Shown: positions 1 to 64,000 of the stretch, piece by piece
How the letters are laid out: each line of letters opens with the position of its first letter
Numbering within the stretch: position 1 is the stretch's first letter
Source: Dehalococcoidia bacterium
GTDB lineage: Bacteria > Chloroflexota > Dehalococcoidia > Lucifugimonadales > UBA3495
Length of the DNA stretch: 64,000 nt
Direction of reading: 5' to 3'
NCBI GenBank assembly: GCA_965262485.1
Contig: OZ253540.1
Span: forward strand, 2,660,182 to 2,724,181
Translations under genes and position numbers: made by a program
The notes under the pieces: generated by a model
What the model was told of the DNA's origin: nothing
Seen by the model: only the letters and a program-made list of their open reading frames with translations
The model's database searches: none

Positions 1-420
1 TACAAGTTCGTGGAACCCGAAACCTCCTTCGACGAACTGGAAACCCTGCTCGCCAACGCCGAAACCGTTTGCCAGCGTCTCAACCTGCCCTACCGTATCC
101 TGGAGCTGTGCGCCGGCGACATATCCTTTCCATCGGCCAAGTCCTACGACATCGAAGTGTGGGCCGCCGGGTCAGGGGAGTGGCTGGAAGTGTCGTCCTG
201 CTCCAACTGCACCGACTTTCAGGCTCGCCGGGCCAACGTGCGATACCGACCCGCCGCCGGCGAACGCCCGCGTTTCGTCCACACCCTGAACGGCTCCGGC
301 CTGGCCCTGCCCCGCGTCATCATCGCCATCCTGGAAAACAACCAGCAGCCCGACGGCTCGGTCATCATCCCGGAGGCGCTGCGTTCTTACACCGGCTTCG
401 GGGTTATCCCGGCGAGGTGA
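1..420 (+). CDS. serS: Seryl-tRNA synthetase, C-terminal part (runs off window start)
   Basis: Motifs [42 protein letters not shown]. Confidence 0.97.
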
Positions 421-435
421 GGCGGGCCAGGGCCG

Positions 436-466
436 TTGACAAGCTTACCCTAGCCCTTGCTATCAT
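436..466 (+). promoter_or_regulatory. Putative sigma70 promoter for mod
   Basis: TTGACA at 436 and TGc-TATCAT at 458-466 (19-nt spacer, extended -10). Confidence 0.4.
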
Positions 467-502
467 TCCCGGCGACGCCACGTTATCGCCGAGAGGTTCG
501 CC

Positions 503-2107
503 ATGCCTACGCTGGATTTCAAGGGCAAGCAGCACATCTACGCCCACCACCTCACCGTGCCCTACCGCCCGCTGGTTCCCGACGCTGGGCGGTCACTCAA
601 TCCCGCCGATGTTGACGACAACCTCATCATCCACGGCGACAACCTGCACGCGCTGAAAGCGTTGCTGCCCCGCTACGCCGGCAAGGTCAAGTGCATCTAC
701 ATCGATCCGCCCTATAATACCGGCAACGAGGGCTGGGTTTATAACGACAACGCGAACAGCCCGCTGATGAAAGAGTGGGTGAAGCAAAACAGCCCGGTTG
801 ACGGCGAGGATTTGGAACGGCATGACAAATGGCTTTGCATGATGTGGCCCCGCCTGCACCTGCTCAAGGAACTGCTGGCGGATGACGGCGTGATTTTCGT
901 GTCCATCGACGACAATGAGCAGCATCATTTACGTATGATGATGGACGAGATTTTCGGTGACTTATCCTTCAAGAACAGTATAATCGTTCGCCGTGGCACT
1001 AAAAATGTTCAATCCCAATTTGCGACAATAGATGCTCTCTCGACTGGCCATGACACCACATTGCTATACAGCAAACAGAGTACTTTGAGACTCCCAAAGC
1101 TCATGTCAATTGGCGAAGAAGCGTCACCTGGGAAATGGGATACCTTTTGGCGTGGTACTGACCGGCCTACAATGAGATATGAATTATTCAGTGTAATTCC
1201 TGAACAGGGGCAATGGCGTTGGGCTGAACAACGCACTCACAATGCCATTGCAAATTATGAAAAGTATTGTGAGCAATACGAAACCCTCTATTCCCTTGAT
1301 GAATATTTTGGACTTATCAAGCAAGAAGAGGGGAGAGATTTGGATTTTGTTAGGTTGGGCCCAGACCAAACTATCCAATATTACGTGCCACCAAGAAATT
1401 ATACTATCCTATCCGACGTATGGATGGATTTACGTACTTCGGGAAGGCTAACTGATTTTCCCCATGAAAAGCATGAAGAGTTTGTAAAGAGAATGATCAA
1501 ATGGTTGACCAATAAAGATGCCATTGTCCTCGACTCTTTTGCCGGCAGTGGCACCACTGCCCACGCTGTCCTTGCGCTGAACAAAGAGGACGGCGGCAAC
1601 CGCAAGTTTATCCTGGTGGAGTGCGAGGACTACGCCGACACCATCACCGCCGAGCGGGTGCGGCGGGTCATCAACGGCGTTCCCAACGCGCGGGACAAGT
1701 CCTTGCAAGAAGGATTGGGCGGCTCGTTCACCTACTACACCCTGGGCAAACCGATTGACGTGGAGGGGATGCTGACCGGCGAAAACCTGCCGGAGTATCC
1801 GGCGCTGGCGGCCTACCTGCTGCATACGGCGTCGGGCCTGTCCGCCGGCGGGGGGTTGGAAGCGCAGAACGAGGACGGCCTCTTTTACAGCAACGGCGAT
1901 ACCGATTACTACCTGCTGTATCGCCCTGATATTAAGTGGCTGCGCAGCAACGATGCCATCCTGAACGAGGAACGGGCCCGGCGCATCAAGGGCGTTGGCA
2001 AAAAGGCCGTGATGTTCGCCGCCGACAAATACATGGGGCAGCGGTTCCTTTCCGATATGGGCATCACCTTCTGCCAGATACCCTACGAACTGCACCGAGG
2101 CGGTTAG
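503..2107 (+). CDS. mod: Type III R-M DNA adenine methyltransferase (Mod)
   Basis: IHGDNL, YIDPPY catalytic motif, DSFAGSGTT SAM motif; upstream of Res. Confidence 0.93.
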   Translation: MPTLDFKGKQHIYAHHLTVPYRPLVPDAGRSLNPADVDDNLIIHGDNLHALKALLPRYAGKVKCIYIDPPYNTGNEGWVYNDNANSPLMKEWVKQNSPVDGEDLERHDKWLCMMWPRLHLLKELLADDGVIFVSIDDNEQHHLRMMMDEIFGDLSFKNSIIVRRGTKNVQSQFATIDALSTGHDTTLLYSKQSTLRLPKLMSIGEEASPGKWDTFWRGTDRPTMRYELFSVIPEQGQWRWAEQRTHNAIANYEKYCEQYETLYSLDEYFGLIKQEEGRDLDFVRLGPDQTIQYYVPPRNYTILSDVWMDLRTSGRLTDFPHEKHEEFVKRMIKWLTNKDAIVLDSFAGSGTTAHAVLALNKEDGGNRKFILVECEDYADTITAERVRRVINGVPNARDKSLQEGLGGSFTYYTLGKPIDVEGMLTGENLPEYPALAAYLLHTASGLSAGGGLEAQNEDGLFYSNGDTDYYLLYRPDIKWLRSNDAILNEERARRIKGVGKKAVMFAADKYMGQRFLSDMGITFCQIPYELHRGG

Positions 2108-2128
2108 CAGTGTTACACTGGCAGCATC

Positions 2129-2509
2129 GTGGAGAGTTGGTGGCAAAGGCCGTGGGTGCGCTTTCACGCAACTATCGCACCGTTCGGAATTTTTGCGACA
2201 ATCCTGCTGTTGACTTGGTGTTTGGAGCAGTGGCAATGGCAGGGTCGGGTCAGTTGGGAGATGTCAGCGTCAATAGTTGACTTTGGGGCGGTGCTGTACG
2301 CGATGGCTGCCGTGGCAGTCGAAAGGAGTGTTGTACTTATGCTATGGGCGTTGGAACAGAGGAAGCAATGGCGGGCGAAGAGACGAGCCGAGACGTGGGC
2401 TGAAGTGCGTGATCAAGCTCGAGCCGAGGAGAAGCCGGAGATTGCGGCATGGCTGGAGCGCGCGGCTCAGGGGAAAGGCATTACTCTGGCTGGTTCGCCG
2501 CCGCGGTAA
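2129..2509 (+). CDS. Small membrane protein, paralog of 19479..19919
   Basis: Two hydrophobic segments and charged C-tail; shares PFG, LYxxAAVAxE and ML(W/Y) with the 19.5 kb ORF. Confidence 0.7.
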   Translation: MESWWQRPWVRFHATIAPFGIFATILLLTWCLEQWQWQGRVSWEMSASIVDFGAVLYAMAAVAVERSVVLMLWALEQRKQWRAKRRAETWAEVRDQARAEEKPEIAAWLERAAQGKGITLAGSPPR

Positions 2510-2539
2510 GGCAATTGGCATGGACCAGAGGCCGGAACA

Positions 2540-2773
2540 ATGGAATTCACGGTAACGATTGACCGGGATGAAGACGGCATCTGGATTGTGGAATGTCCGT
2601 CTATACCGGGCTGTGTCAGCCAGGGCGATACTAAGTATGCGGCCCTCGCCAACATCCGGAAGGCCATTGCACTTTGCATTGAGGTACGGGCTGAACAGGG
2701 CCTGCCCCTGACCGTTGAGACGCGGCAAGTGGAAGTGGCCCGGAATGTCGAGTTGAGTGGATGCTTGACGTAG
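2540..2773 (+). CDS. hicB: HicB-family antitoxin (no adjacent HicA)
   Basis: DEDGIWIVECPSIPGCVSQGDT..ALANIRKAI HicB signature. Confidence 0.88.
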   Translation: MEFTVTIDRDEDGIWIVECPSIPGCVSQGDTKYAALANIRKAIALCIEVRAEQGLPLTVETRQVEVARNVELSGCLT

Positions 2774-2786
2774 GTGGTTTGGAAAG

Positions 2787-5330
2787 ATGGAACTGAAAGA
2801 GTACCAAACCCGCACCCTTGATGTTTTTGAACGCTGGCAGAATGAATTGACGGCGGCGGAGCAGGAAACGCGGGAGGACATTGCGTACTACGAAGGTCGC
2901 GGGCGAACTGCCCCTGCAGATGTCCACAACTACCCGAAAACGGCCTGGCAGAAAATGGCCGCGACCGGCGAGGTGGCATCCAGCGCCAGACCGTATGTTG
3001 ACCGCACCGCCGACGCCGGCTTTCCCATCCCTCATGTCTGTTTCAAGGTTCCCACGGGTGGCGGCAAGACGCTGCTGGGCGCTGGGGCGCTGGAACGACT
3101 GAACAGGAGCAACGGGTTGGTGCTTTGGATGGTGCCCAGCAACGCCATCTACCTGCAAACCAAAGCGGCGCTGTGGGACCGGCAGCATCCCTACCGCCAG
3201 ATGCTGGAGCGGGGCAGCGGCCGGCGCGTCAAGATGCTGGAAAAAGACGACCCTTTCACCGCCGCCGATGTCGAGCACTACCTGTGCGTGATGCTCATAT
3301 CATTGCAGTCCGCCAACCGTAAGAGTAAAGATTTTCTGCGGATATTCCGCGATTCCGGGCGCTACGCCTCGTTCTTTCCCGATAATGACGACGTATTGAG
3401 CGATGCGCGCCTGCGCAGCATATACCCCGACCTTGACCCGCCCGGCGACGACCGACTAGTTGCGCAGAGCCTGTTCAACGTGCTGAAGATGCAGCGTCCG
3501 GTAGTCGTTCTGGACGAAGCCCACAAAGCCTATGGGCGACAAGAGAAAAACACCGATGAGTTTGTCCAGTCCATCAACCGCCTTAACCCGAGCCTGGTAA
3601 TCGAGCTATCGGCCACACCCAGCTCTTCCAAAAGCAATCTGCTGGTGGATATAAAGGGCAATGATCTGAAGACCGCGCAGATGATTAAGCTACCGGTACG
3701 AGTAACTTCTTTCGCCAACGCAGATTGGGGGCATACTCTGGGCCAGGCGCACGCCAAATTGGAAGAATTGGATAACGAAGCGGTGTCCCTGCAGTACAGC
3801 GAAGGGCGTTATATCCGCCCGATTGCGGTGGTGCGAGTCGAACGCACCAGCCCCGATCAGATCAACAGTGACCTCGTCCATGCTGAGCACGTGCGGGCAT
3901 ACCTGACGCAGAACCTGGGCGTTCCCAATGACGCCGTTGCCGTACAATCCAGCACCACCCGGGAGTTGGCGGGCGTTGACCTGCTATCCGAATTTTCACC
4001 GATACGATGGATAATCACGCGGGCCGCCTTGATGGAGGGCTGGGATTGTCCTTTTGCCTATCTGTTGGTCATGCTGGACAACACCAGCGCCAGGCGGGCT
4101 ATTACGCAGTTGGTGGGACGGGTAATGCGTCAACCCCACGCCCGTATCACCGAGAGAAAATCTCTGGACCAGTGCTACGTCTATTGTCAGGATACTAGCG
4201 TGAACGCCGCCGTGCAGTTCGTCAAGGACGGACTCGAACAGGAAGGGATGGGCGATCTGGACGATGACGTGTACTCGGATCAGACGACGACTTTCAAAAC
4301 CGTTCCCATCCATCGCCGCCGAGAGTTCAAGGACAAGGAGTTCTTCCTGCCCAAAGTGCTGCACCGGGATGCCAGTGGCGGTTGGGAGGAATTGGATTAT
4401 CAGAGGCATATTCTACCCGGCATAGACTTGGACAAAATTGATGCTCCCGATCCTCAAAGCGCGCAGGCAGACCGACCGCGCGAGGAAACGGCAACGGTTG
4501 ATTTAGGAGACAGTGGCGCTTCTGCTACCTTTTACAATGCCCAAGCATTGTTTGTTGATGAAAGTGTCAAAATCGCCTGGTACGCTCGCGGCATTTCAGA
4601 CATTTTGCCCAATCCATTTCAGGCGGCTCGCGTTGTCCGAGATCTGGTGCAACATATGTATGATGCCGGAGACGACGCCAAATCAATTTACGGCCAGCGT
4701 TCCGCTTTAGCGTCGCAGGTGCGCGAACACGTAGCGAAAGCTATGGACCGTCAGGCTGAGCAGGTCTTTCGCGCCAAGTTGGCCAGTGGGGAAATCCGCT
4801 TTGACCTCGAAGCCAGCGACTGCAATCACCGTATGTGGAAGTCACGCGAAATACTGGTTTCCGACAACGACGTTCTGTTACAGCGTTACGGGCAGTCCGT
4901 ACAGTTGAGTCTTTTTGAGCCGGTGTTCGACCGAAATTTTAACGACCTGGAGCGTAGATTCGCTTTTTACCTCGATGAGCAAAAAGCATTGCAGTGGTGG
5001 CACCGGGTGGCAGTCAGGCAATATGGCGAGTATTACCTGCGCGGCTGGCGTCGGGAACGCATCTGGCCGGATTTTGTGGCGATGGGGGGCGAAACTAACG
5101 GCAAGCCCAGTATGTTGGTATTTGAAACCAAAGGCGAGCACCTAAACGGCAACGACGATACCGAGTACAAAAAGCGCGTATTCAACGCCCTTGAAGAGAC
5201 CTTCAATGCCGGTAAGATGACCATTCACGACGGGCCGGCCAAAGGCGTCTTCCGACTAGTATTTGACAAAGTGGGTTTCCCGGACGCCGAAACCGCCCTC
5301 AATAAATTGAAGGGCGTTTATACTCCCTAG
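2787..5330 (+). CDS. res: Type III R-M restriction subunit (Res): SF2 helicase plus PD-(D/E)xK nuclease
   Basis: MELKEYQ, PTGGGKT, LDEAH, SAT, EGWDCP, QLVGRVMR, C-terminal WPDF..FETKG. Confidence 0.92.
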   Translation: MELKEYQTRTLDVFERWQNELTAAEQETREDIAYYEGRGRTAPADVHNYPKTAWQKMAATGEVASSARPYVDRTADAGFPIPHVCFKVPTGGGKTLLGAGALERLNRSNGLVLWMVPSNAIYLQTKAALWDRQHPYRQMLERGSGRRVKMLEKDDPFTAADVEHYLCVMLISLQSANRKSKDFLRIFRDSGRYASFFPDNDDVLSDARLRSIYPDLDPPGDDRLVAQSLFNVLKMQRPVVVLDEAHKAYGRQEKNTDEFVQSINRLNPSLVIELSATPSSSKSNLLVDIKGNDLKTAQMIKLPVRVTSFANADWGHTLGQAHAKLEELDNEAVSLQYSEGRYIRPIAVVRVERTSPDQINSDLVHAEHVRAYLTQNLGVPNDAVAVQSSTTRELAGVDLLSEFSPIRWIITRAALMEGWDCPFAYLLVMLDNTSARRAITQLVGRVMRQPHARITERKSLDQCYVYCQDTSVNAAVQFVKDGLEQEGMGDLDDDVYSDQTTTFKTVPIHRRREFKDKEFFLPKVLHRDASGGWEELDYQRHILPGIDLDKIDAPDPQSAQADRPREETATVDLGDSGASATFYNAQALFVDESVKIAWYARGISDILPNPFQAARVVRDLVQHMYDAGDDAKSIYGQRSALASQVREHVAKAMDRQAEQVFRAKLASGEIRFDLEASDCNHRMWKSREILVSDNDVLLQRYGQSVQLSLFEPVFDRNFNDLERRFAFYLDEQKALQWWHRVAVRQYGEYYLRGWRRERIWPDFVAMGGETNGKPSMLVFETKGEHLNGNDDTEYKKRVFNALEETFNAGKMTIHDGPAKGVFRLVFDKVGFPDAETALNKLKGVYTP

Positions 5331-5362
5331 AAGTCAACGCGCATCCCGATAGGAGGCCCCCA

Positions 5363-5590
5363 ATGTCCGGCATTTGGCCTGTTGAGGATGTGCTGGATGA
5401 TCCTGGTGAAGTTCAACCCAACCGAGGTCAGACGCGTAGCGCCATTGGCCAGACACGCGGCGGTCGCTACCTGCGTGTCATCTATACGCTTGACCCGGAT
5501 CCCGATAGCGTTTTAGTCATTACCGCTTACGAACTGCGCGGGCAACCGCTCGCTGCCTATCGGCGGCGCCGAAGCAGGAGAGGACGATGA
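5363..5590 (+). CDS. BrnT/DUF4258-like toxin with N-terminus copied from the downstream gene
   Basis: AIGQTRGGRYLRVIY..VLVITAY motif; ATGA overlap with next ORF. Confidence 0.7.
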   Translation: MSGIWPVEDVLDDPGEVQPNRGQTRSAIGQTRGGRYLRVIYTLDPDPDSVLVITAYELRGQPLAAYRRRRSRRGR

Positions 5591-6063
5591 AAGACCCCAA
5601 CGTGTACCCGCCCGGTTTGGACGCCAACAAAGTGCGGGAAATTATCGAGTACTACGATTCTCTGACCGAAGAAGAATGGATAGCGCAAGACGAAGCTGCT
5701 TATGAAGACCCAAACAATGCGGTGGCGCTGGTTCCAAAGGAGTTGTTCCCCGCCGTAGCTGCGCTGATCGCGCGCCACCAGGCAGAGAATCCCGCGGAAA
5801 CGGCGGCAGATCAGGTGCGGAAAGAGCAAAAGAAGGGAAAAACCGACAACTTTCCGCCCGGATGGGACGCAGAGCGCGTCCAGCGTCTCATCGAACATGA
5901 CGACTCGCGGACCAAAGAGGAAACGATCGCAGAAGACGAGGGCGCTTTTGAGCAGGACGGGCAGACGGTGATGGTCATTCCCGTCGAGCTGGCGCCCGCC
6001 GTAGCTGTGCTAATGGCGCGCCACGAGGCGGAGAACCCCGCGGAAACAACGCCGGCCGACTAA
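5587..6063 (+). CDS. Putative antitoxin made of two tandem homologous domains
   Basis: Internal repeat (Y/F)PPG(L/W)DA..V..IE.(Y/D)DS.T.EE.IA.DE.A..P.EL.PAVA.L.ARH.AENPAET; coupled to toxin-like ORF. Confidence 0.65.
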   Translation: MKDPNVYPPGLDANKVREIIEYYDSLTEEEWIAQDEAAYEDPNNAVALVPKELFPAVAALIARHQAENPAETAADQVRKEQKKGKTDNFPPGWDAERVQRLIEHDDSRTKEETIAEDEGAFEQDGQTVMVIPVELAPAVAVLMARHEAENPAETTPAD

Positions 6064-6128
6064 CCCGCAACAGCGCGGCGCGTGCGGGGTAGTAGCCATA
6101 ATAGTTCGCACAGAAAGGAACCTACACC

Positions 6129-6944
6129 ATGTCCGGCATTTGGCCTGATGATATTCAATGCGTTGCTCTGATTACTTTTGACGTGGATGGGGTGTCGTCG
6201 TGGCTGCGGCGCAACGCGGATTTTGCCAATTACCCCAGCCTGCTGTCCATGGCCGAATACGGCCCCAGCGTCGCCACGCCGCGCATCCTGGACATGCTGG
6301 ACGATCAGGGCATCAGGGCGAGTTTTTACATTCCGGGTCAGGTGGCCGAAACCCACCCCGATCTGGTGCGCGACGTTGCCAATCGAGGACACGAGGTCGC
6401 GCATCATGGTTACCTCCACGAGCCGCCGGCCACGATGACGCCCGCCGAGGAGGAAGAGGTTCTCATCAAGGGAATCGGCATCCTGGGCGACCTCACCGGC
6501 TCGGCTCCGGTGGGTTACCGGTCGCCGAGCTGGGAGTTGAGTCCGGTGTCCCTGGACCTGCTGGCCAATCACGGTTTTCGCTACGACAGCAGCCTGATGG
6601 GCGACGATGCTCCCTACTACGTTTCCGGCGGCGACCCGGCGCGTCAATTGGTGGAGTTGCCGATTCACTGGCTGCTGGACGATGCTCCCCACTTCGTGTA
6701 CGCGCCTTCCGCCAACCGGATGGGCCCCATGCGGAATCCGGATGAGGTGTTCGACAGTTGGGCCGCCGAGTTTCGCGGCATCTACCGCTACGGCCGTTGC
6801 TTCAACCTAACCATGCACCCGCAGTACATTGGCCGGCCCGGCCGCCTGTTGATGCTGGAACGCCTGGTGGAGTACATCAAATCCTTCCCCGGCGTCCGTT
6901 TCATGCGCGCCATCGACGTCGCCGAAATGTGGGAGAATGGCTGA
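6129..6944 (+). CDS. Polysaccharide deacetylase family (CE4, PuuE/HpPgdA-like)
   Basis: ITFDVD, HEVAHHGYLHE, GYRSPSW, YDSSLM, LTMHPQYIGRP. Confidence 0.92.
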   Translation: MSGIWPDDIQCVALITFDVDGVSSWLRRNADFANYPSLLSMAEYGPSVATPRILDMLDDQGIRASFYIPGQVAETHPDLVRDVANRGHEVAHHGYLHEPPATMTPAEEEEVLIKGIGILGDLTGSAPVGYRSPSWELSPVSLDLLANHGFRYDSSLMGDDAPYYVSGGDPARQLVELPIHWLLDDAPHFVYAPSANRMGPMRNPDEVFDSWAAEFRGIYRYGRCFNLTMHPQYIGRPGRLLMLERLVEYIKSFPGVRFMRAIDVAEMWENG

Positions 6945-6948
6945 CATC

Positions 6949-6990
6949 CTTCCCCTTTCCCGTCAAGGGAGAGGGTTGGGGTGAGGGTGA
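6949..6990 (+). repeat. Family B palindrome (CCCTCTCCC-N-GGGAGAGGG..GGGGTGAGGG)
   Basis: Copies also at ~12310, 23198/24556 (split by IS), 28250, 36963-37072, 47281, 51988, 52725, 57889, 62399, 62613, 63841. Confidence 0.85.
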
Positions 6991-7006
6991 AAGGAGAATC
7001 ATCATC

Positions 7007-7309
7007 ATGCCGGCAGTACACGACCGCGGGGGCTGGCCCGACGATACGCCCATAGACCGCGCCGAACACGTCCTGAGCGACTGGGAACGTCGGGTGGATG
7101 CCGTGCATCAGGCGCTTGGGCAGCAGGGGATTCGCACCACCGACGAGATGCGTCGGGCAATCGAAAGCCTGCCTCCGGAACGGTACGAATCCCTGTCCTA
7201 CTACGAGAAATGGACGGCCGCGCTGGAAATACTGCTGATTGAAAAGGGCGTTCTTACATCCAGTGAGATCGATTCAAAAACCGTCCAGCTGCGCGAGCAG
7301 GGTTTGTAG
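7007..7309 (+). CDS. Nitrile hydratase beta N-terminal domain protein (SCNase beta-like)
   Basis: VHDRGG, WERRVDA, DEMRRAIESL, YESLSYYEKW, LIEKG; RBS AAGGAG upstream. Confidence 0.9.
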   Translation: MPAVHDRGGWPDDTPIDRAEHVLSDWERRVDAVHQALGQQGIRTTDEMRRAIESLPPERYESLSYYEKWTAALEILLIEKGVLTSSEIDSKTVQLREQGL

Positions 7310-7395
7310 CGGTAGCTCGGGACAAGACGAGGAGATATTATCTAATGAAAATCCAAGTGGCATCGCATATATCATTGTAGTCTTGAGTCCAATAA

Positions 7396-7514
7396 GAAAC
7401 TATCTCAAAACCCACCATGCTCTCCGAAAGTCCGATCGCAGACAGGGTGAGTCGTGGATTCCCGCCTGCGCGGGAATGACGGGTTGGGCGGGCCGCCAGT
7501 TTTGAGATAGTTTC
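7396..7514. mobile_element. MITE with IS5-like ends, carrying a family D hairpin
   Basis: TIR GAAACTATCTCAAAA/TTTTGAGATAGTTTC, TAA on both flanks; internal GGATTCCCGCCTGCGCGGGAATGAC. Confidence 0.8.
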
Positions 7515-7530
7515 TAAGTGGGGAATCTCC

Positions 7531-8634
7531 ATGCCAAATACCGGAAACGACACGCCGTTCATCAACGCTAATTTCGCCATGACCGTAATCAAACGGGCGG
7601 CGGAAATCGTTGCCGGCGCCGCGACTACTCCCGGTCAGAACGGAAACGCCTTCGACGCACTCCGTCAGGCCAGGAATGAGTTCAAGGCCGGCGAAACTCG
7701 CCAACAGGAGAAGAGCCGGAGCTACGGCTGGGCGCTGTTGATGAGGGACGTAGGACAGTACATCAAAATCCGCCACCCGATATACGGGGATTCCTTCACG
7801 CCCATCGGGGACTGGAGCGAAGCAACGGCTCCTAACGTAGTGGCGCAAACCCTGCGGGAAGCCGCCACGGACATCGCTGACCTGGTGGCGGAGCGAACCC
7901 GAGACGCCAGCAAATTCAAGGCCATGACGCCTCGGGAAATGGCCGAGTATGACCTCATGTGGAAAGCCGCCGCTTTCCTTACCCGTCAGGGCCTAACCGT
8001 TACCGTCGCTTGGGATCGGGAGAACCCGAATGACCCCATTGACTACCGAGCAACCGTTGACGGAGTGGAGTGGGCCTTCGAACTTACCGAACTGCGCATC
8101 GACGCCGAGGGTTCCCACCTTACTATCGGGCACCCCTCAGAGCGCAAAACCATCCGGGAGCAACAGGACCAACTAGTTACTAAAGTGCCCCAGATACCCG
8201 ACGGCCCCGACGCGCTCCAACAAGCCCTCGAGAACGCCGCCAAGCACGGCAGCAAACCAAGCAAACTCAAGGATCTGAACGGGGTCAGGTATTCCCTGAT
8301 ACTGCACAACCGGCAATTCCTGTATGTGCCGGATTGGGAGGAAATCGCCATTCCAGACCTCAGCGCATTCGACGCGGTTTTAGCGCTGCATCAGGAAAGT
8401 TTTCCACCGGCGCAAACGTGGCAGGTTCTTCGGAACGGTTTTGGCAAGCCCATGCGAAGCCAGAACGTTAACGACTTAGGCGACATCGCCGCGTTCAGAA
8501 ACTCCAACCGGGCGCACCGCATCGACGCAGAACTGGTCAAATCAGCTTGGCAGCAGATCGAAGCCCTGGGGCTGACTGACAACGATATTCACGCCGCCAT
8601 AACCGAGGCCAGAGCAAAGAACAGCCACCGGTGA
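7531..8634 (+). CDS. Hypothetical protein, possible PD-(D/E)xK fold with antitoxin-like tail
   Basis: 367-aa ORF; PNDPIDY..WAFELTEL; C-terminal GLTDNDIHAAITEAR overlaps PIN gene (GTGA). Confidence 0.65.
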   Translation: MPNTGNDTPFINANFAMTVIKRAAEIVAGAATTPGQNGNAFDALRQARNEFKAGETRQQEKSRSYGWALLMRDVGQYIKIRHPIYGDSFTPIGDWSEATAPNVVAQTLREAATDIADLVAERTRDASKFKAMTPREMAEYDLMWKAAAFLTRQGLTVTVAWDRENPNDPIDYRATVDGVEWAFELTELRIDAEGSHLTIGHPSERKTIREQQDQLVTKVPQIPDGPDALQQALENAAKHGSKPSKLKDLNGVRYSLILHNRQFLYVPDWEEIAIPDLSAFDAVLALHQESFPPAQTWQVLRNGFGKPMRSQNVNDLGDIAAFRNSNRAHRIDAELVKSAWQQIEALGLTDNDIHAAITEARAKNSHR

Positions 8635-8864
8635 TGCGTCTAGTGTTGGACACCAATACGGCGCTAATGCCAATCACCAGAACAACCAGCAGTGAAACAT
8701 GGCTGCGTGAGGCGTGGGAAAACTCTATTTCATACCGTGCCTATCAGGCTGAAGCAGACTTTTTGGTAACCCGGGATGACGACCTCCTGGTACTCAAGGA
8801 CGAATCGGAAATTCCGATTGTCCCGCCATCCGAATTGCGCGTTATACTGCATCAACAACTCTGA
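8631..8864 (+). pseudogene. PIN-domain toxin with internal deletion
   Basis: RLVLDTN at start, ADFLVTRDDDLLVL and IPIVPPSEL at end, but only 77 aa. Confidence 0.75.
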
Positions 8865-8881
8865 CGCCCAAGCCTAGATAT

Positions 8882-9181
8882 ATGACCACCCCCACCGAAC
8901 CCATCCTCTACGCCGACGGCGCGGCTGTACGCATCCGCACCGGCTCGCCGTCGCACCACTTCCGCACGCCGGCTTACATCCAGGGCCAAACCGGGACGGT
9001 GGCCGCGCTGTGCGGTGTGTATCCCAACCCGGAGTCGCTGGCCCACGGTGGCGACGGGCTGCCTCGCCAACCGCTCTACCGCATCGAGCTGCGCCAGACT
9101 GACCTGTGGCCCGATTATTCCGGAAACCCCGCCGACACTCTGCAGGTGGACGTGTACCAGCATTGGCTGGAACCGGCCTGA
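8882..9181 (+). CDS. Nitrile hydratase beta C-terminal SH3-like domain protein (SCNase alpha-like)
   Basis: HFRTPAYIQGQTG, PESLAHG, PLYRI, DLWPDY, DVYQHWLEPA. Confidence 0.9.
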   Translation: MTTPTEPILYADGAAVRIRTGSPSHHFRTPAYIQGQTGTVAALCGVYPNPESLAHGGDGLPRQPLYRIELRQTDLWPDYSGNPADTLQVDVYQHWLEPA

Positions 9182-9192
9182 CTTGGAGAAAT

Positions 9193-9810
9193 ATGATGAC
9201 CTCTACGCACAACGTTGACCACATCCACGACCAGCCCATGAGCGATGTGGCCCTCCGGTCGGTTGCCATTGAAACCCTGTTGGTGGAAAAAGGCATCATA
9301 GGCGCCGCCGAAATCAGCCGGCAAGTTGACCTGATGGACGGTCGCACGCCTGCCGACGGGGCCAGAGTTGTGGCTCGCGCGTGGGTCGATCCCGACTTCA
9401 AAGCCCGCCTGCTGGATGATCCCCGCTCTGCCCTGGCGGAGCTGGGATTCAATCTGCCGGCGGAAACCCCTCACCTGGCGGTCGTCGAAAACACCGATAC
9501 CCGGCATAATTTGGTGGTGTGTACGCTGTGCTCGTGCTATCCGAGGATGCTGCTGGGTCGCCCGCCCGACTGGTACAAGAGCCTGGCGTACCGCGCCCGC
9601 GCCGTCCGCGACCCGCGCGGTGTGATGGCCGAGTTTGGCTCAACCCCGCCGGTTGATGCCGAAGTCCGGGTTCTGGACAGCACCGCCGACCTGCGTTATC
9701 TCGTGCTGCCCCGCCGACCCGAAGGAACCGAGGGCATGACCGAGCATGAATTGGCGAGACTGGTCACACGCGACAGCATGATCGGCGTAAGCGATCCGCT
9801 AATGCCGTAG
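9193..9810 (+). CDS. nthA: Cobalt-type nitrile hydratase alpha / thiocyanate hydrolase gamma subunit
   Basis: Metal motif VCTLCSCY (Co-type), GARVVARAWVDP, PPDWYKS, VTRDSMIG. Confidence 0.92.
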   Translation: MMTSTHNVDHIHDQPMSDVALRSVAIETLLVEKGIIGAAEISRQVDLMDGRTPADGARVVARAWVDPDFKARLLDDPRSALAELGFNLPAETPHLAVVENTDTRHNLVVCTLCSCYPRMLLGRPPDWYKSLAYRARAVRDPRGVMAEFGSTPPVDAEVRVLDSTADLRYLVLPRRPEGTEGMTEHELARLVTRDSMIGVSDPLMP

Positions 9811-9825
9811 TCCACTTGAAAGTCC

Positions 9826-9895
9826 AGCCGTCCTTCGACAGGCTCAGGACGAGCGGATGGGAGTGTAGAACCGCTCACGGTGAGCCTGTCGAACT
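9826..9895. repeat. Family C palindrome pair (TTCGACAGGCTCAG/TGAGCCTGTCGAA) between convergent genes
   Basis: Same units at 21653-21715, 28295, 52180, 62683 and nested inside family A copies. Confidence 0.8.
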
Positions 9896-9896
9896 G

Positions 9897-10325
9897 CTAC
9901 TCGTCTATCTGGCTAATTCGCCTCAGATGACGCCCGCCTTCAAACTCGGTCTTCAACCACACATCTACCACTTCGCGGGCCGTTTCCCAGGATACCAGCC
10001 GCTGCCCCATCGACAAAACGTTGGAGTCGTTATGCTCGCGAGCGTAACGCGCGGACTCGGCGTTCCAGCACAGAGTGCAGCGCACGCCCGCCAGCCGGTT
10101 GGCTACGATGGCCTCACCGTTGCCTGAACCGCCCAGGATGATGCCGCGGTCAACGTCGCCGCGGGACACCGCCTCTGCTACCGGGCGGATCCAACCGGGG
10201 TAGTCGGTCGCTTCTTCCGAGTAAGTCCCGTAGTCAACGGCTTCGTGGCCCAGGTAGGCCAATAACGATAGCAAACGGGATTTGTAGTCAAATCCGGCGT
10301 GGTCTGATCCGATGGCGATTTTCAT
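9897..10325 (-). CDS. rpiB: Ribose-5-phosphate isomerase B
   Basis: MKIAIGSDHAG, GGSGNGE, AREHNDSN, FEGGRHLRR. Confidence 0.95.
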   Translation of the reverse strand: MKIAIGSDHAGFDYKSRLLSLLAYLGHEAVDYGTYSEEATDYPGWIRPVAEAVSRGDVDRGIILGGSGNGEAIVANRLAGVRCTLCWNAESARYAREHNDSNVLSMGQRLVSWETAREVVDVWLKTEFEGGRHLRRISQIDE

Positions 10326-10391
10326 AGGTCGCGCTCCGGTCGATAGCATAGCATCAAAGTGGGATACTGTCATCGGAACAACGTGCGTTTG

Positions 10392-10574
10392 CAGGGCTAT
10401 CGCATATGAAATTACAGCCACGTCACTCCGGCGAAAGCCGGAGTCCAGAGAGGGTATGATGAAAGAATCAGAACCGTGATTAACGACTACGGCCACTGGA
10501 TTCCCGCTTTCGCGGGAATGACGGTGGTTGGCGGGAATGACGGTGGTTAATTTGGTCCATATGCGATAGCCCTG
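10392..10574. mobile_element. MITE with ISAs1-type ends carrying the family D payload; followed by a family A MITE right end (10575-10616)
   Basis: TIR CAGGGCTATCGCATATG/CATATGCGATAGCCCTG; core 10421-10525 near-identical to 26911-27015. Confidence 0.8.
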
Positions 10575-10711
10575 GACAGCAGGCCGGTTTGGATTGACAA
10601 AGCGGGTAAGCGTGAGACTGACGCGCATCCCCGTGGCACCGACGTTTGTGGCATAATGAGCGGCGATTTTCCACACCCACTTTCCAATCTCACCACGGAG
10701 GTGCATACGGC

Positions 10712-11893
10712 ATGGTTGACCTGAGGCGCGCTGCCGCCATCGTAGGCATCCACGAGCACGTCACCCGATACGCTCCCGACAAAAGCGAGCTGCAAATTCA
10801 GGGCGAGAGCGTAATCAAGGCCCTCGCCGACGCCGGTCTCACCAAAAACGACGTCGACGGCCTGTTTACGGCGTCCAGCAGTATCCGCAACAGTGGCATG
10901 AATCTGGCCGACTACCTGAACATGTACCCCAGGTACGTCGATAACACCACGGTGGGAGGCGGGTCTTTCGAGTTCCATCTTTCCCACGCGCTCACGGCCA
11001 TCGCCGCCGGACGTATCAACGTTGCTGTCATCACTTACAGCAGCCTGGCCCGGTCGGGCGGAGTTTCCGTCGGCACGGGCGGCGTAGGTCGTTTCGGTCA
11101 TCCCATTCTGGACCCCGCTCCCGACAGCTTCGAGGAACTCTACGGCCTCACCACCGTGGGCCTGTACGCCATGATTGCCCGTCGACACATGCACCTTTTC
11201 GGCACCACGTCCGAGCAGCTGGCCGAGGTTTCCGTCGCCATGCGGCACCACGCTTCAATGAACCCGGAAGCCCTCTTCCGCGATCCCGTAACCGTGGCAG
11301 ATGTTGTCAACTCCCGCGTTATTTCCGATCCGCTCCACCTGATGGACTGCTGCGTCATTACCGACGGCGGCGGCGCGGTGGTCGTCGCCTCGCCGGAGGT
11401 GGCGCGCAATTGCCGCCAGACGCCCGTTTGGGTGCTGGGCGTCGGGGAGGCCATCGCCCACCAGGGAGCCGGCAAGCGCGACCTCATCTATATTGCCGCC
11501 CACCAGAGCGCGCCGCGCGCTTTCGAGATGGCCGGTGTGACCCACGACAACATCGACATGGCCATGGTGTACGACTCCTTCACCATCACCGTTGTAGAAA
11601 CCCTGGAGGACCTTGGTTTCTGCAAGAAGGGCGAGGGCGGAGAGTTCGTCAGTGGCGGGCGGCTCAAGGTTGGCGGCGCATTGCCCACCAACACCGACGG
11701 CGGCGGTCTGTCGTCAAATCATCCTGGTATGCGTGGACTCTTTCTCCTGCTGGAAGCCACCAGACAACTTCGACACGAATTCGACGGCACCGGACGCCAG
11801 GTGCCCAATTGTCAAATCGCGCTGGCCCACGGCACGGGCGGCGCCCTCGGTTCCCGCCATAGCGGCGGCACCGTCATCCTGGGGAGGGATTAA
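10712..11893 (+). CDS. SCP2-type thiolase-fold protein (Ltp2-like, no catalytic Cys)
   Basis: GGGSFE in place of the Cys motif, DCCVITDGGGA, YDSFT, NTDGGGLS, HGTGG. Confidence 0.9.
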   Translation: MVDLRRAAAIVGIHEHVTRYAPDKSELQIQGESVIKALADAGLTKNDVDGLFTASSSIRNSGMNLADYLNMYPRYVDNTTVGGGSFEFHLSHALTAIAAGRINVAVITYSSLARSGGVSVGTGGVGRFGHPILDPAPDSFEELYGLTTVGLYAMIARRHMHLFGTTSEQLAEVSVAMRHHASMNPEALFRDPVTVADVVNSRVISDPLHLMDCCVITDGGGAVVVASPEVARNCRQTPVWVLGVGEAIAHQGAGKRDLIYIAAHQSAPRAFEMAGVTHDNIDMAMVYDSFTITVVETLEDLGFCKKGEGGEFVSGGRLKVGGALPTNTDGGGLSSNHPGMRGLFLLLEATRQLRHEFDGTGRQVPNCQIALAHGTGGALGSRHSGGTVILGRD

Positions 11894-11895
11894 CC

Positions 11896-12306
11896 ATGCC
11901 GGAATGGAACAGGCCTTTGCCGACTATCGTCGGTGAAACGCGACCCTTTTGGGATTCGTGCCGTCGCGGACAACTCGTCATCCAGCGCTGCGACGACTGC
12001 AACGAGTATCAATGGTACCCCCGCGGCATCTGCGCCAACTGCTGGAGCGAGAACATCCAGTGGGTGCAGTCCAGCGGGCACGGCACGGTGTGGACTTATA
12101 CCGTAACCAATCAGAACCGGACTACCGGTTTTGAAGAGATGGTTCCTTACGTGCTGGCGCTGGTAGAACTTGATGAGGGGGTCCGCATGTTCACCAACAT
12201 CGTGGATTGCAACCCCGCCGACGTGTCAATTGGGATGGAGGTAGAAGTAACCTTCCGGACCGCTACCCCGCAGATCAGCATCCCCTACTTCAAACCGGCC
12301 GCGTGA
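11896..12306 (+). CDS. DUF35 Zn-ribbon/OB-fold protein
   Basis: PFWDSC, QRCDDC..YPRGICANC, GTVWTYT, PYVLALVELDEG. Confidence 0.92.
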   Translation: MPEWNRPLPTIVGETRPFWDSCRRGQLVIQRCDDCNEYQWYPRGICANCWSENIQWVQSSGHGTVWTYTVTNQNRTTGFEEMVPYVLALVELDEGVRMFTNIVDCNPADVSIGMEVEVTFRTATPQISIPYFKPAA

Positions 12307-12390
12307 CAACTCCCTCTCCCTTGATGGGAGAGGGTTGGGGTGAGGGTGAAACGCCCCACCGGATAATTCGCTCCTCCCGGCAATACGGCT

Positions 12391-12558
12391 ATGAACAGTA
12401 ATGTGTACCATATCCACTTTCTCGACCACCAAATGCCGGCTGGCGAACTGGATTTAGTCCGGTTCGCCAGAGACTACGCCGCTGAACTCAGTGGCGCCAG
12501 CCTGGATGACATCACCTGCTTCATACAACAGCACACCGGCGACCCCAGCTACGAGTGA
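12391..12558 (+). CDS. Small hypothetical protein (55 aa, not in ORF track)
   Basis: ATG 12391 MNSNVYHIHFLDHQ..GDPSYE, stop overlaps next start (GTGA). Confidence 0.5.
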   Translation: MNSNVYHIHFLDHQMPAGELDLVRFARDYAAELSGASLDDITCFIQQHTGDPSYE

Positions 12559-12929
12559 CTATCAGCGTCCCGCAGCGCCTGACCGACGCCATCCGGCGCA
12601 TCGCAGATTCCGGCCTTGAACCCGTCTTTGAAGAACCGGAAAGGCCCTACGTGGACGGCGATTCCTGCGTAGTCCCCGGTTCATTCCAAATCAGACACTT
12701 CGGCGCTACCATCGACCCCAGGGCCGTTTCCAACCACCCGCAAAGGCAAAGCATAATGGCCGAAGTCCTCACCGAACACGTCCCGGACCTGCCAGACATC
12801 GCCAAAAACTTTCTCAACTGGAACTACATAGAGACTGATGAAGAAACCGGCCTAATCGTAATCTTCTGGGGCGACGGCGCGGAGGAGGAAATCGAACTCT
12901 ACCCCTCCAACAGCGAATTCGCGATTTAG
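12555..12929 (+). CDS. Hypothetical acidic protein
   Basis: 124-aa ORF translationally coupled to the upstream small ORF. Confidence 0.6.
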   Translation: MTISVPQRLTDAIRRIADSGLEPVFEEPERPYVDGDSCVVPGSFQIRHFGATIDPRAVSNHPQRQSIMAEVLTEHVPDLPDIAKNFLNWNYIETDEETGLIVIFWGDGAEEEIELYPSNSEFAI

Positions 12930-12996
12930 CCGGAAGAGCGATTGCCTGGCCCGGCACAATCCAATTACCACCCCTACTTCAAACCGGCCGGGTGAC

Positions 12997-13106
12997 TAGT
13001 ACCGTTTCCAGATAGATTTGTTAATGCCGGAAAGCTGCCTCTAACTCTGGATTCCTGCTTGTGTGGGAATGATTAACAGGTGAACAGATATACGATATAA
13101 GGCATC
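12997..13106. mobile_element. MITE with IS630-like ends
   Basis: TAGTACCGTTTCCA/TGGAAACGGTACTA inverted ends in CTAG context; degenerate family D hairpin inside. Confidence 0.75.
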
Positions 13107-13332
13107 TTCAAGTGGAAACGGTACTAGGCCGTGTTGACATTTGAGATATAAGGCGATTTCGCTAACCCCAACTCGTCATTCCCGAACCCCATCTCGTCAT
13201 TCCCGCGCAAGCGGGAATCCAGAGTACCCTAATGTGAACGATGCCTGCTTTCCAAAGCGCCTGGATTCCCGCCCCGTATCAAGTACGGGGTGACGTTCTT
13301 TCGCGGGAATGACTGGAAATGTCAGCAGAACC
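13107..13332. mobile_element. MITE with IS5-like ends carrying a family D hairpin pair
   Basis: GGCCGTGTTGACATTT/AAATGTCAGCAGAACC; GTCATTCCCGCGCAAGCGGGAATCC and inverse with nested CCCCGTATCAAGTACGGGG. Confidence 0.7.
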
Positions 13333-13527
13333 TAATAAAGAAAGCCCCGTTGAGCAAGCGCACCGGCGGGGCTTTGAATCCGGTTCACTCAGCGCCAGCA
13401 ATAGCAAGGTGAGACACAACTGCTCATTTCCACGCTACTCTGAACTGTTACCGCGATGGTACTATCGCGTCGCGCCCCGGGCTAACATCGTCAGACCTGC
13501 GAACCAACGTCACCTACGAATCCAAAC

Positions 13528-14709
13528 GTGAGTCTTCCGGAATTGACAACGCTATCCGCAACCACCCGCCGGCGAGTGGCCCTGGCGATGTCTTTGGTGG
13601 TGGTCGTGCTGTTCCTGGCCTTGCTGTGGCAGTTCGTGTCGATACTGGTTCCATACGCCCTCAGCGCCCTCATCGCCTTCCTGATAATGCCGCTGGTCAA
13701 TGCGCTGGCGTCAAGGCTACCCGGCCATCGGAGCAGGCCCCGGGTGGTGCGGGCGGTAACAGCGGGCGCAGCCACCCTCGTGGTATTGATTATTTTTGCT
13801 GCCGTGATCGCGGTCGGGTTATTCCGGCTGGTTCAGGGCACGTCCGCGCTGGCCGAGCGCGTACCCGAGTTGGTTCAAGAGCTCGGGTTGACTATGGTTA
13901 TGATCGAGCAAGCCTATCGTGAGCGCGTTCCAGCCGATATACAGGCCCAGATAGACCCGCGTTTGGCAGCGGCCGGTAAGGCCATCATTGCGGCTGCTTC
14001 CGATGGGGCGGTACAGGTTTTCGGAATCCTGAGGAGCGGCCTGTCGTTGGTTATCGCCCTGGCCGGAGCGCCCATCATCCTGTTTTACCTGCTGTACGAT
14101 GCGCCGGCCATTGGGCGCGGCATCCGTACACTATTGCCTGGCCCGCTCCGGAACGACGTATGCAACATCGGAGGATTGGCCGGTTCCACCGTTATCGCCT
14201 ATCTTCGTACCCAACTGCTGATGGCCATCATGGTCGGCGTAGTCATTGGCCTGGCGATGTGGGCGTTGGGAGTTCCGGCGGCAATAGCCCTGGGCGTTCT
14301 CGCCGGCCTGTCGGAGTTAGTCCCCGTCGTGGGTCCGATATTGGCTTTCGCCGTGGCCGCAATCGTAACCCTGGTTACGAATCCCACCCTGTTGCCCATC
14401 GTCGTGCTCGTGTACCTGGGCGTACAGTTGCTGCAAAACACGCTGGTTGTGCCCCGAATCCAAGGGCAGGCGACCGGATTGCATCCGCTGGCCGTGATGC
14501 TGTCGCTGGCGACGTTAGGATCGGTTTGGGGATTTTGGGGCGTATTGATCGCCGTACCCTTCGTCGCGGCCGCATACCGAGTTTTGAGCTATGCGCGACA
14601 GGAATGGAACTCCGCAGGGACACCAGGCGAAATCGAAGCAGACCTCTCGACCGGCACACCAATCACGACAATGGATGACGACGAAGTTTCGCAACTTCCA
14701 ATTGAGTAA
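13528..14709 (+). CDS. AI-2E family transporter
   Basis: Multi-TM; ELVPVVGP, QLLQNTLVVPRIQG, LHPLAV, WGFWGVLIAVP. Confidence 0.92.
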   Translation: MSLPELTTLSATTRRRVALAMSLVVVVLFLALLWQFVSILVPYALSALIAFLIMPLVNALASRLPGHRSRPRVVRAVTAGAATLVVLIIFAAVIAVGLFRLVQGTSALAERVPELVQELGLTMVMIEQAYRERVPADIQAQIDPRLAAAGKAIIAAASDGAVQVFGILRSGLSLVIALAGAPIILFYLLYDAPAIGRGIRTLLPGPLRNDVCNIGGLAGSTVIAYLRTQLLMAIMVGVVIGLAMWALGVPAAIALGVLAGLSELVPVVGPILAFAVAAIVTLVTNPTLLPIVVLVYLGVQLLQNTLVVPRIQGQATGLHPLAVMLSLATLGSVWGFWGVLIAVPFVAAAYRVLSYARQEWNSAGTPGEIEADLSTGTPITTMDDDEVSQLPIE

Positions 14710-14817
14710 CGAAACCGCTTGCTTCTAGGCTTGGCGATCAGCGTTTACCATCGAGATTCCTCAGAGGTTTTGGCGCAAAATACGAGATCAAAAATCGGAT
14801 CGCACAGCCATCTTGTC

Positions 14818-15021
14818 CTCACGCGTACCCACTTTAATCTGTCATTGCGACCCCGTACTTGATACGGGGGTGGCAATCTCGACGCCGTAGCAATGGTGGT
14901 TCCCCGGCGTGTGCTCAACCTCAACGAGATTGCCACGTCGCTGCGCTCCTCGCAATGACAGGTGGGGGTGGTCGCCCTTCGCAATGACAGTCGACTGGTT
15001 TGGCAAAGTGGGTACCGTGAG
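14818..15021. mobile_element. Family A MITE (CTCACGCGTACCCACTTT ends; GTCATTGCGA..GGCAATCTC/GAGATTGCC..TCGCAATGAC core)
   Basis: Inverted ends at 14818 and 15005-15021; related copies at 17940, 21470, 28835, 33905, 54918, 62447. Confidence 0.85.
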
Positions 15022-15077
15022 CTGCGAACCCGCCTTTCATCGCGCCGGTATCGTGCCGATGTGCGAAGTTCACGCAT
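15022..15077 (-). pseudogene. YafQ/RelE-like toxin N-terminal stub truncated by the MITE
   Basis: MRELRTSARYRRDERRV coupled to the antitoxin stop; no continuation beyond the MITE. Confidence 0.6.
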
Positions 15078-15651
15078 CGGGCCATAAATCCGCCATCATT
15101 TCATCGACGCTGGAGTACGTGACCATATCTTCTACCGGCTCGCGCATCGCCGCCTGCGTCTCCTCGTTGGGGATTTTTCCATAGGCTAGGCAGAGGAGGC
15201 AATCGTCGTGCAGCGCCGTCCGTTCGTAGAATGTGGCGATGGCTTCCTCCGGCGTCATTCCCATCTGTGCAAAAACCGTCTCGGCCTTTTGCGCTATCTC
15301 AGATTTGGGGTTTTTGGTGTCAAGGCCGGTTGGCGTGGCCGCTTTTGTTTCCATCCCACCAGCAGTGAAAGATTGCCCGGCAGTCTGGCTGACTTCCCAC
15401 AAATCGGCCATCATTTCATCAACGATGGTGTAGATGGCAATACTCTCCCGCGGTTCGTTAAAGGCCGCCAGAGATTCCGCATTGAGGGGTTTTACCGCCC
15501 TGAGACCATCGCCGCGCAGCGCGGTCAGCTTATAGAACATGGCGACGGCCGCATCAGGCGTCATTTTCACTCCCGCAAAAATCTCCTCAGCCTTTTGCAC
15601 AACTTTGGGGTCGCGGTGGCGGGGCGTCATCTTTGGGAGTTTGCGGACCAT
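15070..15651 (-). CDS. RelB/DinJ-like antitoxin, two tandem domains
   Basis: Repeat QKAE..FA..MTP..A.A.FY..TAL and (TI/SS)VDEMMADLW; KIPNEETQAAM. Confidence 0.75.
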   Translation of the reverse strand: MVRKLPKMTPRHRDPKVVQKAEEIFAGVKMTPDAAVAMFYKLTALRGDGLRAVKPLNAESLAAFNEPRESIAIYTIVDEMMADLWEVSQTAGQSFTAGGMETKAATPTGLDTKNPKSEIAQKAETVFAQMGMTPEEAIATFYERTALHDDCLLCLAYGKIPNEETQAAMREPVEDMVTYSSVDEMMADLWPDA

Positions 15652-15698
15652 ATCCATTCTCCTCGTGTTGGACGTTGTAGTATCGGCCAGCCGCGTAC

Positions 15699-16061
15699 CT
15701 ACCCCCACGCCCGCAGCCTTATCTCCTCGCTTTCATCCATGTCCGCCTGGGCGGCGTCCGGCTCGTCGTTGAACAGGTACGACAGCGAACGGCGTGAGTA
15801 GTAGTTATCGTCCGCGGGGTTGATCCGGATGGCCTCGGTAAAGTCGGCGATTGATTGTGGATAATCGCCTACTTCGTACCACGAAATACCCCGATTGAAC
15901 CACGCATCGGCGCAGTCGGCATCCAGTTCAATCGCGGTGGTGTAGTCTGCGATGGCGCGCTCGTAAACCCCATTTCGACTGTACCGGTTGCCCCGATCTA
16001 CGTATTCGTCGGCGCTGGTTGGCTCCGGCGGTGGTGTTGGTGTGTTGCGTGGCGTGGACAC
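15699..16061 (-). CDS. Tetratricopeptide repeat protein
   Basis: YERAIADYTTAIELD, AWFNRG, SIADFTEAIRINP. Confidence 0.9.
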   Translation of the reverse strand: MSTPRNTPTPPPEPTSADEYVDRGNRYSRNGVYERAIADYTTAIELDADCADAWFNRGISWYEVGDYPQSIADFTEAIRINPADDNYYSRRSLSYLFNDEPDAAQADMDESEEIRLRAWG

Positions 16062-16094
16062 GTCTATGGTGACGTCGGCGACAGGAGGAGCAAT

Positions 16095-16886
16095 CTACAT
16101 TACCGAGCGAACCAGGCCGCCGTCCACCAGCATCGTCGTACCCGTCATGTAACTGGACCGCGACGACGCCAGGAAAGCCACCAGGTAAGCCAGTTCTTTG
16201 GGTTCGCCGATGCGTTTCAGGGCAGTTTGCTCGGCCCGCTGCGCCAGCGCGTCTTCCACCGGAATGCCCTGCGTGCGGGCGCGGTCTTCCACGTTCTCCA
16301 TCATGCGCTCTGACATGATGCTGCCGGGGCAAACGTTGTTGATCAGGATGTTTTCATGGCCGATATCGTCGGCCAGGTTTTTCATGAACCCGATCACGCC
16401 CATACGGGTCGCCGCTGACAACGCCAGGTTGGGTATCGGGGTGTAAACCGTGCTGGCCAGTATGTTGATGATGCGGCCGCCGCCCTGGGCTCGCAGATGC
16501 GGCAGCGCTGCGCGGGTCATTCGCGCAAAGAAGAACAGCGAACGGTTGGCCGAAATTTGCCAGAGCTCTTCGGTCGAGTCCTTGGCGTAAGACTGTGGAG
16601 GGCCGCCGGAGTTGTTAACCATGATATCGATCTGCCCAAAGTGGGCGGCGGTTTGAGCGACCAGGTCCTGGATGGTTTCTTCCCGGTCCAGGTCACCGGC
16701 AAACGTGAATATGTCTGCTCCGGTGGCAGCCCGGATTTCGTCGGCGGCCCTTTCCAGGTCGGACGCCGTTCGGGAACATATCGCGACCCGGGCGCCCTCT
16801 GCCGCCAGTACTTCAGCGCAAGCGCGGCCGAGGCCCTTGCTGGCTCCGCCCACGATTGCGACCTTTCCGTTCAATTGCAAATCCAT
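16095..16886 (-). CDS. SDR family oxidoreductase
   Basis: GASKGLG, VNNSGGP, NNVCPG, YMTGTTMLVDGG. Confidence 0.93.
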   Translation of the reverse strand: MDLQLNGKVAIVGGASKGLGRACAEVLAAEGARVAICSRTASDLERAADEIRAATGADIFTFAGDLDREETIQDLVAQTAAHFGQIDIMVNNSGGPPQSYAKDSTEELWQISANRSLFFFARMTRAALPHLRAQGGGRIINILASTVYTPIPNLALSAATRMGVIGFMKNLADDIGHENILINNVCPGSIMSERMMENVEDRARTQGIPVEDALAQRAEQTALKRIGEPKELAYLVAFLASSRSSYMTGTTMLVDGGLVRSVM

Positions 16887-17014
16887 TGTGTAGCCTCCTG
16901 AACTGCTGCCAGGATTATAACAGGCAGAACGTTGATACCCTGCGGGCAAACCCGGGCGGACGGCAGAATGGACATCCCGTTGCAGCGCCCGAAAGCGTTT
17001 ACAATGCAACCACT

Positions 17015-17872
17015 ATGACCACCATAATCGGCGTCGATTTCAGCGGAGCCCGCGATGACCGCAATACGTGGGTTGCCCAGGGGCGATTGACCGCTGAGGG
17101 AACGCTCCTGTTCGACGGCTCGCAACCCGTCCGTCGCGAGGACTTGTTCGAGCTATTAGCCACGGTTCCAACTCCCGCCGTCGCCGCACTCGATTTCCCG
17201 TTCGGCGTTCCCGCAAAATTCGCGCTGGCATTGCAGCCCCGGCCCGTGCCCATTGCGATGCCCGACGTGTGGCGCACTGCCGCCGCGATGACCCCCGACG
17301 AATTTGGCGACGCGCGCAACGATTACGTCCGGCGGTTTGCCGAGCCGAAACGCGCCGGTGACCTGGCATACTTCCCGGAGAGTTTTTCCCCGCTGCACCG
17401 GGTCAGACCCAACATGGTGCCCATGACTCACCTCGGTATGACCATGCTTCACCACTGGCACGAATCCTGCCCGACTCGCTGGCACGTGCCTCCTCTCGAT
17501 GCACCAGCGGGGCCCGTCGATACCGTAACCCTGCTGGAATTGATGCCGGGGGCGTTCCTGAATGCGATCGGGTTCGACCGCACCACCACCAAGGGATACA
17601 AGAAGGCTCAGCTGGCTATCCATCGACGAGACGCCATAATTAAGGGCCTGGCGGCCGCTTCGAATGTTCCGTTGCCCAACCTGTCCCTGGTGCGGCTGGG
17701 TTGTCGCGCCAACGACGATTGCCTCGATTCGGTGGTCGCAGCCGTGGCGGCCGCTGCCTGGTGTTTGGACTCAACACGATTTCGCCATCCCACCGCCGAC
17801 GAACTCCCCAACGCCCGGCTGGAAGGATGGATTTACGTTCCCCGCACTCCGTGTCGCCAGGAGAAGCGATAG
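17015..17872 (+). CDS. DUF429 family (RNase H-like) protein
   Basis: IIGVDFSG, ALDFPFG, DCLDSVVAA, LEGWIY. Confidence 0.8.
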   Translation: MTTIIGVDFSGARDDRNTWVAQGRLTAEGTLLFDGSQPVRREDLFELLATVPTPAVAALDFPFGVPAKFALALQPRPVPIAMPDVWRTAAAMTPDEFGDARNDYVRRFAEPKRAGDLAYFPESFSPLHRVRPNMVPMTHLGMTMLHHWHESCPTRWHVPPLDAPAGPVDTVTLLELMPGAFLNAIGFDRTTTKGYKKAQLAIHRRDAIIKGLAAASNVPLPNLSLVRLGCRANDDCLDSVVAAVAAAAWCLDSTRFRHPTADELPNARLEGWIYVPRTPCRQEKR

Positions 17873-17939
17873 TCGGCGGTGAGTCTGCCACTCCACGATC
17901 GTTATTGCGTCGGACGCGGTTTCTCGAAAAGCCCGAAGG

Positions 17940-18095
17940 TTCACGCTTCCCCGCTTTGTCATTGCGACCCCGTACTCGATGCGGGGGTTGGCAATCTCGG
18001 CGCCGTAGCAACGGTGGTTTGCCGACGTGTGTTCAACCTCAACGAGATTGCCACGTCGCTGCGCTCCTCGCAATGACAAAGTGGGTACTCGTGAG
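17940..18095. mobile_element. Family A MITE
   Basis: Same core and ends as 14818-15021. Confidence 0.8.
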
Positions 18096-18177
18096 TGTTG
18101 TTCCGTGCTTGCCCCGCGCGGGTGGCGGCGGTAATATGAACGCAGCATGGGCGCAGACCCGTAAAGCAGGTGGGCAA

Positions 18178-18516
18178 ATGGCAATTTACCGACTCTACGC
18201 TGGCAACGACGGCCAGTCGCACATTGAGGAAACCAGCCTGGCAAACCATCCCGAACTCACCGAGGGGCAGGCGGCCCGTTCCATTTCCTTTCGTGAATGG
18301 CCTCCCGGCCACTTCATCGACTGGCATCCGGCGCCCCGACGTCAGTACATCATTTCGTTGGGCGGCGAGATAGAAATCGGTCTGGGCGATGGCACCACCG
18401 TGCGCTACGGGTCCGGCGATGCCCGACTGGTTGAAGACACATCAGGACAGGGACACACCACCCGCGTCGTGGGCGACCAGCCCAGTCTAACGGCGGTCAT
18501 TCCCCTGGCGGACTGA
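18178..18516 (+). CDS. Small cupin-like protein, paralog 1
   Basis: DGQSHIEE, DWHPAPRRQY, EDTSGQGH. Confidence 0.85.
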   Translation: MAIYRLYAGNDGQSHIEETSLANHPELTEGQAARSISFREWPPGHFIDWHPAPRRQYIISLGGEIEIGLGDGTTVRYGSGDARLVEDTSGQGHTTRVVGDQPSLTAVIPLAD

Positions 18517-18568
18517 ACGAATCATCCTCTTCCATACCAACTCTTGAATACCATCAAGGAGGCTACCA

Positions 18569-18913
18569 ATGGGACAAATAATCAGGGTTTATACCGGCAG
18601 TGACAACGAGAGCCATTTCGAGGAACTCACCCCGGATCAATTCGCCGACATCGCCAACAACGTCGGCCCCGGCGACGTCACCGTCGGCCGCCGTGAATCA
18701 CCCAGTTTTTCCGATTACCACAACGCTCCCCGCCGGCAGTACGTCGTGAACATGAACGGCATCGCCGAATTTGAGGTGGCCGACGGCACCACGGTGCGCT
18801 TGTTCCCCGGCGACGTACTCGTTGCCGAGGACCTCACGGGACACGGCCACATCGCTCGAAGCATCGGCGATGATTTCCGCGTCTCCCTGGCAGTGCCCCT
18901 GGCTGAAGGGTAA
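18569..18913 (+). CDS. Small cupin-like protein, paralog 2
   Basis: ESHFEE, DYHNAPRRQY, AEDLTGHGH; RBS AAGGAGG. Confidence 0.87.
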   Translation: MGQIIRVYTGSDNESHFEELTPDQFADIANNVGPGDVTVGRRESPSFSDYHNAPRRQYVVNMNGIAEFEVADGTTVRLFPGDVLVAEDLTGHGHIARSIGDDFRVSLAVPLAEG

Positions 18914-18974
18914 CCGCTAAACCTGTTGACCAAGCCATCTCCCGTAACGGGAGATGGCCAACCAGAGGAAAACC

Positions 18975-19307
18975 ATGATCGTACGTATCTTCACCGGCGA
19001 CGACGGCGAATCCCACTTCCAGGACGTTACACCCGACGAATTCGCCGAGATCGCCAACAACGTGGGCTCCGGTGACATCACCGTTGGACAACGGCCTCCG
19101 GGGTGGTGGGATGATTACCACACCGCTCCGCGGCATCAGTACGTGGTGTTCATGTCCGGCGGCGCCGAGATAGAAGTCGCAGATGGCGGCAAAAGGCAGT
19201 TTGGGCCCGGCGATGTTCTGGTGGCAGAAGACCTTACCGGACACGGCCATATCATCCGCAACACCGGGGAAGAAGCCCGGATCTCGCTGGCAGTGCCCCT
19301 AAAGTAA
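18975..19307 (+). CDS. Small cupin-like protein, paralog 3
   Basis: DGESHF, DYHTAPRHQY, AEDLTGHGH. Confidence 0.87.
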   Translation: MIVRIFTGDDGESHFQDVTPDEFAEIANNVGSGDITVGQRPPGWWDDYHTAPRHQYVVFMSGGAEIEVADGGKRQFGPGDVLVAEDLTGHGHIIRNTGEEARISLAVPLK

Positions 19308-20002
19308 GGCAATTACATACCTAATGTACACCGCCGTTTAGTACAATCGCCACCACGCCACGTAAACCCAAGAAACGGCGTAATCTGAGACAGTCCGACG
19401 AACTAGCGATAGCACAACACCATCGCGGACTGCACGCCGCAGCAATGTAGTTGCCGACGCTTGTGGTAAAGTGGGATGATGGGGGGGTTATGGCAACGGC
19501 TTACACCAGAAAGGCTGCTACGATTGCACTTTATGGCGTCGCCGTTCGGGGCGGCGGCCGCAACTTATTTGGTGACGTATTATGCGACAGGTTGCAACTG
19601 GCCGTCGGTTATTGACAACTTCCATGACTTGGCGGAGTATGCCAGCATCAGCGTAATCCTTTACGGAGCGGCAGCCGTCGCCTCGGAGTTAACAGTAATC
19701 TGGGGAGGTAAGGCCATGCTTTATGGCATAACAGAACTCGTCCGAACTTGGCGCGAAATAAAGAAGACACAGCGGAATGACGCCGTCCGTATTGTGAGCC
19801 AAGAGAACGTATTGACGGCAGACGCCATTAGGAGCAATCCTACGCTGCAAGCCAATCCCGAACTGGCCGCGGAGGTCTTGGCCGAACTGGAGCGCGGACC
19901 GGCTAGGGCAGGAAGGTAGCTGGAGATTGCGTTTTTGTGCCGGTCGATGCCGGTTTTCTGGAATTGGCCGTTTCCGGCGGTGTACATAAGTATGTAGTCG
20001 CC
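19308..20002. mobile_element. Non-autonomous IS1595-type cassette carrying a passenger gene
   Basis: Ends GGCAATTACATACCTAATGTACACCGCCG / CGGCGGTGTACATAAGTATGTAGTCGCC; perfect 8-bp TSD TAAAGTAA (19300-19307, 20003-20010); extra inner end at 19445-19455. Confidence 0.85.
19479..19919 (+). CDS. Small membrane protein (passenger), paralog of 2129..2509
   Basis: Two hydrophobic segments; TGgTAAAGT extended -10 just upstream; internal GGAGGT-N6-ATG at 19716. Confidence 0.72.
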   Translation: MGGLWQRLTPERLLRLHFMASPFGAAAATYLVTYYATGCNWPSVIDNFHDLAEYASISVILYGAAAVASELTVIWGGKAMLYGITELVRTWREIKKTQRNDAVRIVSQENVLTADAIRSNPTLQANPELAAEVLAELERGPARAGR

Positions 20003-21306
20003 TAAAGTAATTGGGGTCGCGCTTCGCCGGCCAGCAAACGTTGCAAGTGAATATAACCCTGCTGTTGTCGGGCGGTTTTCGCCACCCGTCCCCAGCGTGG
20101 TTCTTGCAATAATGACGCCAGTTGCCGCGTAATCTCGTTCTCGCCAAGCAGACCGTAGCCACGATACAGACTCAGCATGGCGTGTGCCCCGGCAACGTCG
20201 CCCGAAGCCAAGCGCCAGCCGTGGAGCAACGGCAACACTGCGTTCACGGCGATGTCTCGCGCCCTGCCGGCGCCAATGGGCGCAGTCTTTTCGCCCTCCC
20301 TACCGTTCACGGCCAGGGACTCGGTCATTCGGGAAGGCGCCCCACTCGACGCCGCTCGCCACAATCCCGCCACCAGCCCGGTTACGCTGTAACGGTCGAC
20401 GAGCGCCGCCGCACCCGTCAGCCGCCTCGCCGGGTGGTTGGCCGGACGCACGCGAAACAGTCGCCATTGTTTCTTATCCAGAGGCGCACCCAGACCGGAC
20501 GGAGGCCACCACACTGGACGACTCGTGCCAGGGTTTAAGCCGGCCCAAATCATCAACCAGCTCCGCAATGCCTCGATTCGTTCGCCAGCAGGAATGTCCC
20601 TGACGGCGTGGGTTAGCTTCCCGATGGGTACGGCGCCGGCCAACTCCACCATCGCGTGCTGATTATGCCGGTATCCCAACGCCCGGAGGATTGCTTCCCA
20701 AAGCAATTGACCCGGTGGCTCCGTCTCCAGCGAGTTGCGCACGAGGATGCTACGGGACAAAAACCGCTCGTCACCGGCCCGGTTCAGCAGCGCTGCCATC
20801 CGGTCGGCCGAGTTTGGCCGTTGGTATCCGTATTGGGACAGCATTCGCCACAATCGTTCGGCTGCCTCGCCATTCGAGGACTCATCGTCAGCGGCGGTAA
20901 TGTCCAGCAGGGAGCGCAATCCAACCACCGGAGGGGATACGCCGCTGTGGGTAACCGCCGGAACAGCATCGGGTTCCAGCGCAACATGCAGGGCTACCCC
21001 GTTGTAGTTGGGATCGTGCTGGTGCCGGTGGGCCCGCCAATCCCGTTGCCGTAGATGGACTTCCACATCTCCGTGAACCAGACCTTGTCCTTCCACCAGC
21101 AGCAGGGCATCGCGAAAGTCCGGGCCGGCGGTGACGCCCGGTCGGCCAGGGTACAGTACCCGAACTCTGGCCCCTTTGTCCGTATGCAGGTCGGCGCTGC
21201 GCGCCGCGCGTCGTTCCCAAAGGTTAGCCAGCTGTTTCTCTGTAATGGGCAGCATCGGATGGTCCCGCGAGTTCCCTGCCGGTTCACCTGCTTTATGATT
21301 CGCCAT
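20002..21306 (-). CDS. DUF2851 family protein
   Basis: PG..GPDFRDA, GDVEVH, HQHDPNYNGVALHV, RVRPANHPARRL, DIAVNAVLP; start uncertain. Confidence 0.85.
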   Translation of the reverse strand: MANHKAGEPAGNSRDHPMLPITEKQLANLWERRAARSADLHTDKGARVRVLYPGRPGVTAGPDFRDALLLVEGQGLVHGDVEVHLRQRDWRAHRHQHDPNYNGVALHVALEPDAVPAVTHSGVSPPVVGLRSLLDITAADDESSNGEAAERLWRMLSQYGYQRPNSADRMAALLNRAGDERFLSRSILVRNSLETEPPGQLLWEAILRALGYRHNQHAMVELAGAVPIGKLTHAVRDIPAGERIEALRSWLMIWAGLNPGTSRPVWWPPSGLGAPLDKKQWRLFRVRPANHPARRLTGAAALVDRYSVTGLVAGLWRAASSGAPSRMTESLAVNGREGEKTAPIGAGRARDIAVNAVLPLLHGWRLASGDVAGAHAMLSLYRGYGLLGENEITRQLASLLQEPRWGRVAKTARQQQGYIHLQRLLAGEARPQLL

Positions 21307-21469
21307 CACGTAACACCGTATGAACAGATACCATCCGTAGATACCATCCGCGCTCGCCCTGCGTCTATGGCCTACTGTCATTACGTGTGGCGACCGTCCG
21401 CCACCGCCGCCGTTTTCACGATAACTGTGATAATGGCAGCACGTTATTGACGTCAGGAGGTTTCGCGGC

Positions 21470-21615
21470 TGTCATTGCGAGCGTAGCGTGGCAATCTCGT
21501 CGGCGTAGCAATGGTGGTTGCCGACGTGTGTTCAACCTCAACGAGATTGCCACGTCGCTGCGCTCCTCGCAATGACAGTAGGCCGGTTTGGTTTGATAAA
21601 GTGGGTACGCGTGGG
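21470..21615. repeat. Family A element (core plus right end)
   Basis: GTCATTGCGAGCG..TCGCAATGAC..AAAGTGGGTACGCGTG. Confidence 0.8.
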
Positions 21616-21619
21616 CGGT

Positions 21620-21741
21620 CAGGGCCTTTTCAAAGTTGTGGATATTAACCACCCGCTCGTCCTGAGCCTGTCGAAGCACGGTCGCCGATGGTTCGACAAG
21701 CTCACCATGAGCGGAGGTCGGAGGACTTTGAAAAGGCCTTG
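21620..21741. mobile_element. ISAs1-type MITE carrying a family C payload
   Basis: TIR CAGGGCCTTTTCAAAGT/ACTTTGAAAAGGCCTTG; 9-bp TSD GTGGGCGGT. Confidence 0.85.
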
Positions 21742-21873
21742 GTGGGCGGTTATGCCGGCTTGCCGATTATTCCGGCGCGGCGTAGAATGACGAAACTAAC
21801 AGCAGGTAAGGGAGTGCGTCCGCAACCGGCGGCGACACCGTTTATCAAACCCAGCGATTGAGGTGAACCGGTC

Positions 21874-23088
21874 ATGGCAGAAGCGAAAGGCCCCCTGGAT
21901 GGAATCCGCGTAATCGACTTGGGTCGGCATCAGGCCGGTCCTCGCTGCGCACAGGTACTCGCCCGTTTGGGTGCAGAAGTTATCAAAGTCGAACGTCTGG
22001 GCGGAGAAGAAACCCGTTATCACGCCCCCTGGGTTCGCAAGCAGTCCGCATACTGGGTGCAATACAACAGCGGCAAGAAGAGCCTGAGCATCGACCTCCG
22101 CAAGGAGCAGGGCAAAGAAGTGCTGAGCAAGTTGGTTAAGGTCTCCGACGTGCTGTTGCAGAACTTCCGCCCCGGCACGATCGCCACCATGGGCTTCGGA
22201 TACGATGTTCTCTACGAACTGAATCCCCGCATCATCATGGTCAATGTGTCCGCCTATGGACAGTTTGGGCCCTATAGCGACCAGATTGGATATGACCCCA
22301 TCGGTCAAACCATGTCCGGCATTGCGATGGTTACCGGAGAAGAGGGAATGCCGCCCATCCGCGCCGGCGTGCCCATCATCGACCGCACCACGGCGCTGCA
22401 CGCCGCCATCGGAACTCTGGCCGCCCTGCATGAGCGGGAATCCTCCGGAGTGGGACAAACTATTGATGCCTGTCTCGCCGACACCGGATACAGCTACACT
22501 GAGATTCCCATCACCGCCTACCACGGCGCGGGCATTGAGCCCAAGCGCGGCGAATCAGCTGCTCCTCCGTCCGGCACCTACCCCTGCCAGGACGGCTGGG
22601 TACTGATCTCTGCCGGCGACCAGCACCACTGGCATCGCGTTTGCAACGCCCTGGGCAAGCCCGAATGGTTGGAAGACCCTCGCTTTACCACCCGCCACGA
22701 GCGCGGCAACAACGGCGAGGTGGTGAACCAGGCCATGATCGACCTGATGGCAAGCATGACCATGAAAGACGCCATCGCCCACTTCACGCACCACGACGTG
22801 GTGGCGGCGCCGGTGAACACCATCGCCCAGGCAGCCCAGGACCCGCATCCGTGGGAACGGCGCGCAATGGTCGAGGTTCCCGACTTCCTGGCTGGCAGCA
22901 TCGCCGTCTCCGGAGATTTCTGGCATTTCAGCCGGACCCCAGCCGTTATCGGCAGCACGCCCCAGGTGGGTGAGCACAACGAGGACGTACTCACCGGAAT
23001 GCTCGGCTACACCGAGGACGAAGTCCAGACGATGTACGAGGCCAACGTCATCGGCACCTTCCATCATTACGACGAAATCCCCGGCTAA
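21874..23088 (+). CDS. Family III CoA-transferase (CaiB/BaiF)
   Basis: PLDGIRVIDL, LGAEVIKVE, NSGKKS, QNFRPG, GYDPIGQ, GEHNEDVL. Confidence 0.93.
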   Translation: MAEAKGPLDGIRVIDLGRHQAGPRCAQVLARLGAEVIKVERLGGEETRYHAPWVRKQSAYWVQYNSGKKSLSIDLRKEQGKEVLSKLVKVSDVLLQNFRPGTIATMGFGYDVLYELNPRIIMVNVSAYGQFGPYSDQIGYDPIGQTMSGIAMVTGEEGMPPIRAGVPIIDRTTALHAAIGTLAALHERESSGVGQTIDACLADTGYSYTEIPITAYHGAGIEPKRGESAAPPSGTYPCQDGWVLISAGDQHHWHRVCNALGKPEWLEDPRFTTRHERGNNGEVVNQAMIDLMASMTMKDAIAHFTHHDVVAAPVNTIAQAAQDPHPWERRAMVEVPDFLAGSIAVSGDFWHFSRTPAVIGSTPQVGEHNEDVLTGMLGYTEDEVQTMYEANVIGTFHHYDEIPG

Positions 23089-23223
23089 GCAGTAGCCAGC
23101 AATCCTCTCTGTGGGAGGGGATGAACATAACATTCAAAAAGGGGCGGGCGCCAAACCCGTCCCTTTACGTTATGCGTAGCTACTAACGTGGGTACGCCCC
23201 TCACCCCCGGCCCCTCTCCCACC

Positions 23224-24555
23224 CTGACAGGGGTAGGTATGGGCTGAAATCGGGTTGCGACATAGCTTGGGAAGGCGCACCGCCATCCAGCATCTTGGTT
23301 GTGACACGACCAGATGCAGGAGACCCTCGATGCGCCTTCCCAAAGAATGCTATCAGATGCAAAAAACGATTGAAACGCATTTACCTCACCTCTCCCAGCC
23401 ACAATTGACCGGCTTGGCGCTGTGGGTCTGCGGGGCCATCCTCGCCGGCAGCGCCTGCCAGAACGCCGTGGCCTCCGCCCTCTCGCCCGGGAGCAACTGG
23501 TACAACCTGCGCCAGCGCCTCAGGGAGTGGCTCTACGACGGCGGCGACCGCGCGACTCCCTGCCAGACCGAGCTGGACGTAACTCTCTGCTTCGCGCCAC
23601 TGCTGCGGTGGGTCCTCACCTGGTGGCGGTCGGGCGGCCTGGCTTTGGCCATCGACCCAACCCTCAAAGGGGACCAGACCACCGCCATCGTCATCAGCGT
23701 GCTCTACCGCAGTTGCGCCATCCCCGTGGCCTGGCACATCCGGCACGCCGACCAGCCCGGCTCCTGGATGGACCCCACCGTGGAACTGCTGCAAGCCTTG
23801 GCCCCAGCGGTTCCCGAGAATATGACCGTCATCGTGCTCTGCGACCGGGGCATCGCCAGTCCCAAGCTGTGGCAGCAGATACGGGATCAAGGCTGGCATC
23901 CCGGTATGCGCTACCGAAAGAACATCACTTTCTGCGCCGACGGCGGCAAACGATTGCCCGCCCAGCGCTTCGTCTCCCGTCCCGATACGGCGTGGATTGG
24001 CCGCGGCACCGCCTTCAGCACCCCCAAGGCCAAGCGACGTTGCACCCTGCTGGTGGTCTGGTACTCCGAGCAGGAGGAGCCCTGGATCATCCTCACCGAC
24101 CTGGCACCCGATCAGGTGGGTCCCAGTTGGTACGCCTTGCGCTTCTGGATCGAGCTGGGCTTCAAGGCCCTCAAGAGCCTGGGCTGGAAGTGGGACAAGA
24201 CCCGCCGCACCGACCCCACCCGCGTCTCCCGCCACTGGCTGGTGCTGTCGGTGGCTACCCTGCTGGCCCTGGCCTACGGCACCAGGGTGGAAGACGCCCA
24301 GGAGCGCAGTATCGCCCCAGGCAACCTGCGGGCGCCGCCCAAGGACTTGGCTCCCAATCACCGTGACTCCCGTAGCCGTCCGGCGCGCACCGTGAGCGTG
24401 ATCCGCCACGGCATCGACTGGCTCCGGCGCTTGCTGATCAAGGGCCGCCTCTGGAGCCGCGTCTGGCTGCTGCCCGAACCCTGGCCACAACCCAAGCCCG
24501 ACCTGGAGATTACTCGCCATGTCCCACCGTAAAAACCCATACCTACCCCTGTCAG
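23224..24555 (+). mobile_element. IS4-like insertion sequence inserted in a family B palindrome
   Basis: 20-bp perfect TIR CTGACAGGGGTAGGTATGGG; 11-bp TSD CCTCTCCCACC. Confidence 0.92.
23330..24532 (+). CDS. IS4-like DDE transposase
   Basis: LAIDPT, VLCDRG, Y-x2-R-x3-E-x6-K motif (YALRFWIELGFKALK). Confidence 0.9.
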   Translation: MRLPKECYQMQKTIETHLPHLSQPQLTGLALWVCGAILAGSACQNAVASALSPGSNWYNLRQRLREWLYDGGDRATPCQTELDVTLCFAPLLRWVLTWWRSGGLALAIDPTLKGDQTTAIVISVLYRSCAIPVAWHIRHADQPGSWMDPTVELLQALAPAVPENMTVIVLCDRGIASPKLWQQIRDQGWHPGMRYRKNITFCADGGKRLPAQRFVSRPDTAWIGRGTAFSTPKAKRRCTLLVVWYSEQEEPWIILTDLAPDQVGPSWYALRFWIELGFKALKSLGWKWDKTRRTDPTRVSRHWLVLSVATLLALAYGTRVEDAQERSIAPGNLRAPPKDLAPNHRDSRSRPARTVSVIRHGIDWLRRLLIKGRLWSRVWLLPEPWPQPKPDLEITRHVPP

Positions 24556-24589
24556 CCTCTCCCACCGGGAGAGGGGGACTGCCGTTTTA

Positions 24590-24690
24590 CATCGATGGAC
24601 AGGATGAACAGGATTTTTGGGTGTTACGTGTAACGGGATTGCCACGTGGTTCGGCGGGCTCGGGATGAGCGGAAGATCCTCGCAATGACA
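24590..24690. repeat. Family E (GGATGAACAGGAT) plus family A half-unit composite
   Basis: Reverse-complement match to ~52092-52157. Confidence 0.7.
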
Positions 24691-24817
24691 ACCGAGAGAC
24701 CGCGCCGTTGCTGGCTGTCGTCTTACCTATCCATTGCCGGTGTGCTACGATACCCGAACGATTGCACCGAACAATTGCAGACCGATCCGAAACCCGGAAT
24801 CACCGGAGGGAGCAGCT

Positions 24818-25924
24818 ATGAAAGGACGAATTGTAGTCGTCAAAGAGTACGGCAAACCCTTTGAAATTCAGGAGTACGATGTCCCCGAACCACAACCGGG
24901 GGCAGTCCTGCTGCGCATGACCCAGGCTGGCATCTGCGGGTCCGACCTGCATACGTGGCGGGGTGACCAGACGCAGGAGCACTCGCCGCTCCCTGAGACT
25001 GGGCGCGTGATGGGACACGAGGGCACGGGCGTTATCGAATACCTTGGTGACGGCATCGATTCCGACTACTACGGCAACCCGGTTCAGGAGGGCGACCGCG
25101 TCGTCTACGCCGCTGTGTTCCCGTGCTACCGTTGCCACATGTGCCTGCGTGGAGCCACCAACTGGTGCGCAAACCGGCAGTATCCGGCCGCCGGAAACTG
25201 GCCCTATTTCACCGGAACCTATGGGGACTTCCTCTATTTGCCCCCAAGGCATCCCTTCTTCCGCGTCCCGGATGAACTGCCCGACAACCTGCTCGGACCG
25301 GTCAATTGCGCCATGGGTACGGTTACCACCGGCCTCGAGCGCGCCAACATGAGCCACGGCCAATCGGTCGTAATCATGGGGGCCGGCGGGCTGGGTCTCC
25401 ACGCCACCGCGATGGCGAAAGAACGGGGAGCCGATCGCGTTATCGTGTTGGACCGCCTGGAAAACCGCCTGGCGTTGGCCGAGGAATTCGGAGCGGACTA
25501 TACCATCAACATTGAGGAATTCAACACGCCCGAAACCCGCGTCCGCCGGGTCCGGGAACTCACCCGTGGCCGCGGCGCCGATGTGGTGATGGAGCTGGTG
25601 GGACGCGCCGATCTGCTGAAGGAAGGCATCGACATGCTTTCCAATGGCGGCACCTTCGTCGAGATTGGTGACATCGTACGCGGCCAGGAAGTGTCGATTG
25701 ATCCGTCCAAACTGCTCCAGGGAAAAAACATTGTCGGCAGCCTGATGTATCGTCCGGCCCTGTTGCCCGAATTGCTGGATTTCCTCGTCCGCAACCAGGA
25801 CCATCTGCCCTTCGACAAGCTGGTGTCCCACACCTTCCCGCTGGCCGATGTCAATGAAGCCTTCGCCCAGGCCGAGTGGAGCCAGCGCCAAACGGAAATC
25901 ACCCGAGCCATGCTGGTGCCTTAG
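24818..25924 (+). CDS. Zinc-dependent medium-chain dehydrogenase
   Basis: GICGSDLH, GHEG, CYRCHMC..C, GAGGLG. Confidence 0.93.
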   Translation: MKGRIVVVKEYGKPFEIQEYDVPEPQPGAVLLRMTQAGICGSDLHTWRGDQTQEHSPLPETGRVMGHEGTGVIEYLGDGIDSDYYGNPVQEGDRVVYAAVFPCYRCHMCLRGATNWCANRQYPAAGNWPYFTGTYGDFLYLPPRHPFFRVPDELPDNLLGPVNCAMGTVTTGLERANMSHGQSVVIMGAGGLGLHATAMAKERGADRVIVLDRLENRLALAEEFGADYTINIEEFNTPETRVRRVRELTRGRGADVVMELVGRADLLKEGIDMLSNGGTFVEIGDIVRGQEVSIDPSKLLQGKNIVGSLMYRPALLPELLDFLVRNQDHLPFDKLVSHTFPLADVNEAFAQAEWSQRQTEITRAMLVP

Positions 25925-25975
25925 GCACAGTTCAAAGGGAATCCGCTCCAAAAGTTAGCCAATTAACAGATGGAT

Positions 25976-26003
25976 GTAGGGGTGAGTAGTCATCCGCCCC
26001 TAC
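25976..26003. repeat. GTAG-type REP hairpin
   Basis: GTAGGGGTGAG..CATCCGCCCCTAC; related GGGGCGGG..CCCG(C/T)CCC hairpins at ~23140 and ~28395. Confidence 0.6.
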
Positions 26004-26054
26004 CGAACAACAAAATGGGAAATTTGAACCAAACGGAAGTAGCGGAGTTAAGTT

Positions 26055-26423
26055 TTGATTATCGAAAAAAATCCGCCCTTCAAAGACGGTATGGCCCCCA
26101 TCCACCCCGGCGAGTTCATTGCCGAAGACCTCGAGGAGCGGGGGATGTCCTCCATCGATTTTGATGCCGCCTTGGCGGTTCCTGCCGGCACCACAGCGGC
26201 GGTAGTGGCCGCACACCTCGACATCACCCCGGAGTTGGCGCTCCGCCTCTCCCGTTACCTCGGCACCACGGCGCAACTCTGGCTGAACTTACAGGCCAGC
26301 TACGACTTGAAAATTGCCGAGCGTAAGCACGGCGATACCGTCGCCGCAGAAGTTACTCCGCTGCCAGGCGTCAGCGAGAGTCCGTACCGGAAGTTCGACT
26401 ATGCCGAAGATTATGGCCGGTGA
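26055..26423 (+). CDS. higA: HigA/VapI family antitoxin
   Basis: PIHPGEFI, ITPELALRLSRYLGTTAQLWLNLQASYDL. Confidence 0.88.
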   Translation: MIIEKNPPFKDGMAPIHPGEFIAEDLEERGMSSIDFDAALAVPAGTTAAVVAAHLDITPELALRLSRYLGTTAQLWLNLQASYDLKIAERKHGDTVAAEVTPLPGVSESPYRKFDYAEDYGR

Positions 26424-26529
26424 TTCAAAGTTTCCGAGACCGGAATACCCGACGGTTGTTCTATGGCGAACCGGCGCCGGCGTTCCAAGGTTTCGGAAGG
26501 CAGGCAATCAGCCGTCTAACGGAGGCGCC

Positions 26530-26883
26530 ATGACTGCCAAAGACGATACGACGCCCGCACATCCGGGCGCAATCCTGACTGCGGAACTCAAGGAACTCGG
26601 TCTTTCCCCCAACGAGTTTGACGCCGCGCTGGCCTTGCCTACCGGCGCTACGGCGGAAATTCGGGCGCCGCGCCGCAGCGTCACGCCCGAGTTGGCTCTG
26701 CGTCTCGGACGCTACTTTGGCACCACTCCGCGATTCTGGGTGGATATGCAGAACGCTTACGACTTGCACGTGGCAGAACGCGAACACGGCGCCGACATTG
26801 CCGCTGAAATTACGCCCCGCATTACTCTTGACGACATCCCCGATTGGGCCGGCGGCAACAAGATTAGCGACGCAGCGAACTAG
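26530..26883 (+). CDS. higA: HigA/VapI family antitoxin, second copy
   Basis: PAHPGAIL, VTPELALRLGRYFGTTPRFWVDMQNAYDL; RBS GGAGG. Confidence 0.88.
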   Translation: MTAKDDTTPAHPGAILTAELKELGLSPNEFDAALALPTGATAEIRAPRRSVTPELALRLGRYFGTTPRFWVDMQNAYDLHVAEREHGADIAAEITPRITLDDIPDWAGGNKISDAAN

Positions 26884-27031
26884 AGCCGGTTGACAATTAG
26901 CAAACCAGCCCGTCACTCCTGCGAAAGCAGGAGTCCAGAGAGGGTATGATGAAAGAATCAGAACCGTGATTCACGACTGCGGCCACTGGATTCCCGCTTT
27001 CGCGGGAATGACGGTATTTGTCAACACACCC
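26883..27031. mobile_element. MITE with IS5-like ends carrying the family D payload
   Basis: GAGCCGGTTGACAA/TTGTCAACACACCC in CTAG context; payload shared with 10421-10525. Confidence 0.75.
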
Positions 27032-27079
27032 TAGCCGACAATCCCACACGAACCCCACCACCACAAGGAGGAACGCCAA

Positions 27080-28150
27080 ATGAAATTTGGATTGATGTAC
27101 GAAATCCAGGTGCCGGAACCTCATTACCCCGGCATTGAGGCCGACCGTTACAAGCAGGTGATGGCCCAGGTTGAGCTGGCAGATGACGTTGGCTTTGACT
27201 ACTTCTGGACGGTGGAGCACCACTTCCTGCGGGAGTTTTCCCACTGTTCCGCCCCCGAGGTGCTCTACGGAGCCATTTCTCAACGCACCAAGCGCATCCG
27301 TATCGGCCACGCGGTAGCCCTGCTCCCCGGAGCTTACAACCATCCCGTGCGGGTCGCGGAGCGCGCCGCGGTGCTGGATATCCTCAGCGACGGGCGCATG
27401 GATCTGGGCACCGGCCGCTCCACCACTCTCATTGAAATGGACGGCTTCGAGGTCGATCCGGAGACGACCAAAGCCCAATGGCGTGAAGCCATCGGCATGA
27501 TTCCCCGGATGTGGACCGAAGACCCCTTCTCCCACGCGGGAGAGTTCTATAACATCCCGCCGCGGTCGGTCATTCCCAAGCCGGTGCAGAATCCACACCC
27601 GCCCATGTGGATGGCCTGCAGCCAGCCCGCATCCTTCGGTGAGGCCGGCGATTTGGGCGTTGGCGTCCTTTGTTTCAACCTGGGTGGCCATGAACAATTG
27701 GTCGAGCGCGTGCAGATTTACCGTGACGCGGTGAAAAACCCCCATCCCATCGGCAGTATGGTCAACGACAACATCGCGGCGCTGTGCATGGTTCACGTTG
27801 CCGAAACCGACCAGGAAGCCTACGATGCCGCCGCCCGGGAGGGTGAGTGGTTCGTCGCCAAGGCCGAAGACCTGTACAGCCCCTGGCAGGGTCGGGCAGT
27901 GCCCGAAAGCTACCGCTTTGCCGTTGACGCTATCCAGACCGAGCGGGTCAACAAAACCGCCGACGACCACATTGAATCCGGCGCGTTCGCGATGGGCAGC
28001 CCGGAGACGGTCATCAAGACCATCGAGAAATACCGTGAGGCCGGCGTCGATCAGATTCTGTGCTTCATGCAGATGGGCAACCTGCCCCACAGCAACATAA
28101 TGAACAGCATCCGCCTGTTCGGCAAGCAGGTGATACCGCACTTCCTGTAG
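27080..28150 (+). CDS. Luciferase-like (LLM) flavin-dependent monooxygenase
   Basis: MKFGL, WTVEHHF, HPVRVAE, DILSDGR, PKPVQNPHPP. Confidence 0.93.
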   Translation: MKFGLMYEIQVPEPHYPGIEADRYKQVMAQVELADDVGFDYFWTVEHHFLREFSHCSAPEVLYGAISQRTKRIRIGHAVALLPGAYNHPVRVAERAAVLDILSDGRMDLGTGRSTTLIEMDGFEVDPETTKAQWREAIGMIPRMWTEDPFSHAGEFYNIPPRSVIPKPVQNPHPPMWMACSQPASFGEAGDLGVGVLCFNLGGHEQLVERVQIYRDAVKNPHPIGSMVNDNIAALCMVHVAETDQEAYDAAAREGEWFVAKAEDLYSPWQGRAVPESYRFAVDAIQTERVNKTADDHIESGAFAMGSPETVIKTIEKYREAGVDQILCFMQMGNLPHSNIMNSIRLFGKQVIPHFL

Positions 28151-28183
28151 GCCCTTTCTACATTCCCCTCACCCCAAACCCCC

Positions 28184-28430
28184 TGTCATTGTGAGGAGCG
28201 TAGTCGCTCATGGTGAGCCTATCGAACCACGTGGCAATCCCGTCCGAACCCCCTCTCCCTTGATGGGAGAGGGTTGGGTGAGGGTGAACCCCCGCTCGTG
28301 CTGAGCCTGTCGAAACATCATTGCGCGACCCTCATCGAGATTGCCACCCCCGCATCAAGTACGGGCTCGCAATGACCGTTATCGCTCCGGGAAAAGGGGC
28401 GGGATTGAAACCCGCCCCTGAATCATTCGG
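28184..28430. repeat. Mosaic of family A, B and C palindromes between convergent genes
   Basis: Successive GTCATTG.., CCCTCTCCC.., TGAGCCTGTCGAA, GAGATTGCC..CAATGAC and GGGGCGGG..CCCGCCCC units. Confidence 0.75.
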
Positions 28431-28449
28431 CCTCAATGGCGAGGCTGCA

Positions 28450-28752
28450 TCAGTCTGATGATGGCAGCTGTTTCGCTTCCTGCAATTCCATCGGCTCGCC
28501 GTTGAGCCGCAAATCGCACTTGCCGGCTTTGGTGACCAGCACCGAAACGCCGCCGTCGGCGGAGGACAGGCGCTTGCCCATGGTTACCTCCGGTGCATCA
28601 TCTGCGGATGACGCGCCGGCAAAATCGACGCTGGCGCCCTTTATTTGCAGGAGTATGTCGCCGTCTGTCAAATCGCCCTGGCCGCTCGCCTTGCTGACGA
28701 TTAGCTCAGCCCCTCCGGGGCCAACGTACCGCTGCCCTGTCTTCAATTCCAT
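28450..28752 (-). CDS. Small conserved hypothetical protein
   Basis: MELKTGQRY..LIVSKA..MGKRL..VLVTKAG..GEPM..AKQLPSSD two-repeat pattern. Confidence 0.75.
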   Translation of the reverse strand: MELKTGQRYVGPGGAELIVSKASGQGDLTDGDILLQIKGASVDFAGASSADDAPEVTMGKRLSSADGGVSVLVTKAGKCDLRLNGEPMELQEAKQLPSSD

Positions 28753-28834
28753 TGCGCGCAACACCTCTACGGGTAGTATTCTGATGCTCGAAATTATAGA
28801 CACTCCCCGTTCAGACCGTCAACGCAATCGCGGG

Positions 28835-29037
28835 CTCACGCATACCCACTTCGTCAAACCAAACTGGCCTGCTGTCATTGCGACCCCGTACTTGATACGG
28901 GGGTGGCAATCTCGCCGCCGCAGCAATGATGGTTTGCCGACGTGTGTTCAACATCAACGAGATTGCCACGTGGTTCGACAGGCTCACCATGAGCGGCTGC
29001 GCTCCTGGCAATGACAGGTTAAGTGGGTACGCGTGAG
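28835..29037. mobile_element. Family A MITE with nested family C unit
   Basis: CTCACGCATACCCACTT / AAGTGGGTACGCGTGAG ends. Confidence 0.85.
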
Positions 29038-29040
29038 GGA

Positions 29041-30411
29041 TTAGAAACGATTGCGAAGCTGCTGGAGTGCGATGTCTGCTTCCCGGCGCAGCCCGTCGAC
29101 GTTGACCCTGTCCTCGTCCACGGCCTTGAAAGCATCTACCGTGAACGGCTGCCAGGAGTTGCGCAGGGTCCGGATAGCATTTTCCTCTCTCCCGGCGGCG
29201 TCCACCAGCGATGTGTACATGGGGAGGAGGTAGCCGGCTCGCGGAAGGTCTCTTACGTCGCGCGCAATGGCGCCGGTGCGGAGACTAAATTGCTCCAACG
29301 CTTGTATCACCTCGGTACGGTCGCACCCGCCTTCGCTCGCCCGCCAGTCGTTGTAACGATCATGAAATTCATCCCAGGTCACCACGAGGCTGTTGTACTC
29401 ATCATTGAATACCCGCAGTTCTGCCAGGCTTTCCGCCGGATCAATCGGAACAATCGGATCAGCCTTCGGTGGGTTGCTGATAGTTTGATCGGTGTCCGCC
29501 AGGGCATCTTCGCTGGCCTTCACACTGGCGTCGATCCCGGAGAAGTCGGGCAGCTCCGGTTTGTCGGACGGTTCCTCTTTGTCGGATGGTTCCTTCGCGG
29601 TGTTGATAGCTTCCAGTTCTGCTTGCGCCGCGCTTTGGAGAGCCTCTACTGTACTTTCAGCGCCGGTTGGGGCCGGTAGTTCATCCAGCGCAGCAACGAC
29701 GAGCGTGAACTTCTCCACCAGCTGGCCGAGGCTGGCGATAACGTCAGCCGGTTCCTGGCCCGCTGCCTTATCACGCAAGTCTTTGTATTCATCGTGAACC
29801 GTTTGCCAGTCATTTTTGACGAGGTCAAATGATTGGGCAAATTCGTCCGTTGATTCGGGTGCGGCACCAGTTAGCACGGCGGCGCGCAACTCGATTGCCT
29901 GGTCCTGGGCGTCCTTTTGAGCGTGGGACGCATCAGAACGCCGCTGCTCCACTTCCTCGAATAGCGCAACGTTATTGGGCTGCCAGCGGTCTCGCAACTG
30001 CCGCAACGCCGTTTCTTCCGCCTCGGCGGCCACAATCAGCGTATCGGCGAGTTCTCCGGTGCTTTGAGCGCGGGTAATGTTACGCGCCTGTTCGGTCACA
30101 TCATTGAAAGCAACCGCGAAGTCATTCAGGGCTTCGTGTACCGAGTTTGGGTGGCACGAGGTCAACTCGGCCCTCCATTGGTCGAACTCCACGCGAATTT
30201 GGTCCCACTGTTGATCGATGGCCTGCTGTTGATTTACAAAATCGTTGATCTCGGATTGGGCGCTGGCCGGCAGGGGAGTGGCGCCGGTGGCGGGTTGTAC
30301 CTCTGCGGGCAATATTTCCGTTGGGGATGTGTCGGGTTCGTTGCAGGCAACCAGCAGCAGCAGCGACAGAGCCAGGAACAGTGAAACGTAGCAAATGGAT
30401 CTAGTTGTCAT
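29041..30411 (-). CDS. Helical (coiled-coil) lipoprotein
   Basis: Lipobox LLLVAC; internal repeat of (Q/D)WRA..C..EE.A.R.LR..WQP. Confidence 0.8.
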   Translation of the reverse strand: MTTRSICYVSLFLALSLLLLVACNEPDTSPTEILPAEVQPATGATPLPASAQSEINDFVNQQQAIDQQWDQIRVEFDQWRAELTSCHPNSVHEALNDFAVAFNDVTEQARNITRAQSTGELADTLIVAAEAEETALRQLRDRWQPNNVALFEEVEQRRSDASHAQKDAQDQAIELRAAVLTGAAPESTDEFAQSFDLVKNDWQTVHDEYKDLRDKAAGQEPADVIASLGQLVEKFTLVVAALDELPAPTGAESTVEALQSAAQAELEAINTAKEPSDKEEPSDKPELPDFSGIDASVKASEDALADTDQTISNPPKADPIVPIDPAESLAELRVFNDEYNSLVVTWDEFHDRYNDWRASEGGCDRTEVIQALEQFSLRTGAIARDVRDLPRAGYLLPMYTSLVDAAGREENAIRTLRNSWQPFTVDAFKAVDEDRVNVDGLRREADIALQQLRNRF

Positions 30412-31725
30412 GGACTACCTTATTCACTCCTGCGAAATCGCTAACCAAGTCGTCTCTAAAATCGCCTTTCAGCAGGCGATTGACCGCATCGTCCAATGTT
30501 TCGGGTGTATCCGACAGGAGTATCAGCATGGATCGGCCCCGGTTCCGGTCAAGCACCGTAACGGCAGTTCCTTCGAGTTCCAGGTCTGGGCCAAAAGGTG
30601 TGCTCAGAGTGTCGTCAATACGCACTCCGGCGGCCTGCGGGTATTGACTGACCTGCATCGCATCCTCGTGCAGCCCCAGGAATACCGTGTCCCGACTGAC
30701 GTCTTCGACTCCGCCGACGTTGGAAGATATCCCGTATTCCGACAAGCCTTTCTTCAGCTCTATGCCCTGGTTCAGAAGCGTTGTTTGGCCCAACAGGATG
30801 TCCACCTCGTTGTCCAGTCCACGTTCATAGAAATGCGGGAAGTCGGCGAGGTAAAACTCGCGGGTGCTGTTCGTGAGGTAGTCTGCGATGTTCGATACCA
30901 GCCGGTCGTTGTCCAGCATTGCGTTCTGGGGGGAATCATAAAGGTCAGGTCTGCAATCGACACTACATTGCGGCTGTTGCCCCAGGCCATTGGATTGAGG
31001 CCCTCGCCGGATTCAACCACCGTAGATTTAGTGTTGGCATCGGCAAATGCCAGCCCGGGGCCAGATGACTGGATGGAGCCGGCTGTGTACAGGGCGATGG
31101 TGTCGAGACCTGCGGTTAGCTCTTCGGGCTGAAACTCGCGAACATAGATGTGCTGGAAGTTGAGGTCGTTCTCAACCTGGTTGTAGAGGTAGCCGGGCTG
31201 GAAGGCAAGCCCAAACCTTTCCGCCAGCGTGTTTATCTGTTGCGGTCGAGTCGGATCGGAGATCAGCAGCAGCTTTCCACCTTTGCGGACGAACTGTTCC
31301 ACCAGGCTGGCTTCGGCCTCTGAATAGGCGTCTCGCGGAAGGATAACCAGGAAGCTGTCGGCGCGACGCAGCTGATCCTCCAGCTGAATCAGTCTGTCGT
31401 CTTCTTCAACGGTGGTGAAGTCGCCGAGAAACTCGACAGCGTATCCGCGATTGGCTACGCGCGACCGCAGCGTAACGATTTCGTTGGAACGGAACGCATT
31501 CCTGTGTAGAGCGTCCACCAGGAACAGGCCCCCGGAAGGCAGGTTCGCGGGCGGTTCTATGGGCAATATGGAGGGGCTGGCCTGCGAACCCACGTGCTGG
31601 AAGACGATTTGCGGCGAGGGCGGCGGGCTGTAACTTCCGTGGTAAAAATAGAGATACCCGCCACCGAAAACGATGGCGGCGAAAACGAGGAACAGGGCCA
31701 CCGACCCTAATAGTTTAATCGTCAT
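30401..31725 (-). CDS. Membrane-anchored DUF4350/GATase-like protein, split by a 1-nt frameshift near 30930
   Basis: VDALHRN, FVRKGGKLLL, DNDRLVSNIADY; adding one base to the homopolymer (G6 on +, ~30928-30933) joins the two ORFs. Confidence 0.7.
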
Positions 31726-32773
31726 ATCCCGCGTACAGGTAGTAGACGTTAGGTCGGCGAATATCGAGGGGGAACTCCGGCAGAGGGTTATCCTGATACG
31801 TATCCAGTCCCCCGGCAAGCATCAGTTTCCGCAGCGCCTGGAGCTCTGCAATGCCGTTGCCGGGCGCCAGCCCGGATGCGCTTCGGAGAGGGTCGCCGTT
31901 TCCCTGATCCATCAGCAGCAGTGTCGCCGGGTCGATCATTCCGATTGCTTCGCCATCGTATTGAGTGGCGAATACCCGTCTTACCTTAAGGATGAATTCA
32001 CGCTGTACTTCTGCGTTGACGTCCACCAATCCATAATTGGAAATTCCCGCGAGTTCTGCCGCTTTTTCGATAGCATCGCTATCGCCGCCGATATCGTCGG
32101 CCAGGCCCAGACGCACGGCGTCGATGCCCGAGTAAATCCGGCCTTCCACCAGCTCCGCTTCGGTGATTCGCAGTCGCTCACCCCGCTCGCTGATAACCAT
32201 TTGGGCGAAACTCGATTTGAGCTGTTCTGCCAGCGCGAACCAGTCCCTTCTGGAGGCTCCCGACAGCTTGTAGGGGCCGGTGAACACAATACTTTCCGAT
32301 GGCACCCCGGGGATCAGCGGGCCGGCAAATGTAATTACCCCTACATTGCCAACCAGGGACGAAGTTTGGGCGTAGGTATAGTTGGATCCCATGGCCATCA
32401 TGTATCCGCCACTGGCAACGAGGCCGTTCATGATCACAACCACAGGTTTCTTTTCGCGCAGTTTCCGGGTTTCCACGTATAGCCGCTCACTGGTGGCGGC
32501 GCCGCCGCCCGGAGTGGTGAGCCTGATGACCACCGCCTTGATGGAATCGTCCCGCTCCGCGTAGCTGAGGTACTCGCCAATGACGTTGGCCGATCCCTCG
32601 GAAATGACGGTATATGGAATGTCAATCACGCCGATGTTGGGCTTTCCCGGAAAAGCATAGGCCAGCACCAGGGCGCCAAACACTACGCCCAAAATAGCGG
32701 CAATCGGTCCGATGACGAACCAGCTGGACAGGGCACTTTGCGATGCACTTCGCGATGCGCGAAGTGTTTCCAT
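31715..32773 (-). CDS. S49 (SppA-like) peptidase
   Basis: IKAVVIRLTTPGG, ASGGY, VGNVGV, GPYK, GLADDIG. Confidence 0.9.
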   Translation of the reverse strand: METLRASRSASQSALSSWFVIGPIAAILGVVFGALVLAYAFPGKPNIGVIDIPYTVISEGSANVIGEYLSYAERDDSIKAVVIRLTTPGGGAATSERLYVETRKLREKKPVVVIMNGLVASGGYMMAMGSNYTYAQTSSLVGNVGVITFAGPLIPGVPSESIVFTGPYKLSGASRRDWFALAEQLKSSFAQMVISERGERLRITEAELVEGRIYSGIDAVRLGLADDIGGDSDAIEKAAELAGISNYGLVDVNAEVQREFILKVRRVFATQYDGEAIGMIDPATLLLMDQGNGDPLRSASGLAPGNGIAELQALRKLMLAGGLDTYQDNPLPEFPLDIRRPNVYYLYAGYDD

Positions 32774-33029
32774 TATCCGATTTCCCGCACTGGATAACAT
32801 CTGTCTCCGCTTGATCCCGACGCTGATCAGGGTCAAATAATTGACGCAGTTTGCTGCCAGCGCGTATCCGCACCGGAGGCTGGCACAATCTTACCATAAG
32901 CCTGAATCGGGAGCGGCGTCTCGACAATCCCGACGGCGACTGCCCGATGGTGGTACGATACGGTCGTGACGTGGGCCAAATGGCGATATTGAACTCGAAA
33001 GCCGATATTGAAAAGGAAGTGGATCTGAG

Positions 33030-33872
33030 ATGAATTCGAACCGTAAACCGGTCGCCGTCGTGGTGGGGGCGACTTCAAAGTGGCAATCAGATGGCCGGAA
33101 TACCCAATTGGCGCACGGCAGGGTGCTCGATGACAGCGACCTTCCGGTGGGCGTGCGTTGGGGCGTCGGCGGCGCCATAGCCCAAAAGTTCGCACAGGAG
33201 GGCTTTTTCGTCATTCTCACCACCCGCAGCACGGCCAATGCGACGCCCTTGCAGGCGGCAATCCAGGAGCAAGGCGGCGACAGCATGATTGTCGAGCTGG
33301 ATTTGGTGTCAAGCGACTCCATATCCGATGCGTTCGCACAGGTTCGGGAGCAGGCTGGCGACCCGGAAGTTTTGGTGTACAACGCGGGCTACCTGGAGGG
33401 TCGGGATCTGCCGCCGGAGAAAGAACTACTGGAACATATACCGGTGGAGATGTTCGACACGGCGCAGCATATCTCCAGCCGCGGGCCGTTCCTGGTCGCC
33501 AAAGAGGTGTTGCCCGCCATGCGAGAACGCGGCCAGGGCTCGTTCTTCATTTCCAACAACTCTTCGTCCTTGCGCGGGCGAAAGCGCAACACCGGACAGT
33601 CGCTGTACTATCCGCGAGTGATGATGCGCACGCTGGCGCAGGTGCTGACCGAGGAATATTCCGAGTTCGGCGTGCACGTAGCCAACATCGTGATCGATGG
33701 CACCATCGACTCTCCCGGAACCCGAGCCCTGCCGAGGGCCCAGCAGAATCCTGATGTGGTGATAAATCCGGTTAAGATCGCCGAGGCCTTCTACTATCTG
33801 CACACCCAGGACAGATCCTGCTGGACGCACGAGCTCCAATTGACTCCATTCCCAACCAAGCCGAGTTTTTAA
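33030..33872 (+). CDS. SDR family oxidoreductase
   Basis: GVGGAIA, VYNAG, GVHVANIVIDG, QDRSCWTHE. Confidence 0.88.
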   Translation: MNSNRKPVAVVVGATSKWQSDGRNTQLAHGRVLDDSDLPVGVRWGVGGAIAQKFAQEGFFVILTTRSTANATPLQAAIQEQGGDSMIVELDLVSSDSISDAFAQVREQAGDPEVLVYNAGYLEGRDLPPEKELLEHIPVEMFDTAQHISSRGPFLVAKEVLPAMRERGQGSFFISNNSSSLRGRKRNTGQSLYYPRVMMRTLAQVLTEEYSEFGVHVANIVIDGTIDSPGTRALPRAQQNPDVVINPVKIAEAFYYLHTQDRSCWTHELQLTPFPTKPSF

Positions 33873-33904
33873 GTCCTTCGATTCAGCGCCGGCACCCGCC
33901 GGCA

Positions 33905-34080
33905 ACCTACCTGTTAATCTGTCATTGCGACCCCGTACTCGATGCGGGGGTTGGCAATCTCGTCGGAGTAGCAACGGTGGTTTGCCGACGTGTGTTCAAC
34001 CTCAACGAGATTGCCACGTGGTTCGACAGGCTCACCATGAGCGGCTGCGCTCCTCGCAATGACAGCAGGCCGGTTTGCCC
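33905..34080. repeat. Family A element with nested family C unit, degenerate ends
   Basis: Core matches 28835-29037. Confidence 0.78.
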
Positions 34081-34115
34081 GTGCAAACCGGCGTCGGTCG
34101 GTGTTCAGCTGGGAG

Positions 34116-34568
34116 TTACTCGTCCTGGGGGAGAAAGGCGTTGGGGACGACCGCGCTGCCCTGGCCGACCCCGGTGGTATCGCCGCGCTGGTTCTCGGCC
34201 TTGATCTCCACCGATACCCGACTGCCGTTCACTTCCCGACTCACGCCGGTAACCGTCCCCGTGAAGGTGATTGTGTCGCCGGGACGAACCGGCCGCAGGA
34301 ATCTCAGATCAACCGTGCCGGTGTGGTTGAACACGCCGCCGCCGAAGTACCGGCGCAGCAGTTCGATGGCGAATGACAATGACATCCTCCCCGAAGCCAC
34401 CGTGCCCTCGGTTCCCAGGGTCTCGCGGGCGGTCTCTTCGTCCGTGAATTGGGAAGGTTCCAACTGCCCGGCGCTGCCCTCGAACAGGTTGATCGCCTCT
34501 TGGGTCATTTCCTTTGCCAGGGAGGATAGCTCATCGCCCACCTCGTAGGCGCGAACTAGCCCCCCCAT
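34116..34568 (-). CDS. MaoC/hot-dog fold protein
   Basis: TVASG, LRFLRPVRPGDTI, NQRG; start uncertain. Confidence 0.85.
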   Translation of the reverse strand: MGGLVRAYEVGDELSSLAKEMTQEAINLFEGSAGQLEPSQFTDEETARETLGTEGTVASGRMSLSFAIELLRRYFGGGVFNHTGTVDLRFLRPVRPGDTITFTGTVTGVSREVNGSRVSVEIKAENQRGDTTGVGQGSAVVPNAFLPQDE

Positions 34569-34975
34569 TTCTTACCGACCTCGGTGGGCTGCTTAAGCTC
34601 ATGGGTAATCACACGGTCGATGAGCCGCCCGTCTTCGTCAACCGAAACCGCCTCGGTGACGATGTAGTTCTTGCCCCGGCGCAGGTACTTGTCGGCGATC
34701 CACGCCCGCACGGTGATCGTCTTGCCGCCGATGGGAGGGTTGTAGCAGTAGAAGGCGCACCGGGCGTTGACAGAACCGGCGTCCCGGTACTTGGCGTTGT
34801 ACTGCTTGACATCCACCTTGTGGGAGATGGTCGGGAAACCGGCCTCCGGGTCCATCACCCCCAGGCGGTAGGTGTCTATCATCTTCTGCGTGAGGAGGTA
34901 TTGGTACGTCTCGAAGGTCTCACCGACCTCCAGGGCGTCCCAGTCCAGAAGTATTCGCGCATCCGCTTCTACCAT
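34556..34975 (-). CDS. Hot-dog fold protein (MaoC partner)
   Basis: IADKYLRRGKNYIV..DEDG; overlaps next ORF. Confidence 0.75.
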   Translation of the reverse strand: MVEADARILLDWDALEVGETFETYQYLLTQKMIDTYRLGVMDPEAGFPTISHKVDVKQYNAKYRDAGSVNARCAFYCYNPPIGGKTITVRAWIADKYLRRGKNYIVTEAVSVDEDGRLIDRVITHELKQPTEVGKKWGG

Positions 34976-35021
34976 AGCTGCACTTCCTTTCGTTTAACGC
35001 GTAATTGGGATTGCTAACCGG

Positions 35022-35822
35022 CTAGATGCCCCGCCAGGAGCGCCGTCCGTTGACGCGGACGAAATGGCCGAAGCCGGGGTCGGGAAAGTGTCCGGCGGAG
35101 ACCAGAACCTGCTCGTGCTCCAACATGTCCATCACGGAATGCCTGGTGCTGCGGGACACGTCCGGCTGGATGTCGAATATGGGGCACCAGTCGGTGTAAT
35201 GCGCCTGGGCCGGGTTGTGCGCCACGTCGCCCAGGATGTAACCCCGCTCTCCGCCCGAGGCGATCATGATTGAGACGTGGCCCGGGGTATGCCCAGGCGT
35301 GGAGACCGTGGTGAGCTCGTCCGTGATCCGGTAATCGTCGTCGATCAGGTCGATGAATCCCAGACCCTCCAAAGGTACTACCTGGTCGCGGACGTGGGCA
35401 GCGCCAGCCAGCACATCGGGCTGAGTCCAGTAGTCCCAGTCCTTCCTCGGCGCCAGGTAACGGGCATTGGGGAAGTTTGGCTTGCCATTGGTGAGGTTCC
35501 AGCCCACGTGGTCGGGGTGGAGGTGAGTGAACACCACCAGGTTGACAGCCTCCGGGTTGACGCCCTTGGCCCGCATGTCGGCCATCAGCGTACCTTCGGG
35601 GGCCTGCAGGCCGGTATCGACGATGATCAGTTTTCCCTGCGAGCGGACACCCGTGGTTCCATACCTGCTGGTAATCTGGTCGTGGTCGTCCAGCAGCTCA
35701 GGAAACTCCCGCCACTGTTCGATGGTGGTATCCGGGAAAGGCGCGAAGGGAGACCGGACGGGCATTCCATCGTTTAACGACAGCAATTGAACATTGCCGA
35801 CGCTGGTTGTGTAGCTGGGCAT
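35022..35822 (-). CDS. Metallo-beta-lactamase fold hydrolase
   Basis: THLHPDHVG, PGHTPGH, GDVAH, GHF. Confidence 0.93.
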   Translation of the reverse strand: MPSYTTSVGNVQLLSLNDGMPVRSPFAPFPDTTIEQWREFPELLDDHDQITSRYGTTGVRSQGKLIIVDTGLQAPEGTLMADMRAKGVNPEAVNLVVFTHLHPDHVGWNLTNGKPNFPNARYLAPRKDWDYWTQPDVLAGAAHVRDQVVPLEGLGFIDLIDDDYRITDELTTVSTPGHTPGHVSIMIASGGERGYILGDVAHNPAQAHYTDWCPIFDIQPDVSRSTRHSVMDMLEHEQVLVSAGHFPDPGFGHFVRVNGRRSWRGI

Positions 35823-35955
35823 ATCGGTATTGCCTCTCGATAAGGTAGCCTTCTAACGGTGTATCGTTCCGAGCGTCATATTACCCCAAAAAAGCAGATC
35901 CTGTTGAGAGAAAACATCGGAGTCTCGTAAATCGTCAAGGGCGTCGGCAAGGGAG

Positions 35956-36100
35956 CAGGGCCTTTCGGTTCTCCTCATGTCATTGCGAGCGCAGCGTGTC
36001 AATCTCGTCGCCGTAGCAATGATGGTTCCCCGGCACGTGCTCAACCTCAACGAGATTGCCACGTCGTTGCGCTCCTCGCAATGACAACCGAATGACCCTG
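35956..36100. mobile_element. ISAs1-type MITE carrying the family A payload
   Basis: TIR CAGGGCCTTTCGGTT/AACCGAATGACCCTG; 8-bp TSD CAAGGGAG. Confidence 0.82.
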
Positions 36101-36468
36101 CAAGGGAGTGTTGAACAAGTCCAACGGTGGGTGACCGCCAACATCCGTGCTACGAATATCGTCCTTCTTATCGGTAGTTTGTTAGCGACCAGCACATCGC
36201 GCAACTTTGTTGTCTCGACTTTCGGCTCCGGTGGCCCCTCGGATTTACCCCGTAATTCCTGGAGCTGACTTTTTCAACACTCCATTACGGCCCGTTTACA
36301 CTTCCCCCCGAGGACGCGCCGTCCCTGCCACCTGAAAGCCCACGGCGGAAACTGGAATCCGCAACAGCAGCGGTAGTTAATGTCCCCAGCTTCGGCAGAC
36401 CAAAGCGGACCAGAGCGATTACCTTTGACAAGATGCGGGTCTATAACACCCAGCGGAGGCAATACGGT

Positions 36469-36663
36469 ATGAGCGTAGATAAGCAGACCAGAATAGGCAT
36501 AGGAGTCGCGCTCGGAGCCGGGGTAGGCGTGGCCATAGGCTCGGGCATAGGCGTAGCCATCGGCAATATCGGCATCGGCGTGGGAGTAGGAATCGGCGTC
36601 GGCGTGGTGATAGGAATTGCCGTGGCAGTGGCGCTTGGGGGCAGAAGTGGTGACGAGGGCTAG
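36469..36663 (+). CDS. Small glycine-zipper membrane protein
   Basis: GGAGG RBS; contiguous GxxxG repeats (IGIGVALGAGVGVAIG..GNIGIGVGVG). Confidence 0.75.
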   Translation: MSVDKQTRIGIGVALGAGVGVAIGSGIGVAIGNIGIGVGVGIGVGVVIGIAVAVALGGRSGDEG

Positions 36664-36707
36664 CTAGTGGTGACACTTCCTGGACACTACCGCTTTGTAA
36701 AGACACT

Positions 36708-36807
36708 GGAGAGCCGGATGCGGTGAAAGCCGCACGTCCGGTTCGGAGGGGGGCCGACGGAAAAGCGCTCCGATAACTCGGAGTAACTCGCCGGCGGCCT
36801 GCCCTAC
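36708..36807 (+). ncRNA. Group II intron 3' fragment (domains V and VI), no RT ORF
   Basis: GAGCCGGATGCGGTGAAAGCCGCACGTCCGGTTC (AGC triad, GAAA loop, AC bulge), then a DVI-like stem ending CCCTAC. Confidence 0.88.
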
Positions 36808-36948
36808 ACGTCGGACGATAGCCGCATGATAATGATCGCGAAAGGATTCGTTTTGGTCGTCTTCATGTGTCTGAGTTCGAACTGCGGGTAACCGCCGCCG
36901 GGTGCTATGGATATCATTCCCAATGGACATGGGCGGGGATACCTCGTC

Positions 36949-37097
36949 CAGGGCCTTTCGATTCTCCCTCTCCCCTTGGGGGAGAGGGCTGGGGTGAGGG
37001 GTATAGTCTGCGGCAGGATAGTTCCCTATTTCACACCCTCACCCTCACCCTCTCCCATCAAGGGAGAGGGGATTTCTTGTAAAACCGAAAGGCCCCG
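36949..37097. mobile_element. ISAs1-type MITE carrying a family B payload
   Basis: TIR CAGGGCCTTTCG/CGAAAGGCCCCG; 10-bp TSD ATACCTCGTC. Confidence 0.85.
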
Positions 37098-37224
37098 ATA
37101 CCTCGTCCCTTGCGCTTGACACCCAGGGAAGAAACAACAGGCTTGGCACGGTCCGCCGGTTACGTTAACTCGTCCACGCAGCCCCGCACCGGCGCTCCCG
37201 GCGCCCAAAAGCCACCAGCGCCGA

Positions 37225-38289
37225 TTAGAGGGCCGGTATCACCTCGTCGCACAACAGCGCCAGCGCCTCGTCCACGTCCGGGCCCAGCTCGGAGAACATC
37301 AGCTGTCCGAAGCCCTGCTCCCGGGCCGTGTCCCGCACCTTGAGCATCCGTTCCAGGCAGTCCTCCGGCGTACCGGCTATGAAGATAGCATCAATCATGG
37401 AATCGGTAACCAGGTTGTTAAATTCTTGCTCTGTTGCGCCGTTCCGGTCCGCCTGGTGCAACCGCTCGATCTCCGGCAGGGCCACGTCCAGCCGCTCAAT
37501 GTCCTCCGGGGTGTAGCCTTGCCGGAACATATTCAGGACCCGGCGGCCCGCGCTTTCCTTGACGAACTCCCTGGCCGCCGCTGCGTTTCGAGACAAGGAA
37601 ATCTTGATCTCCGCCACTTTGGGTACAACCCCCTCCTGGCGTTCAGGAGGCAATGCGCTGTCAAAGGCGTCCAGCAACTCGGGAACCCTGCCGGTACGGA
37701 GGGCCGCTAGATAATGGCCTCCAAAGATCAGGCCGTCCATGGTTTCGCCGCCGACGGCCATGCCCAACGGGCCGTTGCTGCCGCAATAGATTTGTACCGG
37801 CGACGAGGGGCTGAAATTCATCCGGAAGGTGGCGGAAGGGTTGAAGTGGTAATAATCCAGGAGGTTGGGGTAGTCTGCGAAGCAGACTGCCTCCCCGGTC
37901 AGGAGCCGGCGCACGCTCTGGGCCGTCTCCCGGAGTACGCTGACCGGCCGCGGCGTTCGGATGAGCGATGGCGTATGGGGATTGCCTCGACCCAACCCGA
38001 TACTCAATTCCCGCCCGTCCATCAACTCGCTCATGGTGGCAATTGAATCCGCCAGGTCAACCGGGTTGCGGAAATACTGGACGGTAACCGCGGTGCCCAG
38101 CTTTATCTTGAGGCGGCAGGCCAGCGCCGCCAAGGCCACAAAGGACTGGCGGCTTCTTAAGTTATCGGTAACCCAAAGCTGGGCCACGCCTCTGGCTTCC
38201 GCCTGGGCCGCCAGCTCCATCAGGTGAGGCAAGGAAACGTGAGCGTAGGTGGGTAGGTGAAATTGGACACCGGTTTCCGGTGGAGACAT
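37225..38289 (-). CDS. LLM class flavin/F420-dependent oxidoreductase
   Basis: LWVTDNL, KLGTAVT..RNP, IGLGRG, IAGTPEDC. Confidence 0.88.
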   Translation of the reverse strand: MSPPETGVQFHLPTYAHVSLPHLMELAAQAEARGVAQLWVTDNLRSRQSFVALAALACRLKIKLGTAVTVQYFRNPVDLADSIATMSELMDGRELSIGLGRGNPHTPSLIRTPRPVSVLRETAQSVRRLLTGEAVCFADYPNLLDYYHFNPSATFRMNFSPSSPVQIYCGSNGPLGMAVGGETMDGLIFGGHYLAALRTGRVPELLDAFDSALPPERQEGVVPKVAEIKISLSRNAAAAREFVKESAGRRVLNMFRQGYTPEDIERLDVALPEIERLHQADRNGATEQEFNNLVTDSMIDAIFIAGTPEDCLERMLKVRDTAREQGFGQLMFSELGPDVDEALALLCDEVIPAL

Positions 38290-38329
38290 GATTTTGCCGC
38301 CCTCGCCAGATGGTTACAGTGATTCGTGC

Positions 38330-38825
38330 GATTCCCCTGTCCCGCAGGCTGTCATTCACAGGGCTACCACGCGCACTTGGCGATTGTGAGTGTCGGCGAT
38401 AAAGAGGTCAACTGCCGCATTGATGTCGCAGCCATAGGGATGTGCCAATCCAGCAGTTCATCGGGGCCACCGTCACCGGCACTGCCCTCGCGGCCTCCGC
38501 TGATGGTGGTTACGATGCCCGTACGGGCGTCGATTCGCCGCACGGCGCAGTTATCCAAGTCAACTATGATCATGTTGTCATCCAGGTCGCAGCGTATCGC
38601 CTTGGGTTCTCCCGTGCCGGCTATCAGTGTGATTATGCCAGTCTGAGAATCCATGCGGCGGATCCTGTGATGGCGCCCTATGCACACGATCATGTTCCCC
38701 TGGGGATCAAATTCACAGGCGTAAGGAGTTTGACGCGCGGCGTCTATCGCCGGTCCGCCGTCGCCCCCCCAATCCTCTGATCCGTTTCCCGATACGGTTT
38801 GGATGATGCCTTTATCAGCCGGCAT
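38330..38825 (-). pseudogene. NHL-repeat protein, degraded
   Basis: GDGGPA, GIITLIAGTG, NCAVRRIDARTGIVTT; deletion and frameshift. Confidence 0.75.
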
Positions 38826-39289
38826 TTACACCTCCGGCGGTCGCCGGATATCCCGGTGCGTTTCGTCCGGGGGTACATTGTATATGGGGCCTGGCGATAA
38901 AGAGTCCGGCAGCTGGAAGGTGGGTGGATATTTCGGCGTTTTTGCGGTGGTCATGCTGAATCTCTCCGTGCCGGGAATGGCGGTGGTTGAGACATCGTTT
39001 GATGACCGTGACTGCGTTTCGGCGGATGTAGTGGCGGTTACCGGCGGTGTTACTCCGCACGGTTGGCTCAGCGTGCCCGGCTACGCATTGCCGGTTCTCG
39101 GTAGGGCTTACTCGCTGGGCTCCTGCTATTGGTTTTCAGCAAGGCGCGGTCTCGCGACCTGGGCGGGGGTCTTGCGCTTGGCGATGGCCGTTAGGGCTTT
39201 CCAGCTTGGCTTAACGGCTTTGTGCATTCGGGGCCGTGTGTTTCCGGAGTTAGCCGGCTTGGGGAAGCTGAAGGCGAACTCGAACGTAC

Positions 39290-39854
39290 CGTCTATTGCC
39301 CGTGTGTCCGGGCAGTGCTTGGGCCGACGAAGCATCCGGGCCACTGGGTTCGTTCCTGCTGTTTCCGGCGGATGGAGAGGATAATACCATTGAGGAAATG
39401 AAGGGCGACATTCGCGCGGTGAGGGGATCAATGTTGGTGCTGGAAACGACGACGGCAGACTTCCAGCGCGGCGGACCTGTTCCTTCCGAGGATTACCAAG
39501 TGAAGCGGTTCGGAGCTAACCCGACAATGCAACTGGTTCAGCTGCTAAAAGTAGTACGGGGCGAAAGTTCCGGGCTCGTGTGGGTTCAACGCAGTGCTAT
39601 TCGGTGCGGCTGACTCTGCTCAGTTGCGCGATACGTGGCGACTGGCATTATTTGGCGCGATTGCGCCGCTAGGCAAGATCGTGGAAAAGAAACTCCAGGA
39701 CAAGATAGATCCGGACATCACGCGGGACTGGACCGAACTACGGGCATCCGACCTGAGCCCCCGGGCGCGTGCGTTTCTATCCCTGGCAGGCGGTAGCGGT
39801 GGGGGGATCGATTACGCCTCTCGGCTGAAACACGTTTATCACTTGGATTTGTAA
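39290..39854 (+). pseudogene. Phage portal-like protein remnant
   Basis: Fragments VLETT..KRFGANP and LRDTWR..GAIAPLGKIVE..ASDLSPRARAF in different frames. Confidence 0.55.
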
Positions 39855-39859
39855 ATTAA

Positions 39860-39881
39860 TGGAGCCGATGAAGGGAATCGA
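39860..39881 (-). other. att site: duplicated tRNA 3' end (probably tRNA-Thr)
   Basis: Minus strand TCGATTCCCTTCATCGGCTCCA (T-loop half, acceptor stem, CCA); tandem TTTGTCCAGCA at 39981-40002; integrase adjacent. Confidence 0.75.
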
Positions 39882-40007
39882 GGGTATCGTTAAAATAGGG
39901 TATTGTACAGTCCTGTGAATTGAGGTTTTCTACTCAAACCTACCTGTGCGGTGTGGCATGGTATTGGGAGTTACTGGTAATTTGTCCAGCATTTGTCCAG
40001 CAATACA

Positions 40008-41496
40008 CTATGCGGCATCTCGCATCAGATCTGCGAACGCTGCGGCCGCACCCCGCTGCCAGCCAGGCAATGCGTGAGCATAGATTGACAGTGTAATCGC
40101 TGCGCTCGAGTGGCCCAAACGCTCGGCGACCACGGCAGGGTTTAGAGCCTGTCTACGATCTTTTTAGGATTAGCACCATGAAGGCGAGCACCACCATTTG
40201 CAGGCTGGTATTGAGCTTTCTTTCGCAGTTCTTCCAGAGGCGGCGGCACTTCTCCAGCCAGGCGAAAGACCGTTCCACTACCCACCGCTTCGGCAGCACC
40301 ACGAAGGTGTGCAGTTCGCTGCGTTTCACCACCTCCACCGACGCTCCCAGCCGGCTTTGCACCCCAGCGGCAAAGGGTTCCCCAGTGTAACCCCCGTCCA
40401 CCAGCACGTTCTGCACCTGACTGAGGCCGTCCCGGCGCCGGTCAAACATCGCCAAAGCCCCAGCCCGGTCGGTGACGTTGGCCGTGGTTATGTGGATCGC
40501 ATGGGGCAATCCTTGCGTGTCCACCGCGATGTGTCGCTTGATTCCGGACACCTTTTTGCCCGCGTCATAGCCCTTCTGCTCGGCGGTGTCCGTGTTCTTC
40601 ACGCTCTGGGAGTCCACGATACAGAAGCTGGTCTGCTTTTTCCGTCCATTGCTTTGTCGGGCCTCGCCAACCGATTTTTTTTAGGACTTGTTCCAGAATG
40701 GAATCCTGCTCCGGGCCGGGCCGCTCGCTCCATTGCCGGAAATACTGGTAGCAAGTGCGCCAGTTTGGGAAATCCGCGGGCAGCATTCGCCACTGGCAGC
40801 CGCTTTTCAAGAGGTACAGTACGCCGCAGAAAACGTCGTACAAGTCCACGGTGCGGGGCTTGGTCCGGCGGCGGGCCGACTCCAACGTCGGCAGAATCCG
40901 GGCGAATTGCTCCCGGCTGATGTCGCTGGGATAGGAATGAGACATGATTACCCCTCCCCTGGTGATAGTCTCAACTTAACCTATTTCAGAGATCGTAGAC
41001 AGGTTCTTAGGAAAAACGATTTGCGGTGGGTCAACGCCCAAAGTAGTCGCCAAGTCTAGTTGCCTAGCACGATGATCTCGGAGCACGCAGACGGTTTCGG
41101 CATCGAGTTCGATTTCGCGTTCACCGCTTTCGGTCTTTGGCGGTTCCATTTTGACACCGTGTGCGGTCACTACCAAGGATTGGACCACCGACAAGCAAGC
41201 ATCGTCCAAATCCACATTCCCCCACTCCAATCCCGAAATCTCGCCGCGTCGAACCCCGGTGTACGCGGCTACATGTACAGCTGGCCATAAGGGATGTTCG
41301 GATCGTTCCGCCTCGGCCAGGAGAGCGTGCACTTGTGAAACCTCAGGGACGAACGCTCTCTTTTTCGGGGATTTCGGAGGCGTAACCAACGTCACGGGAT
41401 TTCGCCCGATTAGTTCCATTTTCAAGGCATGGTCCATGGCTGCGGTCAGAACATTGTGAACCGCCTCTACTCCTTTAGGATCCATGCCGCCCTTTA
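40008..41496 (-). pseudogene. Tyrosine integrase interrupted by IS5 and truncated by IS630
   Basis: TGVRRGE..PKT at 41007-41496; VAERLGHSS..TLSIYAH at 40008-40144; HxxR segment and N-terminus missing. Confidence 0.88.
40145..41006 (-). mobile_element. IS5 family element, two-ORF transposase (40565..40945, 40153..~40680) with A8 slippery site
   Basis: TIR GAGCCTGTCTACGATCT/AGATCGTAGACAGGTTC; TTA flanks; YPSD, GCQWR.LP, DSQSVK, RWVVERSFAW. Confidence 0.92.
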
Positions 41497-42839
41497 CTAA
41501 ACCAAAGCCAAGGTGGGATGTGCATTTGCCGGGTGCTGGGAATCGGGGCGGGAGTCTCGCGGGAGTGTTTCGGCCCTTGATTGCAGGACCGTCCGGCAGC
41601 GCCGTCTCACCTCGTCTTTCCGGCTGGACAGCCCGGCCAGGAATTTGCCGACCCTCTCCTGCACCGCCCCCCTGCTCCCCAGGCACAGATTACCAGTGGC
41701 CTCCTCTCTCGCCCAGCCCCAGATAGCCTCAGCGGCGTTGCAGTCCGGGCGGTAGCCCGGCAGAGCCTGCCCCGTGCTTGACACGGGGTTCACCAGCCTC
41801 AGCTCCAGCTCAGGCGTCCTGAGGTACTCCCGCACCGCTTCCCCACGGTGGGCCGGCGCATTATCCCAGATGACCCGCAGCGGCCCTGGATGCTTTTCCT
41901 TCAGTTGCGTCAGGCAGTTGCGTCAGGCAGTTGCGTCAGGCAGTTGCGTCAGGCAGTTGCGTCAGGCAGTTGCGTCAGGAAGGCAACCGAGGTCCCGCTG
42001 TTGCTGTTGCCCTCCAGTTCCATCCATTCCACCTCGCCCGTCTCCAGGCACACCGCTGAATAGTAGCTGGCCTTCTCCCCATACCGCGGGCTATTGGAGT
42101 CCACCAACGCAGGCTTACCCTTCAGCACCCACTTGCCCCGCAATTCCGCGTCCGCCCGGAAGTGGGCCTCATCAGCAAAGAATATCCTGGCTCCAGTCCG
42201 TTGGGCCTCCTCCCACCGGGCGGCGTACTCCGCCACGAAGGCCTCCCGCTTGGACTCATTCGCCTTGAGCAGACGCTTCTGGGGGCGCTTGCAGGCAAAC
42301 CCCAGCCGGTGAAGCCAGTTCAGGCAACTGCTGCGGCTCAGGCTGATGCCAAACCGTTCTGAGACAAACTGCCGCACCACCCTCCAATACCAGTTGGCCA
42401 TTACGATGCCCGCCGCAGCGGGCGGTTGTTCCACCGCCCCTTTCAACTCCTCCTGCTGCGTCTGGTCAAGGGCGGGGGGAACCACCGGTCTGCTCGAATA
42501 TCAGGGCCGCCGGCCCTCCCTCACCGACGGCCGACGCCCAACGCCCGATAGTGTGGGGGTCCCGCTCCAGCGCCTCCGCCGTCGCCGCTGCCGTCAAGCC
42601 CTGCGCCAGCAGCAGGATGGCGTACCACCGCTCCCGCTCCCGGGGTGTGGGAGCCAGAATCATCCGCCGCCGCCAGTCCTTGACTCCCAGCTGCCATTGT
42701 TCCAGAGACCGGTCTATCTCCCTCACGCCCATCACCAACCCCGCGCAATTTCTGAGACCAGCTACCTCGGTTCCTTCACAAAGGTTCCTTCACAAATTTA
42801 CCCCATGCGTCTGCGCATTTCACCTTGGCTTTGGTTTAG
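41497..42839 (-). mobile_element. IS630 family element, transposase currently frame-disrupted
   Basis: TIR CTAAACCAAAGCCAAGGTG, TA flanks; HTH ORF 42466..42738, FADE, IWDNA, LPGY.PD.N..E. Confidence 0.9.
41902..41979 (+). repeat. 13-bp tandem repeat x6 (CAGTTGCGTCAGG) inside IS630 transposase
   Basis: Six exact copies counted. Confidence 0.95.
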
Positions 42840-43118
42840 TATGCGTAACGCCGTCGCGCCGCGGGTCAGCTGCGCAATACTTGTGTTATCAGGAGCACGC
42901 GCAGCTACAAGCTGCCAAAACCATGCGCTCCAGGAGATACTCTTGAACGAAGTCGAGAATCCCAACCGACCGGATCAGCAGGTGGTCATTGGCGACGGTA
43001 ATGTGATGGGAAGTGTACGGGTTACCCAAGTCAGCATCCGCATGAACGTACACTTTGGCTTAGCCCAAGCCGTAGGACTGGTACTGACCCTGGCACACCT
43101 CGTCAACAGCCTAGTGTT

Positions 43119-43865
43119 TTGAACGATACTCGCGGTTTCCGTGTCCACGAGATGCGTAACGTAACAACGGTTATGCGAACAAAAAGGGGGCTCAAATGGA
43201 CAGAGAAAATCGTCCTGAACCGGCACCGCTGGGGGGGAAAGAATCGGATACTCGGATGGGTCGTGGGGATCGTCCTCGGGGTGCTGGTGATCGCGGGCCT
43301 GATAAGTACAGGTTGTGCCCTCAGCATCGGGGAACCGGTGGAGGATGATTCCGGAACATCAAATTCACTATCCTCGGCGGCAACCATTTCAGCACCCACG
43401 CTAGCGCTGACCCCAACTCCATCGGAAGAGGATCTGTGCGTCCTAAACCCTGAGTGCCGTCTGGACGTCGAGAGCGAAGTAATACGACGGACTCTCGAAC
43501 TATCGTCATTTAATTTCAATATTGAACCCCGAACTACTTTCGATGGCTATCAGTTGTATTCAGCAAACTCGGACCCTCCCGCTGTGTTAGTAGAATGGTT
43601 GGAACATGAAGGGGTTGTATGGGTATGGGTAGCCGGCCCTGAACCGGCCACCGTTCTTGAGCTAGACGACCGTTTTACGGTCCCATGGTCGTCACTAATC
43701 CGACACATAACTTCGGATGTTGCGCCTGGCCCCTGGGACACCGACATCGCGTTTTGGATCATGAATACTTATTCCGATAGCCGGGTACTCAACGGTGTGC
43801 TGATCGAAGTCGACTATCTTGCGGAACTCAAGCTATCGACCATAACCTTCCGAAAAGCACCCTAG
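43119..43865 (+). CDS. Hypothetical membrane-anchored or lipoprotein
   Basis: Hydrophobic stretch ending LISTGC, S/T/P linker, globular C-terminus; start uncertain. Confidence 0.6.
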   Translation: MNDTRGFRVHEMRNVTTVMRTKRGLKWTEKIVLNRHRWGGKNRILGWVVGIVLGVLVIAGLISTGCALSIGEPVEDDSGTSNSLSSAATISAPTLALTPTPSEEDLCVLNPECRLDVESEVIRRTLELSSFNFNIEPRTTFDGYQLYSANSDPPAVLVEWLEHEGVVWVWVAGPEPATVLELDDRFTVPWSSLIRHITSDVAPGPWDTDIAFWIMNTYSDSRVLNGVLIEVDYLAELKLSTITFRKAP

Positions 43866-44046
43866 CTGGCTGTGGCATATGGCGGTGGGTTGAATGTTGG
43901 TTGATAGGACTGAGCCGCTTGCCGTTCACGTAACAGCCCTTGGGCGAACCAAAAATTGGTATTAACTTAGTATTCAGCTGACAGCCCCATGGTAGAACGA
44001 ATCAAATGGCCAGACCGGTTGGAGGCTCCGGACCACCGAACCTAAC

Positions 44047-45240
44047 CCCGAATCCACCGAACGAGGGTGATACGGCAACGGAACGGAGATGCTGGAGCGA
44101 GCGGGCGCGATTGTCTGGTCTGCATCGGAGCCGGACGGTAGATCGGGAGCGAGCCGCAGTCGCCACTTGGAGTGTTGAAGGCAGTCTGCAATCGCCGCAG
44201 GGGACGGAATCGCGGTATGGGACGCAGCAGAGGACACTCGCGGACTGGGCTGGCGCGAGTTTGCGGGGACGATGGGTTGCCCGGTGAGTGGATCAGGCGA
44301 CGGCGGCGCCGTCCATCCAGTAGGGTATGGGCGTCCAGTCCTGCTCGGGTATCGCCTCGATGAGATTGCGCAGGCTTTGGCGCTGGCGGACGGTGATGGA
44401 GAAGCGGACATCCATCTCTCGACAGACCTTGACCAGGGCATGGGCATAGAAGCCGCTGTCGGCCCGCACCGTGAGTTGTCCCCTGGCCCCGCCGTAGCGC
44501 ACCCGCCCCACCGTCTCACGCAGGAAGTGGGCGGCGCCGCGAGCGGTGTTGGCGCGGCCCTAGCGCAGCCGGGACATCAGCACGTCGCCAGGCCAGCGGC
44601 CACGGCCAGCAGCGGGTGATAGCCCCGCTGGCCGGTGTAGTTGTGGCGGCGGGCGCCTTCCTTGACCAGACCATAGGTCTCGCAGAGGGTGGAGTCCAGG
44701 TCGATGGTCAACGGATCATCGCCAGGACCCGCCCCAGTGGACCAGGCCCCAGCCAGCAACTGCCGGCTCACCCGGTCCAGCTGGCGCACGTGGCCCCACC
44801 GGAAGCTCCGCAGGAAGGTTCCCAGCGTGGATGGCGCCTTCACGGTACACCCCAGCACCCGATCGGTTCCCCCAGCGCGCAGCGCGTCGGCGTCGTCGAT
44901 GCAGTCGCCACCGGCCAGAGCCGACGCCACCAGGGTCAGCACCTTGTCCCCCGCGTTGGCACGACCCGGCGCACGGCCCAGGTCAATATGGCGGTCCACC
45001 AACTCACCCAGTCCCAGATGGCGGGCCAGGGTCACCGGCAAGAGCAGCCCGGCATTGGCCACCAGGCGATGATCGTCGAAGGCGACGTAGATGCGGTCGG
45101 GACGCTCAAGTGGTAGCATCTTTTGGGTGCTCCTTGTTTCTGGTTGGTTTTGTCTTTCCAAAACCATTGTCCCAGATGCACAGGAGCACTTTCTTACCCC
45201 TTCAGCACGCCCCTACACTCATGTCTTCGGTGGATTGAGG
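44047..45240 (-). mobile_element. IS1380 family element, transposase pseudogene
   Basis: Ends CCCGAATCCACCGAA/TTCGGTGGATTGAGG; TIDLDST, GYHPL, VRADSGFY; frameshifts and C-terminal deletion. Confidence 0.85.
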
Positions 45241-45318
45241 CTTAAGGAAGAGCACGGCGAACTCAAGCCGTGCTCTTCGGTAAACCTGTAGAAATTGTCC
45301 GGGAAGCCTGCGTTCGGG

Positions 45319-45846
45319 CTAGACGAACCAGCCCATGCCTTCCAAGTGGCCGCGCAGGAAGGCTATCTGGCCTCCGTGGACGATGTTGTCAAAGACCAGG
45401 ACACCCATGATGGTCTCTTTCGGCTCGGGGTCCGAACCGGGCCTCAGGCTCATGGTGGCGCTCAACTCCTCGTCGGTCACGGAGGACATATAGTCCCGGC
45501 AGCAGGCCTTCATGGCCTCGTAGTACCCTACCAGGACGTCTTTGGAGGGAAGCGGCCACGCGGCCACGCGCGCCGTGTCCCAGCCTTGGCCGGTCGTCTC
45601 CGGGTCGTCGCTCAGGCCGAATTTCTCGCACCAACCGTCCTCTATCCATATCTGAGGCTTGCCTTGGAACCTGGCATTCATGAAAACGTCCACCACCCGG
45701 CTCATGTGGAAGAGGAGCCAACCGATGGAATTGTCGCTGTCGGATATCTGGCGCGCCAGTGTCTCATCACTCAGCCCGTCTATGGCGCGGTCTACCATAC
45801 CCCAGTTACGTTCCAGCGCATTTGATATCCCGGCGGAAACAGCCAT
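45319..45846 (-). CDS. DinB family protein
   Basis: NSIGWLLFHM..D, HGGQIAFLRG. Confidence 0.88.
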   Translation of the reverse strand: MAVSAGISNALERNWGMVDRAIDGLSDETLARQISDSDNSIGWLLFHMSRVVDVFMNARFQGKPQIWIEDGWCEKFGLSDDPETTGQGWDTARVAAWPLPSKDVLVGYYEAMKACCRDYMSSVTDEELSATMSLRPGSDPEPKETIMGVLVFDNIVHGGQIAFLRGHLEGMGWFV

Positions 45847-46005
45847 GATTACTCTCCAAAAGTTTCGTTAGTTTGGGGTTGCGGGGCTAATTGTAACAGC
45901 CCCAAAACTGGAATGGTAAGGTAGCGCCGACGATCAAGAAGAGGCCTGCTACTGATCTGCGGCTGTAGTATTAAGGTCCTTTCGGTAGTCTTCAAGACCC
46001 TCGCA

Positions 46006-46926
46006 ATGCACATCCCACCTTGGTATTGGTTTAGGTGTGGCGGGGAACGGATCGTGGAGCGCAAGAACCATAAGCCCCAGCCGTGGCGCTGCCGTCCCTG
46101 CCGTTACGATTTCTCCGTCAAGACGGGCACCGTGATGCACAGTTCGAAACTTCCTTTGCGGGACTGGCTGGCGGCCCTGTGGATAGTGCTAAAGCAACCC
46201 AAAGGCCAATCGGCCCTGACGCTGGCCGACGACCTGGATTGCGAGCATAGCTCCGCCCTGCATCTGGCTCACCGCATCCGCGAGGCCATGGTGTCCGACA
46301 AGCCGCTGATGATGGGGCCCATCCAGGTTGATGAGGTCTATCTCGGCGGCCGGGAGCGGAACAAGCACGTTGACAAAAAGTTAAGGTCCGGACGCGGCAC
46401 GGTGGGCAAGCTTCCGGTGATCGGTTCCTACAATCAGGGCACCAGCCAAATCTGGCTCGAAGTGGTGTCCGGTGTGGACGGACCAACCATGCGTGCGTAT
46501 TTCAAAGACTTGGCACTGCCCGGCACAGTGGTCTACACCGACCAGGCCGCCGTGTACGCCGAGGTGCCGGGCATAGTCCACGAATCGGTGAATCATAGTG
46601 CTGGCCAATACTGGTGGAATGGAGTCACCACTAATGCTGTCGAGTCGGTATGGGCTATTCTGCGCCGCATCATGATGGGGACCCATCACCAGGTCAGCAA
46701 AAAGCACCTGCCGCGCTACATATGGGAGATGGTCTGGCGGCATAATCACAGGCACCTGCCCGTCATCGAGCGGATGGCAGCCGTGGTGCGGGGTATGATG
46801 GGCAGGCGGCGACTGACCCGTGCCCAGATGCGTAAGAGTGGTCGGGCCGGGTTGTCCAGCACATCTCCGACCGAACACGGCCCGCCGACCGCGATACAGC
46901 TCGAGTTGTTCCAGTTTCTGGAATGA
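46006..46926 (+). CDS. IS1595 family transposase (N-terminus possibly truncated)
   Basis: CRPCRYDFSVKTGT, QVDE, VYTD, SVNHS, TNAVESVW, HLPRY. Confidence 0.9.
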   Translation: MHIPPWYWFRCGGERIVERKNHKPQPWRCRPCRYDFSVKTGTVMHSSKLPLRDWLAALWIVLKQPKGQSALTLADDLDCEHSSALHLAHRIREAMVSDKPLMMGPIQVDEVYLGGRERNKHVDKKLRSGRGTVGKLPVIGSYNQGTSQIWLEVVSGVDGPTMRAYFKDLALPGTVVYTDQAAVYAEVPGIVHESVNHSAGQYWWNGVTTNAVESVWAILRRIMMGTHHQVSKKHLPRYIWEMVWRHNHRHLPVIERMAAVVRGMMGRRRLTRAQMRKSGRAGLSSTSPTEHGPPTAIQLELFQFLE

Positions 46927-47354
46927 TGCGTGACGCGCCTCACTGCCTTCACGAGCGTCCGCATGGGTAGCCTGGGGCCGATGCCGGCTTAAGGAGACTC
47001 AGCTATGTCCCGCCAACGGCTTTAATGGTGAACTGGCGAGGTGATTTCGGGCTGGGCAGCGGCCATTTGGTACAATAGGCGCCGTTTTGCAGCCTGATTA
47101 CGGATGTTTCAACTTTTTGGCCCTCTGCCAAATCGGGTTGGGTAAAATGGTGCCCCGTTGGCGATTACCGTTGCATTTGGCCTCCTTGTTCTGTGTAAAA
47201 TGGGCGTACATTCCCCTTTTTTAGGGCTTATAATCTGGCGCTCTCCCTGAAGGAGAGGGGCTATCGGCCCCGGCGCATCTTCTCCCCTCGCCCTCCGGGA
47301 GAGGAGTCGGGGGTGAGGGCGTAACCCCGGCCCCCGACGTGCCGTCGCGCAACC

Positions 47355-48509
47355 CTATCCGGCCAGGCTTTGCTGAAACACCTGATCCCACGCCAGCGCC
47401 CACGGCGGACGCAGATAGCCCAATGCCCGCACGTCGTCGTACCACACCGACAGCGGCGAGTAGCGAGTGTAAGCGCTGCCGCCCGTGAGCTTGCACAGCC
47501 GCCCCAGGCAGTCATCCGACAGCCGGGCCACGCTTTCCTTGGCCAGCAGCAGTTCGCGCCGGCCGGTGTTTGTCTCCAGGCAGCGAATCGCGCCCTCCCA
47601 GGCTTGGCCGATCAGCCAGGCCTCCTGTTCGGCGTGGGCCCACTCCACCTGCTGAAACGCCCGCAGCCCCGGCTCCGATGCCATCCCGTTCTTGATACGA
47701 GGGCGAACGTAGTCCATCGCGGCATCCACCACGCCCACAATCACCGACAGAAACGCCGCTGCGCCCAGGCCTCCGTTGGCGCCCATCAATTCGGCCTGAT
47801 GGTTGGGCCATGCCACCCGCGTCGCCGGGAATTTCGCAAACTCGAAGGCATGGCTGTTGGTCGATTTCATCCCGTGCCCCCGCCACTCGGCGGTGAGCTG
47901 CAGGCCGGTGGAACCGTCCCACGCATGGTTGCGCACCTCCATGAAGAACAGGTCGGGCGTTGGTTCTCCCGCCGCCAGCGCGCGGGTGGTCATAAAGGAC
48001 GTCAACCCCGACCCGCTCCCAAAGTGCTTCATGCCGGAAATCCGGTATCCGAATTCGCTGATCCCATCCGGTTCGCACACGCTGGATGTGCGGGCCGTGT
48101 CTCCCCCAGATCCGGGTTCGCTGACGATAGTGCCCCACCAGCATCCACTGTGCACACTGTCGAACACCTCGTTGCGCTGTTTTGTCCATCCCGACGCGTA
48201 TGGTTCGGGAACCGTGGGCAACCGCCACGAGGCCAACACCAGATGGTGCATCGCGCTGGCCAGCGTGATGGACGGATCGCCGGTCGCCAGCTTGCGCAGC
48301 AGCGAACAGATTGGCCGCGCCGACTGCTCGATGCTCTCCCACGTGCCCCCCAGGTCGGTGGGCACGGCCATCAGAGGCACCCCAATCTCGGCGAGGCGAG
48401 CGTAGTCGGCGGGATCGCCTTTGGTCCGCTGCTGACGGTCGGCCAGGTCGGCGGCCCATTCGGCCGCCACCACGGGGGCCTGCTCCAGAATGCTAGCGAT
48501 GGTAGTCAT
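47355..48509 (-). CDS. Acyl-CoA dehydrogenase-like flavoprotein
   Basis: SEPGSG, ISGMKHFGSG, GMKSTNSH, GGSAY. Confidence 0.85.
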   Translation of the reverse strand: MTTIASILEQAPVVAAEWAADLADRQQRTKGDPADYARLAEIGVPLMAVPTDLGGTWESIEQSARPICSLLRKLATGDPSITLASAMHHLVLASWRLPTVPEPYASGWTKQRNEVFDSVHSGCWWGTIVSEPGSGGDTARTSSVCEPDGISEFGYRISGMKHFGSGSGLTSFMTTRALAAGEPTPDLFFMEVRNHAWDGSTGLQLTAEWRGHGMKSTNSHAFEFAKFPATRVAWPNHQAELMGANGGLGAAAFLSVIVGVVDAAMDYVRPRIKNGMASEPGLRAFQQVEWAHAEQEAWLIGQAWEGAIRCLETNTGRRELLLAKESVARLSDDCLGRLCKLTGGSAYTRYSPLSVWYDDVRALGYLRPPWALAWDQVFQQSLAG

Positions 48510-48519
48510 ATCTCAACCT

Positions 48520-49236
48520 CTATGCTTCCTTGCCACTGTCGGGCAGATTGCCGTAGCGGGCGAATATCAGGCGGTGCACCTCAAACACGAAACCGGGCAA
48601 CACATCCTCACCCGATAGCGTCTCCGGGTCGTCCAGAATCTCAATATCATCCGGCCCAGCCCGGTAGATATAAGCGCGCCGCCGGTAAGGGTCGATGCAC
48701 CAACCCAGCTTTGCTCCACCGTCCATCCATTCCCGCATTTTGGCCAGGCCATCCTGCACGTCATCGGTGCGGGAGCGGACTTCGACGACAAAATCGGGCG
48801 CGCCCTCTATGACACTGCGATACTCGTCAGAAACCAGCTGCGAAAGTAGGGTGTCGTAGCGTTCTTGCGTGATCCACGACGCATCGGGCATATATCTGGC
48901 TCCGCTGGGCAACTGGAACATGACCGTCGGCGGAAAGGTTGCGCCGCCATTTTCCCGTCGCCAGACCCCGACGCCGGTGTTTACTTCCTGCTCATTTGCT
49001 CCGGTGTCCCAGCCTGATAGCGGCGCAACAATTAGCTCTCCTTTTGCCGATATTTCAAAGCCATAGGGTTCGTTGTCGCGGGACAACCGGCACAGCCGTT
49101 CCCCCAAATCCGGAGCGTCGAGGGTGATGCCCAGCGCGGACAGGTTCAGCCGCAGCCGACCAACCAGCGGCAAAGAGGGCAAAGCGCCGTCTGGCATCCT
49201 TTCGGCAACAGCGCAATCAGGTTTGAACGTTGTCAT
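48520..49236 (-). CDS. Uma2 family endonuclease
   Basis: PDASW, APDFVVEVRS, LGWCIDP, LSGEDVLPGF. Confidence 0.9.
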   Translation of the reverse strand: MTTFKPDCAVAERMPDGALPSLPLVGRLRLNLSALGITLDAPDLGERLCRLSRDNEPYGFEISAKGELIVAPLSGWDTGANEQEVNTGVGVWRRENGGATFPPTVMFQLPSGARYMPDASWITQERYDTLLSQLVSDEYRSVIEGAPDFVVEVRSRTDDVQDGLAKMREWMDGGAKLGWCIDPYRRRAYIYRAGPDDIEILDDPETLSGEDVLPGFVFEVHRLIFARYGNLPDSGKEA

Positions 49237-49269
49237 AATTGCCTCCCGTCCATTCAGCCCGGGCCCTTT

Positions 49270-50477
49270 CTACTCCACCGTAATGTCGTAGCCCACAATG
49301 GCGCTGAAGTTCTTGCGCATATTGTTGTAGCGCGGTTCGTGAGATTGCACATTGCCCACGCTGTCCGTGGCCCGGGACATTACCGTGTACTCGCCGGGGG
49401 CGGCGTCCCAAACCCACGACCACCGCCGCCACATGAACCGCTCCGACGGTTCCTCCAGCCGGGCCGGCTGCCATGATATGCCGCCGTCCACGCTGACCTC
49501 AACCTGAACGATGGCTCCGCCGCCGCTCCAGGCGTAACCGCGCGCCACGTGCGGTCCCGCCGCCAGGGTCTTGGTGTCGTCGTTGGGCCGTGTCACCAGC
49601 GACTTCACCCGATGGTGGTGATCAGCTCCTTGTTGGGGTCGTCGGCGGAATCGGCGAAGTAGTAGAAGTTGTAGTGATACCAGCAATCCGGCTCGTGATC
49701 CATCACCTCCAGCCGCCGCAGCCACTTCACCGACCAGTTGCCCGACCAGCCCGGAACCAGCAATCGGATGGGAGCGCCGTGCAGGTGTTCCAGCAACTGC
49801 CCGTTTTGAGCGTAAGCCAGTATCGTGTCCGGGTGCAGCGCCTTCTGCAGCGGCAACCCCTTGTCGTAAAAGAATGGTTCAGTCCCCTCGGCGGCAGAGG
49901 CTGGCACGCCGTCGTCCCAACCTTCAGCGCGGATGTGGGTGGCCCGTCCGGTGAGCCCCGCCGCATTCAGCACTGCGGCCAGCGGCACACCCGTCCACTC
50001 GCTGCCGGAAAGTATCATACGCTCCTGCGTTCGCGACGGGCGGGGTCCTTCACCCTTGAAGTATTCAAAATACGTTGCGTCGCTGCCCGAACACTCCATC
50101 ACGGTACGCACCGAACGGGAAGGGAAGCGCCGCAACTCGGCGTAATTCAGGCGCAGCGTATTTTTCACTTCCCCGTCCACCGACAACGACCAGTCTGCCG
50201 CGGTCACCGGTTCCGGAATCCCGAAGTGCTGCACCACGTAGTGCAGTTCGGTCGGCGTGATTAATCCTTCCAGCTCCATCACCGGCGTACGCACCCGCTC
50301 CGTCTTGCCGTCGGGTCGCAACAATGTGATGGGCTCGACTTTCTTATGAGGCCATCCGTACCAATTCTCTCCCTCTGTGCTGGCAGCGCCATCGGAACTG
50401 GCGCCATCCATCTGCAGGAAATCGGGCCGGGCGGCATCGTCTGCTTGCGTTTCCGACGGGTTTTGCGGAGTAGTCAT
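49270..50477 (-). CDS. Sulfite oxidase family molybdopterin enzyme, 1-nt frameshift near 49610
   Basis: MECSG, WTGVPL, HGAPIRLLVPGW.G..SVKWL; C-terminal domain (GYAWSG, VSVDGG, SRATD) in the next frame. Confidence 0.88.
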
Positions 50478-50665
50478 GGCGTCATCGCTCCCTGTGAGGT
50501 TTGAGCCCGACAATGGCCGGGCGAGTTACGCCAGTTTCCCACGCCGGCGCAAACTGGGCAAGCACCCAACCGCACAAGGATCATCCTGCGCCCGTCGAAT
50601 GGCCCCCTGTAACGGTGGGGAGCGCCGCGGTTGACATCCCCGGCGTTTCCGGGCATGTTGCCTCC

Positions 50666-51904
50666 ATGCGTGCGTTGCTGGCGGGTACTTCCGGGGTGGA
50701 CAAAGGCGTTGTCATCTCCAACCTGATCGCCAGGCTGGCCGCCCACGGCGATATCCCCCGCGACACAGGCGGCGCAAATTCCGACGCCAATCCGCGCCAT
50801 GTGCTGGTGGCCAACGTCGAAGACATCATGGCCGAGCAGGGCGACGATCTGGCCAGCGCCCTGTCATCCTTCCGTCCGCGCTACCAACTGGCGGCCTGGC
50901 AGCGGGCTGGCCGGCGTATCTCCCAACAGCTGGAGTCAGCCGACCCTCACCACTGCCTCATTGCCGCCCACCTCACCTACTACACCAGCGGCCGGCAGTT
51001 TTCGCTCATCGACGTTCCCACCATCCGCCGCTGGCGACCTGACTGCATCATCACGCTGGTGGACGACATGCTGGACATCCACGCCGCCATGCAGCGCCGC
51101 GACGCCGACCAGCACACCAACTTCCGCCTCCGCCTTCGCGAGATCCTGGCCTGGCGCTCCGCCGAAATCGCCATGGCCGATCTGCTCGCCCGCAACCTCT
51201 ACGAAATGCGTACAATCCCCCACTACGTGGTGGGGGTCAAGCATCCCGCCGAAATGCTCTACCGGCTCATCTTCCGCCGCCGTCAGTATCCCCTGGTGTA
51301 TTCCAGCTTTCCCATCACCGCCGTCCGTGACGATCCGGACCTGCGGAGCAGGATCGACGACATCCGCAATGAGCTGCACCGCCGTTTCATCGTTTTCGAC
51401 CCCCTGACTCTCGACGAAGGAACGCCCCAGGTATTCGCCAGGGCCCAGGCCGCAGTGTCCGACGCAGTCCCCGAGATAACCGTCTGCGAGCACGAAGCGC
51501 GCTGGCCGATGGAGATAGCCGGTACGCTCAGCGACGGACGCCCTCCTGCTTACCCCATGACCCTCGACCCGCAGGAGGCTCTGGAAGTTTGGGACGATCT
51601 GGAGAACCAGATTCGTCATCGCGACCTCACCATGGTTGAGCAGGCCCAGTGCATCGCCGCCTACCGCATCACCATGGGCGGTCGGCTGTCCACCGGCATG
51701 TACTCTGAGTTGCTGTACGCCACGCACACCGCCGAGCCGGCCCGTCCCGTGCTGATGTATGCCGACCCGTCGGATAACGGCCTTGATCACCCCTTTCTCC
51801 GCAACTTCAATCACCGTACCTTCCACTCCCTAGACGACTGGTACGATGCCGTCAGCCGCATCGGCCCCGCCCCCGACCCCGAAGCCCAGCAACCGCTGTT
51901 CTAG
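50666..51904 (+). CDS. Archaeal-type adenylate-kinase-like P-loop domain fused to a nucleoside 2-deoxyribosyltransferase-like domain
   Basis: GTSGVDK P-loop, H, IITLVDD, WRSAE; then VYSSFPIT, VFDP, RDL, STGMYSELLYA. Confidence 0.65.
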   Translation: MRALLAGTSGVDKGVVISNLIARLAAHGDIPRDTGGANSDANPRHVLVANVEDIMAEQGDDLASALSSFRPRYQLAAWQRAGRRISQQLESADPHHCLIAAHLTYYTSGRQFSLIDVPTIRRWRPDCIITLVDDMLDIHAAMQRRDADQHTNFRLRLREILAWRSAEIAMADLLARNLYEMRTIPHYVVGVKHPAEMLYRLIFRRRQYPLVYSSFPITAVRDDPDLRSRIDDIRNELHRRFIVFDPLTLDEGTPQVFARAQAAVSDAVPEITVCEHEARWPMEIAGTLSDGRPPAYPMTLDPQEALEVWDDLENQIRHRDLTMVEQAQCIAAYRITMGGRLSTGMYSELLYATHTAEPARPVLMYADPSDNGLDHPFLRNFNHRTFHSLDDWYDAVSRIGPAPDPEAQQPLF

Positions 51905-51939
51905 GGCTAACTTCGCAGGGGAAAACCCCCCGTCCCCTG

Positions 51940-52230
51940 CCGCGGCCCAAAATCCTGTCCATCCTGCCTACCCATGTCGGATTCGGCTCCCCTCTCCCAG
52001 TGGGAGAGGGGCCGGGGGTGAGGGCCGTGCCCCCGACTGAAGCCCACCCTTGCATTTCGAGAAGCGCCCGCTCATCCCGATCTTGTCGAGGGACGTGGTA
52101 ATCCCGTTACGCACAACACCCAAAAATCCTGTCCATCCCGTCCATCCTGTTCATCCAGGTAAAAACCCGCCCCGTCCCCCGTTCGTCCTGAGCCTGTCGA
52201 ACGATCATCCTGTTCATCCATGTTGGATTC
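51940..52230. repeat. Mosaic of family E (AATCCTGT(C/T)CATCC), B and C palindromes
   Basis: Several repeated units; shares a block with 24590-24650. Confidence 0.72.
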
Positions 52231-52272
52231 GGCCCCCATCTCCCCATACGCCATACGCCGCCGTCGCCCGTG

Positions 52273-52301
52273 TTGACGCCGGCCCCCTATGTTGCGTAAA
52301 A
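52273..52301 (+). promoter_or_regulatory. Putative sigma70 promoter of iscA
   Basis: TTGACG..TAAAAT about 40 nt upstream of ATG. Confidence 0.45.
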
Positions 52302-52341
52302 TTGCATCATTATCAACTTCCTGTCAGGGGGTGACCAATTT

Positions 52342-52698
52342 ATGCCTATCACACAGAACGGCGTTGAGCTGTCCGTTGAGATTTCGGAAAAGGCCGCCGA
52401 GAAAATCAAGTATTTCGCCGATAAAGAAGGGATCATGGGTGACGTGGGCCTGCGGGTGGCGGTAAAGGGTGGGGGCTGCTCCGGTCTCACCTACGACCTT
52501 ACCATCACCGGCGAGGAGCGCGAATCCGACAAAATCGTCGAACAATATGGTGTCAAGGTCATGGTGGACAAAAAGTCCTACATCTACATCGTTGGCACCC
52601 AGCTCGACTTTTCCGACGGGCTGAACGGCAAGGGCTTCATATTCGAAAATCCCAACGCCAAAAAGGCTTGTGGCTGCGGCACCTCATTCGCCGTCTAG
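52342..52698 (+). CDS. iscA: Iron-sulfur cluster A-type carrier (HesB/IscA)
   Basis: VKGGGCSGL.Y, NPNA..CGCGTSF. Confidence 0.93.
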   Translation: MPITQNGVELSVEISEKAAEKIKYFADKEGIMGDVGLRVAVKGGGCSGLTYDLTITGEERESDKIVEQYGVKVMVDKKSYIYIVGTQLDFSDGLNGKGFIFENPNAKKACGCGTSFAV

Positions 52699-52784
52699 TT
52701 GCATTGAAATCAAGGGGGTAAGCGACCCTCACCCCCCGGCCCCTCTCCCACCGGGAGAGGGGTTTTACGTTTCGGAGGTTGGAG

Positions 52785-53819
52785 ATGACCGCTTTTGCCA
52801 CTGATTCACACACCGCCGCCGAGTTCCAGGCCGCCACCGAGCGGGCCGCCGTTTACCCTGACGACGCCGGCATCCTGCTCCTCACCGGCGAGGACGCCCG
52901 TGACCTGCTCAACCGCCTGTCCACCAACCTGATCGATCCGGACGCGCCCGCCGGCGAGATCACCGTGACCGTGCTCACCAGCGACCGCGGCCGCATCGTC
53001 GACCTGGTATGCGTCATCCACTGCGGAGACCACCAGATCATGCTCACCAGCCCGGGCCAGCAGCAGAACGTCATCGACTTTCTGGACAAGTACACCATCA
53101 TGGAAGACCTGGAGATTGAGGACATCACCGACCAAACCTCCCTGCTGAGGCTGACCGGACCGGACGCCGCCGGCATTTTGGGCCGGGTACCGCACGATGG
53201 TGCCCTGGTGGTAGAGCATCCGACCGACCGCGACGATCCGGAACGCCTGCCCACCCGTTACCTGCTGTCCGACGACCCTGACGCCGCCGCACGCATCTCC
53301 GCCGCCCTGGAATCAGCGGGCGCGGTGAGCATCAGCGCGGAGACCGCCGAGACCCTGCGCATCGCCCAGCGCCGGCCGGCGTACGGCCCCGAGATGAGCG
53401 ACACCTACAACCCGTTGGAGGCCGGCCTGATCGGCGCCATCGACTTCCACAAGGGTTGCTACATCGGCCAGGAGGTTATCGCCCGGCTGGACACCTACGA
53501 AAAGGTGCAGAAATACCTGGTCGCCCTGCACTTTCAATCCGATTACGACGGTGTCGACAATCTCGCGGAGACGCTGCCCGACTCCCGGTTGGTTGACGCG
53601 GACGGAAAGGCGATGGGGCTCGTTACATCGGCAGCGGTCGTACCCACAGCGGACGGCGCCGGCGTCATCGGCCTCGGTTACGTCCGCACCGCCGCCGCCA
53701 AAATAGGCAACGCGCTCAGCGTCACCACCCCCGACGGCGAGGCCATCAGCGGCCTGACGGCTCACATCACGGCGCAACCCCAGCTGTTCGGCGGCGAGCA
53801 ACCACCCCTCAGCGCCTGA
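52785..53819 (+). CDS. ygfZ: YgfZ/GcvT-like folate-binding protein
   Basis: KGCYIGQEVIAR signature. Confidence 0.88.
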   Translation: MTAFATDSHTAAEFQAATERAAVYPDDAGILLLTGEDARDLLNRLSTNLIDPDAPAGEITVTVLTSDRGRIVDLVCVIHCGDHQIMLTSPGQQQNVIDFLDKYTIMEDLEIEDITDQTSLLRLTGPDAAGILGRVPHDGALVVEHPTDRDDPERLPTRYLLSDDPDAAARISAALESAGAVSISAETAETLRIAQRRPAYGPEMSDTYNPLEAGLIGAIDFHKGCYIGQEVIARLDTYEKVQKYLVALHFQSDYDGVDNLAETLPDSRLVDADGKAMGLVTSAAVVPTADGAGVIGLGYVRTAAAKIGNALSVTTPDGEAISGLTAHITAQPQLFGGEQPPLSA

Positions 53820-54068
53820 GTTGCACCCTGCTCCGCAGCCGTGTCCGCCACCTGCTGACGCATGGCACCCCGATGGGCCACATGCTCAAGCGGCTGGCCC
53901 GCCCATCCATCACGCCGGCGCTGACTTACCTGGAATTAGTGGCCGACCCGGCCGGGAGCGTGGCGGCGGTACCGTGAATAAACGAGGATGAATGGCCGAA
54001 GTTACGAATGAATCGCAATTGCAAGGCTGTTCTGTATTTCGCTCGCCGTTGTTCCCGGTCTAGGCACA

Positions 54069-54811
54069 TCATCTGAATTGTCGATTGACGCAGACGGGGC
54101 AAGAACACGGCGCACCCCTCGAGAGGTGAGCTAATCCGTGTAGCGCGTTTTCGTCCCTATCGAACTTGTGCGCGATCCGGTCGAAGTCGCCGGTGAGCTT
54201 TGAATTGAACCTTCCAAACACCGCATTGGCACAAAAATCCGCGTATTGCAACAGGCGCGTGTCCCTGGCTGGTGCGAAATATGGGATATCAGTGACGTTG
54301 TGAAGGTTACGCCACTGATGCGCTAGAATCGCTAATGTCTTGGCTGAACTCGACTGGGCCAACACAATGAGTCCGCGTTGTTCTTCTCTATTGGCAGCGC
54401 CTGCTTGACGATTTATCCGGCCCATGAATAAATCGAACCTGCTGACCAAATCCTCGAACGCGATTTCATAAGGGTCTCTACGCTGTACCCTAGCATACTC
54501 CATCTCGACGGCACAAGCAAATAGCACTGCGGATCTGCTGCCAATTATGTCGTAAATTCGGCTTTCAATTCCGCACGCTGGTCAGGCGCTAATTCGTCCC
54601 AAGGGGGTTCAACCTTATCTCCGGCCTTGGTCCGCAATCGCGTCGCGTGAAAGAAAACGGGGTCGGTTTTCTCAGGGAAGTATTTATGTTGCACCGCTTC
54701 CAAGTCTTGACCGAACCAGTAGATTTCGCGCTCAAACACGGCGAGGCCGGCCAATACAAAGTAACTTGCTTTGCCATGAGCTCCCGATTCATCTAGATAG
54801 AGGATGTACAT
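54069..54811 (-). CDS. DUF3800 (RNase H-like) protein, 1-nt frameshift near 54555
   Basis: MYILYLDESG, FVLAG, FHA, LLQYADFCANA; one extra A (GAA ATT TAC GAC) fuses the two ORFs. Confidence 0.82.
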
Positions 54812-54869
54812 AAAAAAGCAGTCGGCTGAAGCGGAGCTTCACCGGGCTTAGCTAGCAGCCCTACCGACT
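54812..54869 (-). ncRNA. Three-way-junction leader RNA upstream of DUF3800
   Basis: AGUCGG/CCGACU closing stem, GGGCU/AGCCC and UGAAGC/GCUUCA arms, then GC-U6-AUG. Confidence 0.65.
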
Positions 54870-54875
54870 AATGTT

Positions 54876-54904
54876 AGGCTATCAACTGCCCTCCCATTTG
54901 TCAA
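54876..54904 (-). promoter_or_regulatory. Sigma70 promoter of the RNA-DUF3800 unit
   Basis: TTGACA-N17-TAGCCT; predicted TSS about 54869. Confidence 0.65.
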
Positions 54905-54917
54905 CGCCATGTTAATT

Positions 54918-55098
54918 CTCACGCGTACCCACTTTGTCAAACCAAACTGGCCTACTGTCATTGCGAGGAGCACAGCGACGTGGCAATCTCGTTGAGGTTG
55001 AACACCCGTCGGCAAACCACCATTGCTACGGCGACGAGATTGCCACCCCCGTATCAAGCACGGGGTCGCAATGACAGATTAAAGTGGGTACGCATGAG
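54918..55098. mobile_element. Family A MITE
   Basis: CTCACGCGTACCCACTTT/AAAGTGGGTACGCATGAG ends. Confidence 0.87.
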
Positions 55099-55157
55099 GC
55101 TGTTCGCTTTGTGATACCGCTCCGTCGATGGTAAAATAAGCCTGCATTTGAAATCTT

Positions 55158-55234
55158 GGGCGGTTAGCTCAGTTGGTTAGAGTACTTGCTCGACACGCAA
55201 GAGGTCAGTGGTTCGAGTCCACTACCGCCCACCA
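55158..55234 (+). tRNA. tRNA-Val(GAC)
   Basis: GGGCGGT/ACCGCCC acceptor, D arm, CTTGC-TC-GAC-AC-GCAAG, GGTTCGAGTCC, encoded CCA. Confidence 0.97.
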
Positions 55235-55547
55235 TCGACCATAACCTAGGTCGATGCCTCCCGGGCAGAATCCGGGCCGCCTGCCCCAATGCCTGCCGCA
55301 GACCCCGGCATTGCTCTGGCGGAATCCGCCTCCCTGACCGACACCGCGCCTTTTGCCAACGGGCTGATCCCATCCGGCTCAACACGGAGCATCGTTCAAG
55401 CCCTGAATCCACGCCCCAACTGCACAACCTCCCGACAGGTTGACGTGGCTCCGTAGATTTGAGTATTCTTGCCCCTACAGGAATATCCATTTTCGAGACT
55501 GTTCCGGGCGCCACAGGGTCGGGAACTTGTTACAACGAGGGAGATTT

Positions 55548-55958
55548 ATGGTAAAGCAGGGTGTGGTACCCGACGATCTTACGAAACCCTTTTTTGATGC
55601 CGCCAACGAAGAGCGACTATGCCTCCAGAACTGTAGCGCGTGCAGCCGGCTGCAGCATCCGCCCGCTGCGGTGTGCGCCCAATGCCGCTCCGCCGACAAC
55701 CTGGAGTGGAAAGACGTGAACGGGCGCGGCGCCATCTATAACTACGGTGTCGTCCACGACTGCCCGGTTGGGTCGCTCAAAGAGGACCTTCCCTTCAACC
55801 TGGCCGTAGTCATGCTGGAAGAAGACCCCGGCATCCAGTTCTATTCCCACCTTCCCGGAACTCCGGTGGACGACGTACCCGTCGGAGCCGCGGTTCAGGT
55901 GGTGTTCGAGGCAACCGCAAACGGCCAGAAAGTACCCGAGTGGCAAGTCATTGGCTAA
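55548..55958 (+). CDS. DUF35 Zn-ribbon/OB-fold protein
   Basis: PFFDAA, QNCSAC..HPP..CAQC, LPFNLAVV.LEEDP. Confidence 0.9.
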   Translation: MVKQGVVPDDLTKPFFDAANEERLCLQNCSACSRLQHPPAAVCAQCRSADNLEWKDVNGRGAIYNYGVVHDCPVGSLKEDLPFNLAVVMLEEDPGIQFYSHLPGTPVDDVPVGAAVQVVFEATANGQKVPEWQVIG

Positions 55959-56006
55959 CCACCACGATATTTGCACACTGTAAGCCTTCGCAACTAGGAG
56001 TTAACC

Positions 56007-57338
56007 ATGACCACACAGATGGCTCCAGAATCCATGTACCGGTCCAGAGAGGGCATGGGAATTTGGGAACACCGCGGCAAGGTCGCGGCCGTCGGCATCG
56101 GCCACTCTCCCACCGCACGCCGCTGGGACGGACGCCCCGAAACTTCGGTGGGCGCCAACAGCATCCTCGCCCTTCGCAAGGCCATCGACGACGCCGGCGT
56201 CTCTCCCGACCAGGTCGACGGCATCGTTCTGGTTCCGGTTACCACCACCGGCGCATATTGGCCGTCGGACACTCCCGTTCCCATGGATGTGGTGAACGCC
56301 TTCAATCCCACCGATGACCCGTTGGACGGTATCGGCCAACTCAGCGCTGAGTGGATCCTCAAAAACATGCCCGAGCTAACCAACGTCAAGTTCACCATGT
56401 ATGCGCCAGGCTGCATGTCCGCCGCCTGCGTGGTTGCCGCACAGGCCGTCGGCGCTGGCCTCACCAGCACCTGCCTGGTGCTCAAAGGCTGGCATAACCT
56501 GGAAGGCCGCTATAACCACGGCGGTATCAGCGCCGCCGACGAGGTTCCCGGATCCTTCGCTATCAGCCCGGGCCGCACGCTTTGGGGCGCCCCCGGATGT
56601 TACGGCACCGCGTTGCAGTTCGCCGAGTACTGCCGCAAATACGGCAAGCACCACGACATGATGGCTCCGTTCATGCAGAACTCCCGGCGCAACGGCCTGC
56701 TGTTCCCCGAGGGATACTGGGCGCAGCACCGTCCCGAGCAGCTGCTTCCCGAAGACTACCTGGCGTCGCGCTGGATCGCCAAGCCGGCCAACCTCTTCGA
56801 TAACGACATCCCGATCATGACGTCCGCGGCCTACCTCTTCACCACCGCCGACCGGGCCCAGGACATGCAGCAAAAGCCGGTTTACATCCTCAACCATGCC
56901 TCCAGCCGCGGCACGCCCCGAAGTCTCACCCCCACGCTGGAAGAGATACAGGCCGAAACTGGCAGTACCGGACGGAAGATCTATGAGGGCGCCGGCATCA
57001 CCGCTGACAACCTCTCCTTTGAGAATATGTACGACGGTTTCGCCCAGTTCCACCAGTTCCATATCGAGGGCCTGGGTTACCGGGGCATGAAGTTCGGGGA
57101 CGCCCTGGACTTCTACCAGACCGACATCAGCATCGAGGGGCCAAACCCCATCCTGCCCAGTGGCGGCAACATCGGCAGCGGCCGCAGCCGTTTCTGGATG
57201 CACACCGATTGCATCCAGCAGATTCAGGGCCGGGCCGGCGCCCGCACGCTCACCGGCGTAAAGCCCGAGATTGGCGTCTCCGGCGGCCCCATGCCCATGG
57301 GCGGCAACTATACCGTGTGGAGCGTTTCCCCGGACTAG
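56007..57338 (+). CDS. Divergent thiolase-fold protein
   Basis: KVAAVGIG, YDGF, PSGGNIG.G, IQQIQGRAGAR; paired with DUF35. Confidence 0.82.
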   Translation: MTTQMAPESMYRSREGMGIWEHRGKVAAVGIGHSPTARRWDGRPETSVGANSILALRKAIDDAGVSPDQVDGIVLVPVTTTGAYWPSDTPVPMDVVNAFNPTDDPLDGIGQLSAEWILKNMPELTNVKFTMYAPGCMSAACVVAAQAVGAGLTSTCLVLKGWHNLEGRYNHGGISAADEVPGSFAISPGRTLWGAPGCYGTALQFAEYCRKYGKHHDMMAPFMQNSRRNGLLFPEGYWAQHRPEQLLPEDYLASRWIAKPANLFDNDIPIMTSAAYLFTTADRAQDMQQKPVYILNHASSRGTPRSLTPTLEEIQAETGSTGRKIYEGAGITADNLSFENMYDGFAQFHQFHIEGLGYRGMKFGDALDFYQTDISIEGPNPILPSGGNIGSGRSRFWMHTDCIQQIQGRAGARTLTGVKPEIGVSGGPMPMGGNYTVWSVSPD

Positions 57339-57477
57339 ACCCGACGCTTCTCCACATCCCAGCATCAAACTGAATTTAGATGAGAGCCCGGCCCGGCCAT
57401 CCTGGTCACCGGGCCTCATTCGGGAAACGGCGCCCAACCCTGGCGTACACACCATCAACTTCAAGTGAGGAATCAAT

Positions 57478-57855
57478 TTGGCGATACTGATCAGTTTTGA
57501 TATCGACGGCACTCTGGAGGTGGGAGACCCGCCGGGCGTTTTGACCATGGATATGGTCCGAATGGTCCAGGAAAAGGGATTCCTTATCGGCAGTTGTTCC
57601 GACCGGCCAATGAGCGGCCAGCAGGCTATCTGGGACCAGCACAACATACCCGTACATTTCGTCGTCCCGAAACACCGGCTCCCGGAAGTGAAAGCGAAGT
57701 TCGAAGCGGACGTTTACTACCACATCGGCGACCGGGAAGACCTGGACAAAAAGTACGCGCTGGAAGCGGGATTCGAGTTCCTGTGGCCCGACGAAGCTGC
57801 CGAAATGCCGTGGTTCCTCTCCGATACCGCCCCCGGAGACCCTTCCCCAGCCTGA
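57478..57855 (+). CDS. Small HAD family hydrolase
   Basis: ISFDIDGTL, HIGD..D..A..AGF. Confidence 0.85.
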   Translation: MAILISFDIDGTLEVGDPPGVLTMDMVRMVQEKGFLIGSCSDRPMSGQQAIWDQHNIPVHFVVPKHRLPEVKAKFEADVYYHIGDREDLDKKYALEAGFEFLWPDEAAEMPWFLSDTAPGDPSPA

Positions 57856-58079
57856 TCATCCCGTCCGCCCCCACGTCCAACGGGCTGCCCCCCTCTCCCG
57901 GTGGGAGGGGGGGGCAGCCGGTGGGGGGGGCGCAACCCCAACCCTCCGCCATCGCGCCACCGCATCGAGATTGCCGCGCTGCGCTCGCAATGACAAGCCC
58001 CCCAGCGCTGTTTACATCCGATTCCAGTCAACGGTCGTAGACGGTTTGTACGAATACGACCGCCGGATGAGGACGCACA

Positions 58080-61000
58080 GTGAAAACTAAAATCGCAGCA
58101 TCCCTGGTTTTTGTCGGTGTGGCCGTCCTGGTTGCCGTCGCGGCCTATCTCACCCAGCTCTCCCCATCCCCTCCGGGCGATAGCGATCCCGACGCCGTCG
58201 TCTATTCCGGACGGCTGGACAGCTACCTGGCGGTAGCCCCGGCCGTTTTGCGCGCCGGCCAGACCGAAAACATCTCCGTCTCCCTGTTTGATGGCGCGGA
58301 GCCGGCTCAGGGCGCCGTCCGGCTGGCGCTGATGCAGGATGGCGTCCCCGTGGCGCAAACCACCGAACTTGTCCAGGGCGCCGCTTCGGTTCCTTTCCCC
58401 GTACCCGCATTGCCCTCCGGCGATTACGACCTCCACATCGTCAGCAGCGGCGACAACGGAACGCAGTTTGAGGACACCGCCAGCGTATCCGTGCAAAACC
58501 CGACCATACTGTTCCTGCAGACCGACAAGCCAATCTATCGCCCCGGTCAACAGATTCACCTGCGCGTCCTCCGGCTGGACCCCGATCTCAAACCCGCGCC
58601 GGGTCCGGTAACCGTCGAGATTCAGGATGCAAAGGGCAACAAGGTGTACCGGCAGGAAACCGATGCCGATGAGTTCGGCATGGCCACCGCTGACCTGCCC
58701 TTGTCCACCGAACCCAACCTCGGCGTCTGGAATATCACCGCATCATCGGGCGAGCAGACCACGCAGCAGGACGTGCGCGTCGAACAATACGTCCTGCCCA
58801 AATACGAAATCACCCTCGATCTTCCCCGGTCATGGGTGCTGGCCAGCGATCCCGTCGTCGGCACCGTTTCTGCCGAATACAGCTTCGGCAAGCCGGTGCG
58901 GGGCGAGGTCGAAATCATCGCCTCCCGTTACGTGGGCGTATGGGAACAGTACGCCGTCTTCACCGATGAAATTGACGGCTCCGTTTCCTTCGAACTCCCC
59001 CCAGTCGGATACGTGGCCGGCGTCCCCGCCGCTGGCGGTCAGGGCAACCTGCAGCTCGACATCACCGTGCGCGAACCATCCACCGGCTACCTGGAACGCT
59101 CCACGGAGCTCCTCACCGTCGCTGAAACACCGGTGAACCTGCAGTGGATACCGGAAAGCGGAGCGTTCAAACCCGGCCTGCCCTTCTCCCTGCTCATCGT
59201 CGCGGAAACTCCCGATAATCGCCCCGTCGACTCGGACGTGAATGTAACCCTGCAATTTTTCGACCGAAATTTGAACCGCATCAGCCAGGAATCCTTCGAC
59301 GTAACCGCATCGAACGGCAAGGCGCTTGTCGAGATAGAGCCGCCCGATGACGCGGTCACCCTCACCATTAGCGCATCTTCACCCAATACCTACGCTGCCA
59401 TCACCCTCCCGGCCAGCTATTCGCCGACCGGCAACTTCATCCACGTGGAGCAAACCGGCGCCGCCCGGCTCGATGTCGGCCAGCAGGCCAGCTTCTTTAT
59501 TCACTCCACCGGCGAAGCCAGAAACTTCTACTACGAGGTCGTGTCGCGCGGTCGCGTGGTCTTTTCCGACGTTTCCCAGTCTCCCGACATATCCATCGCC
59601 CTCACGCCGGAAATGTCCCCGTCTTCCCGGCTGCTGGTGTACCAGATTCTCCCCGACAACGAGGTGGCTGCCGATTACATACCCTTCTCCGTATCAGCCA
59701 GCTATCCCATGCCCGTCGATGTCGGTTTCAGCGCCGCCGAAGCCCGCCCCGGCGATCCGGTGGATATTCAACTAAACACCCAGGGCCCGGCCAAAGTGGG
59801 CCTGGCCGTCGTTGACCGCTCCGTGTTCATCCTCGCCGAAAACCGCCTCAACCTGCAGCAGGTATTCTCGGAACTCGAACGCCTCTACCTGCAACCCCGC
59901 GTCGAGGCGCACTACGCCGACTGGCCCGGCGATGCCAAAACCAGGGGTTCTTCCGAGGCTTTCACCGAGGCCGGCCTGGTGGTAATGACCGACAAAAATG
60001 TTCCCGATGGCATCGAGTACGGGCGTCGGGAATCCTGGTGGATTCGCTGGCTGTTCGGCTCTCTGGCCGGCGTGGGCGGCATGGCTGCCGTCGGAAGCAT
60101 CGGCGCCGGCGTGATGGAGTTTCGGCGTGGCGGGCGCAAAATCAGATATGCGCTATTCGGACTCGCCCTGCTGCTCAGCGTCGGCCTCATGGTCGGCTGC
60201 GGCGGGTATGCGTCAGAAGAGTCTGTTGGTATGGCGGCAATGGCCCCCGTGCCGGCGTCGGGCGCCGCCGCTGCATCCGGTAGCGCCGCCGCTGCATCCG
60301 GTAGCCTCGCCGACGTCCAGCGCGTGCGCCAGTACTTCCCCGAAACCTGGCTGTGGACCGACGTTATGACCGACGCATCCGGTCAGGCCATCCTGCCGGT
60401 GGAAGCCCCCGATAGCATTACCACCTGGATGCTCCGCGCCGTTGCCATGTCCCCCGAACACGGCCTGGGTGTGGCCGAAACCGAGCTCACGGTGTTCCAG
60501 CCCTTCTTCCTTCAGGTTGACCTGCCCTACTCCGCCATCCGTGGCGAGGAATTTCCCGTCAAGGTCGCCCTCTATAACTACCTGGAAACCCCGCAGGACT
60601 TCTTCGTCGAACTCGACGAATCGGAAGATTATGAACTGCTGGGCGAACGTACCCAGGTGGTTAGCGTCGCGCCCAACCAGGTCGGCGGCGTTGAATTCGA
60701 CATCCGCCTGACCCGGCTGGGCAGCCTGCCCATCGAGGTAACCGCCCGCAGCAGCGATTCAGCGGATGCCGTCATCCAAACCCTGCTCGTCGAACCGGAA
60801 GGCGTCGCCAGGGAATCGGTGGACAACGCCATCCTGTCCGGCGGCGACCGGCGCGATTTCCAGATCATTCCGCATCCCGACGAAATCCCCGGCTCCGACC
60901 GCGCCTACGTCGTCCTCACCGGCAGTTACCTGAGCCAAACGCTGGAAGGACTCGAGAACCTGCTCCAGATGCCCTACGGCTGCGGCGAGCAGAACATGAT

Positions 61001-62366
61001 CCTGTTTGCCCCCAACATCTTTGTGGCCCGCTACCTCCAGGAAACCGGCCAGCTCAAACCCGAGGTGATGGCCACCGCCGAACACTTTATGACCACCGGA
61101 TACCAGCGGGAATTGACCTATCGCCGCAACGATGGCAGTTTCTCAGCCTTCGGCCAGTCAGATTCTGAGGGCAGCCTGTGGCTTACGGCATTCGTTCTCA
61201 AGTCCTTCGCCCAGGCCGACGGCCTCATCTATATCGATTCCGCCGTGCAGGATCAGGCCATGCAGTGGATACTCTCCCACCAGCGCGGCAACGGCTCATT
61301 TGAGCCCGTCGGTTTCGTGCATCATAGCGACCTGCTGGGGGGCTTGCAGGGCAACACCGCCCTCACCGCCTACATCGCCATCGCCCTCCGGGAGGCCGGC
61401 GAAACCGGCCAGTCCGCAAACGCGCTGCAATACCTGGAAGGTCGGCTGCCAGACATCGACGACCCCTACACCATGGCCATCGTCGCCTACGCCCTGGCCC
61501 TGGGCAATAGCCCGCGCGCCGGCGATGCCCAGCAACAGTTGATGTCCATGGCGACCAGCGACACCAGCGGCCTGCACTGGCAGCACTCCGCCGCCGTCGA
61601 AACCACCGGATATGCAACCCTGGCCCTCCTGGAGAACGGCGACCTCGTCAGCGCCGCTAACGCTGCCCGTTGGCTGGTCTCCCAGCGCAACGCCTATGGA
61701 GGTTACAGCTCTACCCAGGATACCGTTGTGGGTTTGCAAGCCCTCATCCGGTTCGCCGCCCAATCCAAATTCGACGTCGATATGACCATCGATCTATCTG
61801 TAGGAGACTGGAACCGGAGCGTCGTTGTCGATGAAACCAACGCCGACATCGTCCAGGTCCTGGAGCTGCCCCGGGGAACCGACCTGAGAGTCGCCGCAGC
61901 AGGCGACGGGCAGGTCGTCGCCCAGGTGGTGCACCGATTCAACCTCCCCGAGGTTCAAACCTCCTCCCCTGAGACGTTCCACATCGACGTTACGTACAGC
62001 GCCGACCACGTCCAGGTGGACGATATTATTGAGATTACCGCCGCTCTGGCGTTTGTCCCGACCACGCCGCTGGATGCCGGCATGATCGTGCTCGACGTTG
62101 CGGTTCCCACCGGTTTCGCCGCGGAGGTGAACACGGTGCGGGAGCTGGTGCAGGCCCATAAGCGGGTGAAACGCTACGAGATCGCCGGTCGCAAGGTAAT
62201 CCTGTACATCGAAGAGCTCAAGGCCGGTGACGAGATGTCGCTGCGTTTTAACGCCCGCGCCCGGTATCCTGTGCGCGCCCAGCCCGTAACATCCGAGGTC
62301 TATTCGTACTACAACCCCGACTGGCGCGGCGAAACCCTGGGCGCCAGCGTAACCGTATCCAACTAA
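58080..62366 (+). CDS. Alpha-2-macroglobulin / thioester protein, animal CD109/TEP-like
   Basis: QTDKPIYRPGQ, YVLPKYE, YFPETWLW, PDSITTW, MPYGCGEQNM thioester, DGSFSAFG, WLTAFV, STQDTVVGLQAL. Confidence 0.94.
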   Translation: MKTKIAASLVFVGVAVLVAVAAYLTQLSPSPPGDSDPDAVVYSGRLDSYLAVAPAVLRAGQTENISVSLFDGAEPAQGAVRLALMQDGVPVAQTTELVQGAASVPFPVPALPSGDYDLHIVSSGDNGTQFEDTASVSVQNPTILFLQTDKPIYRPGQQIHLRVLRLDPDLKPAPGPVTVEIQDAKGNKVYRQETDADEFGMATADLPLSTEPNLGVWNITASSGEQTTQQDVRVEQYVLPKYEITLDLPRSWVLASDPVVGTVSAEYSFGKPVRGEVEIIASRYVGVWEQYAVFTDEIDGSVSFELPPVGYVAGVPAAGGQGNLQLDITVREPSTGYLERSTELLTVAETPVNLQWIPESGAFKPGLPFSLLIVAETPDNRPVDSDVNVTLQFFDRNLNRISQESFDVTASNGKALVEIEPPDDAVTLTISASSPNTYAAITLPASYSPTGNFIHVEQTGAARLDVGQQASFFIHSTGEARNFYYEVVSRGRVVFSDVSQSPDISIALTPEMSPSSRLLVYQILPDNEVAADYIPFSVSASYPMPVDVGFSAAEARPGDPVDIQLNTQGPAKVGLAVVDRSVFILAENRLNLQQVFSELERLYLQPRVEAHYADWPGDAKTRGSSEAFTEAGLVVMTDKNVPDGIEYGRRESWWIRWLFGSLAGVGGMAAVGSIGAGVMEFRRGGRKIRYALFGLALLLSVGLMVGCGGYASEESVGMAAMAPVPASGAAAASGSAAAASGSLADVQRVRQYFPETWLWTDVMTDASGQAILPVEAPDSITTWMLRAVAMSPEHGLGVAETELTVFQPFFLQVDLPYSAIRGEEFPVKVALYNYLETPQDFFVELDESEDYELLGERTQVVSVAPNQVGGVEFDIRLTRLGSLPIEVTARSSDSADAVIQTLLVEPEGVARESVDNAILSGGDRRDFQIIPHPDEIPGSDRAYVVLTGSYLSQTLEGLENLLQMPYGCGEQNMILFAPNIFVARYLQETGQLKPEVMATAEHFMTTGYQRELTYRRNDGSFSAFGQSDSEGSLWLTAFVLKSFAQADGLIYIDSAVQDQAMQWILSHQRGNGSFEPVGFVHHSDLLGGLQGNTALTAYIAIALREAGETGQSANALQYLEGRLPDIDDPYTMAIVAYALALGNSPRAGDAQQQLMSMATSDTSGLHWQHSAAVETTGYATLALLENGDLVSAANAARWLVSQRNAYGGYSSTQDTVVGLQALIRFAAQSKFDVDMTIDLSVGDWNRSVVVDETNADIVQVLELPRGTDLRVAAAGDGQVVAQVVHRFNLPEVQTSSPETFHIDVTYSADHVQVDDIIEITAALAFVPTTPLDAGMIVLDVAVPTGFAAEVNTVRELVQAHKRVKRYEIAGRKVILYIEELKAGDEMSLRFNARARYPVRAQPVTSEVYSYYNPDWRGETLGASVTVSN

Positions 62367-62446
62367 CCCCCGCCACCCCCCACCATTGGGAGGAGCGCCC
62401 CTCACCCCCAACCCCTCTCCCAGAGGGCGAGGGGCGTACCCCCAAC

Positions 62447-62570
62447 TGTCATTGCGAGGAGCGCAGCGACGTGGCAATCTCGCTGGGGCTGAACACACGT
62501 CGGCAAACCACCATTGCTACGGCGACGAGATTGCCAACCCCCGCATCGAGTACGGGGTCGCAATGACAGA
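62447..62570. repeat. Family A core flanked by family B and C units (62399-62705)
   Basis: GTCATTGCGAGGAGCGCAGCGACGTGGCAATCTC..TCGCAATGAC. Confidence 0.82.
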
Positions 62571-62777
62571 TGCTACGGTGAAACCGGGGCTATCGGCCCC
62601 CCGGCGCATCTGCTCCCCTCGCCCTCCGGGAGAGGGGCCGGGGGTGAGGGCGGAACCGCCACCCAACCTGCCCCTGCCCCCCGCTCATCCTGAGCCTAGT
62701 CGAAGGGCTACTCCCCATAGACAAACCTGACCTCTTCCTGCAACAATGCACCACTACCCTGCAGTGGAGATGAAACT

Positions 62778-63830
62778 ATGGCAGACCGCATCGCAATCAT
62801 GGGACCCGGCGCCGTGGGCAGCTATGTCGGCGCCTTCCTGGTCCAGGCTGGCGACGACGACATCACTTTTATCGATATGTGGCCCGAGCACGTGGAGAAA
62901 ATGCGCACCGTGGGCCTGCGCGCCAGCGGCAGCCAGGGCGACTTCACTGTCCCCGTCAACGCCATGCACCTCACCGAGGCGCAAAACATCACCGAACCAT
63001 TCGACTACGCCTTCATCACCGTCAAGTCGTACGACACCGAATGGGCCACCCATTTCATCAAGCGCTACGTCAAGGACGATGGAGCCTTCGTTTCCATCCA
63101 GAACTGCTGGAACGACCCGACCATTGCCTCCATCGTGGGGCCGGAGCGCCAGTTGGGTTGTATCGCCTCTCACATCGAGGTTGCCCTCTGGGAGCCCGGC
63201 CACGTCAATCGGGGCGGAGAACCCGGACGCGACCATGGCCACACCGTGTTTCGCGTGGGTGAGAACAGCGGGCAGGTTACAGAGCGTTCCAAGGCCATCG
63301 CCGCCAAACTCGACAATATCGATGCCGCCTACGCCACCGATAACCTGTGGGGCGAGCGGTGGGCCAAGCTCTGCCAGAACGGTATGGGTAACGCCATCTC
63401 CGCCATGAGCAAACTGGGCAGCCAGGAAATGGCCGAAGATTCCCGCATTCGACGCATCCGCATCCAGCTGGCCAAAGAGGGCGCTCAGGTCGGCCTTGCT
63501 CAGGGCCTCCAGGTCGTGGACATCAACGGCATCCCCGCCGAATTCTGGGCCGACGCCGACAAGGGCGACGTTTTCGAAGAACTGGATGGGAGACTGTCGG
63601 AGTCCGGCGGGCGGGTCAACTGGCTGGCTTCCATGGCCCAGGACGTCCACAAGGGCCGCAAGTCCGAAGTCGATTTTATGAACGGTCTCATCTGCGACAA
63701 GGGCCGTGAAACCGGCGTCGCCACCCCTTACCACGACGCCATCGTCGAGGCCATGCGACTGGTGGACAACAAAACCATTGTCGCCGACCCCGAAAACGTT
63801 GACCGTATCGTTCGCGCCATCGGAGACTAA
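62778..63830 (+). CDS. panE: 2-dehydropantoate 2-reductase family
   Basis: GPGAVG, TVKSYD, SIQN, WAKL..N, SMAQDV.KGRKSEVDFMNG. Confidence 0.85.
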   Translation: MADRIAIMGPGAVGSYVGAFLVQAGDDDITFIDMWPEHVEKMRTVGLRASGSQGDFTVPVNAMHLTEAQNITEPFDYAFITVKSYDTEWATHFIKRYVKDDGAFVSIQNCWNDPTIASIVGPERQLGCIASHIEVALWEPGHVNRGGEPGRDHGHTVFRVGENSGQVTERSKAIAAKLDNIDAAYATDNLWGERWAKLCQNGMGNAISAMSKLGSQEMAEDSRIRRIRIQLAKEGAQVGLAQGLQVVDINGIPAEFWADADKGDVFEELDGRLSESGGRVNWLASMAQDVHKGRKSEVDFMNGLICDKGRETGVATPYHDAIVEAMRLVDNKTIVADPENVDRIVRAIGD

Positions 63831-63918
63831 TCAAATCAATCCCCTCTCCCTTGATGGGAGAGGGTAAGGGTGAGGGTGGAAATACTTGGCGCTTGAATCT
63901 CCAGGAGGAGGCCCACAG

Positions 63919-64000
63919 ATGTACATCGCCGTTGAGCCCGCCGGGTTGATGATGAATACCATCAAACTGGTTTTTGATCCCACGGATCCTGCCGCCGAGG
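63919..64000 (+). CDS. Start of a hypothetical protein (runs off window)
   Basis: AGGAGG RBS then ATG, open to the window end. Confidence 0.6.
   Translation, partial: MYIAVEPAGLMMNTIKLVFDPTDPAAE

Follow-up and report, generated by a model that had tools for sequence, protein, structure and literature searches.

Predicted leaderless and internal translation starts suggest two products from one gene in an undescribed family of small membrane proteins of Dehalococcoidia

Introduction

In holin/antiholin genes such as lambda S105/S107, the two start codons are separated by only a few codons at the N-terminal end, and each gives a membrane protein. To our knowledge, intragenic antitoxins have so far been documented for one family only, the Rpn nucleases. 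As described by Zhong et al. (2023, PMC10400941), the Rpn L/S proteins form genes-within-genes toxin-antitoxin systems in which the intragenic C-terminal tail (RpnS) serves as the antitoxin; S is made from a short transcript via an internal promoter, and the Rpn repeats begin 8-20 residues after the internal Met. The same paper cites Cas10d/Cas11d as intragenic products with complementary roles, and its authors predict many further intragenic regulators. Leaderless genes, in turn, carry a signature of their own: they lack a Shine-Dalgarno (SD) sequence and have a TANNNT box ~10-12 bp 5' of the start codon (Zheng et al. 2011, PMC3160421).

Here we analyze two genes, copies A and B, that lie in a 64,000-nucleotide stretch of a Dehalococcoidia genome (the window). 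A preliminary description made from the sequence of the window had taken them for related membrane-protein genes, each with an SD-less first start and a second, SD-led start in the same frame, and had likened them to both Rpn and holin/antiholin genes. We examine how far the first of these likenesses extends, why the second is a poor one, and what the two putative products may do.

Results

Two distant paralogs and their family

Copy A lies directly downstream of a gene for a type III R-M methyltransferase (Mod; 503..2107, + strand; N6_N4_Mtase, E 7.9e-32). Its extended -10 element, TGTTACACT (2111..2119, +), sits directly 3' of the mod stop codon, TAG at 2105-2107, and ends 9 nt 5' of the GTG start at 2129. 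The long form (L; 2129..2509, +; 126 aa) is predicted to have a basic N-terminus, hydrophobic helices at residues ~10-33 and ~45-73, and a charged helical tail. Within this frame an SD, AAGGAG (2323..2328, +), spans codons E65-R66-S67 and stands 10 nt 5' of ATG 2339; the predicted short form (S; 2339..2509, +; 56 aa from Met71) would be the cytoplasmic helical tail, with two predicted helices. Copy B has the same layout: its extended -10 element, TGGTAAAGT (19464..19472, +), is 3 nt from ATG 19476 and 6 nt from ATG 19479, the long form has 146 aa (19479..19919, +; 147 aa from ATG 19476), and an internal SD, GGAGGT (19704..19709, +), lies 6 nt 5' of ATG 19716, which would open a predicted short form of 67 aa (19716..19919, +). 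The GGAGGT is encoded by W-G-G-K, that is, by other residues than the SD of copy A. The positions that the preliminary description had given for the -10 elements, starts, and SDs of both copies all proved exact, and the distant relationship it had proposed holds as well: copies A and B are paralogs (BLASTP, 35.4 bits, E 3e-8, 26% identity), and the proposal thereby passes one of the tests set for it beforehand, that of significant similarity between the two ORFs. Searched with copy A, the genome yielded a third copy at E 9.3e-9 and copy B at E 7.5e-4, and the family profile added a fourth at E 4.1e-7.

The gene has 26 close homologs; 23 family loci were found in Dehalococcoidia/Chloroflexota genomes, and at E<=1e-3 the family as a whole comprises 205 cluster representatives, of which 102 remain at E<=1e-10. 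Its spread is patchy, with 7/401 sampled genomes of the class carrying it. Neither Pfam nor NCBIfam has a match for either window copy, PADLOC-DB 2.0 returned 0 families at E<=1 for five family members, and PHROGs gave weak matches only (the best, at E 1.4e-4, falling on the repeats described below), none of them to holins. A PDB sequence profile search reached E 0.059 at best, on the membrane part; Foldseek found no PDB match at E<=0.001 for the full-length model (pLDDT 74.5) or the tail model (pLDDT 67.1); a protein atlas search led to unnamed Chloroflexota clusters only; and a scan of metagenome contigs with the family profile gave 117 pattern matches, 0 of which were confirmed. A search of the open-access literature and bioRxiv found no publication on this family. 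Judging by these searches, this family of small proteins with two predicted membrane helices in Dehalococcoidia is undescribed.

A first start with an extended -10 and no SD

Duplex energies were computed with the tail of the genome's own 16S rRNA, which ends in ...GATCACCTCCTTT. At the annotated starts pairing amounts to -1.9 kcal/mol in copy A and -4.5/-4.8 kcal/mol in copy B, and hence there is no SD at either first start, as had been claimed; over the 22 aligned genes the start column averages -5.0 kcal/mol, which equals the gene average. The extended -10 noted just upstream of both starts is a family feature: at 15/23 family loci a TGnTAnnnT stands with its 3' end 3-12 nt from the start, as compared to 0.36% of 9,200 random positions, and the shorter TAnnnT occurs at this distance at 16/23 loci. 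The extended element is absent from 8/23 loci; genome-wide it is rare before a first start (37/2,916 ORFs). Scanning the regions of both copies for sigma-70 -35/-10 pairs yielded 0 promoter-like sites, and the conserved element is thus an extended -10 without a recognizable -35. Because this element stands 6-10 nt 5' of an SD-less start, the transcript would be leaderless or carry a leader of at most ~3 nt. Given the usual spacing of 9-10 nt, a leader of 2-3 nt and a truly leaderless 5' end appear equally likely.

An internal SD and Met kept across the family

The internal starts pair at -9.3 (A) and -12.1 (B) kcal/mol, in line with the strong SD that had been reported before each in-frame ATG. 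Among 5,639 internal in-frame ATGs of the genome, 9.5% reach -8 and 3.1% reach -10 kcal/mol, and the two sites taken alone are only mildly unusual; it is their conservation throughout the family that goes beyond chance. Averaged over the 22 aligned genes, duplex energy peaks once, at reference positions 70-72 (-9.7 to -9.8 kcal/mol), and none of the other positions among the 130 columns (mean -4.96, sd 1.46) pairs as strongly. Conservation of the internal SD and ATG in homologs had been set beforehand as a further test of the proposal, and it is evident for both: an SD of -8 kcal/mol or lower is present in 24/25 genes and a Met at position 70 or 71 in 25/25 genes with DNA, while remote relatives reach -9.3 or lower in seven of eight cases. 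The Met shifts between these two neighboring positions, yet keeps to 5-10 nt 3' of the SD. Among full-length cluster representatives, 77/113 have Met at 70/71 and 36/113 do not, mostly having Val there; 17 database proteins of the family begin precisely at position 70 or 71.

Codon choice contributes to this pattern. When amino acids were held fixed and synonymous codons resampled, pairing averaged -7.24 +/- 0.57 kcal/mol against an observed -9.70, with 0/2000 resamples reaching the observed value; the eight genes below 55% identity gave -6.9 +/- 0.97 against -10.5 (1/2000), and the longest Watson-Crick match to the SD fell from 5.64 nt observed to 3.70 +/- 0.22 nt (0/2000). The V-E-R-G residues by themselves yield SD-like DNA, as the resample mean of -7.2 compares with -4.3 at genomic internal ATGs. 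The codon for Gly67 is GGA in 13/16 genes (genome usage 14%), a choice from which the other three conserved Gly columns differ. The SD is kept through varied residues (ERG, ERS, ERV-I, WGGK, VRWI) and its register shifts, the ERVI genes having GGTGAT and copy B GGAGGT. The mRNA structure is relaxed at the internal site (mean z +0.57, positive in 18/22), and Met71 falls within a continuous predicted helix of residues 41-99. In 22 genes the 90 nt 5' of the internal Met were scanned for a TAnnnT box that could mark an internal promoter, and none kept a conserved distance. A further argument, from rare codons (AGR/CGA) at Arg66, was dropped: the rare codons are unspecific because Arg7 and Arg78 show the identical AGR bias, which K/R exchange could explain. 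We conclude, at the level of sequence, that selection maintains the SD and the Met where the second helix ends on the cytoplasmic side.

A repeat-bearing tail predicted to dimerize

The tail carries four-residue AEG[RLH] repeats, 1-10 units long and beginning 20-21 residues after the internal Met, which at the DNA level are 12-nt tandem arrays. Their number is hypervariable: two loci with 91% identity in the part preceding the repeats have 10 units (L016) and 3 units (L020). Among the 120 proteins listed by a search with the tail, 23 carry PF12784 PDDEXK_2 together with the identical AEG[RLH] unit. The parts that follow the repeats compare weakly with Rpn tails (hhalign P 0.0032, probability 10%, 16 columns), too weakly for homology outside the repeats to be claimed. 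Repeats of the GX3 kind occur in unrelated proteins too. The Pfam Yae1_N model matches 7/36 tails (best E 9.5e-6), one FliH-named protein has such repeats, and FliH/YscL helices carry them; the unit held in common with Rpn may therefore be convergent.

The fold model of S consists of two helices (pLDDT 67.1). As a homodimer modeled with ESMFold2, S scores 0.52, as compared to 0.10 for the best of three controls; the mark used for this score is reached by 20/30 proteins solved as pairs and by 1/23 solved as single chains. All contacts (100%) recur between runs, the partner pLDDT is at least 79, and the modeled interface is symmetric, comprising residues 12-30 and 32-46. The model thus supports the view that the tail is a helix-helix dimerization module.

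Genomic context

Copy A is, as had been stated, part of an R-M operon: it lies between mod and the gene for the type III restriction subunit (Res; 2787..5330, +; ResIII, E 5.9e-12), from which a HicB-like antitoxin ORF (2540..2773, +; HicB_lk_antitox, E 3.5e-9) separates it. One type III Mod/Res lineage accompanies the family gene in the window and at L007, L008, L011, and L019, in three gene orders, with Mod orthologs adjoining family genes at all four of these loci; at L008 a HicA ORF occupies the slot of the window's HicB-like ORF, and at L010 decay has reached Mod and Res along with the family gene. Overall the neighbors are mixed, including type III systems, Eco57I-like IIG enzymes, a lone MTase, AAA_21 ATPases, HNH proteins, and plain metabolic genes. 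R-M genes adjoin 12/26 loci, in genomes that are generally rich in them; the present genome is dense in R-M genes (26 PF01555 and 13 PF07669 matches), and three of its four copies have no R-M neighbor. The association of the family with R-M is real but partial.

Copy B sits in a block of 3.4 kb between two MITE-like repeat copies (17941-18094 and 21459-21591), and an IS is located 3.3 kb beyond the block. The earlier claim that this copy rides on a mobile cassette holds only in part, and the block is a putative cassette.

Two further readings were rejected. Translation through the mod TAG, which would fuse Mod to copy A, was set aside because the in-frame arrangement of TAG and GTG, at a spacing of 21 nt, is seen in the window only; the mod stop-to-start spacing is 22-23 nt at L004 and L008. 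We likewise discounted a separate Rpn nuclease as the partner of the tail, as no Rpn-type nuclease (PF04754, PF12784) turned up in this 92.9% complete genome.

Discussion

A proposed mechanism and its alternatives

Each gene likely gives two products, probably a membrane protein and, as in Rpn genes, a short soluble protein made of the tail; a toxin/antitoxin role is plausible but unproven. We posit that the transcript begun at the extended -10, leaderless or nearly so, encodes L, whose N-terminus would lie inside the cell, ahead of two helices in the membrane and a long one in the cytoplasm. Since selection has kept the internal SD and Met, 30S subunits could start there and make S, the cytoplasmic tail alone, of 55-100 aa. 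By analogy with RpnL/RpnS, S may pair with the tail of L and control the assembly or activity of L in the membrane, and the repeat number may give each paralog its own specificity. The L start may require the leaderless transcript of the gene itself, and the S start may be usable on any transcript, including mod read-through, in which case the L:S ratio would follow promoter choice and the state of translation initiation. Traveling with R-M genes and defense islands, the gene would most likely act as an addiction or abortive-infection type module. To this reading as a whole, a self-contained two-product gene in which S controls L and which serves as such a module, we assign a probability of about 0.5. 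That L is a membrane-active toxin, that S caps its repeat-coded dimerization helix and so holds it inactive, and that a phage or the loss of the island frees L by shifting the balance is a tentative elaboration, which we regard as unlikely.

Each gene could instead make one protein, with the purine-rich GAGGAG stretch and the Met conserved for reasons other than initiation. V-E-R-G-x-x-M might be structural at the membrane/cytoplasm boundary, and SD-like or rare codons (CGA, AGA, AGG, GGA) might slow the ribosome after the second helix emerges and thereby aid insertion. In its favor are the SD-like DNA that the amino acids by themselves produce, the rare Arg codons at two further conserved Arg columns, the position of Met71 within an unbroken predicted helix, and the lack of the Met in about a third of the representatives. 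We nevertheless think this improbable: codon choice lifts SD pairing above all 2000 synonymous resamples, the pairing is retained via different residues and registers, and the Met varies by one position yet keeps its distance from the SD. The internal site is also the gene's sole SD peak and stands at start-codon distance, 17 database entries have been called from it, and a single product would leave the Rpn-like repeat tail, 20-21 residues past the Met, unexplained.

Alternatively, two products may be made that are neither toxin nor antitoxin, L being a membrane anchor and S a soluble copy of the dimerization tail that complements or regulates it. The partner held at the membrane by L might be the neighboring R-M enzyme, with S titrating this tethering, and the link to defense islands would reflect hitch-hiking or regulation rather than killing. 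The evidence for two products serves this arrangement identically, the type III Mod/Res lineage that accompanies the gene in the window and at four other loci and decays with it at L010 speaks for it, and Cas10d/Cas11d provide a precedent for complementary intragenic products (cited in PMC10400941), but the neighbors are heterogeneous and three of the four genome copies lack an R-M gene beside them, and we hold it to be doubtful. A lysis timer of the holin/antiholin type, left by a prophage, is very improbable despite the small size, the two membrane helices, the charged C-terminal tail, and the two in-frame starts. The analogy that the preliminary description had drawn to holins is poor because the second start follows both helices, leaving S without a membrane part, and because lysis genes are absent nearby, with no endolysin or phage structural gene among the 139 neighboring ORFs scanned or around either window copy; the weak PHROG matches, the best of them to the repeats, include no holin.

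Significance

If the two-product reading, with S controlling L, is true, the family would be a second case of an intragenic antitoxin, with a membrane effector in place of the nuclease, and would exemplify a new route to two products, a leaderless start and an SD-led start on one mRNA. Were the toxin reading also true, the Rpn-type repeat tail would have been put to a second, independent use with a new kind of trigger, the L:S ratio reporting the state of transcription and translation initiation in the cell. The AEG[RLH] tail common to both families suggests a portable "specificity zipper," a module attachable to different effectors. The family is also an example for annotation, as gene callers split on the start and 17 entries run from the internal Met.

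Comparison with known systems

Rpn genes are the closest counterpart, and the likeness is closer than had been proposed, extending to hypervariable four-residue repeats and to an AEG[RLH] unit common to the tails. In both, an internal RBS and Met precede a C-terminal tail (at the sequence level here), hypervariable repeats of small/hydrophobic plus charged or Gly residues occupy the first tail helix and start ~20 residues after the internal Met, dimerization of the tail is predicted, and distribution is patchy with defense-island settings; Rpn-type PDDEXK_2 proteins even carry the identical AEG[RLH] unit. The two also differ. The N-terminal 70 residues of the family form two hydrophobic helices in place of a PD-(D/E)XK nuclease, and the conserved promoter lies directly 5' of the SD-less start of L, whereas Rpn has an internal one. 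The family tail is shorter, with two predicted helices as compared to the compact three-helix bundle of RpnAS, and its homology beyond the repeats is unproven at an hhalign probability of 10%. Runs of xxGx with a period of four in a soluble helix are also seen in Yae1/Lto1 and FliH/YscL, whose families, contexts, and functions are unrelated to those of the membrane family; GX3 repeats can thus arise independently, which weakens any argument for homology from the repeats alone.

With holin/antiholin genes the family has in common a small membrane-protein gene, two in-frame starts, and possibly opposing products, but its second start, at codon 70/71, removes both helices, and no lysis cassette lies nearby. 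TA-led leaderless genes resemble the family in their -10 box ~10-12 bp 5' of the start codon and in the missing SD; the box of the family differs in being of the extended TG type, conserved family-wide, and paired, within one ORF, with a second start that is SD-led.

A patchy family of two-helix membrane proteins

The two genes that the preliminary description called distant paralogs, copy A (2129-2509) and copy B (19476/19479-19919), are indeed related (BLASTP E 3e-8, 26% identity), and every coordinate quoted for them proved exact on re-reading the sequence. The source genome (G000; 4.15 Mb, 60% GC) holds a third copy at G000:C1:1284816 (E 9.3e-9 with copy A as query) and a fourth on the minus strand at C1:2988346-2988612 (E 4.1e-7 with the family profile). 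Pfam, NCBIfam and PADLOC gave no match to the family, PHROG matches were weak, and no literature on it was found among open-access papers and bioRxiv. A word-indexed search returned 26 homologs out of 36 candidates, and among 1.84 billion cluster representatives a full HMM search returned 205 at E<=1e-3, including 102 at <=1e-10 and 20 at <=1e-30. The closest relatives carrying the gene are titled Dehalococcoidia at 22 loci and Chloroflexota at 1; in an even sample of the class, source genome counted, only 7 of 401 genomes have a match, so the family is patchy and accessory. H13, G20, A61 and E65 are invariant in a 28-row alignment, hydropathy marks two membrane segments (about 10-33 and 45-73), and AlphaFold2 predicts helices at 8-35, 41-99 and 103-115 (pLDDT 74.5). 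Judged by sequence, these are real, conserved two-helix membrane proteins; a basic N-terminus and a basic tail suggest an N-in, C-in topology for L, the long form made of both helices and the tail.

A promoter abutting an SD-less start

Both copies had been said to lack a Shine-Dalgarno (SD) sequence at the start of L and to carry an extended -10 element just upstream. Scored against the genome's own 16S tail, duplex energies there are -1.9 kcal/mol for copy A and -4.5/-4.8 for copy B, and the start-column mean over 22 aligned genes (-5.0) equals the gene-wide average (-4.96). In 15 of 23 loci the extended element TGnTAnnnT ends 3-12 nt (mostly 9-10) 5' of the start codon, and plain TAnnnT lies at the same distance in 16 of 23, against backgrounds of 0.36% and 5.6% at 9,200 random positions in the same loci. 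Only 37 of 2,916 long ORFs of the source genome have an extended box 5-11 nt before the first start, so the box characterises the family and not the organism. Scanning the regions of both window copies for a -35/-10 consensus gave no site, as expected of an extended -10 promoter. PMC3160421 describes TANNNT about 12 bp before the start codon as a signature of leaderless genes and names Chloroflexi among the groups concerned. In copy B, 6 nt separate the end of the box from ATG 19479, which makes a 5' end on the A plausible; in copy A and most other members, a leader of 2-3 nt would be as possible as a leaderless 5' end. The predicted promoter, specific to the family and directly 5' of the SD-less start, implies that the gene carries a promoter of its own even inside an R-M operon.

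Selection for an internal start

The preliminary description saw a strong SD before an in-frame ATG just after the second helix and asked whether one gene makes two proteins, of which the second would be a short form (S); this SD and ATG withstand comparison across the family. The internal Met occupies position 70 or 71 in all 25 genes with DNA, six or seven residues past the invariant Glu, and the 18 nt at -20 to -3 relative to it reach a duplex energy of <=-8 in 24 of them, against 9.5% of 5,639 internal in-frame ATGs in the source genome. Scanned codon by codon, the alignment has one sharp SD peak, at positions 70-72 (means -9.7, -9.8 and -9.4), which ranks first of 130 columns (mean -4.96, sd 1.46). 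Conserved residues might create such a peak by themselves, and they do account for part of it: 2000 synonymous resamples, with residues fixed and codons drawn from the pooled usage of the loci, average -7.24 +/- 0.57, and none reached the observed -9.70. The 8 genes with <55% pairwise identity show -10.5 versus -6.9 +/- 0.97 resampled (1/2000), and the longest run matching the SD complement perfectly is 5.64 nt versus 3.70 +/- 0.22 (0/2000). Gly67 is encoded by GGA in 13 of 16 genes, where GGA usage is 14%, and the other three conserved Gly columns have no such bias. Rare codons at Arg66 (CGA 8, AGA 5, AGG 5, CGG 1) were dropped as specific evidence because Arg7 and Arg78 are equally biased.

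The most telling point for an internal start is that the SD survives changes in the protein: it reads GAGGAG in ERG genes, AAGGAG in ERS genes, GGGTGAT in ERV-I genes (which pairs elsewhere on the 16S tail), GGAGGT in copy B, where W-G-G-K encodes it, and GAGGTGGATC in remote relatives, where V-R-W-I does. Seven of 8 remote relatives (profile E ~1e-7 to 4e-4) reach <=-9.3. Around the internal start the predicted mRNA fold is somewhat relaxed (mean z +0.57; 18 of 22 values positive), in part owing to lower GC. Seventeen database proteins of the family begin exactly at position 70/71, versus 14 spread over 46-59, so gene callers evidently see this start too. What counts against it is that, among 113 full-length cluster representatives (a count that excludes a single 1150-aa hit and any row with gaps at both positions), 41 have Met70, 36 have Met71 and 36 have neither, most of these last carrying Val. 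No conserved -10 precedes the internal start; S, if made, would be translated from the transcript that also encodes L, or from read-through transcripts. At sequence level these patterns show that an SD and a start codon are under selection where the second helix ends, and we put the probability of two products from one gene at about 65%.

Residence beside R-M genes at 12 of 26 loci

Copy A (GTG start, 126 aa) lies, as described, inside an R-M operon, 21 nt past the stop codon of type III mod (503-2107) and ahead of a HicB-like ORF (2540-2773) and res (2787-5330). ORFs were called by a greedy longest-ORF rule; of the 226 called, the 139 nearest the family genes (no more than three per side) were scanned, and tblastn with the window's Mod and Res was added. 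Within this range 12 of 26 loci have an R-M gene: type III mod/res at copy A and, in other genomes, at L007, L008, L011, L012 and L019; a decayed type III locus at L010, with a family gene that is itself broken; a Mod-like ORF at L013; Eco57I-like enzymes at L009, L015 and L025; and a lone methyltransferase at L017. Neighbours of other kinds comprise AAA_21 ATPases, some accompanied by HNH (L004, L020, L022, L026), Mrr and Uma2 (L006), PIN (L014) and a dCTP-deaminase-like gene (L016), and nothing comparable lies near the gene at seven loci (copy B, L002, L005, L018, L021, L023, L024). Gene order varies (mod-gene-res; gene-x-mod-res; gene, several ORFs, then mod-res), and serS adjoins the island in the window and in L011. 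The genomes concerned are dense in R-M genes, and the source genome is unusually rich in them, with 26 N6_N4_Mtase (PF01555) and 13 Eco57I-type (PF07669) matches in 4.15 Mb, some being fragments of one gene. By a rough estimate, at most about a tenth of the source genome lies within 4.5 kb of an R-M gene, so the enrichment is about four-fold, over loci that are not independent. HicA or HicB ORFs also occupy the mod-res gap, suggesting that this slot collects small selfish modules.

The whole mod-gene-res module of L010 (4782-6840) has decayed, Mod into three pieces and Res into two short ones, and its family gene is cut to 47 codons with the TGGTAGAAT box and ATG kept. In L004 (~5955-5985) the final codons of a type III mod (PYEMHRSG, stop) persist upstream of the family gene, where the upstream gene is an HNH endonuclease, not mod; the mod 3' end seems to travel with the promoter region. 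Directly after res in the window (5363-6063), a 75-aa DUF4258 ORF (weak match, E 3.1e-4) overlaps a 158-aa acidic ORF that is internally duplicated; the pair may be a further small two-gene module of the same island.

Copy B is flanked by two cupin-like genes and a DUF2851 gene. The tandem cupin-like genes (18569-18913 and 18954-19307), directly upstream, form a duplication of 400-bp period with 71-76% DNA identity. A MITE-like element of ~130-150 nt with inverted ends TGTCATTGCGA...TCGCAATGACA has three window copies (14840-14990, 17941-18094 and 21459-21591), with identities of 93% and 66% across a 95-nt core. A 3.4-kb block carrying both cupin genes, copy B and the DUF2851 gene lies between two of these elements, whose translations appear as spurious ORFs ('CHCEERSDVAISLRL'). 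An IS element (23224-24555) has perfect 20-nt terminal inverted repeats (CTGACAGGGGTAGGTATGGG) and a DDE-type transposase ORF (23255-24532; DDE_Tnp_1 E 5.6e-11).

A hypervariable tail and comparison with Rpn

From the internal Met, the tail follows the consensus MFWALDERRKWRAKxRAEAR, then 1-10 AEG[RLHQ] units, beginning 20-21 residues past the Met, then xxYxxWLAKVAEEKGIxLxxLLPP. The units are 12-nt tandem arrays (7.4 copies in L014, 9.4 in L016), absent from both window copies; L016 has 10 units versus 3 in L020, despite 91% identity over the first 88 positions. Two tandem remote relatives of 130 and 148 aa on the minus strand of L030 (1018-1920) both carry EGVPM, then GRAEG repeats, with SD pairing before the Met of -9.4 in one and only -5.5 in the other. 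The tail modelled as a homodimer scores 0.52 and the highest of its 3 controls 0.10; among proteins with solved structures, 20 of 30 pairs and 1 of 23 single chains reach that mark. Contacts agree 100% between runs, partner pLDDT is at least 79, and the modelled interface is symmetric (residues 12-30 and 32-46), spanning the repeat insertion point. On this model, which is a prediction, the tail may dimerise.

These features recall Rpn, the PD-(D/E)XK nuclease L/S toxin-antitoxin genes, in which, according to Zhong et al. (PMC10400941), an internal RBS and start give a small S protein whose first helix has four-residue repeats (one hydrophobic and three charged or Gly residues), beginning 8-20 residues after the Met, hypervariable in number and determining the specificity of S for L. 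With the L015 tail as query against longer proteins, 128 of 2,628 candidates matched, and PF12784 (PDDEXK_2) was present in 23 of the 120 matches listed; the sources name two of these a PD-(D/E)XK nuclease family transposase and a TIGR01784-family protein, and a rescan found PDDEXK_2 in 4 of 4. Three database proteins of 131-184 aa (P0244, P0282, P0288), some with PF27070 as a precomputed domain, comprise little beyond an Rpn-type AEG-repeat tail and may be fragments or stand-alone S-like genes. The AEG[RLH] unit is common to the tails of this family and of the PDDEXK_2 proteins, and in the latter xxIAKxMKxxGxPxxxIAxxTGLSxEEIxxL follows it. Once the repeats are cut out, profile-profile similarity is weak (P 0.0032, probability 10%, 16 columns); GX3 repeats also match Pfam Yae1_N in 7 of 36 family tails and occur in a FliH-named protein, so the shared unit could be convergent. 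A tail serving a separate Rpn nuclease was rejected, since PF04754 and PF12784 have no match in the source genome (92.9% complete).

Unlike Rpn, the family has no nuclease domain and is therefore not a member. We posit that S is made from the internal start and pairs with the tail of L, that this pairing controls a harmful membrane activity of L, and that the L:S ratio would be set by leaderless versus SD-led initiation together with read-through from upstream genes; as a complete toxin-antitoxin mechanism this is rather unlikely. Like Rpn, the family joins an internal RBS and start to four-residue repeats behind the internal Met, its tail has the sequence character of a hypervariable Rpn-type repeat tail and, by analogy, it probably works like an Rpn system.

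Follow-up and report, generated by a model that had tools for sequence, protein, structure and literature searches.

The locus described here raises the question of why a bacterial thioester alpha-2-macroglobulin (A2M) carries, where its bait region should lie, two hydrophobic segments and a motif resembling the cleavage site of a lipoprotein signal. The window, that is, the whole 64,000-nt stretch of DNA that was analysed, belongs to an uncultured Dehalococcoidia bacterium; all coordinates refer to this stretch and all residue numbers to the A2M of 1428 aa. The relevant features are:

58080..62366, + strand: thioester alpha-2-macroglobulin (A2M/TEP) gene, 1428 aa (open reading frame with translation; Pfam)
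58080..58157, + strand: N-terminal signal or anchor, VKTKIAASLVFVGVAVLVAVAAYLTQ (DNA and alignment with relatives)
59994..60047, + strand: exposed short stub ahead of the hairpin, KNVPDGIEYGRRESWWIR, aa 639-656 (translation, alignment)
60048..60116, + strand: helix 1, WLFGSLAGVGGMAAVGSIGAGVM, aa 657-679, a predicted outside-to-inside membrane span (hydropathy, AlphaFold2)
60117..60146, + strand: basic loop EFRRGGRKIR, aa 680-689 (basic in all 27 variants)
60147..60200, + strand: h-region and lipobox, YALFGLALLLSVGLMVG (aa 690-706, 60147-60197), with C707 (60198-60200), the predicted Lgt/LspA site
60201..60305, + strand: Ala/Ser-rich tether, GGYASEESVGMAAMAPVPASGAAAASGSAAAASGS, aa 708-742, disordered and hypervariable (AlphaFold2, ortholog comparison)
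60262..60312, + strand: 21-bp tandem duplication (AAAASGS twice) within the tether (Tandem Repeats Finder)
60306..60350, + strand: resumption of the fold at the conserved LADVQRVRQYFPETW, aa 743-757 (alignment)
60978..60992, + strand: thioester motif GCGEQ (C968), within MPYGCGEQNM (translation)

The gene starts with GTG, and GAGGA sits 6 nt upstream of it. The Pfam domains of its product follow the A2M/TEP order, all of them above the cut-offs: MG2 (90 bits), MG3 (45), MG4 (27), A2M_BRD (100), A2M (97), TED_complement (282) and A2M_recep (63); an anaphylatoxin (ANA) domain was absent from the protein in the Pfam search. The segment in question can be assigned to the bait site because it is flanked by A2M_BRD (aa 458-585) and the A2M domain (aa 756-845), between which members of the family have a soluble bait open to proteases. 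The neighbours, among which are thiolase-like, ChsH2-like and ketopantoate-reductase-like genes, are metabolic, and none of the eight neighbouring frames scanned encodes a PBP1c-like or protease partner.

Translation bore out the order of elements given in the sequence-only reading of this DNA: a hydrophobic segment, a basic loop, a second hydrophobic segment, MVGC, an Ala/Ser linker and a 21-bp duplication. The NVPxGxEY part of the stub aligns with relatives that have no insert, and W653-W654-I-R precedes helix 1. The hydropathy of the bait segment reaches a maximum of 2.06 (Kyte-Doolittle, 19-residue window). The basic loop is predicted to be both the cytoplasmic turn and the n-region of a signal, the h-region consists of 17 uncharged residues ending in MVG, and C707 is directly followed by GG. 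AlphaFold2, run on aa 440-860 with a 55-row alignment, placed helices at aa 653-673 and 689-702 with low confidence (pLDDT about 40-63), while the flanking MG domains were confident (80-95) and the linker was disordered (pLDDT about 30). All 55 sequences compared keep R311, F314, P315, E316, T317 and W318 (fragment numbering) in the resumption segment.

It had been suggested from the sequence that the bait itself is embedded in the membrane. This is probably wrong, as the fast-evolving, disordered part is the tether of 35-49 aa beyond the cysteine, and the tether after C707 is the probable true bait. Over aa 705-742 (VGC included) its amino acid is the same as that of the orthologue L017 at 16 of 36 aligned codons and as that of L037 at 18 of 30, with indels in addition. 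The tandem repeat within it (period 21 bp, 2.4 copies, 93% matches) is missing in orthologues of 93% and 90% identity.

The signal of a lipoprotein precursor combines a positive n-region, an h-region of about 7-22 uncharged residues and a lipobox whose last residue is Cys. The same layout is found here: an n-region with 5 K/R, then the uncharged 17-aa h-region, then MVG-C-GG. The site was scored with a weight matrix made from 50 N-terminal lipoprotein signals of the same genome, the A2M frame being excluded; both the matrix and the regular expressions used are rough tools, and the open frames served to guess the gene starts. C707 scores 18.6 bits against a leave-one-out median of 17.0 for the true signals, and it ranks 7th among the 7,949 cysteines located at least 100 aa into stop-to-stop frames. 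The six cysteines that outscore it lie 100-175 aa into their frames and look like N-terminal signals with an upstream open frame, and the next score below it is 6.9. C707 is the only truly internal cysteine of the 7,949 to score above the median of the genome's lipoprotein signals. These resemble the C707 context (e.g. ...LIVGCSS, ...VACGG), and the residue pair that most often follows the cysteine is GG (19 of 149 crude lipoprotein-signal matches in this genome). The genome also encodes LspA (PF01252, 125 bits) and Lgt (PF01790, 83 + 68 bits in one frame), both above the Pfam cut-offs. The segment had been called a lipoprotein-signal mimic; its lipobox-like character is upheld, but "mimic" understates the case, since it matches the genome's own SPII signals on every sequence criterion applied.

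The signal is not N-terminal: it occupies aa 680-707 of 1428, behind a 650-aa half and a membrane helix. Lgt and LspA, the latter being the target of globomycin, are known to act on N-terminal signals, and our literature search yielded, in its search listings, no description of a natural internal Lgt/LspA substrate. The arrangement nevertheless goes beyond coincidence. Within this genome, frames of at least 300 aa contain 47 internal hydrophobic hairpins whose loop is net basic, and one of them ends in a lipobox-Cys, namely that of the A2M, the criteria of the search being modelled on the A2M case itself; no other protein (frames of at least 300 aa) contained the same internal module. The best non-self tblastn matches of the insert were N-terminal lipoprotein signals of binding-protein-like frames (E 0.007 and worse), and an in-genome donor was rejected, these matches being weak and composition-like.

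The comparison of baits across orthologs cuts both ways. The insert is absent from 53 of the 63 relatives compared and present in 10, all inside one 14-member Dehalococcoidia clade; its bearers are the near orthologues and at least five further, diverged lineages. In all 27 distinct insert variants, representing about six lineages, the order of elements and the cysteine are kept despite widely differing sequences (identity over aa 630-760 goes down to 35-44% in P0008 and P0007). Helix 1 measures 20-33 aa, the loop is basic, the uncharged run spans 17-22 aa, the cysteine is followed by GG in 26 variants and by AS in one, and the tether has 35-49 aa. The A2M of the window contains two cysteines in its 1428 aa, C707 and the thioester C968, while P0008, L018 and L063 have three each: one in an N-terminal lipobox, one in the internal lipobox and that of the thioester. 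Purifying selection acts on the hairpin, where synonymous substitutions outnumber non-synonymous ones: its dN/dS is 0.24 and 0.18 against two orthologues, similar to the flanking MG domains (0.13-0.26). In the basic loop all 10 residues are identical with L017 and L037 against 2-3 synonymous changes, as counted in a window started 3 residues early.

The distribution of the insert on the tree requires at least three changes, at least two of them on starred branches, and grouping the 10 insert rows into a single clade fails the AU test (p 2.8e-7; the group to be tested was chosen once the tree had been seen, and a quick LG+G4 model was used). Since the bearers are rejected as one clade, the insert appears to come and go. 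A single origin retained by all descendants was rejected on the AU test and the number of changes; one gain followed by several clean losses and several separate gains are both possible.

Most of the Dehalococcoidia relatives and four insert-bearing lineages possess an N-terminal lipobox (AVSC in P0007, AAVAC in P0008, AAAAC in L018 and TTAC in L063). At the position of its cysteine the A2M of the window has Tyr (TAT, 58146-58148), and AAY replaces the cysteine in all six rows of its sub-clade. The loss of the N-terminal lipobox cysteine is as expected if the internal module were the working anchor.

The sequence features, their conservation, the enzyme genes and the position of the insert are established here. 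On the strength of the signal quality, the enzymes, the conserved design, the economy of cysteines, the selection, the asymmetry, the position, the lost N-terminal lipobox and the element order shared with the family NF058595 (see below), we suggest that the insert may be an internal Lgt/LspA substrate yielding a lipidated two-chain A2M, a proposal which in our judgement stands about evenly between right and wrong. The module would consist of a helix that stops transfer, a basic turn on the cytoplasmic side and an entire signal peptide of the Sec/SPII type, lipobox cysteine included. Export would begin with the N-terminal half, from MG1 into the initial portion of MG6; helix 1 would then halt the transfer, the basic loop would remain in the cytoplasm, and the second segment would restart the export with the C-terminal half (the rest of MG6, MG7, CUB, TED and MG8). 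C707 would receive diacylglycerol from Lgt, and LspA would cleave at G706|C707. The N-chain would be held at the membrane through its C-terminal helical hairpin, and the thioester-bearing C-chain would begin with the lipidated cysteine followed by the disordered tether of 35-49 aa, which would serve as the working bait. The shared MG6 domain would keep both chains together, like the beta and alpha chains of C3. The topology, the lipidation, the cleavage, the association of the chains and the bait role of the tether are what we infer from the sequence.

Somewhat short of an even chance, and correspondingly more tentative, is a further step, in which SPII would act on the internal signal as a maturation endoprotease and produce a two-chain trap with membrane-clasped ends and the hypervariable tether as bait. 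The clasp would be formed by the helical hairpin of one chain and the lipid of the other, and cutting of the tether would free it and fire the thioester. It might be expected that a constitutive cut in the bait region could fire an A2M-type trap prematurely, which counts against the two-chain reading; our assumption is that the cut chain would not fire the trap, by analogy with C3.

The analogy with two-chain C3, already drawn in the sequence-only reading, holds topologically, the insert lying by alignment at the beta/alpha junction of C3. The N-terminal flank aligns to the C3 beta chain through residue 625 of 643, and the C-terminal flank to the alpha chain from residue 92, so that a cut at the insert would fall on this junction. 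As in C3, C4 and C5, such a cut would give two chains, of about 706 and 722 aa, sharing MG6. C3 is soluble, and a furin-type protease cleaves it at a linker of four arginines. For the A2M, in contrast, we propose a cut by signal peptidase II that would leave both ends held at the membrane; furthermore, it has no furin-type multibasic linker, and its basic residues are in the predicted cytoplasmic loop. If the reading is true, prokaryotes would have a parallel to the furin processing of complement C3/C4/C5, and two-chain thioester proteins would be reached by another route, independent of that of complement but cut at the same junction, with the bait kept at the membrane surface. To our knowledge, lipoprotein signals are treated as strictly N-terminal in gene annotation, in signal predictors and in the general picture of Lgt/LspA substrates; that picture would become broader with a large exported protein that has a conserved signal in its interior.

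The insert site also aligns with the bait flanks of CD109, A2M and A2ML1, and the best solved-structure match of aa 440-860 is human CD109 (9fx2/8s3o, E 4e-35). CD109 is a TEP of the A2M family that is lipid-anchored through GPI, and its bait region occupies the position to which the insert aligns; the GPI anchor, however, is C-terminal, and the bait contains no membrane segment. Bacterial lipoprotein alpha-2-macroglobulins include ECAM/YfhM of E. coli and the A2M of Salmonella. Like the protein studied here, they are prokaryotic thioester A2Ms; they are lipid-tethered on the outer face of the cytoplasmic membrane, as the protein of the window would be under our proposal. Their lipid anchor, however, is N-terminal and their bait soluble, whereas in our case a second signal is found in the bait site, the sub-clade has no N-terminal cysteine, and the Pfam set is eukaryote-like (TED_complement, A2M_recep).

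Among the alternatives, an uncleaved hairpin survives best, and we regard it as possible but doubtful. The A2M would be a single chain whose bait loop the two hydrophobic segments fasten to the cytoplasmic membrane; C707 might be lipidated without cleavage or left unmodified, and the stub and the tether flanking the hairpin would be the bait. This topology needs no processing, and an intact bait is normally required by A2M traps. Moreover, a check of the 113 representatives amenable to it revealed three further lineages of thioester A2M (P0062, P0146/P0191 and P0098) that have at the same site a hairpin with a basic loop and no convincing lipobox: cysteine is absent from the hairpins of P0062 and P0146/P0191, and that of P0098, behind a 33-aa helix, is doubtful. 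The existence of such plain hairpins indicates that a hairpin alone can be a functional unit and suggests that membrane tethering of the bait is a repeated prokaryotic solution. What the uncleaved hairpin leaves unexplained is the near-invariant Cys-GG (Cys in 27 of 27 variants, GG in 26) in the cysteine-poor proteins of the Dehalococcoidia clade, the SPII-like score of the C707 context and the signal-like length of the second segment. The h-regions of SPII substrates are short, and the second helix of these other A2M hairpins without conserved lipobox measures 24-33 aa against 17-22 aa in the insert variants.

Translation from an internal start, which had been proposed at ATG ~60114, did not gain support and we hold it to be improbable. 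Initiation at this codon (M679) or its equivalents would give a separate thioester lipoprotein of ~750 aa, with or without the full-length product. Taken from M679 onward, the protein would indeed look like a classic lipoprotein precursor (MEFRRGGRKIRYALFGLALLLSVGLMVGC); the ATG is retained in all three sub-clade DNA sequences examined, and M679 is present in all protein variants of the sub-clade. Its conservation, however, is limited to this sub-clade; L018 has no ATG and only a GTG inside helix 1. In five of five DNA sequences the 20 nt preceding each candidate contain no Shine-Dalgarno-like motif, whereas GAGGA precedes the start of the gene itself. Every full-length member of four protein clusters reads through without a break in the frame, and helix 1, although conserved, would have no purpose. 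Short members of the clusters break at aa 227, 484, 764, 1113 and other positions, not at the hairpin, and a split-gene or fusion artefact was rejected on this ground.

Very improbable is an intramembrane cut of the Gly-rich helix 1 by a rhomboid or a site-2 protease, an event that would trigger or regulate the trap. Richness in Gly and small residues is a trait of rhomboid and S2P substrates, and Gly makes up 7 of the 23 residues of helix 1 here and 7 of 20 in P0007. In P0008, L018, L063 and P0025, however, helix 1 is ordinary aliphatic, no gene link to such a protease is seen among the metabolic neighbours, and the lipobox would be left unexplained. It is scarcely credible that the insert is an artefact, such as a chimeric assembly or a frameshift, or a neutral low-complexity insertion that is tolerated but has no function: its lack in 53 of 63 relatives and the outcome of the AU test are in favour of this, but it is in frame in 27 distinct variants from many independent assemblies, its hairpin is under purifying selection, and its design is kept across 35-44% identity.

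The internal Lgt/LspA substrate that we propose has a possible counterpart in the NCBIfam family NF058595 ("lipo-invert putative C-terminal anchoring domain"), on which our literature search found no paper. The A2M is not a member: it scores 18.9 bits against a cut-off of 37, and equally weak matches occur in all 14 control genomes. The match covers model positions 31-79, roughly from Cys to Cys. A true member, L096 (genome G102, 67 bits), nevertheless has, as judged by eye, the element order of the A2M insert, with a Trp-rich helix, a GRKRAS loop, a short h-region, LGC|AGG and a Gly/Ala/Pro linker. The difference is that the NF058595 module is C-terminal, with about 45 aa after it, whereas in the A2M 721 residues of a folded protein follow C707. 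If the proposal is true, the A2M insert together with the "lipo-invert" tails would form a general, undescribed class of internal Lgt/LspA substrates. NF058595 is above its cut-off in 4 of 301 Chloroflexota genomes (G000 included); the whole model is covered only in G102, and the matches in G057 and G141 comprise only the last, beta-strand part (model positions 71-113).

The A2M protein of the window (G000:C1:2660182-2724181, in a source assembly of 4.15 Mb) carries the full Pfam domain set of a thioester alpha-2-macroglobulin, with the GCGEQ thioester motif at C968; its gene starts with a GTG codon and has GAGGA six bases upstream. The sequence-only reading had described, at the bait site, a hydrophobic segment, a basic loop and a second hydrophobic segment ending in a lipobox-like Cys, followed by a 21-bp duplication. 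Translation between the A2M_BRD and A2M domains confirms this order, and the tandem duplication is indeed present at 60262-60312 (period 21, 2.4 copies, 93% matches), within the Ala/Ser-rich stretch after C707 that we call the tether.

Features of the A2M gene and of its bait-site segment
58080-62366, + strand: thioester A2M gene, a single open frame of 1428 codons
58146-58148, + strand: Tyr23 codon (TAT) of A2M, where relatives with an N-terminal lipobox have Cys
Pfam domains of the protein: MG2, MG3, MG4, A2M_BRD (aa 458-585), A2M (aa 756-845), TED_complement (aa 948-1224), A2M_recep
First element between A2M_BRD and A2M: KNVPDGIEYGRRESWWIR
aa 657-679: hydrophobic helix 1, WLFGSLAGVGGMAAVGSIGAGVM
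aa 680-689: basic loop, EFRRGGRKIR
aa 690-706: second hydrophobic, uncharged segment, YALFGLALLLSVGLMVG
C707: lipobox-type Cys, directly after YALFGLALLLSVGLMVG
aa 708-742: tether, GGYASEESVGMAAMAPVPASGAAAASGSAAAASGS
After the tether: resumption of the fold, LADVQRVRQYFPETW

When aa 440-860 were searched against solved structures with phmmer, both flanks, and never the insert, aligned to CD109 (E 4e-35), A2ML1, human A2M, C5, C3, C4 and insect TEP1, with a gap at the bait or linker in every structure matched. The N-flank aligns as far as residue 625 of 643 in the C3 beta chain and the C-flank from C3 alpha chain residue 92, which is alpha' chain residue 16. The insert therefore occupies the A2M bait site, which is also the site of the C3 beta/alpha junction and the anaphylatoxin domain. 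The analogy to two-chain C3 that had been proposed is backed by this alignment as regards the site, the cleavage itself being predicted. Judged by its sequence, the protein is a thioester macroglobulin in which a conserved, putative lipoprotein-type signal lies internally, where the bait and the chain junction coincide. The A2M/TEP family is a known one and includes lipid-tethered members, namely bacterial lipoprotein A2Ms and GPI-anchored CD109.

By its sequence the second segment resembles a lipoprotein (SPII) signal, as had been suggested. The genome encodes LspA and Lgt and many ordinary lipoproteins whose signals end in ...IVACGG, ...LIVGCSS and similar, followed by acidic Ala/Pro/Thr linkers. 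A weight matrix trained on 50 such signals, the A2M frame excluded, gives the C707 context 18.6 bits against a leave-one-out median of 17.0 for true signals; of the 7,949 cysteines found 100 aa or more into a stop-to-stop frame, C707 ranks 7th. The six with higher scores are found at 100-175 aa in frames whose open stretch evidently extends upstream of a genuine N-terminal signal. Below C707 the score drops to 6.9 for the next cysteine, and the thioester Cys stands at -51.9. The long frames of the genome contain 47 internal hairpins whose loop is net-basic, and only that of A2M ends in a lipobox-Cys, by criteria shaped on the A2M case. When the insert is searched against the rest of the genome by tblastn, it matches N-terminal lipoprotein signals best, though weakly (E 0.007 and worse). 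C707 and C968 are the only two cysteines in the 1428 residues of the protein; the relatives P0008, L018 and L063 have three each, those of the N-terminal lipobox, the internal lipobox and the thioester.

A comparison set of 63 rows (the query, 53 frames from loci of relatives and 9 database proteins; duplicate loci removed, near-copies remaining among some rows) contains the hydrophobic hairpin with lipobox-Cys in 10 rows and a short soluble bait, or almost none, in 53. In a tree computed without the insert columns, all 10 fall in one 14-row clade (SH-aLRT 100), together with four insert-free rows (L019, L020, P0010, P0013), and L018, with the insert, is sister to L019, without it (support 99). 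An AU test rejected the insert bearers as a single clade (p 2.8e-7, the group having been named after the tree was seen and a quick model used). These placements imply at least two clean losses of the module, or more than one gain. Cluster members raised the number of distinct variants to 27, drawn from about six lineages (the query sub-clade, P0007, P0008, L063, L018 and the fragment P0025). In all of them helix 1 is 20-33 aa long, the loop is basic and measures 1-10 aa, the uncharged run takes 17-22 aa and terminates in [GA]-C, and the tether covers 35-49 aa up to the conserved LAEVQRVRQ[YF]FPETW; the Cys is followed by GG in 26 and by AS in one. Over aa 630-760 identity to the query is 44% in P0007 and 35% in P0008, and by these comparisons it is the design of the insert that is conserved rather than its letters. 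In P0006, a database relative of the query sub-clade, the reading frame is shifted through the hairpin and once more beyond it; an assembly error or decay of the copy is the probable cause. A short aromatic/Gly bait motif (e.g. GFWEGVWNFFRGxGGMV) is common to most insert-free Dehalococcoidia relatives (L040, L061, L052, L062 and about 25 other loci); it appears amphipathic and may rest on the surface of the membrane.

Codon comparison with the orthologues L017 (93% identical) and L037 (90% identical) gave, for the hairpin, 7 synonymous and 5 non-synonymous changes and 11.5 and 6.5, respectively, hence dN/dS of 0.24 and 0.18, similar to the adjoining MG domains (0.13-0.26). In the tether only 16/36 and 18/30 aligned residues are identical, with indels in addition; the codon windows lie about 3 residues early, the hairpin being taken as aa 654-704 and the tether as aa 705-742, which takes in VGC. 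Fast change is typical of A2M baits, and the 21-bp duplication is, on this comparison, one recent change within a fast-evolving tether. AlphaFold2, run on aa 440-860 with a 55-row alignment, predicted the flanking MG domains confidently (pLDDT 80-95); helices at aa 653-673 and 689-702 came out less surely (low pLDDT, about 40-63), and the tether as disordered (about 30). The suggestion that the bait itself is membrane-embedded finds no support here, the disordered and fast-evolving part being the tether after C707.

By the positive-inside rule, the N-terminal half would lie outside, helix 1 would run out-to-in, the basic loop would be inside, and the second segment would return in-to-out, bringing the lipobox to the outer leaflet. 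Lgt, which adds diacylglycerol, and LspA, which cuts before the Cys, need such a geometry, and for that reason we regard diacylglycerylation of C707 with cleavage before it as the most likely reading, with roughly an even chance of being correct. Cleavage would yield an N-chain of about 706 aa with a membrane hairpin at its end and a lipidated C-chain of 722 aa carrying the thioester domain; the MG6 domain, shared between them, would keep the two chains associated as it does in C3, and the tether would act as bait. The sequence-only interpretation is partly supported: sequence evidence backs the SPII-signal reading and the C3 analogy, but neither the internal start nor the membrane-embedded bait. 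All of this evidence is computational; it comes from several independent angles and is consistent.

The main rival, an uncleaved membrane hairpin at the bait site, is possible but distinctly less probable. Of 149 representatives listed, 113 were checkable and 36 were without the anchor motif; among the 113, hairpins with a basic loop occur at the same site in three other thioester A2M lineages (P0062, P0146/P0191 and P0098), which speaks for this rival, and thus membrane tethering of the bait appears to recur. Their second helices are 24-33 aa long, and Cys is absent from P0062 and P0146/P0191, P0098 having one doubtful Cys (GSSSC after a 33-aa helix); the lipobox is, from this distribution, an addition specific to the Dehalococcoidia clade. 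At the N-terminus P0062 has a lipoprotein signal, and P0098 and P0146 have anchors. An internal translation start at M679, also proposed earlier, is very unlikely: the sequence from there on is that of a textbook lipoprotein precursor, but a Shine-Dalgarno-like motif is absent before every candidate start in 5 DNA sequences, the ATG is limited to the query sub-clade, and the frame is unbroken in every full-length member.

Lipidation of C707 may also be viewed against the N-terminus, where most Dehalococcoidia relatives have a lipoprotein signal, many of these ending in ...PGC and being overlooked by the regular expression used. P0007, P0008, L018 and L063 keep the N-terminal lipobox beside the internal one. 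In all six rows from the query sub-clade the sequence is ...LVAVAAYLTQ, Tyr (TAT) taking the lipobox Cys position, so that their N-terminal segment would either serve as a simple signal anchor or be cut by signal peptidase I (AVA/A). The one lineage that appears to have lost its N-terminal lipid site is one with the internal module, as expected if the module is a working anchor; this is weak evidence, since it is a single event.

The closest described counterpart of the module is NCBIfam NF058595, the 'lipo-invert putative C-terminal anchoring domain'. The query was rejected as a member (18.9 bits against a cut-off of 37, with equally weak matches in all 14 control genomes). A true member (67 bits) is L096, from one Chloroflexota genome.

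G102:C208, 1498-3345, - strand: L096 frame, with Ig-like repeats, a Trp-rich helix, GRKRAS, a lipoprotein-type h-region with LGC/AGG, and a final two-strand piece

It ends in ...LPWLLWLLAVTSLGSLAMF-GRKRAS-LAFGMTMLFALLCLG-C-AGGTGAPAPV..., then about 45 residues; the order of elements is that of the A2M module, but in L096 they stand at the C-terminus. Weaker matches in other genomes cover only the final two-strand piece, and the genome tally includes G312, a genome flagged as unpublished, whose match is sub-threshold and carries no claim made here. No relevant paper turned up that deals with this family, with internal lipoboxes or with membrane segments in the baits of bacterial A2Ms.

Many bacterial A2Ms are accompanied by a PBP1c-type partner; none was found among the 8 neighbouring frames scanned. 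Metabolic genes (thiolase-like, ChsH2-like OB/zinc-ribbon, GCV_T-like and ketopantoate reductase-like) adjoin A2M at 50501-57647 and 62778-63830. Some close relatives have C-terminal extensions: P0004, P0005 and the near-identical L037 (frame of 1766 aa) at aa about 1430-1770, with a PQQ-like beta-propeller (PF01011/PF13360/PF13570) on P0004 and P0005; P0009, with leucine-rich repeats; and L070-L077, several of whose frames are also 1670-1750 aa long.
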